DNA of 64,000 bases from Octopus vulgaris. Lineage: Eukaryota. The stretch is from the NCBI GenBank assembly GCA_951406725.2, contig OX597828.1, positions 66,774,001 to 66,838,000 of the forward strand, given 5' to 3'. The position numbers were made by a program, and so were the translations under genes. The notes under the pieces are model-generated. The model made no database searches and was not told where the DNA came from. It worked only from the letters and a program-made list of their open reading frames with translations. Within the stretch, counting starts at the first letter, position 1. Each line of letters starts with the position of its first letter. Shown here piece after piece: positions 1-64,000 of the stretch.

Positions 1-640
1 GAATATTTTGCACAATGAACTTAGCATGATGACGGCTTCTGCTTGATGGGTGCCATGTCTTCTGACACCGGATCAATTCATGGGAAAATCTGAGATTGAG
101 GCAGACCCAGCCAGTTTCTTTTAATGTTTCCTAACCCAAGATGAGTGATCAGTTCACAACTTAGAGCTAGAGACAATCCATGCAGTGGAAGCACCCCCTC
201 CTCACCTGCTCCAAATAAGACCAAAGTTATTTTACCTGCAGGGAAGGTGATGGCCTCAGTTTCTTGGGATGCAAAAAGTATTGTGTTTATTGACTATTTT
301 CAAAGGGGCCAACCCATCAACGGAGAGTATTATGCCAACTTACTGAGGCAGTTACAAAAGGCCATCAAGACCAAACACCCAAGAAAACTGACAAAAGGGA
401 GTCTTGTTTCACTAGGACAATTCTCCAGCACACAAGTCCTTGCTTTCAATGGCTTCTGTGCATGACTGTGACTTTGAACTGGTTGATCACCGTCCCTGTT
501 CCCCTGATTTGGTCCCATCTGACAATCATCTGTTCCCCAGCATGAAAAAACACTTGGCTGGGAACCAGCATCACCATGATGTTGACGTCATACCTGCTGT
601 TGATGACTCTTTCGACAAACAGGATGACAGCTTCTTTACC
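1..640 (+). mobile_element. Degenerate mariner (Tc1/mariner) transposase relic
   Basis: Frameshifted pieces WVPCLLT, AGKVMASVSWDAKSIVFIDY..INGEYYANLLRQL and FELVDHRPCSPDLVPSDNHLFPSMKKHLAG match the mariner WVPHxL and HPPYSPDLAPSD motifs. Confidence 0.85.
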
Positions 641-1272
641 AAGGGGGATCCAACCACAGAGTGTCCTGGGTGCTTTTATGTGACACTGGCACAGACATGA
701 GTATGGCTACTTTTACATGGTACCAGAATCCATGAGTCTGCAAGACTAGGAACTCTCTGCTGAGAGACGGGTGTAGAGGACACGCTTGCATGCATGGACA
801 CACATGATTTCATTTAGATTGGGGTGTCATGTACAGCAAACCATCAGAAGTCTCAGTCCCTTGACATCTCTCCTGTGAGGCTCAACTACTTCATCCCACA
901 TCTTCCTGGGCTTGCCCCTTCCATATTATAAAAATACCATTTCTACTGCAAGTGAGTTGTCAGCCCCAAAAATAATGATCAGAAATCACTAAATTAAGGC
1001 AAACCCTTTTGATATCAATCTGCTCAACAGAGTCCCTCATTCTATGATACAAATTTCATATTTTAAAACTTTCTATCAAAATTTCATGTAAATTTCTGTT
1101 CCAAGCACTAGTTTAATAAAGTTATTTTACTAAATTCATCAATATTTCTAAAATTAATTGAAACACAATGTATATCAACAGAAATATGGGAACAAGAGAA
1201 GGGTTAAAAAAGCAAAGAACAGCATTGGACAAAATACAGTAAAATGTTAAGAGAGAACAAGAAGTGCCTTAC

Positions 1273-1331
1273 TTTGTATGCATCGACCACTCTGAGGTAA
1301 AGTACACCATCAATTTGTAAGGTAACGTTAT
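1273..1331 (-). CDS. STOML2: Stomatin-like protein 2, coding exon 4 (gene continues beyond left edge)
   Basis: ttgcag|AT..AAA|gtaagg; (D)NVTLQIDGVLYLRVVDAYK, SPFH-domain motif; 59 nt, phase 1 to 0. Confidence 0.95.
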
Positions 1332-4105
1332 CTGCAAGGAGTAGAAAGTGTTTCATGGATTATTACAATGACTGAACATCACATGGAAGTTAAACTAAAC
1401 CAAGTAACATCTCATCTCTATTATTTATCATATAAAAACAATGGTGTGGGGGCTGGTGCTACATGAAAAGCACCCAGTACACTCTGTAAAGTGGTTGGCG
1501 TTAGGAAGGGCATCCAGCTGTAGAAACCAGGCCCGAAAGACACGGAGCCTGGCCAGCTTCTGTCAAATTGTCCAACCCATTCCAGCATGGAAAACGGACA
1601 TTAAATAGTGATGATGATAGTAAAATCATGACCATCCATACATACAGGCATGTCTCTCTGTTAGCTGAGAGGCCCTTGTCTTATGGGCTTGAAAATGCTG
1701 GTGCCACATAAAAAGCACCTGTTTCAGTATCAGATAAGAAGCACCTGTCTCAGTGCAGCATAAAAAGCCCCTAGTGCACTCGTGTAGAGTGGCTGTAGAA
1801 ACCAGGCCAGAACAGATCATGGAACCTGGTGTGGCCTCTGGCCTTGCCAGTTAAGCCATCCATCCGATGCTAATATAGAAAACAGATGCTAAAGGTTGAT
1901 GACGGCAGTAATTAATTATAGGAGGAATGGCCTGCCTGTGTGATTTAGGAGTTTGCTTCACAACCAAAGCATCCAAAATGTACAGCATTTTGGGCAAGTG
2001 TATTCTACTGAGGCTTTGCGAGTGAAGTTTGCTAAATAGAAGCTGTGAGATAGTTGGTCATCATGTTAACCAACCACATAGCGTTCAAACTACTCTGTCA
2101 AATGTAATGCTTATTTATTCACATTGATTGGAATTATTCATGCATTATCTCACAGCTTTGAGGTTTCAATATGATTTATTCTTTAGAATGTCATTGCAGG
2201 GTAAGTGCGAAAGGCTGAACTTGGCTGTTTGAACATAAAACAAGTACATCTTCCCTCCACTTTGAGTAATTAATGTAAGTGTGTGTGTGTGTATTCAAAT
2301 TCAGTCATAAGCATTCTTCTCTAATATGAAAATCAGATTGTAGTACAGCATATTAAAACTTGTTAAAGTGTTATTAATATAGTTGTACTGCAGCAGAATA
2401 ATAGATTATGTCTTTGGTTTCTTCCCATCATTAAGATTGGTTAAATTCCACTGCCAAAGTAACAGTGGAATCTCCACAAGTGCTGCTAATAGCAATTAAT
2501 TAACTCTTCTGTTCTATGAATACCTTTCTACAGCAATGAACACATCTGTTCTTTGAGTAGCTATCTGAGAGTTAAGTGTCTTTGGTCAAGCTGACCTCTC
2601 AGAGAGTTGTCTTGTTACAAGCTGTTGACATTGGTCACCCTCAGTACCGGTAATAACAAGAGTTATTAATTAACTTCTCAACAGTAGGGAATCTCTCTCT
2701 CACTCTATATATATATATATACCTTACTGATATAATTCTCTGCTTCCACCATTTTTCCAGTCTTTCCAGGCCTGTCTCTTTGCTTTTATAGTGCTGTCCA
2801 TCTTATTCTACCAGCATATCACCCACATCTAACAACAAACTTTCCACACATCCTACCTCAAGAAACCAAACTACATCTCCTCTTTTAAACTGCATCTTTT
2901 TCTTCCTCACATTTCCTCTTCTTACACTAACCTTTCGTTATCTGACACAAGATCTCCTCCTCTCAAAATTCCTTGTCTTGCAAGCTACTTGGTAACCCTG
3001 CTAGTGTTGGTGCCACATAAAAAGCACTCAGTCCACTCAATGGGGTGGTTGGTGTTAGGAAGAGCATCCAGCCATAAAAATCCTGCTAAAACAAACATGG
3101 TAGCCTGGGGTGGTCTTTTGCCTGGCTGGCTCCTGTCAAACTGTCCAACTCATGCTTGCAAGGAAGGCAAATGTTAAACGATGATGATGAGGACATTACT
3201 GTATACAATGCTGTATGTAGATAGGAGTGGACCGTAGAGAAGTGTTTTGCTTATAGCCGCAGTACCCTACCAAACGAGGCATGACTTCATTATAGATAAA
3301 TGATGAATAATTTCATATAAGATGAATAGTGTCTGGTTGCAGATGCTGTTTATGGACTCCTTCGGGAAAATAGTAAAAAAAATGTGAATGAGGATAGGGA
3401 GTTTTATGATGCAAATGTTTTGATGATCTGCAACACTGACTTCAAGAAACCAGCATAAATGAGGTATTGCCAAGCCTTCCCCTACAACTCATCTTCTAAC
3501 AACCATCCTTCCATCAAACTTCTAACTGTGGAACCATACACTCAGGTGCTGTCAAAATGATACCCCTTATTTCCCTGACATTTCACTTTGTATTCCTACT
3601 ACTATCCCTTATCCTTTCCTCCTCCTTAACCCTCTACCATTTCTTTCATTGCATCCAACTTAATCCCCATTTCTAACCATCTGCCATACTCTTTTCCCTC
3701 TAGTGCACTTACCCACCTTTTCCAATCTTCTATCCTTATTTTCACTCTCTCACAAAAAATTCACTTTGAGGTGGGGTATGCCCTCGCCATCTCTCTCTCT
3801 TTCCAGCTGGGAAGCCATGTAGTGAACTCTTCAATAAGAGACTTGTACTCCTATCACACTTTCACATCCTTCAACACTATACCCCACTTGGTGACCCCAT
3901 AAATGCTGGTGCCACAAAACCACCCAATACATTTTTGTGAAGTGGTTGGCATTAGGAAGGCCAAAGCAGATGCTGAAGCTTGGTGCAACCTTGTGGTTTG
4001 TTGAATCCTACTGAACTGTCCAACCCATGCCAGCATGGAAAAAGGGATGTTAAATGATGATGACAGGGAATTTAAAGGAAAAGAAAAAAGAATAGAAGAA
4101 CTTAC

Positions 4106-4205
4106 CAATAGAAATAGCACTTTGTTGGGGAATATCAATGGCAATTTCTTTCAAACTTTGGACGTATTTAATGGTATCAATAACAGGAAAAACCAAGTTA
4201 AGGCC
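4106..4205 (-). CDS. STOML2: Stomatin-like protein 2, coding exon 3
   Basis: ttctag|GGC..ATT G|gtaagt; GLNLVFPVIDTIKYVQSLKEIAIDIPQQSAISI; 100 nt, phase 0 to 1. Confidence 0.95.
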
Positions 4206-4690
4206 CTAGAAAAGAAAATAACATTTTATAAGTTGAATAGTTTTTTGTTCAATTCTAAGTTTATGGCACAAAAAAAAAAAAAAAATGAAAATTTTAAACA
4301 CTTGGAAATGGCCAACAACTGTAAATACTAGAGTTGTTTTTATTCTTAATCATAAAAAATTTACTAAATCTTGTTAGAATTTCAAGGCCAGAACTCTACC
4401 ACAGATCTCATGGCAATAAATCATGAGAACCTACAATATTTAGAAACAAACTAGTCAACCCTGGAGGAGCATAGGATAAAATTTGAATACCCGTGAGTTG
4501 AGAAAGTGATGAGGCATCAAATATTGTGTATATATAAGAGAAATTGCTGTACTGATACAATTATCCTGAATGAACAATGCATGCTGAGTGACCAAAGCCC
4601 TGTGAATAGAATTTAGTTGAAGGTGTCTGTGTTAGAAACAGACCAAGGAAGATTTGAAGAAGATACATTTAGGTCAGATGTGGGCTTAAT

Positions 4691-5397
4691 CCTTTTGTTA
4701 CCAAATTCCTGTTAAAATACACTGCCTTTCATCATCGTTTAACGTCCGCTTTCCATGCTAGCATGGGTTGGACGAATGACCGAGGGCTGGCGAACCAGAT
4801 GGCTGCACCAGGCTTCAATCTTGATCTGGCAGAGTTTCTACAGCTGGATGACCTTCCTAATGCCAACCACTCTGAGAGTGTAGTGGGTGCTTTTACATGC
4901 TACCAGCACGGGGACCAGTCAGATGGTACTGGCAATGACCTTGCTCGAATCTTTTACACATGCCACTGGCGCGGGTGCCAATAAGGCGATGCTGGTAACG
5001 ATTACACTCGAATGGTGTTTTTTACGTGCCACCGGCACAGAGGCCAGATAGCTGCTCTGGCAACGATCAGGCTTGGATGGTGCTCTTAATACCCTACTAG
5101 CATGGGGTTCGAGTGCCAGTAGTGCGACGCTGGTAACGATCACGCATAATGGTGCCTTTTAAGTGCCACTGGCACTCTTTTGGCTTGCCGGGTCTTCTCA
5201 CGCACGGCCTTTGTTTTAATTAATTTTGGAAATAATGAAGAATCTAATAAAGTAACTTTTATAATTAAACTGGAGTTTGGAACATTAATTAATACGAAAT
5301 TTTTATGGAAGGTTTCAATTAAAATTCACTTTAAAATAGGAAGCATGTATCATAATAAATCCATATGCAATCTTGAACAATTTGGCATCAAAAAGGG
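4691..5397. mobile_element. piggyBac-like MITE interrupted by an RTE-3'-end repeat (4729-5207)
   Basis: ttaa-TCCTTTTGTTACCAAA...TTTGGCATCAAAAGGG-ataa ends; the insertion splits the element with a duplicated GCCTTT. Related copies near 1000-1207, 7544-7876 and 61919-62139. Confidence 0.6.
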
Positions 5398-5814
5398 ATA
5401 ATACATAGGTTAAAGATGCATGGAGAGGAGCTGTAATGGAGATATGTCCAACCGATATCAGTACTAACAGAGATCACATTCTAATATCCTGCCATTGAAA
5501 TGTGTGATATCAAGTTTTTCTCTTTCAAGTTACTTAACCTTATGGCTGGTTAACCAAATTAAAAACAAGCCGTTAGCTGATTACATTTTGACCTAAGAAA
5601 GAAATCTAATCCACTTAACTCCAGTTTTTCTCTCTTTAGATATTTAATTGTCAAGAGCATTCAAGCTTCATTAGCAGCTAATTGTTGAAGAAGCCAATAA
5701 CTGTTAGCAGATTAGTGGCTATTTGTAACTGGATAATCCAATCTGAATAAATCTCTTCACTGCAAAATCAAATAAATAGATTGTAAACTATATCAAGACT
5801 AACAAAATATTTAC

Positions 5815-5980
5815 ACAATGGGCTTCTTTCAGTTTCCATCTACCAAATCTACCCATTAGGCTTTGATCAGTGCAAGGCTATAATAGAAAAAAAACACTTG
5901 CCCGAGGTGTCACGCACTGGGACTGAACCCAGAACCATGTGGTTGGGAAGCAAGCTTCTTACCACACAGCTGCACTTGCA
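5815..5980 (-). mobile_element. tRNA-derived CORE-like SINE
   Basis: Reverse complement has a GGCTGTGTGGTAAG..GGTTCAGTCCC tRNA-like head, a GGGCAAGTGT core and GGTAGATGGAAACTGAAAGAAGCCC. Other copies at about 12915-13080 (+), 15500-15655 (-) and 30517-30620 (+). Confidence 0.65.
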
Positions 5981-6642
5981 CCAGACTACAGCTATAGAAC
6001 ACATCAGCCTACAGTTCATGCAGTGGGATTGAACCCTGAACCACATGGTTCAAAGTAAGCTTCTTAACCACACAGCCATACTGTTTCAATCTACTTAATT
6101 AGAAATAATTACTCCAATTACTTCACAGTTGTATAGCTGGCATCAGGTATGTGAAGTTAACAAGCACAAGGACAATGGATTAGAAGAACCATTATTAGTA
6201 TGACGAACAAAATACCTGTGGTGTTTAGCAATGTTTTGAGTCCATGTCTCACTCAGGTGAACTTCACCGTTCATCTTCACGGTTGACAGAATAAACAGAC
6301 TACACACCACCCCTGCTTCCAAATGTGAGAAACTGATACAAGAAAGTGAATGCAATAGAGAAAATAACCTAGTATATAGACAGTCCTATGTATGATGACG
6401 CATATACTCCAATTTTCCCACATATCTGGCCAAGACCAATACTACCTGAAGTTTATTTCATAAAAAGGTTCACCACTTGCTACATTTAACATGTATTTCA
6501 AGCAGGTACGATTTCCTTGCTGCTAGTTGTATACTCTGGGAGTATTAGACAAAAACAAGGCGTAAAACCCTCCTTGAGATATTGAAAAAAAAAAACAAAA
6601 GTTAAAAATAGTAAACCAAACAAAAATAAATAGAGTACACAC

Positions 6643-6783
6643 TGGTTCTAAGATTTTATGGTATTTGCCGAATCTTTCGATAATCCATGCTTCTTGTTGT
6701 GGGACAAATAATAACATTGTGTTCATTGGTAATCTCGATCGATGCCGTACATGTTGTTGGGCTCCGCTGACCATGTTCAGAAC
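6643..6783 (-). CDS. STOML2: Stomatin-like protein 2, coding exon 2
   Basis: tttcag|GTT..CCA|gtgtgt; VLNMVSGAQQHVRHRSRLPMNTMLLFVPQQEAWIIERFGKYHKILEP, with the STOML2 FVPQQEAW signature; 141 nt, phase 0 to 0. Confidence 0.95.
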
Positions 6784-8227
6784 CTGAAAATGCAAACAAG
6801 AGACAATAATTAAATTTGTGACATTCTCAAATCGAAAACAAACCAAATTTAACTCTTGATATCAATCCATCTGAGACCACCCATCACCACCACCACCAAC
6901 TGAAAATCTCTTGTTAAAGTACTATTACTGTTGTAATTTGAGTAGTATTGAGGCTAACGTTTCATTGCAGTTTGTGTCCAAATCACTGGCTTAATATACA
7001 AATACAGGTTATTTAGGTAGCATTAGATCAAATACAAAAGTATGTCACTGGTCCAAGCAGTTTCAGAAAAGCTGTCACATAAATAATTTCAACTTCTGTA
7101 AATGTTGAAGTAAATTTAGATTACGAATGACATTGAAATCAATTTAAAATCAAAAGTATTCATCATCATTTAACGTCTGCTTTCCATGCTAGCATGGGTT
7201 GGACGATTTGACTGAGGACTGGCGAACCAGACTCCAATCTTGATCTGGCAGAGTTTCTATAGCAGGATGCCCTTCTTAATGCCAACCACTCCGAGAGTGT
7301 AGTGGGTGCTTTTACATGCCACTGGCACGAGGGCCAGTATGGTGGAACTGGCAACGGCCACACCCAAATAGTGCTTTTTATGTGCCACCTGCACAGGAGC
7401 CAGTCCAGTGGCACTGGTGATGACCTTGCTTGAATGTTTCACATGCCATCAGCACAAATGCTAGTAAGGCAATGCGGTAATTGCTAGTAAGGTGACGCAT
7501 GCTATGTAATTGATTAAATTTTGTCAAGGCTCTCCAATAAGTTTAACCCTTTCATGTCAGATTTGTAATGAAATCTACTGTTTGTATTTAAACGAACTTT
7601 GAAGATAAAGGATTTAGCAAAATAACTTTTCTAATTAATTTAGTTTCTGATATATAAGAAAAGATTCTAACATAAAATTATAATGGAAAGATTTAAATTA
7701 AAATGGACAGTTCTCTATCAAAGAACAGTGGAAAATTGGGTTCAAATTGTAAGACTTTTGTTGACTTCTGAGTCTTTTAAAGTCAACTTTCAATCTATGT
7801 ATCACATTGTTGAAAATAACAATGGAATTATATTGTAATAAGTTTTTAAAGCAGATCTCAGAGAAAAAGAGGTTAAGCAGAACCCATGCCTACCTGATCT
7901 CAACAACGATAATGAGCAGCCAAATATAAAACACTTTTATACCTGTGTGTTGCTGTTTAACATCAGATCAACCCTGATCAGGTAGATCTGTATCTTTTCG
8001 GAGGTATCTTGAACTACATAATCCAATATAGGATGTGATTTGAAGATTTGGCTGCTATTACTTATAGATTGAGCTACCATGTAGAGACTCCCTTGTTGAC
8101 TCAAATATATGTTTAGTAACTGTGCATCAAAATTAAATTGTAAATACTTCTTATAGATTTCATGGCTTTAAATAAAATATGAGAATTCTTCCAGCATAGG
8201 GTGACAGTTTAATCACAAATAACAGTA

Positions 8228-8460
8228 TCTATTTCTTTACTACCCCACAAGGGGCTAAACACAGAGAGGACAAACAAGGACAGACAAATGGATTAGTCCA
8301 TTATATTGACCCCAGTGCATAACTGGTACTTATTTAATCAACCCCGAAAGGATGAAAAGCAAAGTCGACCTTGGCGGAATTTGAACTCAGAACGTAGCGG
8401 TAGACGAAATACCGCAAAGCATTTCGCCCGGCGTGCTAACGTTTCTGCAAGCTTGCCACC
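8228..8460 (-). mobile_element. tRNA-derived SINE with Nin/Deu-like domain
   Basis: Family consensus GAGCTGGCAGAA..GAGTTCAAATTCC (A/B-box-like) followed by GCCTTTCATCCTTTCGGGGTCGATAAA..AGTACCAG. Other copies at about 9493-9692, 11697-11910, 20143-20402, 46393-46593, 49642-49850 and 60669-60980. Confidence 0.7.
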
Positions 8461-9829
8461 AAATAACATTATCAAAATAGCTGTATTTGCTAACATATAA
8501 GAGAGATACCTGTTTTAACAAGTATATTTTATGGAAAAAAAAATTAATATATATTCACTGAAAGATATTTTAAAGTGGCTTTGTAGTAAGGAATGAATGA
8601 TTTTATGTATGTAAATACAATTCTGTGACAGTATACTGGAATGGTTATCTTCTTTCAGTTCAGCTGAATAGTTGTTTATATTTTGGTCAAGAGAATTTCT
8701 ATACAAGATGTAAAACTTGTATTTCTGGCTATGATGCTTTGTGTTACTGCAATCAGCTGCCAGAAAGGTGCACCACTGCCATGGTTTTGTTGCCATTGCG
8801 AAATGGCTGATAAGCAGAGGAAAATTTACCAATTCTTTCACCTTTTTAGGAGAAATTTCATTTAGATAATTAAAAAATATTTCTTGAAGGTAACACAGTC
8901 ATTAAATAATATAAGACGCATGTGTGGGTAATGTATGCCCAGGGAAGAAGGTATAGATGGGGTGATGTGACCTTTCCACATAGCTGCCAAAATACTATAA
9001 GCAATTTTTTTGTACTAACAGGCTGTGATATCTTGGCTGGCTTTCAATATTCTATTATCAGTAATAGTTATTGTATCTAGTGGAGTTATGCTTGTCTGGT
9101 TCTCAAACCTGCAATACTCGGTCATTAGTCTGTAATACAGTGACATTAAAAACAGGGCAGATTTTTACAACATGGGGAAGTAAAAACAAAAAAACCCTTG
9201 CATTATTCACACATTGGCAAATACAGTATTTGACTGTTAAGAGGACTGAGGCAATGTAGAATTAAGAGTTCTGTTAATGGATAATGGTATGCTTGCATTT
9301 GGTATTTGTGAGAAGAAATAAGTGGAGAAGGCAGGGGAGAAGAGGTGTTTTGAAAATGTGAACCTGGCAGAGGGAGGGAGCAGTGATTCTAGTTGACAGC
9401 AGTATGAATTAAAGATATGAAGGCAGGAGAAGTTCCTGGTTCATAAGGAATTACTGCTTAGATAGCAGGGGATGGTATCATACCCAACAACGAGTGAGCT
9501 GGCAGAAACGGTAGCATGCCAGGCGAAATGCTTAGTGGTATTTCGTCTGCAGTTATGTTCTGAGTTCAAATTCCGCCGAGGTCGACTTTGCCTTTCATCC
9601 TTTCGGGGTCAATATAATTGACTTAATCCCTTTGTCTGTCCTTGTCTATCCCTTCTGTGTTTAGCCCCTTGTGGATAGTAAAGAAATAGGTATCATACCC
9701 AACAACTGATGTAACAGTATTATAGTCAGTTGTTACAAGGGTAAAGGAGATGCCTTAAATAGGAGTAATGAGAGAAGTATCAAATTAGGGGACCAGGTTA
9801 TGTAAGTTACTAAAAGAGAAGCTCAATTA

Positions 9830-10920
9830 ATTTATGAAGAGAATTAGCCTAGATGAGACTGTGTGGTTTCATGTCGGGGAGAAGTACTACCGAGGCCCTG
9901 TTTCTAGTAAGACAAATGTAGGTAAAGTATTTAGCCTAAAGTAAACTGCTGCTGCACTTGGCTGTTACTGGCCTGGAGAAAGCTCTCGACACTGCCCCTA
10001 GGGTCCTTGCTCCCTGATCTGGTAGTTGCTGCAAAAGCTAGTAGGTGAATGGTAAACGAGAACTGTCCAAATCATGTACAGGGGTGCTGTCAGTAAGTTA
10101 GCAATGAGTACAGCAACGAATTTAGTGTGCAGGTAGTTCTCCAGGGCTTGTCTCTCAGTACTCTCCTACTTATCAAAGCCCTCCAGACCATAACAGAAGA
10201 GTTTAAGTAGAATTCTAAAAAAAAATTCCAGGTGTGGATGCAAAACCTAGAATTAAATTAGCAAAAACCAATGGATTTTGTAAGCAGAAAAATAGACAGC
10301 ACTCTAATCCCTACGGGAAAATGGCTGTTCCTGATATGCAGAAGAGGTGTAGGTAGAAATTTCAGTGAACTCAGTGCAAACTATGAACACACAGGAGATG
10401 CAGTGGAATCAGAAAAAGGGTGGGGGGGCTCCTTGAAAACCCAGAAGAATCTCATGGATCTTAGAGTTAGTACATAGTTTGTTACCTAGGTAACCTATTT
10501 AGCAGCAGAGGACAGTAAAGTTGCTAGAGTACAAACTATCTGGGGAAATTTAGAGAACTATCATCTTTTTTGGCAGCAAAAGGTCTCTCTTCTGGAGTGA
10601 AAAAAAAAAATTGTATGATGCATGGGTACAAACAATAATGCTACATGGAAGTGAAACATGGGCTGTAGATGCAGTGGACATGTGAAGACTGGAAAGGAAT
10701 GAAGCAAGTTTTGCTGGATGTGCAATGTCAGAGTGTATGTATGACAAAGCAAGTGTATTAAGAGAAAAACTGAGAGTAAGAGGCATCAGGTGTGGTATGC
10801 AGAAGAGAATACTGCACTGGTATGATCATGAGATGCATATAGGTGAGAACAGGTGTATAAAGAAGTGTCAATTGCTAAATGTGGATGGAGCTGGTGGGAA
10901 AGAGATAGCCAGGAAGATGC
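9830..10920 (+). mobile_element. Degenerate RTE-clade LINE, RT and C-terminal region
   Basis: Broken frames give GFMSGRSTTEALFLVRQM, GLEKALD, MLHGSETWAV..RLERNE and LREKLRVRGIRCGMQKRILHWY. Confidence 0.8.
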
Positions 10921-12529
10921 AGGTCATCATTATCATTGTTTAACATCCGCTTTCCATGCTAGCATGGGTTGGACGGTTCGACTGGGGTCTGGGAAGCCAG
11001 GAGGCTGCACCAGGCCCAGTCTGATCTGGCAGTGTTTCTACAGCTGGATGCCCTTCCTAACGCCAACCACTCCATGAGTGTAGTGGATGCTTTTTATGTG
11101 CCACTGGCACAGGGGTGAGGCGAGGCTGGCAACGGCTACGATTGGTTGGTGCTTTTTATGTGCCACCAGCACGGAGGCCAGTCGAGGCAGCGCTGGCAAC
11201 GGCCACCTTCGGATGGTTCTTTTATGTGCCACCGGCACTGGTATCACAACTACAATTCCCATTGATTTTTTGATCTATTTCGATTTCACTTGCCTCAACA
11301 GGTCTTCGCAAGACCTGTTGAAGTCAAAGTAGTAAAAACTGACATAAGGTTGTCAAGCCTCTTGGAAAAGATGAAAATGGATCTGAGGCAGCCGGTGATT
11401 TGCCATGCTCCCGATGACCTGTTCAACTCAGCAAAAAACTAATGTCTATTCCTTAACACCCAATATGTACCCATCAAGCCTGCCCTAAACTTATCTTCAT
11501 CCTACCTTCACTCAAACTACACTGCTATTTCTTCAGCCGTTGTAATTACAAGAACAGAACTGTACATTTTCCATCCCTACCTTTGGCTACCAGTTATTCC
11601 TCCATTTGGAACTACTTCCCTCATCACTCATCACACGTTTTTGACATCATCCCTTACTACCTTATTTTACCATTGAATGCCTCTTTCACGTGAATACCTG
11701 TTTCTTTACTACCCACAAGGGGCTAAACACAGAGGACAAACGGATTAAGTCAATTATATCGCCCTCAGTGCGTAACTGGTACTTAATTTATCGACCCTGA
11801 AAGGATGAAAGGCAAAGTCGACCTCGGTGAAATTTGAACTCAGAACGTTAACTGCAGACGAAATACCACTAAGCATTTCGCCTGGCATGCTAACGTTTCT
11901 GCCAGCTTGCCCCCTTTTTCACCTGAATACCTGCTCATGTTTACCATCAACACCCCCTCCATTTCTCACTGGGGTAGCCATGTGTCTCCTCTATGGCAAA
12001 GTACCTGTTCATGTCCCTCTATCATAGTCAACATCTGGTACAAAGTCACCTTCCTTGATGCTGCAACCCACATACTGCCAAGGTGCCTTGTTTTGAATTA
12101 TTTGGCAACCACATTTGTGCTAAGAAGTATTTGGTACATTGTGTAAAATGGTTGGCATTAAGAATGGCATCCAACTGTAGAAACCATACCAAAACGGAGT
12201 TCAATGCACTCCCCTGGCTTGTCAGATCTTGTTGAAGCATCCGACCTATGCCACAACGGAATGTGGATGTTAAATGATGATGATCACTCATTTCGTTTCC
12301 ACAATAAGTGAGGTGAATAAACACGAAAATATGAATCGTATCTTGGAAGAGTGAAAAGAGAATTCATGGATATTAAATACTGTGAAACATAATAACCATT
12401 CAAAACAATCCAAGGTGTTATGTGAAATGAGATTTTGTAAAAGTAATATGTTATTGGTCTAAGGTACATTATTTAGCCCCAATCTAACCAAACGATTGAA
12501 GCTGTTTCAAGGAAACATTCAACAACTTT

Positions 12530-12712
12530 TCATTTTTGGATTTGGTTTGCAAGATTCTTTATATGAGTTCGTGTGTTGAAGCATATTCTATTGTGTCTGG
12601 GGAGAGTCATTTTCTTTTTGTGCCTTATTATGTAACACACTCACCGGTAAAATTTCCACTTATTTCTTATTTTTATTGTCCTAAAATTTTCGCTGTATCT
12701 TGCAACCTTTTC
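12530..12712 (-). repeat. Penelope-like repeat end with truncated hammerhead-like motif
   Basis: Near-identical to 41787-42055; minus strand reads GAAAA-G-GTTGC-AAGAT-ACAGC-GAAA-ATTT-TAGGAC. Confidence 0.5.
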
Positions 12713-13383
12713 TTGTTCCATGACAGATATATTTTTTCTGTCTCCTGGAATACACATTACTAGCACTATGACATTTTGCCATTTATATAGAGAGAGATTA
12801 CATTGGATCCAGTGAAACTCATTGAAAATAATATTACTCTCACATCATATATTATATGATGGTAAACCCCAGCTGTCAGAAGAAACTATTATCATAATAG
12901 TTGACAATATACTAGGCTTGACTGAGTAGTAAGAAACTTTCTTTCCAACTACATGGTTCTGAATTCAATTCCACTGCATGGCACCTTGTGCAAGTGTCTT
13001 CTATTTTAGCCTTGAATGGACCAAACGCCTTATCAGTAGATTTTGTAGACAGAAACTGAAAGAAGCCCATAATATATGTGTGTGTGTGTTTGTCCCTCAC
13101 TGCTTGACAACTGGTGTTGGTGTGTTTATATCCCTGTAACTAAAGGGACACAAAGGAGACAGATGGAATAAAACCTAGTACTTTAAAAATAGCAGTACTG
13201 GGGTAAATTCATTTGATTAAAATTCAAGGCAGTGCCCCAGCATGGCAGCATTCTAATGACTGAAACAAGTGAAAGATAAATCCAAAGAGGGCCCCATCAT
13301 GAAGAGCCAATTAAAGCTTCACCTAACATTATACAGGACTTACACACACACAAAATTATACTGAATGCAAGATATATCTAACT

Positions 13384-13851
13384 CAAACTCGACTGGCTTC
13401 CGTGCCGGTGGCACGTAAAATACACCAATCCGACCGTACGACAGGCACCCATGCCAACCCCCTTTGCTTGCGAAGACATGTTGGGGCAAGCGAAATCGAA
13501 ATCGAATTGAACCAGCCAGGATCCCTGGTCTGGTGGTACGTAAAAAGCACTATCCGACTCGTGGCCGATGCCAGCGCCGCCTCGACTGGCTTCCGTGCCG
13601 GTGGCACATAAAAAACACCAATCCGACCGTGGCCGTTGCCAGCCTCGCCTGGCACCTGTGCAGGTGGCACGTAAAAAGCATCCACTACACTCACGGAGTG
13701 GTTGGCGTTAGGAAGGGCATCCAGCTGTAGAAACATTGCCAGATAAGACTGGAGCCTTGTGCAGCCTTCTGGCTTCCCAGATCCCCGGTCGAACCGTCCA
13801 ACCCATGCTAGCATGGAAAGCAGACGTTAAACGAAGATGATGATGATGATG
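13384..13851 (+). mobile_element. RTE LINE 3'-UTR-derived repeat (most abundant family, over 20 copies in both orientations)
   Basis: ~60-bp GTGCCGGTGGCACGTAAAAAGCAC subrepeats, then GGCGTTAGGAAGGGCATCCAGCTGTAGAAAC and CCAACCCATGCTAGCATGGAAAGCGGACGTTAAA(ATG)n. Other copies at about 1450, 3000, 3900, 4730, 7160, 10926, 26090, 31525, 32660, 34232, 35295, 37810, 40810, 43830, 45115, 50100, 51490, 54121 and 59170. Confidence 0.75.
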
Positions 13852-16062
13852 AAACCAGCATATAAAATTAGATGCAAAACTCATGATGGGGATTTACAGA
13901 TGCACACACTCTTAATAGAATGAGTCTTAAGGGGGAAAAGCAATAAAAATAATAGTTTCCACTCATTTTATTGATTGATTTGCATTAAAGCAAATAGTAT
14001 AAATTTCCTGTTTTTTGTTAAGTAGACCTCACCAGTGCTGGTGCCATGTAAAATGACACCCAGCTGTAAAAACCGTGCCAAAACAGACCTTGCTAGTGTT
14101 GGTACCACGTAATAAGTATTTAGTCCACTCCATAAGGTGGTTGGTGTTAGGAAGGGCAACCAGCTGTAAAAATCATGCCAAAACAGACAGTGAAACCAGG
14201 TGCAGTCTTCTGGCTAGCCAGCTAACCCTTAAAAGGATGAAAGGCAAAGTTAACCTCACAAAGATTTGAACTCAGAGTGCAGAGAGAGGAAACAAATGTG
14301 AGACGTTCTATCCACCACTCTAATGACCGCTAATTTGCAGCCTCTGATGTGGTTAATATTTGCCAAATAGAATCTCTGTACTTGACTCATATATGCATTT
14401 TGTGGTTTATTAGAGGGGACCCTAAAAAATATTTTGTTGATAAAGTAGATAACCTAATTACACTGGTTCAGGTACCTTAATTTTTACCTAAGCTTCTTAT
14501 CAATTTTTGTTAAGCTGCTTTTCAATTTGTGATGCTCTTTTATGCATCCAAATCCATTATATATATACTGTAGGGATTGTTTTTTTTGTTTAAGCCATTA
14601 TTGATATAACTTCCACAAAAATTTATCATACCTCCATAAAAAGCTGCTTGTAGCTAACTACTGTGATTCCAGAAAGAAAAGAAACAATAACATGTCTGCT
14701 TTACAGCTCTGTGCAGCCCTTTCAAGCCAGTGAAAAAAACTATTTACCCATCATAAATGCTTTCAAGAAGTGCAATTCTGCAAAATTGTCCGTTAAATTG
14801 TCCATTAAATACCCCACCTTCCCCTCATGCAATACAATAGCCACTAAAACCTACGGAGCCACAGATCTTTCAGAGTCACTGCAATATAAATGAGTTATGT
14901 AGCTGATGTTGAAATAAATATTGGCACAGCTTTTGTATGTGTGTGTGTCTGTGTACACACACATATGCAAACTTTTGAATACTGAAATGGCATTGATCTA
15001 GCTTTAAATCAATCGCATTGTCTGCTAAGCGTTACAGATGTGCAACTACCAGCAGTCATTCAAGCTGATCACTCTCAGAGTAATTGCAAAAAAGAAAAGC
15101 ATTAAAAAAAAAGACACAAAAAAAAAAACCTTAGCGAATTTGTAGGATATTGCTTGGCATTAAACTGAAATAAAGAACACTCATTATTAATGTATTGTTC
15201 ATTGTTTGTCCTCAGAGAAACGGCACAGAACTGAGAATGTCATTTTGCAGACGCATCTAATATGTAAAATCAACATTGAATAATAATGATACCAGGTGTT
15301 TCTTAATTCTTTCTACCTAGGATCACCAGAAGTTTTTGAAGGACATCAAATCTATTAAGTTTACCATAAACTGTTTCATTATTAAAATGCACTAATTTTA
15401 TGCCTATAATTTTGTCTTATTGCTTTCAGTCAATCCTTCCAAAAATGAATTTCAAATCAAATACACTTTGTTTCATTATATACACACACACACACACACG
15501 ACAGGATCCTTTCACTTTCTGTCAACCAAATCCACTTGCAAGGTTTTAATTGGCCGGAGGCTATAGTAGAAGACACTTGCCCACAGTGCAACGCAGTGGG
15601 ACTAAACCTAGATTCATGTGATTGGGAAGCAGGCTTCTTATCATTCAGCCACGCCTAATATGAATTAGAAGCGGCACTAGTGTTGTAAGCATCATCAACC
15701 ACACATAAAGTATGTATTTTGCTAAAATGCAGCCAACTGGTGAACGAGCAAAGCACATACACTGTTCATTATTGTTTCTTTATTGTTTTCACGTATTTCT
15801 GTATGTTTATTCGTGTACATCATCCGTTTTCCATCCTTGTGTTGTATACATTCGAAGCTTTCTTGCAAGGGATCTAATGCGCTTAGCTTAGATTTCCCTT
15901 GGGGGCTGCCCAGGTCGGAGCAATCTCAAGATTAATCAGCCGAAATTGCGAAGATGATCCGGTTCTTGACTGATGACTTCGAATGTCCCGTCCTGTGGTT
16001 CTTGTGTCGTTTTCTAGGTGTTTCACATTCTTGTCCCAGTTTGTATATATTTTTTACTTTTT

Positions 16063-16097
<35 letters not shown>

Positions 16098-16101
<4 letters not shown>

Positions 16102-16270
16102 ATCCAAACATGAAAACCCAAAGAGAGAAAACAACAACGCGAGGACGTGGAACAAGTATAGTGTTATTGGATGCTCAGGAAAGGAAAGAAAGAAGGAGGA
16201 TTTAATGTTTCGAGTGGAACTCTTTGTCAGAAACATAGAAAAAGGGAAGATCCAAGGAAAGGAAGACAGA
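16098..16270 (-). repeat. Penelope-like repeat end with CpG-decayed hammerhead core
   Basis: Minus strand 16234-16201: GTTT-CTGACAA-A-GAGT-TCC-ACTC-GAAA-CATT-AAA; follows a (TA)n run. Confidence 0.5.
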
Positions 16271-19200
16271 AGAAAAAAAAAAAAAAAAAATCGCTTATGA
16301 TACACACACACATTTTGAACATCTCTAAGCAATTTTCCCCAATGGACATGTGGCTTTCCCTCTTTTCATGTCCCTGATTACTTTGTCCTGCTGCTGTCAA
16401 CTTGAATTGCTGGCCCCTCTGAAAAACCAGCAGGAGGTAGCCCTTCTTAATTCTATGTCTTCTCCACATTCAGCAGCCTCTTATAATAGCATTTCCATGC
16501 CACTTCCTTGTGTTCAACATCAATGACAAGTATGCCTTCATCATTTTGAGTTCTCTTCTCGCCAATGACATTTCAATTTTCTCTCTCACAGTCTCACAAT
16601 TCTAAACAACTTCACATCTCTGCAGGATATGCATAAACCTCTTCTTTACTGCCTTACCTTTAGCCATATGTACCTGTAACTTGGCAACTCTTCTAGCCAT
16701 CAGGTAATGCTCATCTCTTAACCTTTACTGCTTCATCAACTGTATCATTCCAACATCACATGGCATTCAGGTTTGGCTGGGACTTCGCTCCAGCCACATC
16801 TGATCTGTAACTCTAAGGAGGTTATTTCATGGGATTCACAGGAGTTTCCGGTTGCCATCTATACTACAAATTTCCAAATCTTCCTCCCTTCACCCATATG
16901 CATGAATTAGAATTTCTTTAAACCTATTCTCAACTGCAGGCTCTTTTAGTTTCCATATCTTGGCATAAAGTCACCTGCCCCTCTTTATCCAGCCATAGAA
17001 ATCATGTCAAAGCTGACACTGGAACTCGACACAACCCTGTGGCTCGCCAACATGCAAAACAGACGTTAAATGATGATAATTGTTTTCCTTCTCGATGTCG
17101 GCTTTCGTTTCTATCTGCCTTGCTGACTCTGAAGCCAACTAGCCACTAATCATCAGAAAATGTGTTGGTATTTAACCCTTCTGTCCAGTTTGCTAGTGAG
17201 GATGTAATCTCTTTGTCAGATTGGGTGGCGGTGAGGAAGTCAGCTGGTTTCCTAAAGTGTCTGTTGCAAATTGTTTGACCAGTAATTTCCAAATAATCGA
17301 ATATTTAGCGCAAGGAAAGGGCATTAAACCAGTAAAACCAGTTAGCCCCTCGAAGAGCCGCCAACACACAGAAATAATTTTAAACAAAAGCATTACATGC
17401 CCGTGTAAGAAAAAAAAAAAGAATAGGAGAGTGGGATCCAAAATTATCAAGAGATTTCGGCTAAATGGAAACTACATTATCAGCATAAATTAGTAGTAGT
17501 AACATGACATCATTGAACTTGTCGCAGTCAATCAGAAGAACAATACAAAAATATATAAAATATTCGTTATGATTTTGGCAATGTTGTGTGAAAATGTTAC
17601 CTGATGAGTCCAATCTACTTTCGTAAAAAGATATCTAATTATAAAGGACCAAACAACTGCAGGTATATCAACACGTGATTTCTCCCCGATGTCAGTTTTC
17701 TTTTAATTACACGAACAGAAACACATCTCTTCGTAAACCAGTGGATTTTGTTAATAAAATGTTGAATAAAATTCTTAATACGAAAATTAGTTAATTTTTT
17801 TGATTTCTTCATTAATGTCAAAGCTCATATAAGTGTAACATCGAGTCCTAATTTCGGTTCACCAATATTCTCATTTATATCCTACACAAGCACGGACTCA
17901 AATTTACATAAATAGGAAAGGAAAACGAGTTTGACATGAGTGCCTTTCTCAAGGGCATTAGCGATGTGAGAAATGAAGAGGCTACACAAGGAATTGAAAC
18001 TGAATTATCGGCACGGTCAGCTGCATTACACGCCTACGGTACTCGCTTAACATTGTCAATAACTTTATCTTACATAACACATACACATTGTACGGCATAG
18101 AAAGATTAAGCCAAATCAGTGGTGGTGGTGGTAGTTGCTTGAAAGCTATAGCTACCAACGATAGCTTGGTCCGCAAATATTCATTAGTTATTAACAAAAA
18201 CCAAAGCATAATACTAATAAAATGTATTCCTTAATTTGGTATAAATCCAAGTTTTAGAAGAGTGAGATCAGGATTTTTGAAATGATCGAAGAGGAACAGC
18301 TTCAACTAGAAATTTGAATTTAATGTTGCATCACAATTTCTAACACAAGTACAATGCAAGAAATATTAACGGGTAGGAAGAATAATCGATTATATCGATC
18401 CAGTACATGATACTTATTTTATCGACCTCAGCGGGATAAAAGCGACGTTTCTTAGTATTGGAACAAATCCTGAAATTTAAGGAGAGCGATCCTAGTACAC
18501 TTGACTAGTACTTTATTCGACCTCAGAAAGATGATGAAAGGCAAAGTTGACCTCGGTAGTGTTTTAAACTCAGACTGTAAGAAGCTGGTACAAATACCGA
18601 AGAGCATTCTTGCTCGACGCTCAAACGTTTTTGTTGGACTCAATTTGTTCGATTTATGAAAAATTGAAGAAATGAGACGATGCGACACATTCAGAGAACG
18701 AGGAACGTTCAAATGAAATGGACAAGTATTTCGGCAGTTTATGCTGTAACTATATGTCATACACGAGCAGAATATTTTCTTTGGTGACAACACGAATTAA
18801 AATGTATACAACTAAGCCCTAATCCAATTAATTAACATGATTGTCCTTAAATCGACATCCTTAACAGCTCTCGAATTCTAGACTTTCCAAGTTACATGTT
18901 CAATGTTAACATGACGGGCAAACGAAGTCTTGGAAACTCGATATGCTAGAAATGACAGCCAAGTTACACCCCCACCGTTTTAACAAAGACACTGGATAAT
19001 GTCATCTAGATATTGTTGTATTTAAAAAGGGCAATTATGGTTGTTATACATTTTATAGAACTGCTTGATCAGAGCTGTCCTGAGGCAAAACAACCAATAA
19101 TAACGGTAAATCTTTCAATGGCCAAATTCGATCGATTAAAAGAAGACTAGAGATAGAACAGCTGGGAATATTGATGTGGGTAGAAGAAAAAGAGAAAGGA

Positions 19201-19421
19201 TAACAAATGAGGGAAGAGTAGTTGTTCGTAATTAATTATATGGACAATTTAATAAATAATGATTAGGTTTTAGTTTGAAATAAACGAAACAACTCGAAAG
19301 GAAGGAAGCAACGTGTTGCCGATTGCCGGCAAAACTGAAACTCTGTAAAGAAAAAACAAGAAAAGGAAACAATCTGAAGGTATAGGGAAAGAAAGAGAAG
19401 AATAAATAAAGCAATACTGAC

Positions 19422-19475
19422 TCCATATCGTTTCGACAGCAAACACTGAGGCCGTAGGATCTTCAGCAAACTCAT
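19422..19475 (-). CDS. STOML2: Stomatin-like protein 2, coding exon 1 (probable mitochondrial presequence start)
   Basis: aaaATG AGT..TAT GGA|gtcagt; MSLLKILRPQCLLSKRYG is basic with no acidic residues; phase 0 fits exon 2; next to a CpG-rich promoter-like region. Implies a 12.6-kb intron 1. Confidence 0.75.
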
Positions 19476-19539
19476 TTTTGATTTCGCGCAAGAAAAATTA
19501 AAGCTGCACTCGAGAAACGTTAAGTCACAACCTTCGAGT

Positions 19540-19655
19540 AACGGAAGTCGGAGCAATTACTACAGTTGCGCGCGTCATGTGACTCGCACTTCCGTTTTCC
19601 CAAACCGGGTTTCGGTTTATATAACAATGACATGTGAAGGCTTCACATGTCATAA
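19540..19655. promoter_or_regulatory. Putative STOML2 proximal promoter
   Basis: ETS-type CGGAAGT (19542-19548) and ACTTCCG (19588-19594), E/M-box GTCATGTGAC (19574-19583), perfect palindrome ATGACATGTGAAG-G-CTTCACATGTCAT (19627-19653), retained CpGs. Confidence 0.5.
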
Positions 19656-20427
19656 ATCAATAAATACGGGCATCGAGAATTATTGTGATAATAATAATAA
19701 AGTGGAAATATTGACAAAAATTTCATCAGATTCCTGTTAACAACGGCGATTACACTTTTGCAGGAATTTTTTCGGTTTAAGACCTAAAAATGAAAGAAAA
19801 TTATCTTAAAAGCAATCGACATTAAAAAACTGAAATTGGTAAAAAAAAAAAATAAATAAATAAATAAACAAAAAACTTTTCAGTTTAATTCTCAGAATCT
19901 CCGCAATTTTAAGCATAGAATCTCCACCACTACACCAATTTTTGTTTTTTCGCAAAAAAGTTAAAAACGAAAAATTGGGAGGTGGGGTGGAGGAACTGAA
20001 AAATTAAGAATGCAAATTGGCGTTTTTATACCGAAGGATCGCCAAAATTTAATTATGTGAAAAAATTCGATGCTCTCGCCCACAACACTTGCGATCTGTA
20101 TCAGGTTGGCGAATATGCCAATATATGTTGTACTGGGTAGGACGGTGAGCTGGCAGAATCGTTAACACACCGAGCGAAATGCTTAGAGATATTTCGTCAG
20201 CCACTACGTTCTGAGTTGAAATTCCGCCTAGGTTGACTTTGCCTTTCATCCTTTTCAGGGTCGATTAAATAGGTACAATTTACGCACTGAGGTCGATGTA
20301 ATCGACTTAATCCCTTTGTCCTTGTTTGGGCAATAAAGAAATAAATATATGTTCTGGGTATCGTTAGCACGCCGGACAAAATGCTTAGCGTCATTTCGTC
20401 GTCTTATATCTCATATACAAAATTAAA

Positions 20428-20849
20428 GGATCTTTTCGGTTTGAACGGCAGTTTTTTCTAGCGGTGTCATATGAAATTGTCACCCATAATTATGACCCTA
20501 GTATCGATTTATTGCATTTCAATCTGTTTTAGGGTTAGGGGGAAGCGTATCTTTTTTTTCTTCAGAAATGTAAATAAACCCAATCTATTTCTTAAACGAG
20601 GGACATATTCATACGGCACAGAATGTTTTCACTTCAATAGATGTCATTGATTGGTTGAAATTGCAGAAAAAAAAACCCAACAAATATCTTACAAACTACA
20701 GAATTTCAAAATGAAAAAATCCTAATTTTCTCAATAAAGCCAAGAGAAAAAGATGTTTTATAAACACATTCTACCAGTATACGAAGTTTCAAAGTGTTTA
20801 GTTACGTGGAAATTATTTTTAAAAACTGCCATTCAAACCGAAAAGATTC
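20428..20849. mobile_element. MITE with ~28-bp terminal inverted repeats
   Basis: GGATCTTTTCGGTTTGAACGGCAGTTTT ... AAAACTGCCATTCAAACCGAAAAGATTCC. Confidence 0.75.
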
Positions 20850-21347
20850 CACGGATGGATTCTCATCCTCATTCTATTTGAAGAGACTTGGGGAGATAGT
20901 ATGGTAAAATAATTTGATACATTTCAAGGCATAGCTCCAAAAGTGTGCTCCTCGACTTTGTTGTCACATAACGTCCAGAAATATGAATATTTTGGATGAA
21001 ATTTACGGCAAATACACTCCAGATGATGTAGATTCCGATTATATTGGAATTTGTTGTGAAAAAAAAAAAGAAAGAAAAAAAAATTCGTGATTGGGAAAGG
21101 AATTTCTGAAAATTCACACGCGTCAGGTTTGTTTCCTCATAGCTTTTCTGAAGATTTGGTATTTTTCAACGAAATTCTATATAGATACCTTTCAGAGTGT
21201 GTAGATTACGATCATATGGGAATTTAAGATGAAAAGCAAAATTGGTGGACTCGTACACATATATCTACAAAGTGAAACTGGAAATTTGGAACAAAAATTG
21301 ATGCATTAGTATATGTGTGTGTGTACGTGCTCACCAATCCACCCCCA

Positions 21348-21734
21348 TCTTTATATATAAAAGTAAGGTTGTGTGCTGTCTATCTCCTACGATTTAGATT
21401 CCTAACTACTCCCGCATTTTGCGGTGCAGTTTAACCAAAACCGGGTATCTTATAGTCGTGATTCATATCGAGCCCTTCTGGGTATTAGCGCGCGTCTACC
21501 ACGAGTCTACGATTAAAAAAAAAAATTTACCATCATTTTTCCATTTTAATGTATTTTTTTCGCTATTATATAAGAGAAGTAACTCTCTAAAAATGTCTAC
21601 GATGAGTCAACGATTTAAAAAAAAATTTACCTTTTTTTTCCAATTTTTTTGCTATCTTTTGGCTATAACTCTCTAAAAATGCTTATATAGTTATTTCCCT
21701 TACAAACCCGAGCAACGCCGGGTGATATTGCTAG
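21348..21734 (+). mobile_element. Non-autonomous Helitron
   Basis: A|TCTTTATATATAAAAG start, subterminal hairpin CCCGAGCAACGCCGGG, CTAG|T end, inserted at an A/T dinucleotide with no TSD. Confidence 0.8.
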
Positions 21735-22912
21735 TTAATAATAATACAATCGTTGATAACTAGAAAATTTCATTAAAAAATACCCATTTTTTGAAAGTTA
21801 TGAGGTAACAAAGCCGAATCGTGTGAATTTTCCGAAACTCCTCACATCACCCTCAGGAAAAAAATTCAACACAAATTCCAATATAATCGGAATCTACACC
21901 ATCTGAAGCGTATTTGTGAAGAATTTCATTGAAAAATATACATATTTTTCTAGAAGTTATGAGGCAACAAAGTCAGATGGGCACATATGTGGAGGTATGC
22001 CCAATTTAAATTGTACGAAACCTCACTAACGGTTTCTTGATCTCAAATGGAGTGAGGGCAAATACAAACAAATACCGCCGCAAATGTCAGTCAGGTACCA
22101 AACTCCAGAAAAGCTATCAACGTCGAAATCTAAGGGATAATTCATGTTCTTTCCATTTCTCTTCCGAGCTATACCGAATCTCTCGAATAATTTGAGAGGG
22201 AAGCTTCCATCTAGCTCGAACTACTGACTAATTTAAGACCAATCTTTATTCCCAAATAATATCAAGAAGTTGATCCCATCCTTTCCTATTGGACTTAGCC
22301 CACCTTCATCAATCATCTTGACCACCACATCTCCTAAGTCGGCTGGAATTGATTTTTGAATGTTTCACAAAGCTCAATAACAAATTTTTTTCGAGAGTAT
22401 TCTCCCCTTCATACGTCAGTTGGATCTCCTTAAGCTTACTGATTGTATCTATCCTTAACAGTTGGGTGTGATTGGAGGCGACCCTCTCTCTTCGGAACTC
22501 AAGCCTTTAGTTCGGGGTTTTTGAATGAAACTGGGATGTGAAGCAGTAGAGTATGCCACGAGGACATTCGTGAGCACTACTTGTGAGGTCCCCCAGGGCA
22601 GTTCTCAAACTTGATTTTTAAAAATGTTTAAAATTCAACCAGTCGCGATATCTTCCTCAGCTCACTGAAAGTAGGGTGCTCAAGGGCTTTACCATTTTAC
22701 TGGTAGGCTTAACAGGAGCCCTTTCATATCTCACTTAGCGATCCCTTTGTTGTTTGCCATGTGTGCACTGAGCGTCGATGTGATATATTCGAAGAAAATA
22801 ACCTCACTAAAATTTCAGTTTCCAAGTATTTCATTAACCTGTACCGTTTATATTTATAAGTAAACACCTTAATAAATTAATGGAACAGCTAATGATTCAT
22901 ATCTATATATTG

Positions 22913-23495
22913 TCCATAAAGGGCTAAACATAGAGGGGACAAAGAAGGACAAAGGGATTAAGTCGATTACATCGACCCAGTACGCAACTGGTACTTAATT
23001 TATCGACCCGGAAAAGATGAAAGGCAAAGTGAACCTCGGCGGAATTTGAACTTAGAACGTAAAGACAGGCAAAATACCTATTTCTTTACTACCCACAAGG
23101 GGCTAAACACAGAGGGGACAAACAAGGACAGACAAAGGGATTAAGTCGATTACATCGACCCCAGTGCGTAACTGGTACTTATTTAATCGACCTCGAAAGG
23201 ATGAAAGGCAAAGTGGACCTCGGCGGAATTTGAACTCAGAACGTAGTGGCAGACGAAATACCTATTTCTTTACTACCCACAAAAGACAAAACACAGAGGG
23301 GACAAACAAGGAGAGACAAAGGGATTAAGTCGATTATATCGACCCCAGTGCGTAACTAGTACTTAATTTATCGACCCCGAAAAGATGAAAGGCAAAGTAG
23401 ACCTCGGCGGAATTTGAACTTAGAACGTAACGGCAGACGAAATACGGCTAAGCATTTCGCCCGGCGTGTTAACGTTTCTGCCAGCTCGCCGCCTT
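22913..23495 (-). repeat. Head-to-tail trimer of the Nin-like SINE (~184-bp period)
   Basis: TATTTCTTTACTACCCACAA recurs at 23079 and 23263; only the rightmost unit keeps the GGCGGCGAGCTGGCAGAA head. Confidence 0.85.
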
Positions 23496-23826
23496 CACGG
23501 GTTCTACAAGACATTAAAATGGCAATGAGAAACCTATGACAGAAGTTGCTCTGCCGAATCTCCCAATAGTTACTTTCAAGTCAGAATATAAAATCTTTAT
23601 TTATAGTTTATATGTTGATCCATAAATTAGTGTGAGGTAACTGATTACTTTCTAACAAATATTAATTATTGGTATGTGAAGACATCAACAATTGAAAGAA
23701 GAAAGTTTTGATGGTGTATTAAGAAGTGTATCAAGCCACCGACGAATGAAATTGACTCGACGAATAGTTTGCTTTTAGAGAGGTGAAGGCCTGAGCCAAG
23801 CGACCAAGGTGAAGGCCGTAGTTAAA

Positions 23827-23916
23827 ATGGCGCCTGCGGAGGACGAGTCGAGTGAAGAAAACATTCTTTACAATCTCACTGTACATGCCGAATGGAAAGT
23901 GGATGCAGAACCATTT
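23827..23916 (+). CDS. NBAS: NBAS coding exon 1
   Basis: aaaATGGCG start; MAPAEDESSEENILYNLTVHAEWKVDAEPF|gtaaat resembles the NBAS N-terminus (EETILYDLLVNTEW); 90 nt, phase 0. Confidence 0.9.
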
Positions 23917-26419
23917 GTAAATATTTATTTTAACGTATACTTTTGTTTTAGCATTAATTTTTCATTTCATTTGAATACTGATGGCTATTTTTTGCTGTAC
24001 ATAAACTTCCAAGTGTTGCTTCTACGTGTCTGCTTTGGCTAAGTTGGCAGGTTCTTTTTTCATAAGCCATCATTTTCGTATCTTTTTAGTTTGTCTTAAT
24101 TGTGTATTTGTCTCTACTCTCAACAGAACTGTTTGATTTTCTGTTTATTCATCAATATTTTTTGTTTTCAAGTACTCCTTCTTGTCAATCGGACGCGTGT
24201 TAATTGCTGACTTAAGTGTTTCTTAATCACGATCACTTATTCGACATGACACAACAGTTAATTAACTTCTTAAAATCATATTTTGATTCTTAAAAATAAA
24301 TGTTCCAACGAATTTCCTTGGTAATTCGGAATATGATGATTAAATATTGTTTAATTGCTATCTATGTATATTACTTTTATAGAAACCTATTGAGTATAAT
24401 CTTTCAGATATATTAGTAAGTCACTATATATATATGCATCAAATGAAATAAAAAACCTATATATATATGTATGTATATGTATTGAATTTGGCTTATCCCC
24501 ATTGTGATAAGAACGTTTATTTTACCATGCTTGCATAGTATTTCATGGAACGTTGAGATCTTCGAAAACGTATATAGTGTCAAAAAGCTAAAGTGTATAT
24601 ATGTGTATATATTGTTCCTTCTAAGTATTACTTTTAGCTACGTTTGGTTTTGATATAGAGGGCATTCCCGAAGTGGTGTTTATATGAAGTGTTTATTTTG
24701 TTGCATTGCTCTTCCTAAGCTGCAGATACATTTCTTCTTATTACCAACATCGTTGCTAATTTAAACCTTACTTCATCATAACTTTAATTTTAAATGCTGG
24801 CTTCACACGATACAATAAACACCTCATAGTCACGTTGTTTATATATGTATTTGTCTACTCATTATTATTATTATTAACGAACCAGAACAGTAACCATTCC
24901 TGACAGACATTTACAACAACTGATTATTGAGTATTTGTGGCAATCATGCTTTTCTTAAGAGCATTAGGGACTCTAATGAAGCGCCCGCGACCCTGTCGTG
25001 ATTCATTAATAATAATAATAGGGTATCTCGACCATCTAGAAATGACAGCCAAATATCCCTCAAATCACACCCTATCGTCTTTAAAGAGGAAGGACACATT
25101 GGGTTTTATATACACCTAAAAAAGACTAAAGTGACGTCTTTAATCATAAGTCTACTGATCCGCTTTCAATTAGGACTAAACATTAACAAAAATTCTGCTG
25201 GACGAGCCAACGAAGAAACCACTACTTGGTTGCTTGATCTGGTAGAAATAGTAGTTAGGTCTATCTCAAATAACCCCATATCATCTTAAAAAGAAAGATG
25301 TATTCGACAATATTGTCATGGTTATAACAAAAAGCTGCTCTATGGAAACGGCGTTGATTGTTGTGATTCTTCTCAAGGGCTGACTCGGGACTAAATTTTA
25401 TTAAACTAAGCATAAAGACAGTTTTGTAAAATGTGTATATTTGACTCCGTATCTCACTGCTACGAATTTCATCAACACCAGGAGAATGAAAAGTAAGACT
25501 GACTTAGTATAATTTCACCATGAACTGTGAGACACAGCTAAACATATGGTTCCTTTTGCTGTAGTGTCTACTTTCACAATACAAACTTTTGGGTAATTTG
25601 TTTGGCGGCCGTGGAAGTTTTTCAGTTATTTTCTTTCTTGTCAAGATATTGTGCTGTGGTCAGCTTGTTTAGTTTAGGGGATTTTTTTTTGTTCGACCGA
25701 CTACATGCATCGGTTAGTTTAGGATTTTGTCTTTTTTTTTGTATTCAGACTGACTAATTCCAGGATGGTTTGGTTGCTGTTTCCAAATGTTAAGCGATAG
25801 GAAAGAGGTTCCTTGGTAAAGTAAAATAATAGAAATTGTTCAATTATTATTTATTACGAGTTCAAATATCAGAATGATAATTTTTTTATGAGGTAGACAA
25901 AAATAAGCAAAATTTTAACTAATGCCAACCTCATAATTTTTGCAGTATTCTGCGAATTGGCTCTTTTACTTTGAGATAAGAAGTCTTTGCTTTTGAAAGT
26001 GTCTCATATTTTAACCTTTGCTCTGACACCTCATCATTAATTCACACTGTATTTTAGTTAACCATATATATTCCGCGGTATATATACCATGTCGCCTTAC
26101 TAGCACTTGTGCTGGTGGCATGTGAAATATTCAAGCGAGGTCATCGCCAGTGCTGCTGGACTGGCTCCTGTGCAGGTGGCACGTAAAAAGCACCATCTGG
26201 GCGTGGCTGTTGCCAGTACCACCATACTGGCCCTCGTGCAGGTGGCACGTAAAAGTACCTACTACACTCTCGGAGTGGTTGGCATTAGGAAGGACATCCA
26301 GCTGTAGAAACTCTGCCAGATCAGATTGGAGCCTGGTGCAGCCATCTGGTTCGCCAGACCTCAGTCAAATCGTCCAACCCATGCTAGCATGGAAAGCAGA
26401 AGTTAAATGATGATGATTC

Positions 26420-26995
26420 CAGTTTTTAGGAGTAGAATACCTTGATGATGATTGACAGTAACTTTCTTATTGTGGCTAGTGACCTCAATGGTTATGTTGG
26501 GCAGCACTCCAATGGATTTCATGGTGTGCATGGGGGTTAGGGCTTTGCCTCTAGAAATTAGGGGTGGGGAGCAAGGCTGATGGAATTCTGTAATGCAAAT
26601 GACTTGATGATCTACAACACTAACTTCTGAAAACCAACCAGGCACCTGATCAGCTATCAATCTAATGTGCATATAAACCAGATTGACCATATTCCCATTA
26701 GAAGACAGGGTACACAAATGCTTAGAAATGCACGCAAAATTTTTCCCCAGGCAAAGAATGTACTACCAAGCATAGGTTAATGGTTAGTGACTTCGAAATT
26801 AGAGCTAGAAGGATTAAGAGAAACAGACAAGTGTGGAAAAGAAAGGCATGGAAACTCATAGACCTTGCAAATAGTAAGAAATTTAAAGATATTTTAACTG
26901 AAGCTTTTGTTGAAAAGAAGGTGTTAAAGATATATAACATAGAGGGCAAATAGAAGGTCTTATGGGAGCTACATACCACATATGATGGATGTGGT
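26420..26995 (+). mobile_element. Degenerate RTE LINE, AP-endonuclease region
   Basis: VASDLNGYVGQ..HGVHGG, LMEFCNANDLMIYNTNF, NQIDHI and HRLMVSDF, with stops and frameshifts. Confidence 0.75.
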
Positions 26996-27432
26996 TTCAA
27001 AAAGTTCCAGGACTAGTTATGTTTAATAAAAAATAATTCATTGAACTAAGTTTTAACACCATCTCCTTCAAAATAGTCACCTTGCACAGAAATACACTGG
27101 TCCCAGCGTTCCTGTCCAGTTTGCTAAGGTCAGTGCCACAGATCAGAAAGCATGGAATAACATCATCACCAGAGTCCATTATCCAGCAGCACCCACAGTA
27201 GCATATTGGTTGAAAGGACACCCTCCACCCGTGGCCACCAGCTAGGGATCAATCAAACATTATCAAAAATCAATTATACTTCCATGTATATTTTTTAAGC
27301 CAAATATTCAGCATTGCCCTTCTTCACTCTTTCCTTCTCATTCTAACTGCTACTGCTAAAGATAATCAAAATATGAGGATGTTTTATTTGATTAATCATT
27401 ACAGTATTTATACTAAGACCTTTTTTTTCCAG

Positions 27433-27496
27433 TATCGTCCACAGAAAGACAGCAAAGAGCTTTCGATATGGAATAAACTCACCTCTGCATCACAGA
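27433..27496 (+). CDS. NBAS: NBAS coding exon 2
   Basis: ttccag|YRPQKDSKELSIWNKLTSASQ+A|gtaagt; 64 nt, phase 0 to 1; supported mainly by splice sites and phase chain. Confidence 0.8.
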
Positions 27497-28148
27497 GTAA
27501 GTTTTTTGTCCTTTTTCAATTTCTGTTTTTGCTTATTTAATTTTTAAAGCTGTGTTTGTATTTAAAAAAAATAAATGGATCAAATCACTTAAGGTGGAGG
27601 AAAGTTGTGGAAGAGAGAGACCCAGGAGAGCATGGAACAAATGCCGATCTCAAAATGAAGATGACAGAGGTCTGAGATATGTTGTGCTTTGTTGTACTCA
27701 AGATCCGCACACCACAACAGACTTGAGATCCTAAAACCAAGGTGCCATGTAAAAAACATTGGTGTGGATGCTGGTGTTATGTAAAAAACATTGATGATGG
27801 TGTCACATAAAGGAGCACCTCGTACACTCTGTAAATGGTTCGCATTAAGAAGGGCAGCAAGCTGTAGAAACCAAGCCAAAACAGACTGGAACCTGGAGGG
27901 CCAGTTTGGTGGTACTGGCAACGGCCATGCCCAAATGGTGCTTTTTATGTGCCACCTGCACAGGAGCCAGTCCAGCGGCACTGGTGACGACCTCGCTCAA
28001 ATGTTTACCCCCTCTAGGTGTAATGGCTTAACATATTCAATGGTTTAAATATTCGATCTCTGACTGAAAAGTCATCAACTGAAGTTATTGGGAACCAACT
28101 ATAAACATTCACCACATTAAATTCATCTTTTTCTTCTTGTTTTTGAAG

Positions 28149-28191
28149 GAAGTCTCTGGAATATTTTGAAGAATATTGGAATACCTTTTAA
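28149..28191 (+). CDS. NBAS: NBAS coding exon 3
   Basis: ttgaag|(R)SLWNILKNIGIPF+AA|gtaagt; 43 nt, phase 1 to 2. Confidence 0.8.
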
Positions 28192-28329
28192 GTAAGTATG
28201 AGAAATATATTGAAATGTTTTATGCATTTTTATTTTATTTTATATTTTCACATTGTTGAAGGCAAGGCTGATGGGAAGTTTACTTCTCAATCACATGGTT
28301 TCAGGTTTAGTCACACTATGTGGCACTTT

Positions 28330-28640
28330 GGAGGCACAATGGCCCAGTGGTTAGGGCAGCAGACTCGCGGTTGGAGCATCGCGGTTTCGATTCCCAGACC
28401 GGGCGTTGTGTGTGTTTATTAAGCGAAAACGCCTAAAAACTCTACGAGGCTTTGGCAGGGGGTGGGTGGTGACCCTGTTGTACTTTTTCGCCACAACTTT
28501 CTCTCACTCTTTCTTCCTATTTCTTGAGTAATGCTGCGATGAACTGGCGTCCCATCCAGCTGGAAGCGGGGGGACACATACGCCACAGAAACCTGGAAAC
28601 CAGGCCCATGAGCCTGGCTAGGTTTGAAAAGGGCGACGTT
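28330..28640 (+). mobile_element. tRNA-derived SINE (third family)
   Basis: GGAGGCACAATGGCCCAGTGGTTAGGGCAGC..GGTTTCGATTCCCAGACC head; other copies at about 46997-47290 (+) and 50830-51146 (-). Confidence 0.7.
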
Positions 28641-29129
28641 TATTGTTATGTGGCACTTTGGGTTGGCCAAAAGCTTTTGAGTGGATTTGGTAGATGGAAA
28701 CTGACTGAAACAAGTCCATTGTTTGTGTGTATATGTATGTCCCATGCATTGAACCAGCACTGAACAGGGATGTTGATGTGAGTTTGAGTCTGATTGTGTC
28801 TCCTTGTCTTTACATTGTGTGATTGTTGTAAATGAATGCCATTCATTTCTGATTATCATCTTTTAATGTCTGCTGTCCATGCTGGCATGGGTTGGACAGT
28901 TTGACATGGAGTGGCTAACAAGGAGCTCTCTGGACTCCAGCTGTCTGTTGTGGCATGGTTTCTATGGCTGGATGCCCTTCCTAATGCCAACCACCTAATA
29001 GAATGTGTTGGGTGCTTTTTATGTGTCACTGTCATGGTTGCATTTACACATGTGTATTTTAACGCAGCACTTGTACGGGTGCTTTTTAAGTGGTATCAGC
29101 ACCTGAAAGGACAAGCCTGTATGTGTCTG

Positions 29130-29838
29130 ATCATCATCATCATCATCGTTTGACGTCCGCTTTCCATGCTAGCATGGGTTGGACAAATGACTGAGGGCTG
29201 GCGAACCAGATGGCTGCACCAGGCTCCAATCTTGATCTGGCAGAGTTTCTACATTTGGATGCCCTTCCTAACACCAACCACTCCAAGAGTGTAGTGGGTG
29301 CTTTTTATGTGCCACTGGCACAGGGCCAGTCAGGCGGTACTGGCAATGACCTCGCTCGAATCTTTTTACACATGCCACCGGCACAAATGCCAGCAAGGCA
29401 ACGTTGGTAACGATCACGCTCGAATGGTGCCCTTTTATGTGCCACCGGCATGGAGCCAGTTGGCTGCTCTGGCAATGATCACGCTCGGATGGTGCTCTTG
29501 GCACCCTACTAGCACGGATGCAAGTGCCAGTAAGGCGACGCTGGTAACGATCACATTCGAATGGTGCCCTTTTATGTGCCACATGCATGGAAGCTGGTTA
29601 GCTGCTCAGTCAACGATCACCCTCATATGGTGCTCTTTGCACCCCGCTAGCATGGATGCCAGTTGTTGAATTTGATTTTGATTTTGATTTCACTTGCCTC
29701 AACAGGTCTTCGCAAGCAGAGTTTAGTGTCCAATGATGGAAAGGTACGCATAAGTGGGCTGGTTATGCTCCTGGCATAGGCCACAGGTTATGGTCTCATT
29801 TGGCTTGCCGGGTCTTCTCAAGCACAGCATATTTCCAT
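29130..29838 (-). mobile_element. Longest RTE 3'-end copy, reaching the ORF stop
   Basis: Minus strand 29837-29796 encodes WKYAVLEKTRQAK*, followed by a subrepeat array and an (ATG)n tail. Confidence 0.7.
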
Positions 29839-30363
29839 CTGATATTCTGGCAAAATGTGTATGGCCACGAGGAAATATTACTTTGCTTGGAAACAAGTGA
29901 GACTTTAAAACATTTGCCTCAATAAACTCCATCTGGTCCATACAGGCATAGAAAAGTGGACATTAAAATGATGATGTATATTTTATTAAATCAGATAATT
30001 ACTCTTTATCTGACTGAAATCATGATTTATCTTCACCTTTGTTTCTTCCATTATTCTTTCTTTCATTAAAATGTGACAAGCTGGCAGAATTGTTAGCAGC
30101 ATTTCCGCTGTCTTTATGTTTTGTGTTCAAATTCCACTGACTTTGCCTTTTATCCTTTCAGGGTCAATAAAATAAATACCAGTTGAGCACTGGCATTGAT
30201 TTCATCGACTTACCCACCTCCCCAGATATTGCTGGCCTTTTGTCAAAATTTGAAGCCCATATTCTTCACAGTATTTTAAATAGATTTATTTATATATATT
30301 TTTATACTCTGATTAAAATCATTTGTCTTAGTTTTATATTCTTTTCTTTTTGCTCCATTCCAG

Positions 30364-30444
30364 ATCTGGCTTGCCATGTTCCCTTCCTGCTGGCTTAGTC
30401 CAAATTGTCAACAGTCAGTTGGCTTGGAATATTGCTGTTGGAAA
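30364..30444 (+). CDS. NBAS: NBAS coding exon 4
   Basis: ttccag|(K)SGLPCSLPAGLVQIVNSQLAWNIAVG|gtgagt; resembles LPDGLVRLVNKQINW; 81 nt, phase 2 to 2. Confidence 0.92.
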
Positions 30445-31164
30445 GTGAGTAATCAATTGACTTGTTTTGTTACTGTTTGATTCATTTGTACTTAGTCGTT
30501 ATGTAAAAGTTTTATAGGCGCAGGAGTGGCTGTGTGGTAAGTAGCTTGCTTACGAACCACATGGTTCCAGGTTCAGTCCCACTGCGTGGCATCTTGGGCA
30601 AGTGACTTCTACTATAGCCTTCATATAATGAAGGAAATTGTTGTTTACAGCACTCAGATGCACTACAACCAAAAAACAAAATAAAAAAGCCATCGAGTGT
30701 AGTGTTAGCAGATTTCAGGAAGCATGGAAGGTTTGAAGGATGCAGTGCTCTGACAACTAACAACTGATGCTGGCAGTCTGTTCCATGCTTCAGCAACTCT
30801 TAGCGTGAAAAAATGTTTCCGAAAGTCATGGGAGCTGTGCTGTTTTCTGACTTTGTAAACGTGTCCACGGGTGTTAGAAATGTAGAGTTTGAAAAGGTGC
30901 TCGGAGTTATTGTTTGTAAGATGTATAACTTTTGTTTTTTTTTTTGTTTTTCTACACCTGAGCTGTTTCCGTTATAATTACACCTTTTTTTATATCATAA
31001 TTTCTTGAGGTATCAAATATCTTGTTTAAATCTAAAGATTAACCAATTTTGCTCTTTAACAATATTGACAATATTCTAATTGACCGCATTATGAGTTATT
31101 TCCCTTTGTGGCTCTATAATATATTGTGTACATAACGTGAAATTTTGCTCATTTCTTTTTGCAG

Positions 31165-31212
31165 ATTTGGTCAGTTAGTTGCCATATTACAAGACCAGTT
31201 TATAGAAATAAG
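31165..31212 (+). CDS. NBAS: NBAS coding exon 5
   Basis: ttgcag|(K)FGQLVAILQDQFIEI+AG|gtgagt; resembles GKLLAAVQDQCVEIR; 48 nt. Confidence 0.92.
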
Positions 31213-33134
31213 GTGAGTTTGCATTCTGACTTCTGTAGGAAACCAAGCTAATTGCTTGATATATGGTACATATTTTATCTTTTGATGATTGAAAGTTTGA
31301 TTTAAAGTCTGAAGCCTTTTTCTTTATAGCTTTATATGGTAGCGTTGGCAGGGATGAATATATATCGGTTGGGATGAGTTCTTTCTGATTCTGATACATG
31401 TTGACAAGGAGAGTGGAAAGAGGGATGGTGATGTTGAGGTTTCATGTTTTGGTGCAGTGTGGAATGGGAAGCAAAGTGCTTAGGGAATGTGCAGTTTTGT
31501 TTGGAGAAAAAACATTTTTGTATCGTCATCATCATCATCATTTAACGTCTGTTTTCCATGTTAGCATGGGTTGGATGGCTTAACAGGAACTTGTAAAGCC
31601 AGGGGCTGCACCCACCAGGTTTCATAGTCTGGTTTTGGCTTGATTTCTATGGCTGGCTGTCCTTCCTAACTCTAACCGCTCCACAGAGTGTACTGGGTGC
31701 TTTTTATATGGCACCATCACAGCTGCTTTTTAAGTTGTGCCAGCAGCAGTTCTTTTTATGTGGAACTAGAACCCACACCAACACATTTTACATGGCACCT
31801 TTGTTTTAGGATCTGAATTCTGTTGGGGTGGGTGGGTCTTCTCAAGCCCAGCAATGCACCACACACCTCGGTCTTCTGTCATCTGATATGTAGTGATGAG
31901 GCAGTGTTGAATTGATTTTATGAGAGCAGGTTGAATTTAGATGAGAAGAATATAATGTTTCTATTGTTGTATCAAAGAGACCTATCTTTGTCATTCATTT
32001 CTGATCATCATCATGCTCTCCATGCTGGCATGGGTTGGACAGTTTGACATGGAGCTGGCTAAGAAGGAGCTGTCTGGACTCCAGCTGTCTGTTGTGGCAT
32101 GGTTTCTATGACTGGTTGCCCTTCCTAATGCCAACCACCTAATAGAATGTGCTGGGTGCTTTTTACATGTCACTGTCATGGTTGCATTTACCTATCATCA
32201 AAGGCATTCCACATATGACCATTCTGTCTCCTGGTCCCATACATAATGTTCCTTCTTTTATATCAGACACAAGTGTGTATTGGTCTCTATTGTCTAATCT
32301 GTTTCACAGTAGGGCATGATTTGAGTGAGATTTTGCTGCTGTTTATTGTAAGTCAAGTGACTACATAGAAACTCCTTCATTGGCTTAACAAATATAATGT
32401 TTGAAGTGTTGTTGGATTAGGCTGTGGGGAACGAAGTCAGAGAGGTGATTTGTCAATGTCAGATGTTGAGATTGGTTAATATACTAATAACTGTTGACTG
32501 AGGTGTAAAGGTTGATTGGGAAAAGCAAACAAGTTGTGGGTGGTGAAGTTTTCTAAGAGGAGGAGAGTTGAAGATGAAGTTTGCATGTAACATGAGATGC
32601 AGTCAATCGTTAGGCAATGAGTTGGTAACTTAAACCACAATAAACAACAGATGATAATAATCATCATCATCATTGTTTAACGTTCGTTTTCCATGCTAGC
32701 ATGGGTTGGATGGTTCGATCGGTGTCTGGGAAGCCAGGAGGCTGCACCAGGCTCCAGTCTGATCTGGCAGTGTTTCTACAGCTGGATGCCCTTCCTAATG
32801 CCAACCACTCCGTGAGTGTAGTGGGTGCTTTTTACGTGCCAGTGAAGGCTGGCAACGGCCATGATCGGTTGGTGGTTTTACGTGCCACCGACACAGAATA
32901 AATGAGATTGTCTGCTGGACCAGCTAGAAGTCTTTGTTTCTAACATTTAAGATTTGGGAAAAGAGTGAGAGGAAAATAGATTCTGTATAAGCATAGAATA
33001 GTAATATTTTGAATAAAAGTGGGTAAAATAACAGTGAAAATCCAATGGCCTTCATAATGCCAAACTTAATATGTAAAATAAATATAGGTTTTATGCATTT
33101 CACTTCTGAGTCTATTCTGAAAAATTATTTGTAG

Positions 33135-33312
33135 ATCTTCTCATGATGATTACAACAATATAATTGGAAGATCTTGTGTCATGCCTGACACTTGTCCCCA
33201 GTGGCGCCAGATTGCTTGGAGTAGTGATGGTGCATTGCTTGCCGTTTCTCACAGTAATGGCATTATTGAAATATTCGATATGTTTGGAAATCCTCTGTTC
33301 AGTATCCCATCT
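33135..33312 (+). CDS. NBAS: NBAS coding exon 6
   Basis: ttgtag|(R)SSHDDYNNIIGRSCVMPDTCPQWRQIAWSSDGALLAVSHSNGIIEIFDMFGNPLFSIPS|gtaagt; beta-propeller region; 178 nt. Confidence 0.95.
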
Positions 33313-33538
33313 GTAAGTTTTACTGATTTCATATTATTTGTTTTCTATTTCTTTTGTAATATCTTTGAAATATTTTCCTTATAATTTGATGTTACCAGTT
33401 TTATAATTCTTTACTAAATGCTAACACCAGTTTCAACTTTTCAGCAGTTAATACCATTTTTGTAAAATAATTTGAATGTTTATGGAGATGTACTTGCATA
33501 GCGAGTGACTTGATCTGAGATCGTGTGCTGGAACGAAA

Positions 33539-33828
33539 ACAATTTCAGCATGGAAGGTGTTTATAAGCCATTTAAGAAACACACAAAAACCGTTAGATTC
33601 ACTTCAACATTTAAATTTAATTTGTCAAAATATTTTCGTCGCTTTGAGACCGTGACCTGTTCACTGACAAAACTTCGTGCTGCATCTCACAAAGTTTTGT
33701 CAGTGAACAGGTCGTGGTCTCAAAGTGCCGAAAATATTTTGACAAATTAAATTTAAATGTTGAAGTGAATCAAACGGTTTTTGTGTGTTTCTTAAATGGC
33801 TTATAAACACCTTCCATGCTGAAATTGT
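33539..33828. repeat. Near-perfect palindrome (137-bp arms, 16-nt spacer), Penelope-like inverted ends
   Basis: 33539-33675 is the reverse complement of 33692-33828 with few mismatches; each arm holds a hammerhead-like motif. Confidence 0.9.
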
Positions 33829-34608
33829 AATTTGAATGTTTTCATTAAGGAAACAACATTAGCCAGGCTGTTTTTGTTTAATTTTTTTCTGAAAATTATT
33901 ATACATTTATTTCTCAATTCTATTAACATCTCTTTCATCATTCCATCTCCTTCTTAAACTGCATCTTCCCCCATCACACAGCTCATGCCTTTGTTTTCCT
34001 AATTAATTTACTTAACAACCTAGATGTAGCTGCCTTTCACTGTCTCACTTCCATGACTCCCATCTCTACCACCTCCCCACCCACTCCTAACATTCTGTTT
34101 CTCCGATCATACTTGTACTTGGTTTCATTTCATCCTCTCACCTTAGTTTTCTCTCTGTCATCACCTCCATTTTGTGTGTGTGCACGCATACACATGCACA
34201 GTAGAGTTTGTTATATAATTTTTAACCTCCTCATCATCATCATTGTTTAACGTCTGTTTTCCATGCTAGCATGGGTTGGACGATTTTGACTGAGGGCTGG
34301 TGAACCAGATGGCTGCACCAGGCTCCAATCTTGATTTGGCAGAATTTCTACAGCTGGAGGCCCTTCCTAATGCCAACCACTCCGAGAGTGTAGTGGGTGC
34401 TTTTTACGTGCCACTGGCACGGGGGCCAGTCAGGCGGTACTGGCAACGACCTTGCTCGAATCCTTTTACACATGCCACCAGCACCTCGTTAAAATTTTCC
34501 TACTCTTAGTTGGTTATGCTCTCACCTGTTTTCAGAAAATCAAAACAAAACCCGTGCTGCATATATGTTTGATCTATATTCAATGCATTACCCTCTGATT
34601 TCACGCAG

Positions 34609-34706
34609 GTCACTGAAACATCTTCCAGTAATGTTGGAGTACCCACAGATTTGACACACAGTGTTGCAGGACTTGTGTTTTTAGAGAACACCAAAGTGAA
34701 AGATGG
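34609..34706 (+). CDS. NBAS: NBAS coding exon 7
   Basis: acgcag|VTETSSSNVGVPTDLTHSVAGLVFLENTKVKD+GG|gtatgt; resembles DLSYAIAGLIFLE; 98 nt. Confidence 0.9.
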
Positions 34707-34957
34707 GTATGTTGAGCCAGATTTTAAATTTCCTTAGAGAAACTATCTCAGAAGAATGTTTCACATAATATCATTTGTTCACATGGTAGCATGGGGTTGG
34801 CTGGGAAGTTATTTGGGGCAGGATTTGGCTATGGGACGAGTCAGACGCTTATCTTGTTGCCTACTCTTGCCTGTTTTTCCCAAGTGAGAGATGTCTTAGT
34901 CCTACAGGTCTTTGAAAGTGTAGTGCAACTGGTTGTAATGTCAACATCACCAACACT

Positions 34958-35291
34958 TCAGTTCAACTCAACTGAGGTCCATATTGACCCCGGGATTCAT
35001 AGAAGATATTTTTGGGTCCACAGATGTAATATAGTAAATTGGGGGTCCATGGTAATTTTTCAAGGGCCATCGAAAAAATTCTGCTTCAGAACAGTAAAGT
35101 TTATGTGCAATAAATTGGTTACACGTCCCTATTACATAAAATATTTTAACAATTTTTATACAAGTCCTAATAATATTTAATCATAAAAATACAAAAAAAG
35201 ATTTTTTAAACATTGAATGGCTATGGGGGTCCACCAGAGTAAAATAGGAATCAAAGGGGTCCATAGGTAAAAAAATTGGTTGAGACCCCTG
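34958..35291. mobile_element. Probable hAT/Charlie-like non-autonomous element
   Basis: Right end GGTTGAGACCCCTG (reverse complement CAGGGGTCTCAACC), repeated GGGGTCCA subterminal motifs; left end decayed. Confidence 0.45.
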
Positions 35292-35715
35292 AGTTAAATG
35301 GCATTTTCTATGCTATCATGGTTTGGACGGTTCGACCGGGGTCTGGAAGCCATGGAGACTGCACCAGGCTCTAGTCTGATTTGGCAATATTTCTACAGCT
35401 GGATGCTCTTCCTAACGCCAACCACTCCGTGAGTGTAGTGGATGTTTTTTACGTGCCACCAGCACAGGGGCCAGAGCATGCTGGCAAACGGCCACAATCG
35501 GTTGGTACTTTTACGTGTCACCGACATGGACACCAGTCAGGCGGCGCTGCCCTCGTAGATAGATATGTGATAGCTAATTACTGTAAATAATTACCTGTTA
35601 TGTGAATTTCCCCTTTAGTACCAAGAAATAAAACTTAGTTTTATTTATGGAATATTTGATGAGAATGACTAATTATCAATATTGCATTATTTCTTCTTGT
35701 TTCTTTTATTCTCAG

Positions 35716-36016
35716 AACCGCACATCTACTAGTTGTAAACTACTTGGGAAAGTTAAGTAAATACCATGTTGACCGTAACAGCACTTATCGATTACTACAC
35801 ACTTTTATGCTGACCAGTGAACATCCTCAGGGTGTTACAGGGTTAGTTTATCTTCCACAACACAGTGCACTTATTGTTGGCAGTCACGCTCCGGTGGCTG
35901 CTGGCTTAGATGACAGCATGTCTCAAGCAGAACAATATGGTCTTAGTCTATGGCGTATTCTCTCAGATTCTCCACATTACAAACTAGTCACTGACTATGA
36001 GCAAGACTTACATAAG
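35716..36016 (+). CDS. NBAS: NBAS coding exon 8
   Basis: tctcag|(G)TAHLLVVNYLGKLSKYHV..GLSLWRILSDSPHYKLVTDYEQDLHK|gtaagt; 301 nt. Confidence 0.95.
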
Positions 36017-37612
36017 GTAAGTTCTTTTACTCTCTTTCTGTTTTATTTCAGTTATTTAGTTTGTCTTGAAATATCAAGAACTAATGTTGTAGAAATTTTC
36101 TGTGAAATTAAAATATATTTATCAAAGAATATAACAAAAGTATTTTTCTTCTTGATTTGAATAATTTTAGATTCCATAAATTTCATTAAACTTCATGATG
36201 GACACACTTTCATTTGACAACCTGTATTTGTAATACAATTACCTCATTTTGTTTTAGTGCTGTAATTTAGGCTTCAGTTGTGGTATAGGTAGTTGACTGA
36301 ATTGATAGTTTTGGATTTCAGTCTGAAGAATTGACTGATAATATCATCCCTCAGTAGCTGCCAACCTTATGCTGTGTCCAAAGCTGATATACTTAACTTT
36401 ACAGAGCTCAGTCGATTATGCTGTAGATCTTATATTATAAAAGAGAAGTGGATCACCATCTGTTTGCCTGTTACAACATCTATTAGAGGGAGGGAGAGAA
36501 AGAGAGGAATCAAAATATACATATTTTTAGAAGAGGAAAAGAAAAGGTTGTTGTTGAGATAGAAATACAGCTGTGGAGGAAGAGTGAGAGTAAGAGTGTG
36601 TGTGTGTGTGTGATAGATAGATAGTTAGTGTTGTCACCATAGTAACTAACAATTTCTGATTTAAAACACAAGAATTTTGAGTGCAAGTCTGTCAGCACAA
36701 CACAACACAGACTTCAAAACAAGGCCATATATATATAAAAATATATATGTATATAGTGATTTTTTGTTGTTGTTTGTGTGAGTGTCTGTGTATTTCAATA
36801 TATTGATAATGCAACACAGACTTGAAAAACAAATTTTCACCTTGAACAATTTAAGAAGGTACATGCACGATTAACAAATATTTTTACCAGCAGCATAGTG
36901 ACAGATTACAACCTAGTATATATTATCTAGTAGCATGTAGCTAAAGCCTTCATGGTTGCTCTAAATGTTGTCTGTCGCTGTTACTGACGATCTTACCTGA
37001 GAAAGCGTTCTTGAACATAGTTATGACTGAATCTCAAAAAAAGCTCAGGAGAAACCTGCATCTAGGATGGTGCAGCAGCTGTACGTATGGACATCAAAAG
37101 CCACATGACTTTTTTGTATAAAGTCACTTCATCTTCTGACCCATAGATGTGATGTCTGCTCTCTCTCTCTCTCTCTCTCTAGTTTCCTACTGCTTGGCCT
37201 CTACTTGTCAGACACATGTTGACCAGCCCTCTGGAACTCTTTCCCTGGTCGTGTCTTTCCTACAGGTGTTGAGTTGCAAAATATAAAGTGGAACATCAAT
37301 GGCATCAGTCTCAATAGTCTCAGAAGACATGGACACTGACCTTTCTTTCAGACTCAGCAAGTTAAAAAAGAAAAAGAAAAAAGAACAGATACAATTCACT
37401 TCTGCAATTGGCAGAAACACTGGTTGCCCATAGTGAGATATAATGAAACTGACAAGACATCCAGGAATTAAGTGATTGAAAACAACAAAAAACAATAACA
37501 ACATTTATGTTAGAAATTTACAATATATTTAGAAATTCTATACAGGATGTAATTTCTGATAATTAAAAGTTTCTAACTCTGTAATTATTAGTTTTTATAA
37601 TTTTTGTTGCAG

Positions 37613-37678
37613 AGTAAACCAAAAAGTTTCCTCAAGAAATTATTTCTGTTACCAAAATTATCATGGAAAAATAGCAAG
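37613..37678 (+). CDS. NBAS: NBAS coding exon 9
   Basis: ttgcag|SKPKSFLKKLFLLPKLSWKNSK|gtatgt; 66 nt, phase 0 to 0. Confidence 0.82.
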
Positions 37679-38639
37679 GTATGTTTCGTTTTTTCATTTA
37701 CTTGTGTTTATTATCGAAACAAAACAGCTGAGTGTATAAGGTATTGAATTACCTATGGCTTAGGGATTCAAGTTTTTTGTACACACATTAAATATTGATC
37801 AAAAATCAATGGAAATTATAGTTGTGATACTAGTGCCGGTGGCACGTAAAAGAACCATCCGAACATGACCGTTGCCAGCGCTGCCTCAACTGGCCTCTGT
37901 GCTGGTGGCACATTAAAAGCACCCACTACACTCATTGGCATTAGGAAGGGCATCCAGCTGTAGAAACACTGCCAGATCAGACTAGAGCCTGGTGCAGCCT
38001 CCTGGCTTCCCAGACCCCGGTTGAACCGTCCAACACATGCTAGCATGGAAAACGGACATTAAACGATGATGATGAGGATGATGATAGGTAGAACACTTAT
38101 TCTTCAGTCGCCATGGTTTCATCTACTCAGCGTCGTTGTTGTTTCTGGGCAAGATACTACATTCTACATGAGAATTAAATATCTCTGATTACAATTACTG
38201 GTGAAACTGTTAATGAGTTGTTGACCCTTATCACTGAAGAGCAGACTGTCTCTGTAACCTAATGACTATAGTTGCGTGTATTACACGTTTAAAGCATTTA
38301 AAAATAGCATGGCATTGCAGATTTTCTACCTATTCAGGTTGGGAGAAATTAATCACTTATCTTAAATGAATATTTGAAAACAAACAATCATATCATAATT
38401 ATCTTGAAGCTACAAGATAATGAATGATAGATTTAAAAGAAGGTGAATAAGTAAGCATTACTTATTTGGCAAAGTAATTTGAATGCTGAAGGGTTATACA
38501 CAGTACTTAATATGGTTGGAATGTTAACTTGATGATATCTCTTCAGAGCAATACAATGTTTTTTATGATCATTTCAATTTGTTTTTGATGAGCTGGAAAT
38601 TTAGATTTAGATTATTTTTTTTTTATTCTTTGAATCTAG

Positions 38640-38768
38640 GATAGTATTTTCAAGATGTGCCTGTCTCCTGATACCAAACAACTGGTGACTTTACATTATT
38701 CTGGAGAACTCGTTCTTTGGGATGTTCCATCCTTGCGCAAAAGAAAATCTTGGTTACATGAAGATCAG
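38640..38768 (+). CDS. NBAS: NBAS coding exon 10
   Basis: atctag|DSIFKMCLSPDTKQLVTLHYSGELVLWDVPSLRKRKSWLHEDQ|gtaatt; resembles DGIFKMSLSPDG; 129 nt. Confidence 0.95.
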
Positions 38769-38809
38769 GTAATTATGTTAGCATTCAATTTCATCTGAAA
38801 ATATCTCTG

Positions 38810-38812
<3 letters not shown>

Positions 38813-38853
<41 letters not shown>
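38813..38853. repeat. (TA)n microsatellite
   Basis: About 20 TA units; other simple repeats at 16070-16097, 41225-41275 (GAT then TA), 37159-37180 (CT) and 53500-53578 (CATC/AATC). Confidence 0.95.
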
Positions 38854-38861
<8 letters not shown>

Positions 38862-39253
38862 TCTGGGCAAGATACTACATTCTACATGTTTTTTAGTATA
38901 TTTTGTTTCATTTTGTCATTAACAATTACTGGTGAAACTGTTAATGAGTTGTTGAATTATCACTGAAGACCAGACTATCTCTGTAACCTAATGACTATAG
39001 TTGGGTATTACATGTTTAAAGAGTGAGGAAAATAGCATGGCATTGCAGATTTTCTACCTATTCAGGTTGGGAGAAATTAATCACTTCTTAAATGAATATT
39101 TGAGAAATATAAGCCGCAATACGGTGAGTGTGAGCTAATAAAAAGAGCTTCTAAGCAGTTGCTTAGTCTGCTGAAAATAGCTTAATAGTCTTCCTTGTTT
39201 CGTATCCTTTCTTCTTAAGTAACAAGGATACATTGGGCCATATAGCCCCTGAT

Positions 39254-39926
39254 CAGTAGTGGCTTGTGTATAGACACTGCGGAACTGCAGCACCCCCTAT
39301 TTCTACTCGATATCATCAATAGCATTCAATATAATGAGTCCATTTTTCCTTAATTCTTTCTTTATACTTGAACATTATATAATCCTTAAGCTTAATGTCA
39401 GTAGCCATTCCCTAGTTTATGAAAAAAATACAAAAATCCTTGTATAGAACTGTGCACTTCACAGTTCCAGCGATGTGGTGTTTGAGATAGGAAGCTGCAC
39501 GCTAGGGAGAGAGAGCACTGAGCTTCATGCAATGCCACCCTAATTTTTTAGGCAGTGTTTCTTTTTGACTCTATGTGTGTTGTTAAAAACGTGTTTATAT
39601 TCTTGAATGTGATAAAGTGTAGAATTAGATTATTATCCTGCTTCTAGCTACACAGTGTTGCAGCCAGCATTTGAAAAAATAGGGCAGATTTCCCCCCCTT
39701 ATTTTGTGATTTTAGGGGTGATTTTTGGAAAACAAGGGGGAATTCATGGCAGTGTTCAGTGTACAAATTAAACACACTACCCGGCAGTGGCCAAAACGAG
39801 AATCAATCAAGTCTTTGTATAAATTTTTCTTTTTATATGTTTGTTTCCTTTTACACAATATCAAAACAATGGCTAAAAATTTTCTGAAGCAGCACCTCCA
39901 CTAATTTTATCTACAAGCTGCCACTA
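39254..39926. mobile_element. hAT-like non-autonomous element with 8-bp TSD
   Basis: CCCCTGAT flanks both ends (39246-39253 and 39927-39934); imperfect TIR CAGTAGTGGCTTGT / ACAAGCTGCCACTA. Confidence 0.6.
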
Positions 39927-40187
39927 CCCCTGATATACAAAAAGACGGGCTGGTCATGGTTGGAATGCCTTTCATCAATGTTTACTCAATCACTGTTGAT
40001 CAGATGCTAAGTGTGTAGCTTTTAAATATTTTGTTAGATACTCTGAGTAAACTATAACTAATACATTTTATAATAACTGAATGATAAGACATGCTTGTTT
40101 TTTAATGCTACAAGCCATGTAACCTTATTTTAATGAATTCTGCCATTCCATATAATTTTTTTTGTAAATATCTTATTTCTTTCACAG

Positions 40188-40251
40188 CCTGGTTATGATG
40201 ATATCAGTCAGGAATTTTTGGAGAATCCTTACAAAAAGAAATTTTTGAAAG
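40188..40251 (+). CDS. NBAS: NBAS coding exon 11 (GC donor)
   Basis: tcacag|PGYDDISQEFLENPYKKKFLK+G|gcaagt; phase 1 is required by exon 12. Confidence 0.88.
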
Positions 40252-41243
40252 GCAAGTATAATGCAAAGATATAAATCTGCCTATCTCCTTTTGTTTGTCC
40301 TCTTTTTTTGACACATCTTAATTTTTTGCTCTGTGTCTATCTCTTCCTTTGTCTATATTTATTCCTTAACCATTTAAAATAAATGGAGTACTACTGATTA
40401 GGCATATCTAAAGTTAATATCTTTTATTAACTATTTTTTTTTTGTTACTACAATCCACTAGTTTCCATGGAATCTATTTTCTTCTTTAATGCTTGTCTGA
40501 AAGACAGTTCTGAACACTTAGAAGGCAATAGAAACTTATTACTTATTAGCAAAGAAGGAAATGTCACAATCACTCCAACATTTCACTAATGCCATGGGGA
40601 AATGTTGCCTTGCTTTGAAACGGTTGAAGGTTGGCAACAGGAAGGGCATCCAGCCATAGAAAATTTGCTACATTGTATTTTACCTGACCTGTGTAAGCAT
40701 GGAAAAATGGATGTTAAAACAATGATGATAATCATATTTTGATAATCATATTCTGATACTCACATATAGTTTTATGATTATTATTTATATATATATATAT
40801 ATATATATTCAAGTGTGATTGTTACCAGCTTGACCTTACTGGCACTCAAGCCCCGTGCTAGTAGGGTATTAAGAGCACTATCCGAGCATTATCGTTACCA
40901 GAGTGGCTATCTGGCCTCCGTGCCGGTGGCACCTAAAAGACACCATTCGAGCGTGATCATTACCAGCATCGCCTTACTGGAACCTGTGCCGGTGGCATGT
41001 GTAAAAGATTTGAGCGAGATCATTGCCAGTACCGCCTGACTGGCCCCATGCTGGTGGCACGTAAAAAGCACCCACTACACTCTCGGAGTGGTTGGCGTTA
41101 GGAAGGGCATCCAGCTGTAGAAACTCTGCCAGATCAAGATTGAAGCCTGGTGCAGCCATCTGGTTCACCAGCCCTCAGTCAAAATCGTCCAACCCATGCT
41201 AGCATAGAAAGCAGACGTTAAACGATGATGATGATGATGATGA

Positions 41244-41277
<34 letters not shown>

Positions 41278-41347
41278 ATGATATAGTTATGTATCAAACT
41301 AGTCGGATATATGTTTACCAATAAATCTCTCCACATTTTACTTTCAG

Positions 41348-41397
41348 ATCTTGTCCCATCAAAGAATTTAATAGATATCAACTGGTGGTCAGAAAAC
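41348..41397 (+). CDS. NBAS: NBAS coding exon 12
   Basis: tttcag|(D)LVPSKNLIDINWWSEN|gtaaga; resembles LIDVNWWADS; 50 nt. Confidence 0.93.
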
Positions 41398-41786
41398 GTA
41401 AGATATTTTATTTTAGCCAGTCTGTGTATAGTCCATGCTTAACTTTCCCAGATTTATCACTCTGTAATGGTTACATACCACCATCACCACTGCCCACCAC
41501 CATTACGGATTGGCAGCATCATTAGAGCGTTGGGCATTCAGACTACTCTGTCAAATGTAATGCTTATTTATTCACATTGTTTTTGAATTAATCATGCATT
41601 ATCCCAGCTTTGAAATTTTGATGATGTGATTTTGTATTTTTAGAATAACACTGAGAGTAGATGAGAAAAGCCAGATCTGGCTGGTTTGGGCCAGATATGA
41701 TTAGTTTAAATGCTAATGGGTTAACCAGCTGCACACCTCACAAAAATCTCTAGTGTTGTGCCTAGCTTAGAAATCATAATTTATTT

Positions 41787-42055
41787 TATTGTGTCTGGGG
41801 AGAGTAATTTTATTTTTGTGCCTTATTTTGTAACACACTCACCGGTAAAATTTCCACGTTTTTCTTATTTTTATTGTCCTAAAATTTTTGTTGCGTCTTG
41901 CAACCTTTTCAATAAAAATAAGAAATAAGTGGAAATTTACCGGTGAGTGTGTTACATAATAAGGCACAAAAAGAAAATGACTCTCCCCAGATACAGTAGA
42001 ATATGCTTCAACACACAAACTCATATAAAGAATCTTGCAAACCAAATCCAAAAGC
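41787..42055. repeat. Inverted repeat (~90-bp arms) of a Penelope-like end enclosing a U3-A8 hammerhead-like motif
   Basis: 41787-41876 is inverted at 41910-42000; the minus-strand loop reads TTGAAAA-G-GTTGC-AAGAC-GCAAC-AAAA-ATTT-TAGGAC. Confidence 0.75.
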
Positions 42056-43129
42056 GAAATAATTTTTTTTGCTTTACAAAAGAAAAGAGGTTTTAAAATG
42101 AATTTGCTTCCTATAAACTCATGGGTATTCGTCTGTTTGCTTTATGGCTGAAAAGTTAATAAGTTAAATGTTGATAGGCCAGTTACTGCAAGATTTGTCC
42201 TAAGATAACATCTGTTATGGACTTGCTGTGTTAAAACTGCTATAAATATGAGAAAAAGACAAAAATTCATCCTACTAGTGACCAGCGGGAATGCCAGAGG
42301 CATTTGCATTTTGGGGCCTTTTCAGAGGTGAGTACTCACAGCCAGTGACATGAATGGACAAAAATTCATCATCTCTGATATGGGAAGAAGTGAGTAAACA
42401 TTCACTGATTTTGTAAATAGCTACTGCTCTGGTATTTATTGTTGTCTTTGATACAAGTTCATAAGCAATGTTTCAGGATAAATGTTGCAGCAACTGGCTT
42501 ATCAGCAGTGTGTATACATTGTGTATGATACATAGATGGCTATGTTAATTAAATACTACCTCAATTGCATATACCAGATTTTTCACCTAATTATGTTACT
42601 CTCTTTTACTAACGTCTGAGTATGTGGGTATTTTGAAAATACCTCACAGAGTGATGGCCATGCCCTATATAGTTATGGGCTGGCCTTTGACAAGGTATAG
42701 TACCCGTTTAGCCCACCCTGTGGCAAAATCATGGGACTACAGCATGGTAGATTGTGAAGAGGTAGCAGAAGAGCTCAAGTGAGCCAAAGGTGCTTCTTAC
42801 ATTGATGCTGAATGGGGGAATCCTAGAAGACGAATGGTCAGGGTCACCAAGCTCTATCAAGAGAGTAACTGCAATGCATCCATAGGAGTGGTGGCCATGG
42901 TTGTGTAATCAGCTTAAGAAAGATTCACTATGACTCAAGCTCCCAATTCAGATTCATAATTATGGAATTGGATGGAAACAGAGTCATGGGAATCTGTGAA
43001 AGCAGCAAAAATATAAAATATACCCCCCCCCCAAAAAAAAACAACAAAAAAATCCAACCTAATATGAAGTTCCTCTTTCTGAATGAGGACTATCTTAATT
43101 TCCTTTCTTTGTTATATTGTTTATATTAG

Positions 43130-43273
43130 GCTTTAATTCTTGCAAGATGTCCTGGAGCTGTGAGCCTTGTTTCCACAAATACCCTGAAAAACTTACTTGG
43201 TGCCCATCCTGAATGGTTTGAGCCTTCTCCTCGAGTAACAAGCACATATGAGGGAAGATTTCTAGGTCTAGAG
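43130..43273 (+). CDS. NBAS: NBAS coding exon 13
   Basis: tattag|ALILARCPGAVSLVSTNTLKNLLGAHPEWFEPSPRVTSTYEGRFLGLE|gtaata; 144 nt. Confidence 0.95.
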
Positions 43274-44451
43274 GTAATATTTCTTGCTTTTTTTGTGTTG
43301 ATGACTTTTTTATTTTTTGACCAGCATTCTAGGCATGACCATCCCATCTTTATTTTTGTACACTTTGCATTATTCATCCTTTTTAAGCTGAGTGATCCTA
43401 ACCTTGTGGGCGTTGGTGCCATGTAAAAAGCACCCATGTCAGTGCTATGTGAAAGTGTTTGTGCTGGTGTCACATAAAAGCACCCAGCACATTCTATTAG
43501 GTGGTTGGCATTAGGAAGGGCATCCAGTTATAGAAACCATGCCAAAACCCATGGAGTCTGGGCAGCTCTTGAGCTGGCTAGCTCCATGTCAAACTGTACA
43601 AGCCATGTCAGTATGGAGGACAGACATTAAATGAGGATGTACTGTAACCTTTTAGCTGTTGTCTATCTAAATATTGACATGCAGAAGTAGAAACCATATA
43701 TCCCAGCACCCTCTCTTGTCTGCTCACTATAGTTACCTCTTATATACCCCTATGTCTCCCTCCCCACCACTCCTATGCCTTACATTTCATTTCCTACTCC
43801 CTGAGCCTGTGACATAAAATCTCTCCAACTTCTACACTCACGGAGTGGTTGGCGTTAGGAAGGGCATCAAGCTGTAGAAACACTGCCAGATCAGACTGGA
43901 GCCTGGTGCAGCCTCCTGGCTTCACAGACCCCAGTTGAACCGTCCAACCCATGCTAGCATGGAAAACGGACGTTAAACGATGATAATTCTCAAATACTAC
44001 CCTCATTTGCTCAAGGAGGCTTTTCCCTTTCGCTCTTTTCTGTTTTGCAAGGTACTTGCCAACCCCACTACTACCAGTGACATGGGAAAAGCACCCAATA
44101 CACAATGTAAAATGGTTAGCATTAGGAAAGGTATCCAGCTGTAGAATGTATGCCGAAGCTGATATGGAGCTGGATGCAACCCTGTGGCTCATCGGATCCT
44201 GTCAAACCAGCGCCAACTCATATCAGCATGGAAAATGGAGGCTTAGTGATGTTGACTGAAAACATCCACTTGAGAAGGATTAGAAATGCACTGGATACTA
44301 TGTATATAGACTAAGCACTAGATACTATGTATATGGACTAAATAATAATTAGTAAAATGATTTGGTACAGATGGGAACTTGTACATGTTTCTTCTATTAA
44401 TATATAAACATTATGACAAATTCCAATCCTCTTGCTTTGTATCTGTTTCAG

Positions 44452-44648
44452 TGTTCTTGTCGTTTTGTGTCTAAGCGTCATGCATTGGCACAAAACAGCA
44501 GTGGTTCATCATCTGATGATGAACTGTTTGAAGACAGTGACGATGATGAAGATATTTCTTGGATGAGAAAAACCTCTCAGTACACCAAACAAGTCCTGTA
44601 TTACGTTACAGACAATGAACGATTTCAACCACTCCGAAAGAAACCAAA
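44452..44648 (+). CDS. NBAS: NBAS coding exon 14
   Basis: tttcag|CSCRFVSKRH..EDSDDDEDISW..KQVLYYVTDNERFQPLRKKP+AA|gtaagt; 197 nt. Confidence 0.95.
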
Positions 44649-45489
44649 GTAAGTAGAAGTGTAATAAACCATTGATTGAACATTGCTAGTATTAGAATCA
44701 AGATAAGGACGTAAATATTTCATCTATGTACAAAAAAAAACCATAAAAACTGAAGGGGTTATAAAAAAATTTTAAGAGATTTGGCTGTTATTTCCAGCAT
44801 GTGGAGATACCTTCTAGGCTTAGCTTCATGCACTGGTTGAAAATCAAAAAAAAAAATTCTGGGGTTGTTACATTCGATTAAAAATTCTTCAAGGTGGTTC
44901 CCCAGCATGGCCGCAGTCTAATAACGGCAACAAGTAAAGGTGGGGGGTTGGGATCGATACGTTTAACTAAAAATTCTTCCTGGCGGTGCCTACATCTAAT
45001 GACTGAAACAAATAAAAGGTGAAAAAAAAACGAAAAAATAATCGAAAAATATAACCATGTTGCTTTTGTCCACCTTCACACTTTATCTATGGGGCTTTTG
45101 TCTTTCACTCATATCATCATCATCATCATCATCATCATTTAGCGTCCGCTTTCCATGCTAGCAAGGGTTGGACGGTTCAACTGGGGTCTGTGAAGCCAGA
45201 AGGCTGCATCAGGCCCAGTCTGATCTGGCAGTGTTTCTACGGCTGGATGCCCTTCCTAACGCCAACCACTCCGTGAGTGTAGTGGGTGCTTTTTACGTGC
45301 CACCCGCACAGGTGCCAGATGGAGCTGGCAAACTGCCATGGACGGATGGTGCTTTTTACGTGCCACCGGCACGGGGCCAGGCGAGGCTGGCAATGGCCAC
45401 GAACGGATGGTGCTATATATATATATAGCAGGCTGCCAACACTTTTTTCTGCAAAATAGGGGTAGCTTATCTTGTTCAGGCTATAATTC

Positions 45490-45712
45490 GGTACTACTTG
45501 AGAACAGTGCACGCATCCGCGCCAGCTAGTCATGACTAGTTGATCCTTACTTTGTGTTTTTGTGTGTTATTTACTTTGTTTAAAAATTATTTACTTTGTG
45601 TTTTATTTACTTTGCTAGGTAGTCGTTGTAGGATCGACTAGTCACGACTAGCTAGTACGGATGCGCGACTACGCGAGTCCGCGCACTGGGACCACTGTTC
45701 TCAAGTAGTACC
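45490..45712 (+). mobile_element. MITE with 20-bp perfect TIR
   Basis: GGTACTACTTGAGAACAGTG ... CACTGTTCTCAAGTAGTACC, with internal CTAG/CG-rich inverted motifs. Confidence 0.8.
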
Positions 45713-48211
45713 CTTTAATTCTTACGTGGTACGCCAAGTTTGGAAAGACTTCCTCCCAATTTTTTCTTTCTTTTTTTTCCCCCCAAAACCCCCGTTTTCG
45801 TATACGGAGATTCCGATTAAATTGCCAAAAATCGACATTTTGAAATTTCGCCCTCCCCTTCCCCCACTTCTTCATTTTTGATTTTTTCTTTTCCCTAACT
45901 CTAACCTTAACTACAAAAACTTTTGGAAGTTTTTTCAGTATCATGATCTCCGTATTTTTCCGCATATTTAGAAAAAAGAAAAAAAAAAAAATTCTGAAAA
46001 AATAGCCGTACACTGGGAGGGGAGGGAGAGGTGTAATTTATTTTTATTTTTTAAATTGAAATTTTACGAAAATTTTTGGAGATACTTTTCCAAATCATAA
46101 TCTTCGCATATTTTGAAAAAAAAAAAATTCTATTAAAAGTAAGAAATGAAGAAATTAGGGGGTGGGGTAATTTCAAAATGCCAATTTTTTTTGCAGATTC
46201 GTATTCTCCGTAGCCGAAAACTTGGGTTTATGTAGAAAAAAAAAATTAAGCGGGGTTGGGGGTTACAAAACGAAATCTTGCCCCTAGTTTTGCTCTAGAC
46301 GTATTTTTATGTATATGTTGCTTTGGGCCCTACTTTCATTAACTTTGACAGGATATGTAGAACTAAATAACGATGTAGTTTTCGTTGTGTGAAGGCGGCG
46401 AGCTGGCAGAAACGTTAGCACGCCGAGCGAAATGCGTAGCCGTATTTCGTCTGCCGTTACGTTCTGAGTTCAAGTTCCGCCGAGGTCAACTTTGCCTTTC
46501 ATCCTTTTGGGGTCGATAGAATTAAGTACCAGTTACGCATTAATCCGTTTGTCTGTCCTTGTTCGTCCCCTCTGTGGGTAGTAAAGAAATAGACATAGTT
46601 TTCGTTGTGTGTGTGTAGTAGAGCTATTGTTGTAAGCAGTGATTAATATAAAAGTGATTTTAACTAGTTTAGTCAAAGTCCTATCTATATAAGACGACAA
46701 AGTATCAAAGAACTGACTGAACGAGAGATAATTTTTGTGCAAGTTAATCTCATGAGTTGTGAACAAGAACAGTTTAGATAAAAGACAACCACCGTTGAAT
46801 GCAGTCAGCAATATCTAAGTCAAGTGTATTTCCGATGAACACGAGTGTCTGTCGAACCTTCCTTATCTGTTGTGTGTAGCTGTTTGAAATTACGTTCACG
46901 TTTACATCACATAACAATATGCTGAAATAAGCCTCGAAGTCCGAAAGAATACCTTTTCGAAATAAATATATATATATGTGTGTGTGTGGTGTGTGTGGAG
47001 GCGCAATGTCCCAGTGGTTAGGGCAGCGGACTCGCGGTTTCGACTCCCAGACCGGGCGTTGTGAGTGTTTATTGAGCGAAAATACCTAAAAAAAAAAAGC
47101 TCTACAGGGCTCCAGTAGGTGGTAGTGGCGATCCCTGCTGTACTTTTTCGCTACAATTTTCTCTCATTCTTTCTTCAGCTGGCCTGCTCGCTTAGCCAGC
47201 GGGGTGGCGTCATTTGAAGGCTAAAACAATGCGAAGCGCACTGTGACCAGCGATGTGTAGCAATATCTGATAGCCTGGTCAGTCACGGTGATTATATAGA
47301 TAGTAAAGAAATAGATATTTTTAGTAAATAAATAAATATATATGTATATTTGAATATTGTTTGAATATAACTCAGCAATTTCTTTCATTTCGTTTTAACT
47401 TTGAATCATTAATAGTTTTTACCCCTCACTGTCGTCCCTCTAAAAGAAAGCGATCATTATGAACATTTTTGTAATTGGAATTGTGGATTCCGATAGCTTT
47501 CTTATCTATTATTGTAGCTTTTTATTTATGCATGTCTGAACTCGAGTTTTGCTTTCTTTGTACACATTAAATACCTCGATTCATCCTTATTTATACCTTT
47601 TTCTTTCGTTGAATTTTACTTTATCTTTTAAAAGGAGGCTTCAATACTTTATTCGAATCCACCCGGATGAAATAGTGAACAACAACTCGCAAAATAAAAA
47701 TTAATTAAAAACCGTATGGGACCCAACATAACTTGCATTAAAAAGAATGTATATAATTTTCTTTTTATAAATGAATGTTGCCACGAAGGAGCGGTTGTCA
47801 AATGATAGATCGTATTTCTGAATATATAAAGTACTCGAGGTCAAAGTTTTTTAGGTTAGTTATCTCAACTGTGTGTAACACCATTTAGTTAGCAACTCGA
47901 GTCTTTATAAGCCGCTTTCATCCATAAAAAAATGAAATCTTAAAAAAGAAAAAAGGGCGAGAGTAAGAGAAGGAAAAAGAAAAGAATATTTAAGCATCTA
48001 TATAGAAAGAGAGCAGGCTTGGTAGGCACGTGAGATATGAAGCATGCATTGTGTACTAATGCGGTTTAAGGGTTAAGCACAGTGTATGGATAGATATTCA
48101 GTGAAACCGTTGCTGTTCTTTTTGACTAAATGACATGATTCAGCCGAGAGATGTCTGGGAAGAAATTGTGGTGAGACTATCATCATCTCCAACTTTTCTT
48201 TTCGTCTACAG

Positions 48212-48281
48212 ACTCGTCAATCGGACTTACCAACTTGTATGTTTGCGTTCCACAACTCCAGAAGAATTGTACGCGCAGAAA
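48212..48281 (+). CDS. NBAS: NBAS coding exon 15
   Basis: ctacag|(K)LVNRTYQLVCLRSTTPEELYAQK|gtaagt; LRSTTPEELY motif; 70 nt, phase 2 to 0. Confidence 0.95.
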
Positions 48282-49039
48282 GTAAGTAGCACGTTGCATA
48301 ACTCTCTCACATTTTCAATAAGCCTATTAGAGTTACTTCCTCTTAATAGCATTTTTTTTCTTCGCTCGTGCCTGTAACATGTTCTTTCGTTATTAATTTA
48401 TTTCGGCTTAATTGCAATTTGGAGCGTTACACCGACTTTTCTGTTTTCTATAGTTTTCTTAAAACAGTTCACATTTTTAACGAAGTTTTGCCGATATATT
48501 TTGCAAAGCAATGATTATGATGATGATGTTAAAATTATTTTTTACTCGGAAAGAAAATAATTTCGTACAATTTTTAACCATTCAGTAATTATAATCATTC
48601 AGTAATAATTGATATTATTATTAAGACGAATGGGCGAAAATAAAATTTGTCAGAATACGTTTAACCTTACTATAATATTTTGTTATATTTCCATCTGTAC
48701 TGTATTAAATTAAACGTAAATTGGTATTTTATAAAATCGTGTCTTCTAATTTCATGTTAATATTTTATCTTGTTATGGTGATAAACAAGTCATACATTAT
48801 TGAGAACATTATGAGGGGACATTCGATGGAAGGGGAACGAAGCCTTTATTTCTATGGGCAAATAAAGCAAGACTTTGTTAATTGAAACGGTTCCTGGAAA
48901 TTGTGTAAATTTTACATCTCTTAACTTCGATACAATCTGGTGCCTTCCATATTTAGTGACAAATAATATCCCTTGTTTTTTTCATCAGAAACAAGAGGTA
49001 TTGTAAATGTTAATTTTTTTTAACAACAAAGGATAATTA

Positions 49040-49302
49040 GGTTCTATTTAAGAAGGGTGGTCCCGGTGCGCGTAGTCGCGCATCCGCGCTAGCTAGTCGT
49101 GACTAGTCGATACTACAGCGACTACCTAGCAAAGTAAATAAAACACAAAATATATATTTTTTTTACACAAAGTAAATAATTTTTTAAACAAAGTAAATAA
49201 AATACAAAAACACAAAGTAAGGATCAACTAGTCACAACTAGCTAGCGCAGATGCGCAACTACGCGAGTGCGCGCACCGGGACAACTCTTCTTAACTTGTA
49301 CC
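49040..49302 (-). mobile_element. Second copy of the same MITE, opposite orientation
   Basis: CTACCTAGCAAAGTAAATAAAACAC..CACAAAGTAAGGATCAACTAGTCA is the reverse complement of 45530-45625. Confidence 0.8.
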
Positions 49303-52212
49303 GAATAATTATCTATTAAATGTTAATAGCAGCATCTTACCAGAAATTTCATATTGGGGAAAGCAATGTGGGCGTAACTTCGGTATATGTACCGGAAGTA
49401 TCGGATACATTTCAAGAAAGTGTTTTTTATATGGGGGGGTTAGGGGGGGGGGGGGAAGAAAAGGGTTTCCGTCATCTTCAGAAATGTAAACAAAGTCACG
49501 TGTGTCCCTATACCGAAGGATCGCCAGCAATGTGTCTTGTTATTTTGATTGACTGAGACATTAAATACCTGTAGTCATCAATTAAACATCTAGCATTCAG
49601 TTATCTCTCAAACACTTTGTCATATTTTTCACGAGTTTAAGGAGGCGAACTGGCAGAATCGTTAGCGCGCCGGGCAAAATGTTTGACGATATTTCGTCGG
49701 TCTTCTCGTTCTGAGTTCAAATTCCCCCAAAGTCAACATTGCTTTTCATCCTTTTGGGGTCGATAGAATAAGTTCCTGCTGGTCACTGTTGTGAATGTAA
49801 TCCATCTATCCCCTTTCCCGAAATTGTTAGTCTTGTGCCAAAATTCGAAATATGTTCCAGGTGTTTAATCCTAATTTATAGTCTTCTGAGTCATAAATGG
49901 CTCGATTCAACTAGCATCAAGCTACAAACAAAATTGGTTGGCAGTTTGTATCCTGTCGCTAACATTCCAAACCATTTTAATCTCAACAACCTAATCCTCC
50001 ACATAACACACACACACACGCACACACACATTATGAAGTGGTAATTATTACAGCTTCATGCAGGAGTATCATGTAGGATTGATTCCTGTTCTGTAAAAAA
50101 AGGGCACCATTCGAGCGTTATCGTTACCAACGTCGCTTTACTGGCACCTGTGCCAGTGGCATGTGTAAAAAGATTCAAGCAAGGTCGTTGCCAGTATCGC
50201 CTGACTGGCCCCCATGCCGGTTGCATGTAAAAAGCACCCACTACACTCAGGGAGTGTAGAAGGGCATCCAGCTGTAGAAACTCTGCCAGATCAAGATTGG
50301 AGCCCGGTGCAGCCATCTGGTTCGCCAGCCCTCAGTCAAAATCGTCCAACCCATGCTAGCATGGAAAGCAGACGTTAAACGATGAGTGGACTGGATGATG
50401 CTTTTTTAAGTGGCAACAGCCAGGTCACCAAGTAACTTGCAAAACAAGGATCCTTTGGGAGGAGGTGGGTGCAGTATTGGAGGACATAGCTTTTGTGCCA
50501 GGTAATGAGAATCTAGTGTTATGACAGAGGGACACAAACAGGTGTCTTGCTATAGTGGAGATACATGGTTATCCCAGTCAGAGGGAGAGATATTTATGTG
50601 TACATACATATATGTATGTGTATATCTATCTGTCATTTCCTTTACTTTTACATAACTTTATTTTGTCCACTCCCACATAGTTACACCAGTAATATTTGTG
50701 TGAATTCTATGTATGGCAAAAAAAAAGAAGCTCTCTGGTGTTAATAATAAAGAAATCATTGATGTTGCTGCTGGTGATGTGATGTTAACGTTGAGCGAAG
50801 TGGTCTTCTGTAGTGAGAGAAGTCCGAAACATGGTCCTTTGCTATTCGTAAGACCCGCAGATGAGAAAGCAGGTCAACCTCCAACACCGAGAGCATCGGC
50901 GGATGGATGAATGCGCATCCAGGCTCAGCGGTTGTGTAGGAAGTCGGGGACAAGAAACAGGAAGAAAGAGTGAGAGAAAGTTGGGGCGAAAGAGTACAAC
51001 AGGGGTCGCCACCACCCCCTGGCAGAGCCTTGTGGAGCTTTAGGTGTTTTCGCTCAATAAACACACACAACGCCTGGTCTGGGAATCAAAATCGCGATCC
51101 TCCGACTGCGAGTCCGCTGCCCTAACCACTGGGCCATTGCGCCTCTGCTGCTGCTGTTGTTATTAACACTGTTGCATCAACAAAGCCTAAGACTTTACCA
51201 CAGTTTTGATAATGAGATCCCTTTTCTATTACCATGCACTACACTCCATATACTACACAATGAAGGCATGTGGTTTAGTGGTTAAGGTGTTCCACTCACA
51301 ATTGCAAAGTCATGGTTTCGATTCCCAGACCGGGCATATTGTGTTCTTGAGCGAAACACTTCATTTTACTATACTCTGCAATCACTGTGACATCTGACAT
51401 GTGGCATACTGGCGTACTATGTTCCTGTACAGGCAGTGTCGATTTAATGGAGGGAATGAGCACAAGGAAGTAGCACACATTTGATCACTCATCATCATCA
51501 TCGTTTAACGTCCGTTTTCCATGCTAGCATGAGTTGGACAGTTCGACCGGGGTCTGGGAAGCCAGGAGGCTGCAACAGGCTCCAGTCTGATCTGGCAGTG
51601 TTTCTACAGCTGGATGCCCTTCCTAATGCCAACCACTCTGTGAGTGTAGTGGGTGCTTTTTACGTCCCCCTGGCACAGGTGCCAGGTGAGGCTGGCAACT
51701 GCCACAATCGGTTTGAGCTTTTTACGTGGCACGGAAGCCAGTCAAGGCGGCATTGGCATCGGCCATGTTCGGATGGTGCTTTTTATGTGCCACCGGCACA
51801 GGGATCACAACTACAATTTCCATTGATTTTTGATGTTGATGTACTTGACTCAATAGGTCTCCTCAATCACTGAGTCGAAACGGTGTTTCTTTACTTGCCA
51901 CCTGCACAGGAGTCAGTCCAGCGGCACTGGCAAAGGTCGGGTGCCAGTCATAGGATTGGTTCAATTTCGATTCCGATTTTTATCTGTGCTGGTTGTTCTG
52001 CAAAAACTTGCAGTACCCTCATCTGTAATTTGTGATAGGAGAGTCCATAACACCCCATGTATTTGGTTGAGCAAAAACAAAATTTTATTTTTATTTGAAA
52101 AGATGCTAATCTCAGCACAGGGAGAAGATTTTTGTGAATGTGAAATGTTAAGTGTTTCAGCCAAGCAGATAATCATAATCTGATTTAATGTAATTTGATT
52201 GTGTTTTCACAG

Positions 52213-52338
52213 ATTGACAATGAAGAATATGGAGAAGCCCTTGCACTTGCAAAAGCTTATGGTTTGGATTGTGATTTAGTGTACCAACGCCAGTGGCAGA
52301 AGTCCCCTGTATCTATAGCTTCAATTGAAGATTACTTG
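52213..52338 (+). CDS. NBAS: NBAS coding exon 16
   Basis: tcacag|IDNEEYGEALALAKAYGLDCDLVYQRQWQKSPVSIASIEDYL|gtaagt; 126 nt. Confidence 0.96.
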
Positions 52339-53895
52339 GTAAGTCTCTCCAATAATCTCCAAAACATCAGTTCTTCATTAATCCTTCTTTAACTTACTAT
52401 AAGATTTTTATTAAATTGATGGCCTATCCTTTTGGGGTTAGCAGGATAGGATATAATTTACAAGTAAAACAAAATACTTTTATAGTAAAGGATTTATTTT
52501 GTGGCCTTTATTCAGTGTATCGTTGTTTTGTATTTGTTTTCATTCATTTGATGCTGCTGGTATTGATGAAATGTGCTGGAAACAGAACAAGTTTTTAGTT
52601 CCTTTACAGCAGATTGTCTCTCCGTCTCATCAGACCTAATCAATATTTATTAACAACTAAAAGGTAAAAGTGTAAAGACTCCCTTCAGTCAAGAATGACT
52701 ATGGGATTGCTCATAGTTTCCCTCTGAGGTACAAGTCCAGGTAAGGTTGTTTATGGAAGATCAGCAGTTGCCCATGCATATCAGCCCCCCCCTCTCTACG
52801 CCACCAGTGTTATCCAAGGGAAAAGCAAAGGCTGATACTGCTTGGCGCCAGTGACGTTGCAACTCATTTCTACATCTGAATGAACTGGAGCAACATAAAA
52901 TAAAATGTTTTGCTCAAGAACACAACACACAGCTCAGTCTGGAATCGAAATCACTATCTCATGATTGTCAGCCCAACACTTTAACCACTGAGCCATGTGT
53001 TTACTATTAATAACTATTTTGTCTATAATTGACTTGTTTCCAATTGATTTTTCATTGATTTTTCATTGATTTTTCATTTCCCTTTTCAAGTTGAATTATT
53101 CTATTCTTCTATTGTCAGTTTCAGCCAGGAGTTCTTGTCATGCTGGGTGCACCACCATTAGTGTTTATAACATGTTTGTTTTAGACTCACTTTCTGGTCC
53201 TGTCTCCAGAATTGGTCCATGTGTTTCTTGCCATGATGTGGGTTCGCCTGGTTTATTATATAAAAAGTTAATTGTTCTTTGAATACATCCACATTTACAC
53301 CTCGTAGATTTCCGAGACCTTTTGACAAAACATCGAAAAGTTGTGGGCCTTTGAACCCTAAGCTGTTACAGTATTGGGTTCTTACTCTGGACAGAGAAGG
53401 TGAGACTTTGGTAGTTTGCAGTGGGATCCATTCTAGTGATTGGTATAGTTCTCACTCCCAAAGCTGGGTGATAGATCTTCCAGGATTTTTCATATACATA
53501 CATACATCCATCCATCCATCCATCCATCCAATTAATCAATCAATCAATCAACCAACCAACCAATCAATCAATCAATCACTGCATGTATTTTGTCTCTTCT
53601 TTTCAGGGAGTAGAGCCTCAGCTCTTTTAGTCTTTCCTAGTAGTCTGTTTGTTGCACTTAGGCAATATTCTTGATGTAGCAGCTTGGATTACCTTGAATT
53701 ATTTTTCCATGTTCATTACATACTATGTCTACTAATATTTATTATAGCTACTAATATATTTACTATGGCTACTAGTATCTACTAAATTTTTGATATTTTT
53801 ATTTCCTTCTCTCATTTCCTATTCATTGTCGTTATATTTGTGTATCGGCAAGTCAGATTTTGATGGCTACTAAGAAAAGCTGGTTTATATTTTAG

Positions 53896-54047
53896 CGTAA
53901 AATAAGCAAACGTTCCTGGGTCCTTCATGAATGTCTTGAACGAGTACCAGAAACCATAAATGCTCTCCGAGAACTGATGGAATACGGACTGAAAGGAACC
54001 GATTTACAAGCCATGATTGCAATTGCCAAAAGAGAAGATGGAGGAAG
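53896..54047 (+). CDS. NBAS: NBAS coding exon 17
   Basis: ttttag|RKISKRSWVLHECLERVPETINALRELMEYGLKGTDLQAMIAIAKREDGG+AG|gtaaat; 152 nt. Confidence 0.96.
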
Positions 54048-54728
54048 GTAAATGGGAATTTGAAATTGAAATGTATTTAGGTTAAGATATGAGTTGAATA
54101 AGTCTAGGTTTTCATTCATCTGTGCTAGCGGGGTGCAACGAGCACCATATGAGTATGATCATTGACAGAGCGACTAACCGGCTTCTGTGCCAAGGGCACC
54201 ATTTGAGTGTGATCGTTACCAGTGTTACCTTACTGGCATTTGTGCCCGTGCTAGTAGGGTGCCAAGAGCACTATCCAAGCATGATTGTTGCCAGAGCAGC
54301 CAACTGGCTTCCGTGCCGGTGGCACGTAAAAGGGCACCATTCGAGTGTGATCGTTACCAACGTCACCTTACTGGCACCTGTGCTGGTGGCATGAGTAAAA
54401 AGATTCGAGCGAGGTCATTGTCAGAACTGCCTGACTGGCCCCTGTGCCAGTGGCACGTAAAAGCACCAACTACACTCTCGGAGTGGTCGGCGTTAGGAAG
54501 GGCATCCAGCTGTAGAAACTCTGCCAGATCAGATTGGAGTCTGGTGCAGCCATCTGGTTCGCCAGCCCTGTCAAAATCGTCCAACCCATGCTAGCATGGA
54601 AAGCGGACGTTAAACAATGATAATGATGATGATGATAAATATTGACTTGACCAGCTACATCTCATCCATTTTACTGATAAACTGTTTCCAAATATGTTTA
54701 TAACTTAATTTGTTGAATTATCTTTCAG

Positions 54729-54875
54729 GCTAGTGATGTGTGATGATGAGGATTTAATATACGACAGTGATGAAGAGGAAGATTATGATCCTTTCAGTCC
54801 ACTTTGCATTCAAAGAAGACAAGATAAAATATTTCAAAGAAGAGAAGAATTGCTCAATCAGATAGATTTTCAGTC
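54729..54875 (+). CDS. NBAS: NBAS coding exon 18
   Basis: tttcag|(R)LVMCDDEDLIYDSDEEEDYDPFSPLCIQRRQDKIFQRREELLNQIDFQ+TC|gtgagt; 147 nt. Confidence 0.92.
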
Positions 54876-55174
54876 GTGAGTATATACACACTGTCTGTAT
54901 ATATATGAGGTTTTTGTTACATGCTGACCACTTGATAAAATCATTGAAGTGATTTTATTCTTAATATAATGAATATAAATGAAAATATTTTTGCTCGTGA
55001 TCAAAATCGCATTTGCTGTGATATTATTATTTTGATAAATAGCATGTGGTTGAAATGAAAAATGTAAATTCAACTTTCACTAGTATATACGTGCAAATTG
55101 TATATGTATGGTTGTGCGGCTTTGGTGTTCATATGAATATGTATATATATATTTGTGCTTGTATGCTTCAGAAT

Positions 55175-55240
55175 ATTTGTGCTGAAGAGAGCAGTAAATA
55201 TTTTATTACTTTTAGTTCGAAATTGGTCCAATACACAATT
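55175..55240 (+). ncRNA. Candidate minimal type I hammerhead ribozyme, copy 1
   Basis: TG-CTGAAGA-GAGC(AGTAA..TTACT-TTTA)GTTC-GAAA-TTGG-TC^CA; predicted cleavage after 55228; proximal stem I is short. Confidence 0.55.
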
Positions 55241-55433
55241 AACTGGAAGATTGTATTTACTATTTCTCGTTTGCTCATTTACAACCTGTGCTAGAGGAGA
55301 CGTAAGGTGGTTTTTAGTGTCATCTGGCATCTATGTCTAGAGTGTGGAGAGGTTTTCCAAACCCCTTTGATATAATTGTAAATAGAAATTATGAGGTTTA
55401 TATATATTTATTTGTGCTTATATGCTTCAGAAT

Positions 55434-55495
55434 ATTTGTGCTGAAGAGAGCAGTATTTTATTACTTTTAGTTCGAAATTAGTCCAATACACAATT
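55434..55495 (+). ncRNA. Candidate minimal type I hammerhead ribozyme, copy 2
   Basis: TG-CTGAAGA-GAGC(AGTA..TACT-TTTA)GTTC-GAAA-TTAG-TC^CA; predicted cleavage after 55483. Confidence 0.55.
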
Positions 55496-55816
55496 AACTG
55501 GAAGATTGTATTTACTATTTCTCATTTGCTCATTTACAACCTGTGCAAGAGGAGACGTAAGGTGGTTTTTAGTGTCATCTGGCATCTATGTCTAGAGTGT
55601 GGAGAGGTTTTCCAACCCCCTTTGATATAATTATGTAGATAATTGTAAATAGAAATTACTTACAAGGTTTTTGTTACATGCTGGCCACTTGATAAAATCA
55701 TTAGTCATTTTATCCTTAATTCTATAAAGAATATATGTATGACTATGTGTATGTGTGTGTGTGTGTGTGTATATATATATGTAAATATTGAACAATGAGA
55801 ATGAATGTTAAAGATT

Positions 55817-56033
55817 CTTTATTTGTGGATTAAGGCTACCATTTGTTTCATGCCAAGGAACCCCTTAACAATTATCAAGCCTGTCACATGGAACATTAGT
55901 CTTCATCTCTATTTTGGATTAATTGTTTTAATCCAAAATGGAGATGAACATCAATGTTCCATGCGATAGGCTTGATAATTGTTAAGGTGTTCCTTGACAT
56001 GAAACAAATGGTAGTCTTAATCCTCAAAAAAAG
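55817..56033. repeat. Foldback palindrome (~106-bp arms, 5-nt spacer)
   Basis: GGATTAAGGCTACCATTTGTTTCATG..TTTTGGATTAA-ttgtt-TTAATCCAAAA..CATGAAACAAATGGTAGTCTTAATCC. Confidence 0.9.
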
Positions 56034-56364
56034 TGTGAGTAAAACACTTCATTTCACTATTCAGCTGTAAATGAGTTACCCTGTGATAGACTGGCATCCC
56101 ATCCAGGAGGAATGTTGTGATGTTGGTCATCAATATGCCATTGAAACTTGTTCATCATATACAGAATGTTTGATCGCCTGCAACATTTAGAAATATAACA
56201 GTTATTACTGCTGACTATATTATGTTTAGTCTCTTCCAAATGTTTATAATTGATCAATTAACAACAGTTTACTATCTCTTATCAGTTTAATATATTGACC
56301 ATCCTGTTTATATTTTAGTAGAATTTAAGCCTACATTCTTCTTTGTTTTTTCTTTTTCTTACAG

Positions 56365-56443
56365 ACTGTTATTAGAACAGAAAGAACTTTGCAGAGCTCG
56401 GCTGAAATTATTGCAGTACCTGTACCGATTGAGGACATACGAG
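56365..56443 (+). CDS. NBAS: NBAS coding exon 19
   Basis: ttacag|(S)LLLEQKELCRARLKLLQYLYRLRTYE|gtagac; 79 nt. Confidence 0.95.
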
Positions 56444-57059
56444 GTAGACATTTTAATTTCCATTAAACAACAGTATTTCTACCTTTTTTTTATTATCTGA
56501 ACTGAGTGAAATTTACTAAATAGAAACTGTATGGAAGTCCATTTTGTGTGTGTCTTTTATCTTTCGTCTTGTTTCAGTCATTAGCATGTGGCCATGCTAA
56601 TTTATTAGTTGAATGAATTGACTGCAGAATGTTTTTCGAATGAGTTCAGAATGTCTTTGTTAATGTCAGCCACTTAACAGCATGTACTGGGTGCTTATCT
56701 TCTGGCACTAGCACTAAGATGAAGACCCCCTTCAACTGAATAGGGTACTGTGGGGAGTGGGGTGACTTCATGCTAGGAGATGAGTCATCATCTAGCATGA
56801 AGGAGTGAGAAAAGGATCCAGAACAGAACAGGTTTTTTGCTGTAGAAGAGCTACTACCTGGCTGTTCACATTATGGAAGAAAAAGTGGAGAAGAATGGGT
56901 GGGGCTGGAAAGAATGCTAAAATAATGGTGATGAGTCATAAGGCTTTGTCCTTAAAGTACAAGCTGAGTGGGGACAGAACAAGGAGTGTGGTTGGGTAGA
57001 GGTTGCAAGAGTGTATGGGGAGCGTGAGAGATGGTTAGAGAAGGGGATATGTTAGAGAC

Positions 57060-57240
57060 TGGCGCTTCTTTACACAGCTGTCCTCGTCCATACGTATCAC
57101 ATGACCATACTAGCGCAGTCGTCTCTCTTGTGCACCACATCTGATGCCTCTTATGCCCAACTTTTCTCTCAAGATGCTTACACCCTGTTGATCATGCACA
57201 CTAACATTACACATCCAGCAAAACATTTCTGGCTTATTTT
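57060..57240 (-). mobile_element. RTE LINE C-terminal fragment
   Basis: Minus strand LREKLGIRGIRCGAQERRLR*YGHVIRMDED, same family as 10750-10850. Confidence 0.7.
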
Positions 57241-57596
57241 AGGGAATTATGGTTTGAAGGTTATTTGGAGAATTAAATAGTTACAGGTTACGATAGTAGA
57301 TGTTAGTATGACTGGTTATATGAATGAATGAATGAATGGAGTGATTAAAAAACGTCATTTCATTGAAATTTCAGTTACAAGATAATGCATGTCATGTCAT
57401 TTCATGTTATTGAAATTTCAAAGTTACAAGATAAAGCATGACTGATTCAGATTGATGTGAATAAACAATCATTGCACTCACTTGACAGAGTAATCTTGAA
57501 TGCTAAAGGGTTGCATGATGATGATGATGATGATGATTTTGTGATTGCTTTACTTTTGTTGACTGGATGTTTTTAATGTAACTTTTTCTTTTCCAG

Positions 57597-57701
57597 CTTA
57601 TTTTGGGTGGCATCCATGTGGCGCAAGAACGTTTTGATAAAGTGTTTTTTGAAACTTTTCGTTCAGGAAACATTGTAGAGGAGGCTATTAAATTTGCTCA
57701 G
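57597..57701 (+). CDS. NBAS: NBAS coding exon 20
   Basis: ttccag|LILGGIHVAQERFDKVFFETFRSGNIVEEAIKFAQ|gttagt; 105 nt. Confidence 0.94.
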
Positions 57702-57886
57702 GTTAGTTTCTGTTGCTGGCAATTAAAGCAAAACATTTTTTCTGCTTGTGTGTTTTACCATATTCTTTGAACAAATATATGTACAAGTTGCTGAAGTAAA
57801 TATTCCATATACACTGCTTAATGCAATCTGAAATAAACAAGGTGTTTATCATAAGCAATGGAGACAAATAAATTAATGAACTTTAA

Positions 57887-58971
57887 CCCTTTCGTTACTA
57901 TATTTCTGACCAAAATACACCCCTTATGTGTTTCAATTAATTTCTAACATAATCATAAATTTAGTCTGGTTTCATTAAACAACTATAACTTTTTTATTTA
58001 TCAATATATTAATGTGATTTTTGGAAGATAATTTAACGAAATGTTCTCAACCAATTCTATACTATAATTTTTGTCACAAAGTGACTCTAATTGCAGGTAG
58101 ATACAGGTAAATTCAACAAAATATAAAATTATAAAAATTTTGTTCAAACATTGCTATAGAAAATGGGTTATTAGCTAATATTCAATTGGGTATACAACAA
58201 AATTTTATGATAGAATTTGTTATTCTGGGTAACTTTCTGATACCCATAATAATAATTATGGCAAAATAGTCTTAATTTCATTTAAGGTTGTGGGAAACCA
58301 CTAACTATCCTTTCTTTCGCTTTGTTTACATTTAGCGTAATGGTTCGTTTCCGCCGTAATGATTTCAAATAGGCTCATTTGAAAAAGTAAAAAGAAATAG
58401 TCTAAGGCTTTACTCTCCTGGGAAAGTCTGTGGCTTGGTCCAGTTTCTTCAGAAAAATCACCGAAAGAAACAGTTTTTAAATTTTCACTCCACTCAGGTG
58501 CCAATTCATTTTCTTTCTCGCTGTCGGAGCTCTCGGATTCACTGTTTTCACTTTCGGAAAATGAAACCTCAGATTCATTATCAAATACCACGTGCTTTTT
58601 TTTTCAGTCATAGAGTTAGATTTATGAAGGTCTTCAGTAGAAAATCCTTCGAATTCTGACTCGCTGCTTGATATAATGAAATTTGTATCCATTTTTTGTC
58701 AGAATTACAAATTTTGAAAACACAATAGGAACAAATTTCGGAAAAAAATCTCCCAAAATTCACGGAATTAAAATTACACTTTGATTGTTGTACAAAACTG
58801 TCGATGAACTGTTTACGAAGTATAATACGTGTTTTCACGAATGTACTAAAGAGATTTGCTCTGATATTCTCATTTAAATATGAATAGGTAAATACGGGCG
58901 GGTTTGGGCGGTTTGGTCACATTAACCAAAATTTTTTTCGGGCAGCTTTGGGCGGTTTGGTAACGAAAGGG
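57887..58971 (-). mobile_element. Internally deleted piggyBac element (1085 bp)
   Basis: TTAA|CCCTTTCGTTAC ... GTAACGAAAGGG|TTAA; frameshifted minus-strand transposase N-terminus (SSSESEFEGF, acidic tract, LDYFFLLF..IITAETNHYA); no catalytic DDD domain. Confidence 0.9.
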
Positions 58972-60562
58972 TTAAAGGCAATTCAATTTGTGATGTAGCC
59001 TATTAATGCTTCCACACTGAAGAAGATGCAAGATACAAGTAAAAAAAAAAAAAAGTGGAATAAAATCAGATTCAAGTAGAATAAAACAAGTTGTTTAAAA
59101 ATTTGTAAAAATTATCTGAATTCCTTTGTTTATATTTATAGGTTTATAATTTTAATAATAATCAAATATCAATGGAAATTGTAGTTATGATCCCTGTGCC
59201 GGTGGCACGTAAAAAGCACCATCCAAACGTGGCCGATGCCAGCACCGCCTTGATTGGCTTCTGTGCCGGTGGCAAGTAAAAAAGCAACAACTGATCGTAG
59301 CCGTTGCCAGCCTCGCTTCACGTAAAAAGCACCCATTACATTCACGGAGTGGTTGGCATTAGGAAGGGCATCCAGCTATAGAAACACTGCCAGATCAGAC
59401 TGGAGCCTGGTGCAGCCTCCTGGCTTCCCAGACCCCAGTCAAACCGTCCAACCCATGCTAGCATGGAAAATAGATGTTAAATGATGATGATGATAATGAA
59501 TAATAAAAATTGTCTTGAATAATAAAATTTGTCTTGTTCAAGTACATTATAACTCATAAAAGAAAAAAAATACAGCTAAGCATTTTGTCTGGTTTTGTTT
59601 ACAATTCTGCCCGGTTGCTGCCTTTCAGTGTGTAATTTTTTATCTGAAGATGGCAGAGCGTGATCTGAGGGAATCTTGTGGGTCAAGTTTCCAAGCAGCA
59701 GAAACTTGACCTGTTTTGTTGTTGCTGTGTATTCCTAGATCATTCATAGTCAAACAAAACGATGATGAAAGATGTTTCAGTTCTGGCAATCATGTTATTT
59801 GCTTATCTGGAGCTGTATTGTACAACATCAATTTGCAGTTATGATGGTAGGGTGAGATTTGTAAGGATTTTGGCTGCTATTTTCAGCAGTTTGAGCAACT
59901 GCTTGTCAGCTCCCTATTGAACAAAATTGTCTCTTTTACTTTCAGATCTTCAGAGTAGGTAACTGCACCAACCAGGAAGGTGGTGACCATAAGGGATAGT
60001 TTTGACTTACTTAAGAATGTTGGTAGAAGGGTCTTTTTTCAGTCACACATATGTATTGGTGCATAACCATCATTGTTAAAAGGTTCTTGAAATGATCAAC
60101 TTTTTAAATCTTTCTAGTACAAAAATTGGTGGGCTGATATCTTGGCTCGTTTATCTTATAAGAGTTATATTCTTAGCTAACTCATCCCTATTATTTGAAA
60201 ATTAAATTTCAAAATATATTATAGTTTTATTGGAAATAATATAGAAGTGAAACAAACGGGAAGATCTGATATTTGAACTTGCAACTCCTTGGCTATTAGT
60301 TCATATTCACTAAAGGTGCTTGGCTAGAACTTTTTATTTTCCATGCCTCAGATCACCTAGGAATCTTACTTGATAATAGACCACTGTCTTGTGAGGGATA
60401 AATTTCTTCAGTCACTGAATAATGTTGAATCTGAAGTTAATCTGGATTTATAAGCTCCTGTAGCTCTTTAAAATGTTTTCTTAATGTTTTTTTGTTTTTT
60501 TTTTGTATTCAGTTGTAACTGAGAAAAAAAAAAAATAATGAAGTTAAAATGTTGTTTTACAG

Positions 60563-60627
60563 GACAGTGAAGTTGTAGCAGTTGAAGCATTATTTACTTA
60601 TCATGGATCTGCAGTTTTACCTCACAG
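60563..60627 (+). CDS. NBAS: NBAS coding exon 21
   Basis: ttacag|DSEVVAVEALFTYHGSAVLPH+AG|gtttgt; 65 nt; start of the Sec39-like region. Confidence 0.95.
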
Positions 60628-61458
60628 GTTTGTATCTCCTTTCTTTCAACAAACATGTAGAGACTTATACCTATTTCTTTACTACCCACAAGGGGGTAAA
60701 CATAGAGAGGACAAACAAGGACAGACATAGGTTTTAAGTTGATTATATCGACCCCAGTGCGTAACTGGTACTTAATTTATCGACTCCGAAAGGATGAAAG
60801 GCAAAGTCGACCTCGGTGAAATTTGAACTTGGTACGTAACGGCAGACGAAATACGGGTACGCATTTCGCCCAACGTGCTAACGTTTCTGCCAGCTCGCTG
60901 CCTTAAAATCGACTTAATCCGTTTGTCTGTCCTTGTTTGTCCTCTCTGTGTTTAGCCCCTTGTGGGTAGTAAAAGAAATAGAAGTAGAGACTTATACCAT
61001 TACGTCTGCTCTATTAGTTGTTTATCTCTACTCGTACTTTTGTTCTCTTTTTCCAACTCAGTTTATGTTTACATGTTTTTACTTGAATAATTTTTCTCAG
61101 AGCCTTTTTCTTCCTGGGATTTTTCCCTCTTTTCTTATTCTCCTTTCCCCACCTCCAATTAAAACCTGCAATAATTCAAACTCAACATTATCTTCTCTTG
61201 CTTCATCCTCTGACCCCTATACTTAATCATTTTTAGAGGGTCTGCAAAGGTCACGAGTACTGTTCATTCTTCCAGATTCAAGTGAAAACAAAACAAACAA
61301 AAACCAAAAAACAATAAAATCCAATTAATTTTTGTATTTAGTATGAGCTATTTATTCTTCATTAGAATATTTTTTTTTATTTTAGATTTAAATTCATAAT
61401 TATACAATAGATTTGAATTTATAATAACACAATATTTTAATCAATTTTATTTTTGAAG

Positions 61459-61530
61459 GTTGGCAATTTTGTCCAATTTCCCAGAAACTACCTCCCCGCG
61501 AGAGTATAGTAATTTACTACCTGAAGTCGG
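61459..61530 (+). CDS. NBAS: NBAS coding exon 22
   Basis: ttgaag|(R)LAILSNFPETTSPREYSNLLPEV+GG|gtatgt; 72 nt. Confidence 0.96.
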
Positions 61531-61666
61531 GTATGTTTTATAAATTTTTATTTTAATGTTCATTACTGTATTTTAGCCTGTTTATATTAATTCCTCAAAC
61601 ATTCTGACATATATTTGATAAACGGAAGATTTTTGTCTTAAGAATTATTTTGCTTATTTCATGTAG

Positions 61667-61741
61667 TCTAAGTGGCATGGTGTTCCCTTGGGAAGAGGAT
61701 CGATGGAGAGACGATGACTGGTGTGAAGCTGAAGACTGCAG
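61667..61741 (+). CDS. NBAS: NBAS coding exon 23
   Basis: atgtag|(G)LSGMVFPWEEDRWRDDDWCEAEDC+AG|gtaaac; DWCE motif; 75 nt. Confidence 0.95.
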
Positions 61742-61918
61742 GTAAACACAATTGCCATTTTTAGTCTTGAGTCCCCATGCATAGCTTTTTGGGTATACTT
61801 GATCATTGCCAGAGTGGCTATCTGGCCTCCATGCCAGTGGTGAGCATTCTTGTATTCTTATTACTGGAACTTCTAGAAAGACGTTGAAAATTATTCACAA
61901 ATGAAAGAAGTCCATTAA

Positions 61919-62139
61919 CCCTTTTGTTACCAACCCGGCTGAAACCGACTGTGGCTCTGTAGTACAAATGTCTTGTTTTCATAAGTTTTGAATTAAAATC
62001 TTCCACCAAACCTTAGTCCTAATTTATGTTCCCAACACTAGCTTAATGATGACTAAGTTATTTTACTAAATCCTTTGTTATATTTTAAATAATTGAAAGA
62101 GACACAGAGCATCCCAAAATAAATATGATAACGAAAGAG
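61919..62139. mobile_element. piggyBac-derived MITE (221 bp)
   Basis: TTAA|CCCTTTTGTTACC ... ATAACGAAAGAG|TTAA; ends related to 57887-58971. Confidence 0.75.
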
Positions 62140-62505
62140 TTAAGCACCAAATTTATCTGAACTGTTCTGAAAAACAGGTAAATTTCAAAATATCTTTACT
62201 TAGATCACAAAAGCTAAGTTTAAAGAGATTTATAGTGAATATATATAACAATTAACAAGAAAATAACAATTAGTGCTCAGGAACAAAAAAAAAAAAGAAG
62301 TAAGCTTTTAGTTAGAGACTATGATTTTGTGTCGATAAAAGATCAGTGGAATGAGCCTGGGACTTGAGAGGATTTCCCCGGAAGGGCTGTTATCAAAATG
62401 TTGATAATTTCTGATTTGTCCGTCTGTCAGTTACAATGAGTTATAATAATAAATGAGGCATTACCTTTTTTAAAATTTATTTACCTTTTTTATTTGCATT
62501 TTCAG

Positions 62506-62580
62506 GTGTGCTGTTGATATTCAGTATTTGGATCTTGGACTTAATTTGTATGAAGAATATCCACATCTGTTGAAGTATAA
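62506..62580 (+). CDS. NBAS: NBAS coding exon 24
   Basis: tttcag|(R)CAVDIQYLDLGLNLYEEYPHLLKY+AA|gtaagt; 75 nt. Confidence 0.92.
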
Positions 62581-62651
62581 GTAAGTAAACTCAAATCTGA
62601 AACAAGATCACTTGTCTATGAATTAGAAATAATGGATTTTATTGAAGATAT

Positions 62652-62995
62652 GGAGGTGCAAGGCTCAGTGGTTAGAGTGTCAGGCTTACAATCATGAGGT
62701 AGTGAGTTCGATTCCTGGACAGGGCTGTGTGTGTATGCTTTTGAGCAATACACTTTATTTCACGTTGCTCCTGATCACTCAGCTGTAGAAATGAGTTGAC
62801 GTCACTGGTGCCAAGCTGTATCAGCCCCTTTGCCTTTCCCTTGGATAACGTCAGTGGTTTGGAGAGGTGGAGGCTAGTTTGCATGGGCAACTGCTGATCT
62901 TCCATAAACAACCTTGCCTGAACTTGTTCCTAGGAGGGCAGCTTTCTAGGTGCCATTTTACGGTCATTCACAACCGAAGGGGGTCTTTACCCTTA
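62652..62995 (+). mobile_element. tRNA-derived SINE (fourth family)
   Basis: GGCTCAGTGGTTAGAGTG..GAGTTCGATTCCTGG head, ends GAAGGGGGTCTTTACCC; inverted copy at about 52660-53000. Confidence 0.7.
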
Positions 62996-63029
62996 TGAAT
63001 GTAACAGCTAATCTGTCTATTTTCTTTAA

Positions 63030-63780
63030 TTTGAGGGGTTGCAGTGGCAAACATTCAACAAAATCTGCAAAATCTGGATTTTGCTGATGATACATTTATT
63101 CTTGCTGAGACTCTCTTAAGGAGTACTCTCCTTTCACTGAGTGACCCAGCAGAACCACTTGGCCTTAGAGTCTTTTGGATCAAGACAAAGATCCAGTCTT
63201 TCATTGACTTCTTGAAGGACTCCACCTCATCAGTCTAGTGTGGTTCAAAGAGATGTCAAAATTGTTGACTGCTTCACTTATCTCAGTGAAAAGACTTGGA
63301 CAAGATGGTGCTATTGATATCTGTGCTGGAGGACAAAGGTTCGGGTCTTTAGCTTTCTGGTCCTCCATATCCTGCTCTATAGCTGTGAGATTTGGACACT
63401 GTCTGAGGCCCTTAGGGAGCTGCCGGAACTCCTTTGGTAACAGGATGCTTTGCAGGATTATTGGTTACCATTGGTTGGATTTCGTATCCACTGAATGACT
63501 TTGCTTAGAAACTTTGAAATATCCTGTTACTTGTATGATTTGAGTGCTCCAGCTTGGACTGTTTGGCCATGTTGCTCAGTTTTCTGAGTCAGACCCCGCT
63601 TTCTGTGTTCTCTTCACTGAGGACTTGACTGGGCTGATGACTTGTGTTGGTTGACTACATGCCACATGGTCCATCACGGCAGATGAGGAGGTATCTTGGA
63701 GATACAGACTGACAGGGATTCTTCTCATGTGGCTGGACCCGGGGAATATACCTGCTGAAAAGAGCTGACAATTACCTGCC
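63030..63780 (+). mobile_element. Degenerate RTE-like LINE RT fragment
   Basis: QNLDFADDTFILAE (FADD RT motif), LGLRVFWIKTKIQ and RMLCRIIGYHWLDFVS, with stops and frameshifts. Confidence 0.75.
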
Positions 63781-63898
63781 AACAACAATAGCATTCATAA
63801 CCACTCAGTTTCTTGACATGTAATAAATTTATAAGCTGCTTGTTCTTCTGTCAGATGAATTATTCTTTATTGACCCTATTTTTCTGTCTGTTGTATAG

Positions 63899-64000
63899 AG
63901 GCTTATCTCACCGTGAATCGGTGCTGACACAGTGGTATGTGGAGAGGGCTTGTGAGATTGAATTAGAATCTCGGATGGTCGATAACTCTGTGGAACTCAT
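63899..64000 (+). CDS. NBAS: NBAS coding exon 25 (truncated by window end)
   Basis: gtatag|(K)GLSHRESVLTQWYVERACEIELESRMVDNSVEL..; resembles WYQTRAEEIE..QVDCAL. Confidence 0.93.

What the first reader, a model, noticed from the sequence alone, without database searches (positions are those of the whole stretch)
33539..33828. Palindrome holding two hammerhead-like motifs with a swapped G3-C8 core
Seen: plus strand 33696-33746 reads TTTGTCA-GTGAACA-G-GTCGT-GGTCTCAAA-GTGCC-GAAA-ATATTT-TGACAAA, mirrored on the minus strand at 33671-33621 (GTCAC..GCGAC). There is a perfect 7-bp stem I (TTTGTCA/TGACAAA), a palindromic AATATT stem III, and a two-arm consensus stem II GTCGC/GCGAC. The core GUGAACA is CUGANGA with both partners of the 3-8 pair exchanged. 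Known: positions 3 and 8 form a Watson-Crick pair in the active hammerhead, and Penelope-like elements leave inverted terminal repeats. Inference: a Penelope-like family with a compensatory core variant and a UUU cleavage triplet, invisible to standard CUGANGA searches.
Basis: partly seen in the sequence, partly recalled or inferred. Interest (0 to 1): 0.75.

Follow-up and report, generated by a model that had tools for sequence, protein, structure and literature searches.

The report
Swapped-core hammerhead in octopus Penelope element
The palindrome is a short, decayed, head-to-head double copy of a jumping-gene family with about 7,000 copies in an octopus genome, whose RNA leader carries a small hammerhead-type motif with two paired core letters swapped relative to its sister families; it is likely a natural working variant, but cutting is untested.

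Summary
Observation confirmed. The palindrome is a 346-bp insertion with a 14-bp target duplication in an NBAS intron: two 5'-truncated, head-to-head copies of a Penelope-like element. The family has about 7,000 motif copies. Its young members (98-99% alike) carry RT plus GIY-YIG frames and keep the same G3-C8 core and stems. Sister families in the same genome (one 54% identical in protein) and a metagenome relative have C3-G8 at the same place, with compensatory changes in stems I and III. So this is a true minimal-hammerhead homologue with a swapped 3-8 pair. I found no natural G3-C8 in the papers I could read; the swap is known only as a partly active lab mutant. This scan noted G3-C8 before on other DNA (protist Penelope-like elements, phages; unchecked).

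Limits: cleavage is untested. The swap is one event. Mismatched G3-G8 and A9C lineages also amplified. 0 of 76 copies start at the cut site; most come from uncut RNA. The two window motifs are damaged, lie on opposite strands and would be locked in a 141-bp hairpin. U17 and invisibility to Rfam are shared with canonical sisters.

The parts
33468..33481 (+). Left copy of the 14-bp target-site duplication
   Evidence: family D18
33482..33687 (-). Long-end copy of the Penelope-like leader: from the common RNA 5' end (preceded by a G not in the genomic template) to the distal tail end about 90 nt into the ORF
   Evidence: comparison with natural element L093
33621..33671 (-). Hammerhead-type motif, G3 (33664)-C8 (33659) core, one mismatch in stem II
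33482..33571 (-). First ~30 codons of the element's ORF (the tail region)
   Evidence: ATG at 33571; ORF start seen in L093
33688..33827 (+). Short-end inverted copy, ending about 32 nt into the ORF
33696..33746 (+). Hammerhead-type motif, G3 (33703)-C8 (33708) core, U17 at 33739, predicted cut 33739/33740; stem II decayed
33796..33827 (+). First ~10 codons of the ORF
   Evidence: ATG at 33796
33828..33841 (+). Right copy of the target-site duplication
   Evidence: family D18
33172..33312 (+). Host context: part of an NBAS exon, followed by GTAAGT; the insertion lies in the next intron
   Evidence: Pfam Nbas_N E=1.7e-10

Best explanation
The palindrome is a decayed head-to-head insertion of two short copies of a Penelope-like retrotransposon whose RNA leader holds a minimal type I hammerhead homologue with G3-C8 in place of its sister families' C3-G8, and this motif likely still cuts weakly, only as a dimer or with help from the element's protein. 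Shown: family size, link to RT + GIY-YIG frames, position between the common 5' end and the ATG, two fixed 3' ends, inverted pairing of copies, homology and covariation with C3-G8 relatives. Inferred: transcription starts about 58 nt upstream of the cut site (capped). RT starts internally at one of two tail sites about 32 or 90 nt into the ORF and runs to the 5' end of the uncut RNA, giving 170-230-nt copies that are often inserted as inverted pairs like this one. In tandem transcripts (two sense motifs 4,261 nt apart in one element) two motifs would pair through the AAUAUU palindrome. The 2'-OH at position 8 would then be held by a G3-C8 pair, as in the lab C3G/G8C rescue. U17, already present in the nearest canonical sisters, may have allowed the swap, because C17 would pair strongly with G3. 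The two copies in the window are predicted to be inactive.
For: Link: 41 of 49 endonuclease ends in 40 loci have the motif 972-1,437 nt downstream, 40 of the 41 with G3-C8 (two places were fetched twice; the 8 misses include short loci and one sister-family copy). 1025-aa frame with YVDD, CX3CxxC linker, CCHH and Pfam GIY-YIG E=1.7e-5. L093 is leader-motif-ATG-ORF-leader. Young ORF copies are 98.4-99.2% identical. Homology not selected by pattern: family B (54.7% aa) and metagenome contig L194 (47% aa) were found by protein and have C3-G8 motifs at the matching place. Whole-genome counts on one scaffold: G3-C8 7,110, C3-G8 1,894, G3-G8 376, C3-C8 96; reversed controls 17, 18, 31, 8. In 12 chosen rows 94.4% of 144 cells pair, 9 of 12 pairs change on both sides, the 3-8 pair is CG 8 / GC 4 / unpaired 0, and 0 of 500 shuffles reach this. 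Young vs older subfamily: 0 of 42 motif columns differ against 13 of 124 loop and flank columns (Fisher p=0.019; flanks only p=0.057). Intact copies fold stems I and II with mean pair probability 0.95-0.97. No other letter reached 10% at positions 3 or 8 in contigs of four runs from four coded organisms (5 rows hidden). 3' ends: 59 of 155 at +26..38, 83 at +80..95. 5' ends: 32 of 76 at -66..-52, only 1 further upstream. A G absent from the template precedes 9 of 15 such ends (p=0.004), and 0 of 65 copies that continue upstream. C3G/G8C partly restores cleavage in a PLE hammerhead that needs its protein (PMC11167929).
Against: No cleavage data. The swap is a single evolutionary event: copy counts are not independent, and the four GC rows are one family. 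Most sister rows were found with a pattern that fixes CUGANGA and GUC/GAC. A G3-G8 mismatch lineage amplified (220 exact hits, 125 on C16 or later). The young sister family B has C at conserved position 9 (16 of 18 readable cores). Both suggest loose selection on the core in this clade. 0 of 76 5' ends lie within 3 nt of the cut site and 62 of 76 span it; sister B is similar (19 of 25 span, 2 within 3 nt). The lowest-energy fold adds a G3-U17 wobble that would compete with G3-C8. The extra nucleotide is G, whereas the published consensus is H, though canonical sisters share the G. The AAUAUU duplex is weak (-0.2 kcal/mol).
Confidence: 0.62

Rival explanations
1. The motif is a hammerhead descendant that no longer cuts. 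Its stems are kept for another job at the RNA 5' end (protein binding, promoter or RT template structure) or by slow decay, and the 3-8 swap was fixed under weak or no catalytic selection.
For: G3-G8 and A9C lineages amplified. Integrated copies come from uncut RNA. Hammerhead mutants do not affect insertion in vitro and no RNA-seq ends were seen at the cut site in PAc (PMC11167929). Naiads proliferate without canonical hammerheads (PMC8557442).
Against: Exactly the two paired core positions changed, by two transversions, to the one state known to rescue activity, while U4, G5, A6, A9, G12-A15.1 and U16.1 stayed. The young family is 34 of 34 G3-C8. The G3-G8 copies examined are a minority even in the subfamilies that hold them, apart from the C16 loop variant (5 of 7).
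Confidence: 0.3
2. The functional unit is the 141-bp hairpin in the host NBAS pre-mRNA (a double-stranded RNA or editing substrate), and the hammerhead resemblance is incidental to this locus.
For: The whole insert folds as one hairpin of -228.7 kcal/mol inside an NBAS intron.
Against: 46 of 76 sampled arms have an inverted partner, so the palindrome is the family's ordinary insertion form. Nothing marks this copy as conserved. Inverted truncated copies are a described PLE trait (PMC8557442).
Confidence: 0.05
3. A MITE or chance palindrome with a coincidental hammerhead-like pattern.
For: The window copies fold no better than shuffles; no Rfam hammerhead hit.
Against: The motif is linked to RT-GIY-YIG frames, has fixed internal 3' ends and variable 5' truncation, and has canonical homologues at the same position. 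Rfam also misses those canonical homologues.
Confidence: 0.02

Closest known systems
Minimal type I hammerheads (min-HHR) of metazoan Penelope-like elements (Cervera & de la Pena 2014, PMC4209133)
   Same: Type I layout in the pLTR, one extra nucleotide between 9 and 10.1, G10.1-C11.1, palindromic helix III region, U17 common, mostly single or inverted truncated copies.
   Different: G3-C8 core. None of the 56 rows of Fig. S3 begins with G3 (they begin CUGA or UUGA). The only core covariant the main text reports is U3-A8 in Schistosoma mansoni. The extra nucleotide is G, not H.
PAc (Poseidon_Ac) hammerhead and tail (Frangieh et al. 2024, PMC11167929)
   Same: Motif near the ORF start, two internal RT start sites giving two 3' ends, AT-rich targets, uncut RNA as the main template; engineered C3G/G8C partly active.
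   Different: Here G3-C8 is the natural state. The motif lies wholly upstream of the ATG. The two ends are about 58 nt apart. The ORF has a CX2-5CxxC linker, which Poseidon lacks.
Natural hammerhead core variants (Perreault et al. 2011, PMC3088659)
   Same: A 3-8 covariation kept as a Watson-Crick pair.
   Different: The section read reports U3-A8, not G3-C8.
Neptune-type C-terminal EN+ Penelope-like elements (features from Craig et al. 2021, PMC8557442)
   Same: Single ORF with RT, CX2-5CxxC linker, C-terminal GIY-YIG with CCHH, tail, inverted truncated copies, frequent insertion beside (TA)n.
   Different: Clade placement not tested with named references; non-canonical hammerhead core.

Membership tests
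Penelope-like element (EN+) | Single ORF with RT domain | tested here: met
   YVDD-containing 1025-aa frame. No Pfam RT hit. The best homologue is named 'Reverse transcriptase domain-containing' by its source.
Penelope-like element (EN+) | C-terminal GIY-YIG endonuclease with CCHH | tested here: met
   Pfam PF01541 25.5 bits, cutoff 22.6; two Cys between the GIY- and YIG-like motifs and two later His read
Penelope-like element (EN+) | Pseudo-LTRs from partial tandems, inverted 5'-truncated copies, tail at one end | tested here: met
   L093 leader-ORF-leader; 46 of 76 arms inverted-paired; two 3' ends in 142 of 155 copies
Neptune clade | CX2-5CxxC linker between RT and EN | tested here: met
   CX3CxxC before the EN; criterion from PMC8557442
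Neptune clade | RT phylogeny groups with named Neptune elements | not testable with these tools
   No named PLE reference set was available
Minimal type I hammerhead | Stems I and II close the core, with covariation | tested here: met
Minimal type I hammerhead | Literal CUGANGA core | tested here: not met
   GUGAACA in 95 of 100 listed hits; 0 exact C3-G8 on the family scaffold. So filed as a variant, not a canonical member.
Minimal type I hammerhead | Watson-Crick pair between 3 and 8; other core bases (U4 G5 A6 A9 G12 A13 A14 A15.1 U16.1, H17) kept | tested here: met
Minimal type I hammerhead | Palindromic helix III region for dimer formation | tested here: met
   AAUAUU is self-complementary, but the duplex is weak
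Minimal type I hammerhead | Site-specific self-cleavage | not testable with these tools
   Needs an in vitro assay. Indirect genomic test negative: 0 of 76 5' ends at the cut site; the sister family is alike.

The most novel reading that the evidence does not exclude
An actively spreading animal retrotransposon naturally uses a catalytically working G3-C8 hammerhead, the lab-only rescue mutant, in about 7,000 copies. It was reached from C3-G8 on a permissive U17 background. Its clade also carries amplified A9C and G3-G8 cores, so descriptor searches undercount PLE hammerheads and some 'hammerhead-less' PLE families may hold swapped cores.
Probability: 0.45. Interest if true: 0.65.

Novelty: new variant of a known kind. 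Interest (0 to 1): 0.5.

Why it matters
The C3-G8 pair positions the hammerhead's general acid. Natural covariation at this pair was reported only as U3-A8 in the papers read, and G3-C8 only as an engineered, partly active rescue. A high-copy natural case with canonical sister families in the same genome gives phylogenetic support for the pair and a ready set of natural variants (C3-G8, G3-C8, G3-G8, A9C) for one assay. That set bears directly on an open question: whether PLE hammerheads need to cut at all for transposition. The genomic 5'-end map adds that most copies were made from uncut, probably capped RNA. The window copy itself is ordinary decayed repeat DNA.

Tried and rejected
Rfam on window 30000-37000 gave no hammerhead among 10 matches at E<=10; the control on 8 loci, 6 with canonical cores, gave none among 94, so the blank is uninformative. 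L061, two same-strand motifs 3,455 nt apart, proved to be a segmental duplication, not a full element. I first read the boundary upstream of the motif as a 3' splice site. It is disfavoured because the 32 copies ending there share no upstream exon and often carry an extra G; a transcription start fits better, but this is not settled. The first subfamily test and tree (p=0.0005) included insertion-site flanks and were discarded; one search is the trimmed test, and the tree could not place the G3-G8 lineage as basal or derived. The first long-ruler 5'-end mapping jumped into microsatellites; one search replaced it for the focal family, while the sister-B figures still come. My generic scanner missed family B's motif because of its C9 and bulged stem I. 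Pattern CUGANGA plus this family's helix III gave 7 hits, none a separate family. Sequencing runs: no RNA holder listed; only contigs were laid, so no evidence on expression, RNA ends or cleavage. The depth step across the motif is confounded by loop II divergence. The exact ORF is not in the protein collection. The metagenome scan gave 2 loci, one useful. Luense et al. 2017 (PMC5785218), the paper on dimeric PLE hammerhead variants, is not held and could contain G3-C8 cases. No look-alikes or same-genome notes in earlier findings.

Full report
Observation. The inverted repeat is real: arms 33539-33679 and 33688-33828, 141 nt, 96% complementary. The motif strings are as written. The insertion lies about 170 nt downstream of an exon that matches Pfam Nbas_N (E=1.7e-10). 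Both window motifs have a damaged stem II and fold no better than shuffles. The whole insert folds as one hairpin of -228.7 kcal/mol.

Family. The arm matches a dispersed repeat (53 matches from 40 of 1,694 candidates scored). The 20-mer around the core, with N at positions 3 and 8, has 6,905 exact hits and the reversed control 0; 95 of the 100 listed are G3-C8. The C3-G8 form of that 20-mer has 0 hits. Walking upstream led to a GIY-YIG frame. A protein search then found a young subfamily. In 40 loci, 41 of 49 endonuclease ends have the motif 972-1,437 nt downstream, 40 of them G3-C8 (two places fetched twice). [quoted passage not shown] L093 shows the whole unit, leader-motif-ATG-ORF-leader, with one in-frame stop; its two sense motifs are 4,261 nt apart. 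Young ORF copies are 98.4-99.2% identical to L087. By the criteria in PMC8557442 (passages) this is a C-terminal EN+ Penelope-like element of Neptune type; the clade was not tested by tree. The host is an octopus by inference: a named Octopus vulgaris prediction is 98.9% identical to a sister family in G000.

Is it a hammerhead homologue? Family B, found by protein search (54.7% identical over RT-EN, homologous N-terminus), has at the same leader position a motif with C3-G8, the same extra G, a GUC/GAC stem II base and the same six-base spacing to stem I. Metagenome contig L194 (47% identical; 1 of 2 loci) has a fully canonical minimal hammerhead after its stop. A scaffold pattern then showed more canonical sister families. 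Whole-genome counts on that scaffold are G3-C8 7,110, C3-G8 1,894, G3-G8 376 and C3-C8 96, with reversed controls 17, 18, 31 and 8. By my eye count of the first 100 G3-G8 rows, about 47 are this family, 15 sisters, 36 an unrelated repeat and 2 other. On 12 rows I chose, 94.4% of 144 cells pair, 9 of 12 pairs change on both sides, and 0 of 500 shuffles reach this; the 3-8 pair is CG in 8, GC in 4, never unpaired. Cautions: the four GC rows are one family and one event; most sister rows were selected for CUGANGA and GUC/GAC, though stems I and III were not in the pattern; the stem II pair 4 change could come from CpG decay. Between the young (34 copies) and older (18 copies) subfamilies, 0 of 42 motif columns differ against 13 of 124 loop and flank columns (p=0.019; flanks alone p=0.057). 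Contigs of four runs from four coded organisms list no other letter at 10% or more at positions 3 or 8 (5 rows hidden; contigs only).

How copies arise. 3' ends fall at two sites, +26..38 (59 of 155) and +80..95 (83 of 155) of the ORF, 13 elsewhere. The window has one of each, as in the published tail signature (PMC11167929 parts 1-2 of 4; PMC8557442). In 76 arms taken in positional order from contig C1 (some are the two arms of one insertion; five share one breakpoint), 32 5' ends lie at -66..-52 from the predicted cut, 1 extends further, 29 lie at -51..-8, 4 within 7 nt, 0 within 3 nt, and 10 downstream. A G not in the template precedes 9 of 15 ends at that boundary (14 of 21 in all loci; 0 of 65 copies that continue upstream). 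I infer a capped transcription start; that RT copies the cap as a G is recalled knowledge, from no call. So most copies are complete reverse transcripts of the uncut RNA 5' end. 46 of 76 arms have an inverted partner, so the palindrome is the family's routine form.

Does it cut? Not shown. For: only the paired positions 3 and 8 changed, to the state that partly rescues activity in the lab (PMC11167929; PMC8495972 passages); intact copies fold stems I and II with mean pair probability 0.95-0.97. PMC3884650 (passages) notes that a G3-C8 variant does worse with C17, which fits my inference that U17, already in the nearest canonical sisters, was permissive. Against: a G3-G8 lineage amplified (220 exact hits; 95 on C1-C15, the other 125 on C16 or later); young family B has C at position 9 in 16 of 18 readable cores, whereas other B-type copies have A9; no 5' ends at the cut site in this family, and few in B (2 of 25); G3-U17 extends stem I in the lowest-energy fold; the extra base is G against a published H consensus; the helix III duplex is weak. 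Published PLE hammerheads are themselves weak and dimer- or protein-dependent, so the lack of cut ends does not single out this variant.

Prior art. PMC4209133 (main text parts 1-3 of 4; supplement parts 1-2 of 3) reports U3-A8 only, and none of its 56 aligned rows has G3. PMC3088659 (passages, outline, section 8) reports U3-A8. Passages of PMC6155905, PMC6765202 and PMC11014351 and part 1 of 5 of bioRxiv 10.64898/2026.07.22.740005 gave no natural G3-C8. Seven searches found none, nor an octopus PLE hammerhead. Luense et al. 2017 could not be read, its supplements may bear on novelty, and the library lacks most subscription papers. Earlier notes of this scan report G3-C8 motifs in four other PLE-linked loci and in phages; I did not check them and do not count them as support.

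Verdict. A real minimal-hammerhead homologue with a swapped 3-8 pair in a recently active Penelope-like family: new variant of a known kind. The identity of the element is near certain, catalytic activity about even to modestly likely, and the window copy is inert debris. Interest 0.5.

Noticed in passing
L114 5930-5903 (-), L117, L267-L296: The young, high-copy sister family B (1312-aa frames, tandem units) has C instead of A at hammerhead core position 9 (16 of 18 readable cores); other B-type copies have A9. A second non-canonical core in an active family.
   Followed up: partly
G000 C16, e.g. L064-L067; A G3-G8 mismatch sublineage of the focal family (220 exact hits), clustered on C16 and often with its own loop II variant; the linked ORFs seen are broken. 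Intermediate or later loss is unresolved.
   Followed up: partly
L197-L266; window 33687: Family copies pile up at one 5' boundary about 58 nt upstream of the cut site, often with an extra G, which maps a likely capped transcription start from genomic copies alone. The sequence just upstream also resembles a branch point plus splice acceptor.
   Followed up: partly
window 33482-33827: The insert would form a 141-bp, 96% paired RNA hairpin in an NBAS intron, a possible A-to-I editing substrate.
   Followed up: no
L166, L169-L172, L180, L193 (1501-1539): An unrelated, conserved repeat matched the G3-G8 scaffold pattern (about 36 of 100 listed rows); no stem I was evident. Not identified.
   Followed up: no
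L134-L163: At least three further canonical minimal-hammerhead PLE families in G000 (1,894 pattern hits in all), none detected by Rfam in the six loci tested.
   Followed up: partly
window 31507-35549: Several copies of a common dispersed repeat that begins with a CAT triplet run flank the finding (families D1-D9).
   Followed up: no
L061 9000-8050 (-); L087 9942-9043 (-): Fragments of other retroelement frames; the L061 one has a weak GIY-YIG match.
   Followed up: no

Follow-up and report, generated by a model that had tools for sequence, protein, structure and literature searches.

Amniote genomes carry ultraconserved intronic hammerhead ribozymes, which are present in few copies and are conserved across species. 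Metazoan non-LTR retrozymes, as portrayed in PMC7229834, are AT-rich elements without an open reading frame (ORF) that bear a type I hammerhead and occur as monomers and partial tandems; the molluscan example in that account is the mussel, with elements of ∼350–390 bp. Retrozyme consensus sequences are reported to span 51–972 bp, mostly in short arrays (bioRxiv 10.64898/2026.07.22.740005). Insertions of Penelope-like elements, in the description given in PMC8557442, target (TA)n, end in a tail and include partial tandems as well as inverted copies truncated at the 5' end, and Penelope-type hammerheads are reported to cleave weakly in vitro (PMC4209133). Within introns, slow hammerhead cuts are reported to leave splicing intact and fast ribozymes to abort it (as cited in PMC2995048). 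A literature search of mostly open-access papers found no hammerhead family described with Penelope in octopus or in cephalopods.

Here, we analyze two hammerhead motifs in a stretch of 64,000 nucleotides of octopus DNA, referred to below as the window. By every sequence feature that could be tested, the motif qualifies as a type I hammerhead, and the repeat that carries it as non-autonomous and Penelope-derived. The explanation that we hold with good confidence is that a dispersed, ORF-less type I hammerhead repeat of ∼490 nt, likely non-autonomous and Penelope-derived, is present at the locus in a copy that was duplicated in part, that has decayed and has no role in NBAS, the gene in which it lies. 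The features of the locus are as follows.

54729–54875, + strand: upstream NBAS coding exon, ∼residues 597–646 of P0002 (tblastn match at 54727–54870, 83% identity)
54876, + strand: donor GTGAGT, the 5' splice site after the upstream NBAS exon
54905–55732, + strand: whole repeat insertion, comprising a full ∼490-nt unit, a 5'-truncated second unit and a 3' tail (family HMM positions 2–470, 229–471 and 2–74)
54905–55140, + strand: family segments upstream of the ribozyme, with a tail-equivalent at 54905–54977 followed by a non-coding segment; absent from the second unit
55177–55238, + strand: hammerhead 1, with stem I 55177–81/55234–38, CUGAAGA 55182–88 and GAAA 55219–22
55189–92/55215–18, + strand: stem II of hammerhead 1, with an extension 55193–97/55206–10
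55222–25/55229–32, + strand: helix III of hammerhead 1; triplet AUA 55231–33, predicted cut after 55233
55239–55399, + strand: segment downstream of the ribozyme, ending with 7–8 nt of tail and then the duplication junction 55399/55400
55400–55660, + strand: second, 5'-truncated unit, 96% identical to the first and beginning within the element's internal TA tract
55436–55493, + strand: hammerhead 2, with stem I 55436–40/55489–93, CUGAAGA 55441–47, stem II 55448–51/55470–73 and GAAA 55474–77
55477–79/55485–87, + strand: helix III of hammerhead 2, 3 bp; triplet AUA 55486–88, predicted cut after 55488
55662–55732, + strand: 3' tail of the usual family type, ∼70 nt, which passes into a TA/TG microsatellite
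56365–56446, + strand: downstream NBAS coding exon, ∼residues 647–673 of P0002 (tblastn match at 56366–56446; 3' end approximate)

Matches to the Nbas_N domain at 33127–38768 and the exon map of P0002, a 2334-aa relative that aligns exon by exon in tblastn from the first coding exon at 23827 to the window end, both lie on the + strand and bear out the sense orientation given to the pair in a preliminary description of this DNA. The intron is taken as 54876–56364 because the flanking exons join in frame. In the tblastn map of P0002 they rank as exons 14 and 15 of those found, and two unmatched gaps precede them, so the intron is about number 16–17 among the NBAS coding exons; its earlier numbering as intron 18 was not reproduced. 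Look-ups of the NBAS exons in PDB and the ESM Atlas matched nothing, and a search for the Sec39 family, run in the stricter mode only, gave no match and is uninformative. The insertion begins ∼30 nt past the NBAS 5' splice site. An intronic location is unremarkable, because ∼43% of retrozyme copies in Xenopus are reported to be intronic, though depleted for size (bioRxiv 10.64898/2026.07.22.740005).

Other sequences of various types are dispersed through the window. A tandem repeat at 22914–23445 (period 184, 2.9 copies, 89% alike) lies ∼400 nt upstream of the NBAS start codon, and a mariner-type transposase fragment is found at 145–465 on the + strand (Pfam Transposase_1, E 2e-16). Head-to-head with NBAS, an exon-like frame on the − strand at 6523–6861, a short piece without a Pfam match, resembles the start of stomatin-like protein 2. 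In the same NBAS intron, just 3' of the element, 55817–56033 form a near-perfect hairpin with 106-nt arms, 90% complementary and 5 nt apart, which is probably a MITE and has sub-threshold microRNA-family matches in Rfam.

The motifs reported earlier are all present: CTGAAGA at 55182 and 55441, GAAA at 55219 and 55474, GTC at 55226 and 55481, and a stem II of GAGC/GTTC with its AGTA(A)/(T)TACT extension, within a tandem direct repeat at 55142–55632 with a period of 255–259 and 95% matches. Both copies have the type I core order of CUGANGA, GAAA and UH. Under a strict type I descriptor (stem I ≥5, stem II ≥4 and stem III ≥3, thresholds chosen after the motif was seen), these two sites are the only matches in the 64-kb window, and 150 simulated 64-kb sequences contain none. 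A relaxed descriptor that admits a fold around the GUC triplet yields 0.087 matches per simulated window. The plain pattern CTGANGA..GAAA is uninformative alone, with 11 matches in the window vs 5.7 expected and 6 of 100 shuffles as high. An Rfam scan returned no hammerhead family match at E≤5 or E≤10, such a match not being a defining requirement. The repeat search also found that 54908–54945 recurs at 55665–55702.

Similarity searches with each half of the repeat, which scored 40 candidates apiece (one search had 231 in view), returned at least 45 DNA matches each. A family profile identified 134 segments in the collected loci, 58 of them spanning the ribozyme, and a core-pattern search supplied 12 further short-helix copies, so that at least ∼70 copies bear the ribozyme; these copy numbers are floors. 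Units follow one another head to tail at a spacing of 439–535 nt at 11 loci, vs 757 at the window. The latter value is about 500 + 255. The family monomer is not 255 nt: the 255-nt unit, previously seen as a retrozyme-like cassette, is better described as a local partial duplication of the ∼490-nt element. The family unit has no ORF and no coding match. Its copies lack 5' sequence to varying extents and are frequently preceded, at the 5' side, by a partial copy in inverted orientation, and ∼22 of 28 tails (∼70–80 nt), judged by eye, run into TA-type repeats. The internal TA tract at family model positions 216–250 (55125–55152 in the window) is a frequent breakpoint and insertion site among the copies. 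Pairs of hammerheads within 2.5 kb comprise six on the same strand and seven on opposite strands, and among the collected loci the arrays hold at most two units with a ribozyme. With its partial tandems, inverted 5'-truncated copies, tails and microsatellite targets, the family shows the hallmarks of Penelope-type insertion, and the repeat is likely a non-autonomous Penelope-derived element, that is, a non-LTR retrozyme. If cleavage in vivo had left a trace, 5' ends might cluster where the RNA is cut, but the 87 segments that reach the 3' part show no clear peak; their starts spread over model positions 1–429, with four at 314–324 near the cleavage site, and alignment ends are imprecise.

Compared with the metazoan non-LTR retrozymes portrayed in PMC7229834, the octopus repeat is likewise a non-coding, AT-rich, dispersed sequence that has one type I hammerhead per unit and occurs as monomers and partial tandems. 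It differs from them in its ∼490-nt monomer, in that no long arrays were seen, in its age and decay (tree end branches of ∼0.11), and in a helix III of 3–4 bp inside a 10–12-nt palindrome with an AUA triplet. The minimal hammerheads (min-HHRs) of Penelope pseudo-LTRs, as presented in PMC4209133, share with it the type I arrangement, a stem I of 4–5 bp, a long helix II, a palindromic helix III region, high variability within a genome and opposite-strand pairs a few hundred bases apart. One octopus subfamily with a short helix III (AUCGAU-C) fits them closely, having the absent or tiny palindromic helix III that distinguishes a min-HHR. The window copies depart from this form: they have a real helix III, which in that account occurs mainly in fungal and protist elements, they have no bulged base between positions 9 and 10.1 (one is present in a sister subfamily), and no ORF is attached. 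The earlier classification as a minimal type I hammerhead of the Penelope/retrozyme class therefore stands, by sequence features, for type and class, and fails on ‘minimal’ given a helix III of 3–4 bp and a stem I of 5 bp. In the style of insertion, the resemblance is to the Neptune/Naiad-type elements of PMC8557442, which share the partial tandems, the tail, the (TA)n targets and, on the 5' side, a 5'-truncated copy in inverted orientation, although the octopus unit lacks RT and GIY-YIG and has a tail of ∼70–80 nt vs 30–40. In that description Naiads lack canonical hammerheads, whereas the octopus repeat bears one. Like the ultraconserved intronic hammerheads of amniotes (cited in PMC7229834), the window motif is in sense in a host intron; unlike them, it belongs to a decayed dispersed repeat, has private destabilizing changes and may be polymorphic.

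Within the family, the ribozyme core is better conserved than other positions. The 11 core columns are 0.94 conserved vs 0.80 in 370 other columns, and N7, at 0.33, shows all four bases. Some copies were recruited via core patterns, and hence the comparison was restricted to the 41 copies recruited by DNA similarity alone, where the values are 0.93 vs 0.83 (permutation p=0.004; columns not independent) with N7 at 0.45. The family alignment thus finds the core conserved above background (0.93–0.94 vs 0.80–0.83) and N7 variable, as in a once-functional type I hammerhead, and on this sequence pattern selection once maintained the motif as a hammerhead. Across the genome, two core patterns had 28 and 19 matches vs 0 and 0 for the reversed controls; seven of the 28 fail the family model and two match it weakly, and five of the 19 fail. 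These non-matching or weak matches were excluded from the family counts, with the exception of L065, one of the 58. Other hammerhead-like motifs, beyond the family or at its margin, occur at L065 (G000, C1:172268980), L088 (C23:7367543), L090 (C28:25319326) and L122 (C6:106901709), with perfectly palindromic helix III regions of 12, 10, 10 and 6 nt, respectively, and a stem I of 6 bp in L122. A covariance model run on the collected loci also recognized the short-helix copies. Furthermore, U1.7 (55240) is 91% conserved and A55214, at the close of the stem II bulge, 95% conserved; judged by conservation alone, they resemble the tertiary contact between a loop-2 A and U1.7 described in hammerheads (PMC11875169). 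Inner helix III is more self-complementary than its shuffles (0.58 vs 0.40 in 39 long-helix copies and 0.83 vs 0.52 in 16 short ones, the copies being related), which suggests that it may have been used in dimers.

Immediately after GAAA, copy 1 reads TTG GTC CAAT A CACAA. Here helix III is ATTG/CAAT (A55222–U55232, U–A, U–A and G–C) and stem I is TTGTG/CACAA, so that in the register of the AUA triplet a stem I of 5 bp (55177–81 with 55234–38) takes the place of the 2-bp stem I noted before as the weak point. Pairing in this register was assessed in alignment A1, which holds the 36 of 58 copies with a long helix III (a second alignment, A2, holds 15 copies), and reaches 91% for helix I, 88% for helix III and 67% for helix II, with compensatory changes. 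For example, the helix III pair 55224–55230 is UA in 20, UG in 7, CG in 5 and other in 4 of the 36 copies, and the pair closing stem I, 55181–55234, is GC in 30, AT in 16 and GT in 2 of the 58 copies, with 6 unpaired and 4 gapped. Stem II is the weak point, its first pair being standard in just 9 of 36. The short-helix subfamily has the classical palindromic form TTGTA-CTGANGA...GAAAUCGAU-C-TACAA with stem I altered on both sides; TACAA directly follows AUCGAU-C and pairs with TTGTA. This GC/AT swap falls mostly in one clade of the tree, and the shuffle controls ignore relatedness. Because the short form is a single clade, the covariation of stem I represents about one or two independent events.

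The family is old, since the end branches of the tree have a median of 0.11, nearest neighbours other than the window pair are at most 91% alike, and the full core, by a loose pattern, is retained in 34 of 58 copies. The tree took in 55 of the 58 ribozyme-bearing copies. In it, the two window copies are sisters (branches of 0.019 and 0.035) on a stem of 0.086 with support of 100/100; they are 96% alike vs 83–86% to their nearest relatives, differing by six substitutions and a 4-nt indel in ∼235 nt. Taken together, this similarity and the placement on a long stem suggest that the pair arose locally after insertion. During the active era of the family, its RNA would have cleaved itself at AUA in the long-helix subfamilies or at AUC in the short-helix subfamily, as a monomer or as a dimer through the palindromic helix III, and a Penelope-like partner would then have supplied the RT and endonuclease that copied it into (TA)n sites. 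The NBAS copy would have inserted long ago, and its 3' half would later have been duplicated locally, as the tree suggests, leaving two hammerheads 255 nt apart by accident. Any cuts in NBAS pre-mRNA would follow 55233 and 55488, would probably be slow, with copy 2 ahead of copy 1, and would probably be tolerated by splicing.

It is possible, if somewhat unlikely, that other individuals have one hammerhead here, the tandem pair being confined to the haplotype that was assembled or produced when the assembly joined two alleles. This alternative concerns the pair only and is compatible with the explanation as a decayed element. It arises from contigs of sequencing runs, labelled X1–X4. In X3, a 309-nt contig runs unbroken over 55426–55734 with one difference, and so passes the position at which a branch to copy 1 would be expected; a 60-nt contig equals copy 2 exactly from 55399 except for its first eight letters; and a contig of X4 matches 55426–55582 with no differences. 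On the left side, X1, X3 and X4 share four substitutions and indels relative to the window at 54895–54997, and the divergence there (five substitutions and four indels in 251 nt for X1) is similar in size to the difference of one copy from the other. No contig bridging 55399/55400 was found among those examined, which can show presence and not absence, and X3 has no depth at 55295–55329, which is likewise not proof of absence. Against this alternative, contigs drop rare variants, contigs with one copy cannot show the absence of another and the analysis took in 76% of X3; the junction has at most 1–2 nt of microhomology, unlike a typical overlap mis-join; and the runs bear three different organism labels. 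The contigs are thus a weak hint that other individuals may carry a single copy. An intronic contig of X1 (54868–55121) and the contigs of other family copies in X2 are uninformative on cleavage or circles.

That the repeat is instead the pseudo-LTR or 3' end of an autonomous Penelope-like element, its copies being 5'-truncated remains and no separate family, seems to us unlikely. Hammerheads usually lie in pseudo-LTRs and most genomic copies of such elements are truncated, as set out in PMC4209133, and remnants of Penelope-like RT and GIY-YIG with a Zn-finger-like linker adjoin two copies in the genome. However, the unit closes on itself head to tail at the 11 loci described above, no copy runs on into an ORF (in flanks of mostly 1.5 kb), and the unit itself is without the RT and GIY-YIG ORF that defines an autonomous Penelope-like element. 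Penelope-like ORF remnants occur near just two of ∼70 regions, L061 and L062; they were rejected as partners of the family, as they are separated from it by TA tracts and their own 3' ends differ, and the best tblastn hit of the unit against these ORFs has an E of 0.47, which is no match. The remnant at L061:4630–5929 is a 5'-truncated Penelope-like element with a Zn-finger-like linker, a weak GIY-YIG match (Neptune/Nematis-like) and an inverted copy; it has its own hammerhead-like GAAACCGGTC in the 3' UTR and adjoins a family copy across (TA)n. At L062:3400–6500, on the − strand, lies a decayed, near full-length Penelope-like ORF with a DKG motif, RT, thumb and endonuclease, broken by frameshifts, stops and SINE insertions.

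We also doubt that the pair is a still active cassette, in which a 255-nt RNA (55234–55488) that may circularize or affect splicing would be released by monomers or by an AUA dimer whose palindromic helix III spans 11 nt. Both cores are intact, with a G10.1–C11.1 pair and the 5-bp stem I, both motifs are in sense in a transcribed intron, helix III pairs across the copies at 9 of 11 positions in the AUA-register dimer, and the conserved U1.7 and bulge A recall the contact of PMC11875169 by analogy. The earlier expectation of two cuts 255 nt apart would hold in the AUA register too (55233/55488). Against such activity, the lowest-energy fold of copy 1 (−19.6 kcal/mol, frequency 0.22) consists of two other hairpins, in which CUGA and stem I are buried; the private A55198 (G in 46 of 53 relatives) sits in that misfolded structure; and stem II of both copies has a G–U where G–C is usual in the family. 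The active fold is predicted to make up a share of ∼2e-7 for copy 1, 2e-4 for copy 2 and 7.5e-10 for the dimer, and the copies rank 25th and 9th, respectively, among 31 scorable ones, although the folding model ignores tertiary contacts and co-transcriptional folding and may understate activity. The weak in vitro cleavage of Penelope-type hammerheads (PMC4209133) and the local, recent origin of the duplication also speak against a working cassette. On these predictions copy 1 misfolds and the pair would cut poorly if at all. Nothing points to a host function, and the predictions make the active fold a rare one, especially for copy 1. Still less probable is the related proposal that a chance duplication has built a working double hammerhead (AUA, 11-nt palindromic helix III) 360–610 nt past the NBAS 5' splice site, from which an excised 255-nt RNA could circularize and alter splicing in carriers only.

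The favoured register is AUA, with predicted cuts after 55233 and 55488, five bases later than the GUC cuts after 55228 and 55483 proposed at first; both family comparison and energies point this way. The monomer energies of copies 1 and 2 are −5.4 and −3.4 kcal/mol for the AUA fold vs +4.7 and +4.6 for the GUC fold, and the constrained dimer ensembles have −70.1 for the AUA register vs −53.8 for GUC. Among the 39 long-helix copies, the triplet is AUA in 32 and fits NUH in 37, while the GUC position reads GUC in 8 and NUH in 24. Likewise, A15.1–U16.1 is paired in 33 of 36 aligned copies in the AUA register vs 23 of 36 in the GUC register. The structure in the GUC register scores above its shuffles as well, with 90.7% pairing in its short stem I vs 91.1% for AUA; the register reuses conserved helix III bases, which accounts for this pairing. 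Very little probability can accordingly be given to cleavage at GUC by a dimer, via ATTGGT/ATTAGT, of minimal hammerheads whose stem I has 2 bp: although all six cross pairs are indeed Watson–Crick or G–U (AT, TG, TA, GT, GT and TA) and the homologous position in the short subfamily is the true triplet (AUC 7, AUU 4 and GUC 3 of 16), of which the window GUC may be a vestige, the fold is less favourable, by ∼8–10 kcal/mol for the monomer and by 16 kcal/mol for the dimer, gives no account of the conserved 5-bp helix TTGTG/CACAA, and has lost its triplet, through lack of U16.1 or of H17, in 15 of 39 long-helix copies, a whole GAC subfamily among them. With the register at AUA, an assay of the junction joining 55483 to 55229 aims at the wrong junction, the correct one being 55488 to 55234. 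The correction is a practical one, as assays aimed at 55228/55483 would miss the product.

The element described here, most likely a decayed one, adds one animal genome, that of an octopus, and one family to the known Penelope and retrozyme hammerheads. Within the family there is a small natural series on helix III, with a 6-nt palindrome and AUC in one clade and a 10–12-nt palindrome and AUA in the others, which allows a direct comparison of monomer and dimer cleavage. Under the proposal of a working double hammerhead, helix III would have switched within the family between a 6-nt palindrome that works in dimers only and a 10–12-nt palindrome usable as monomer or dimer. Should the pair prove both active and polymorphic, it would offer a comparison of splicing with one vs two ribozymes in a native gene, and a working polymorphic pair would be a natural test of intronic ribozyme cleavage.
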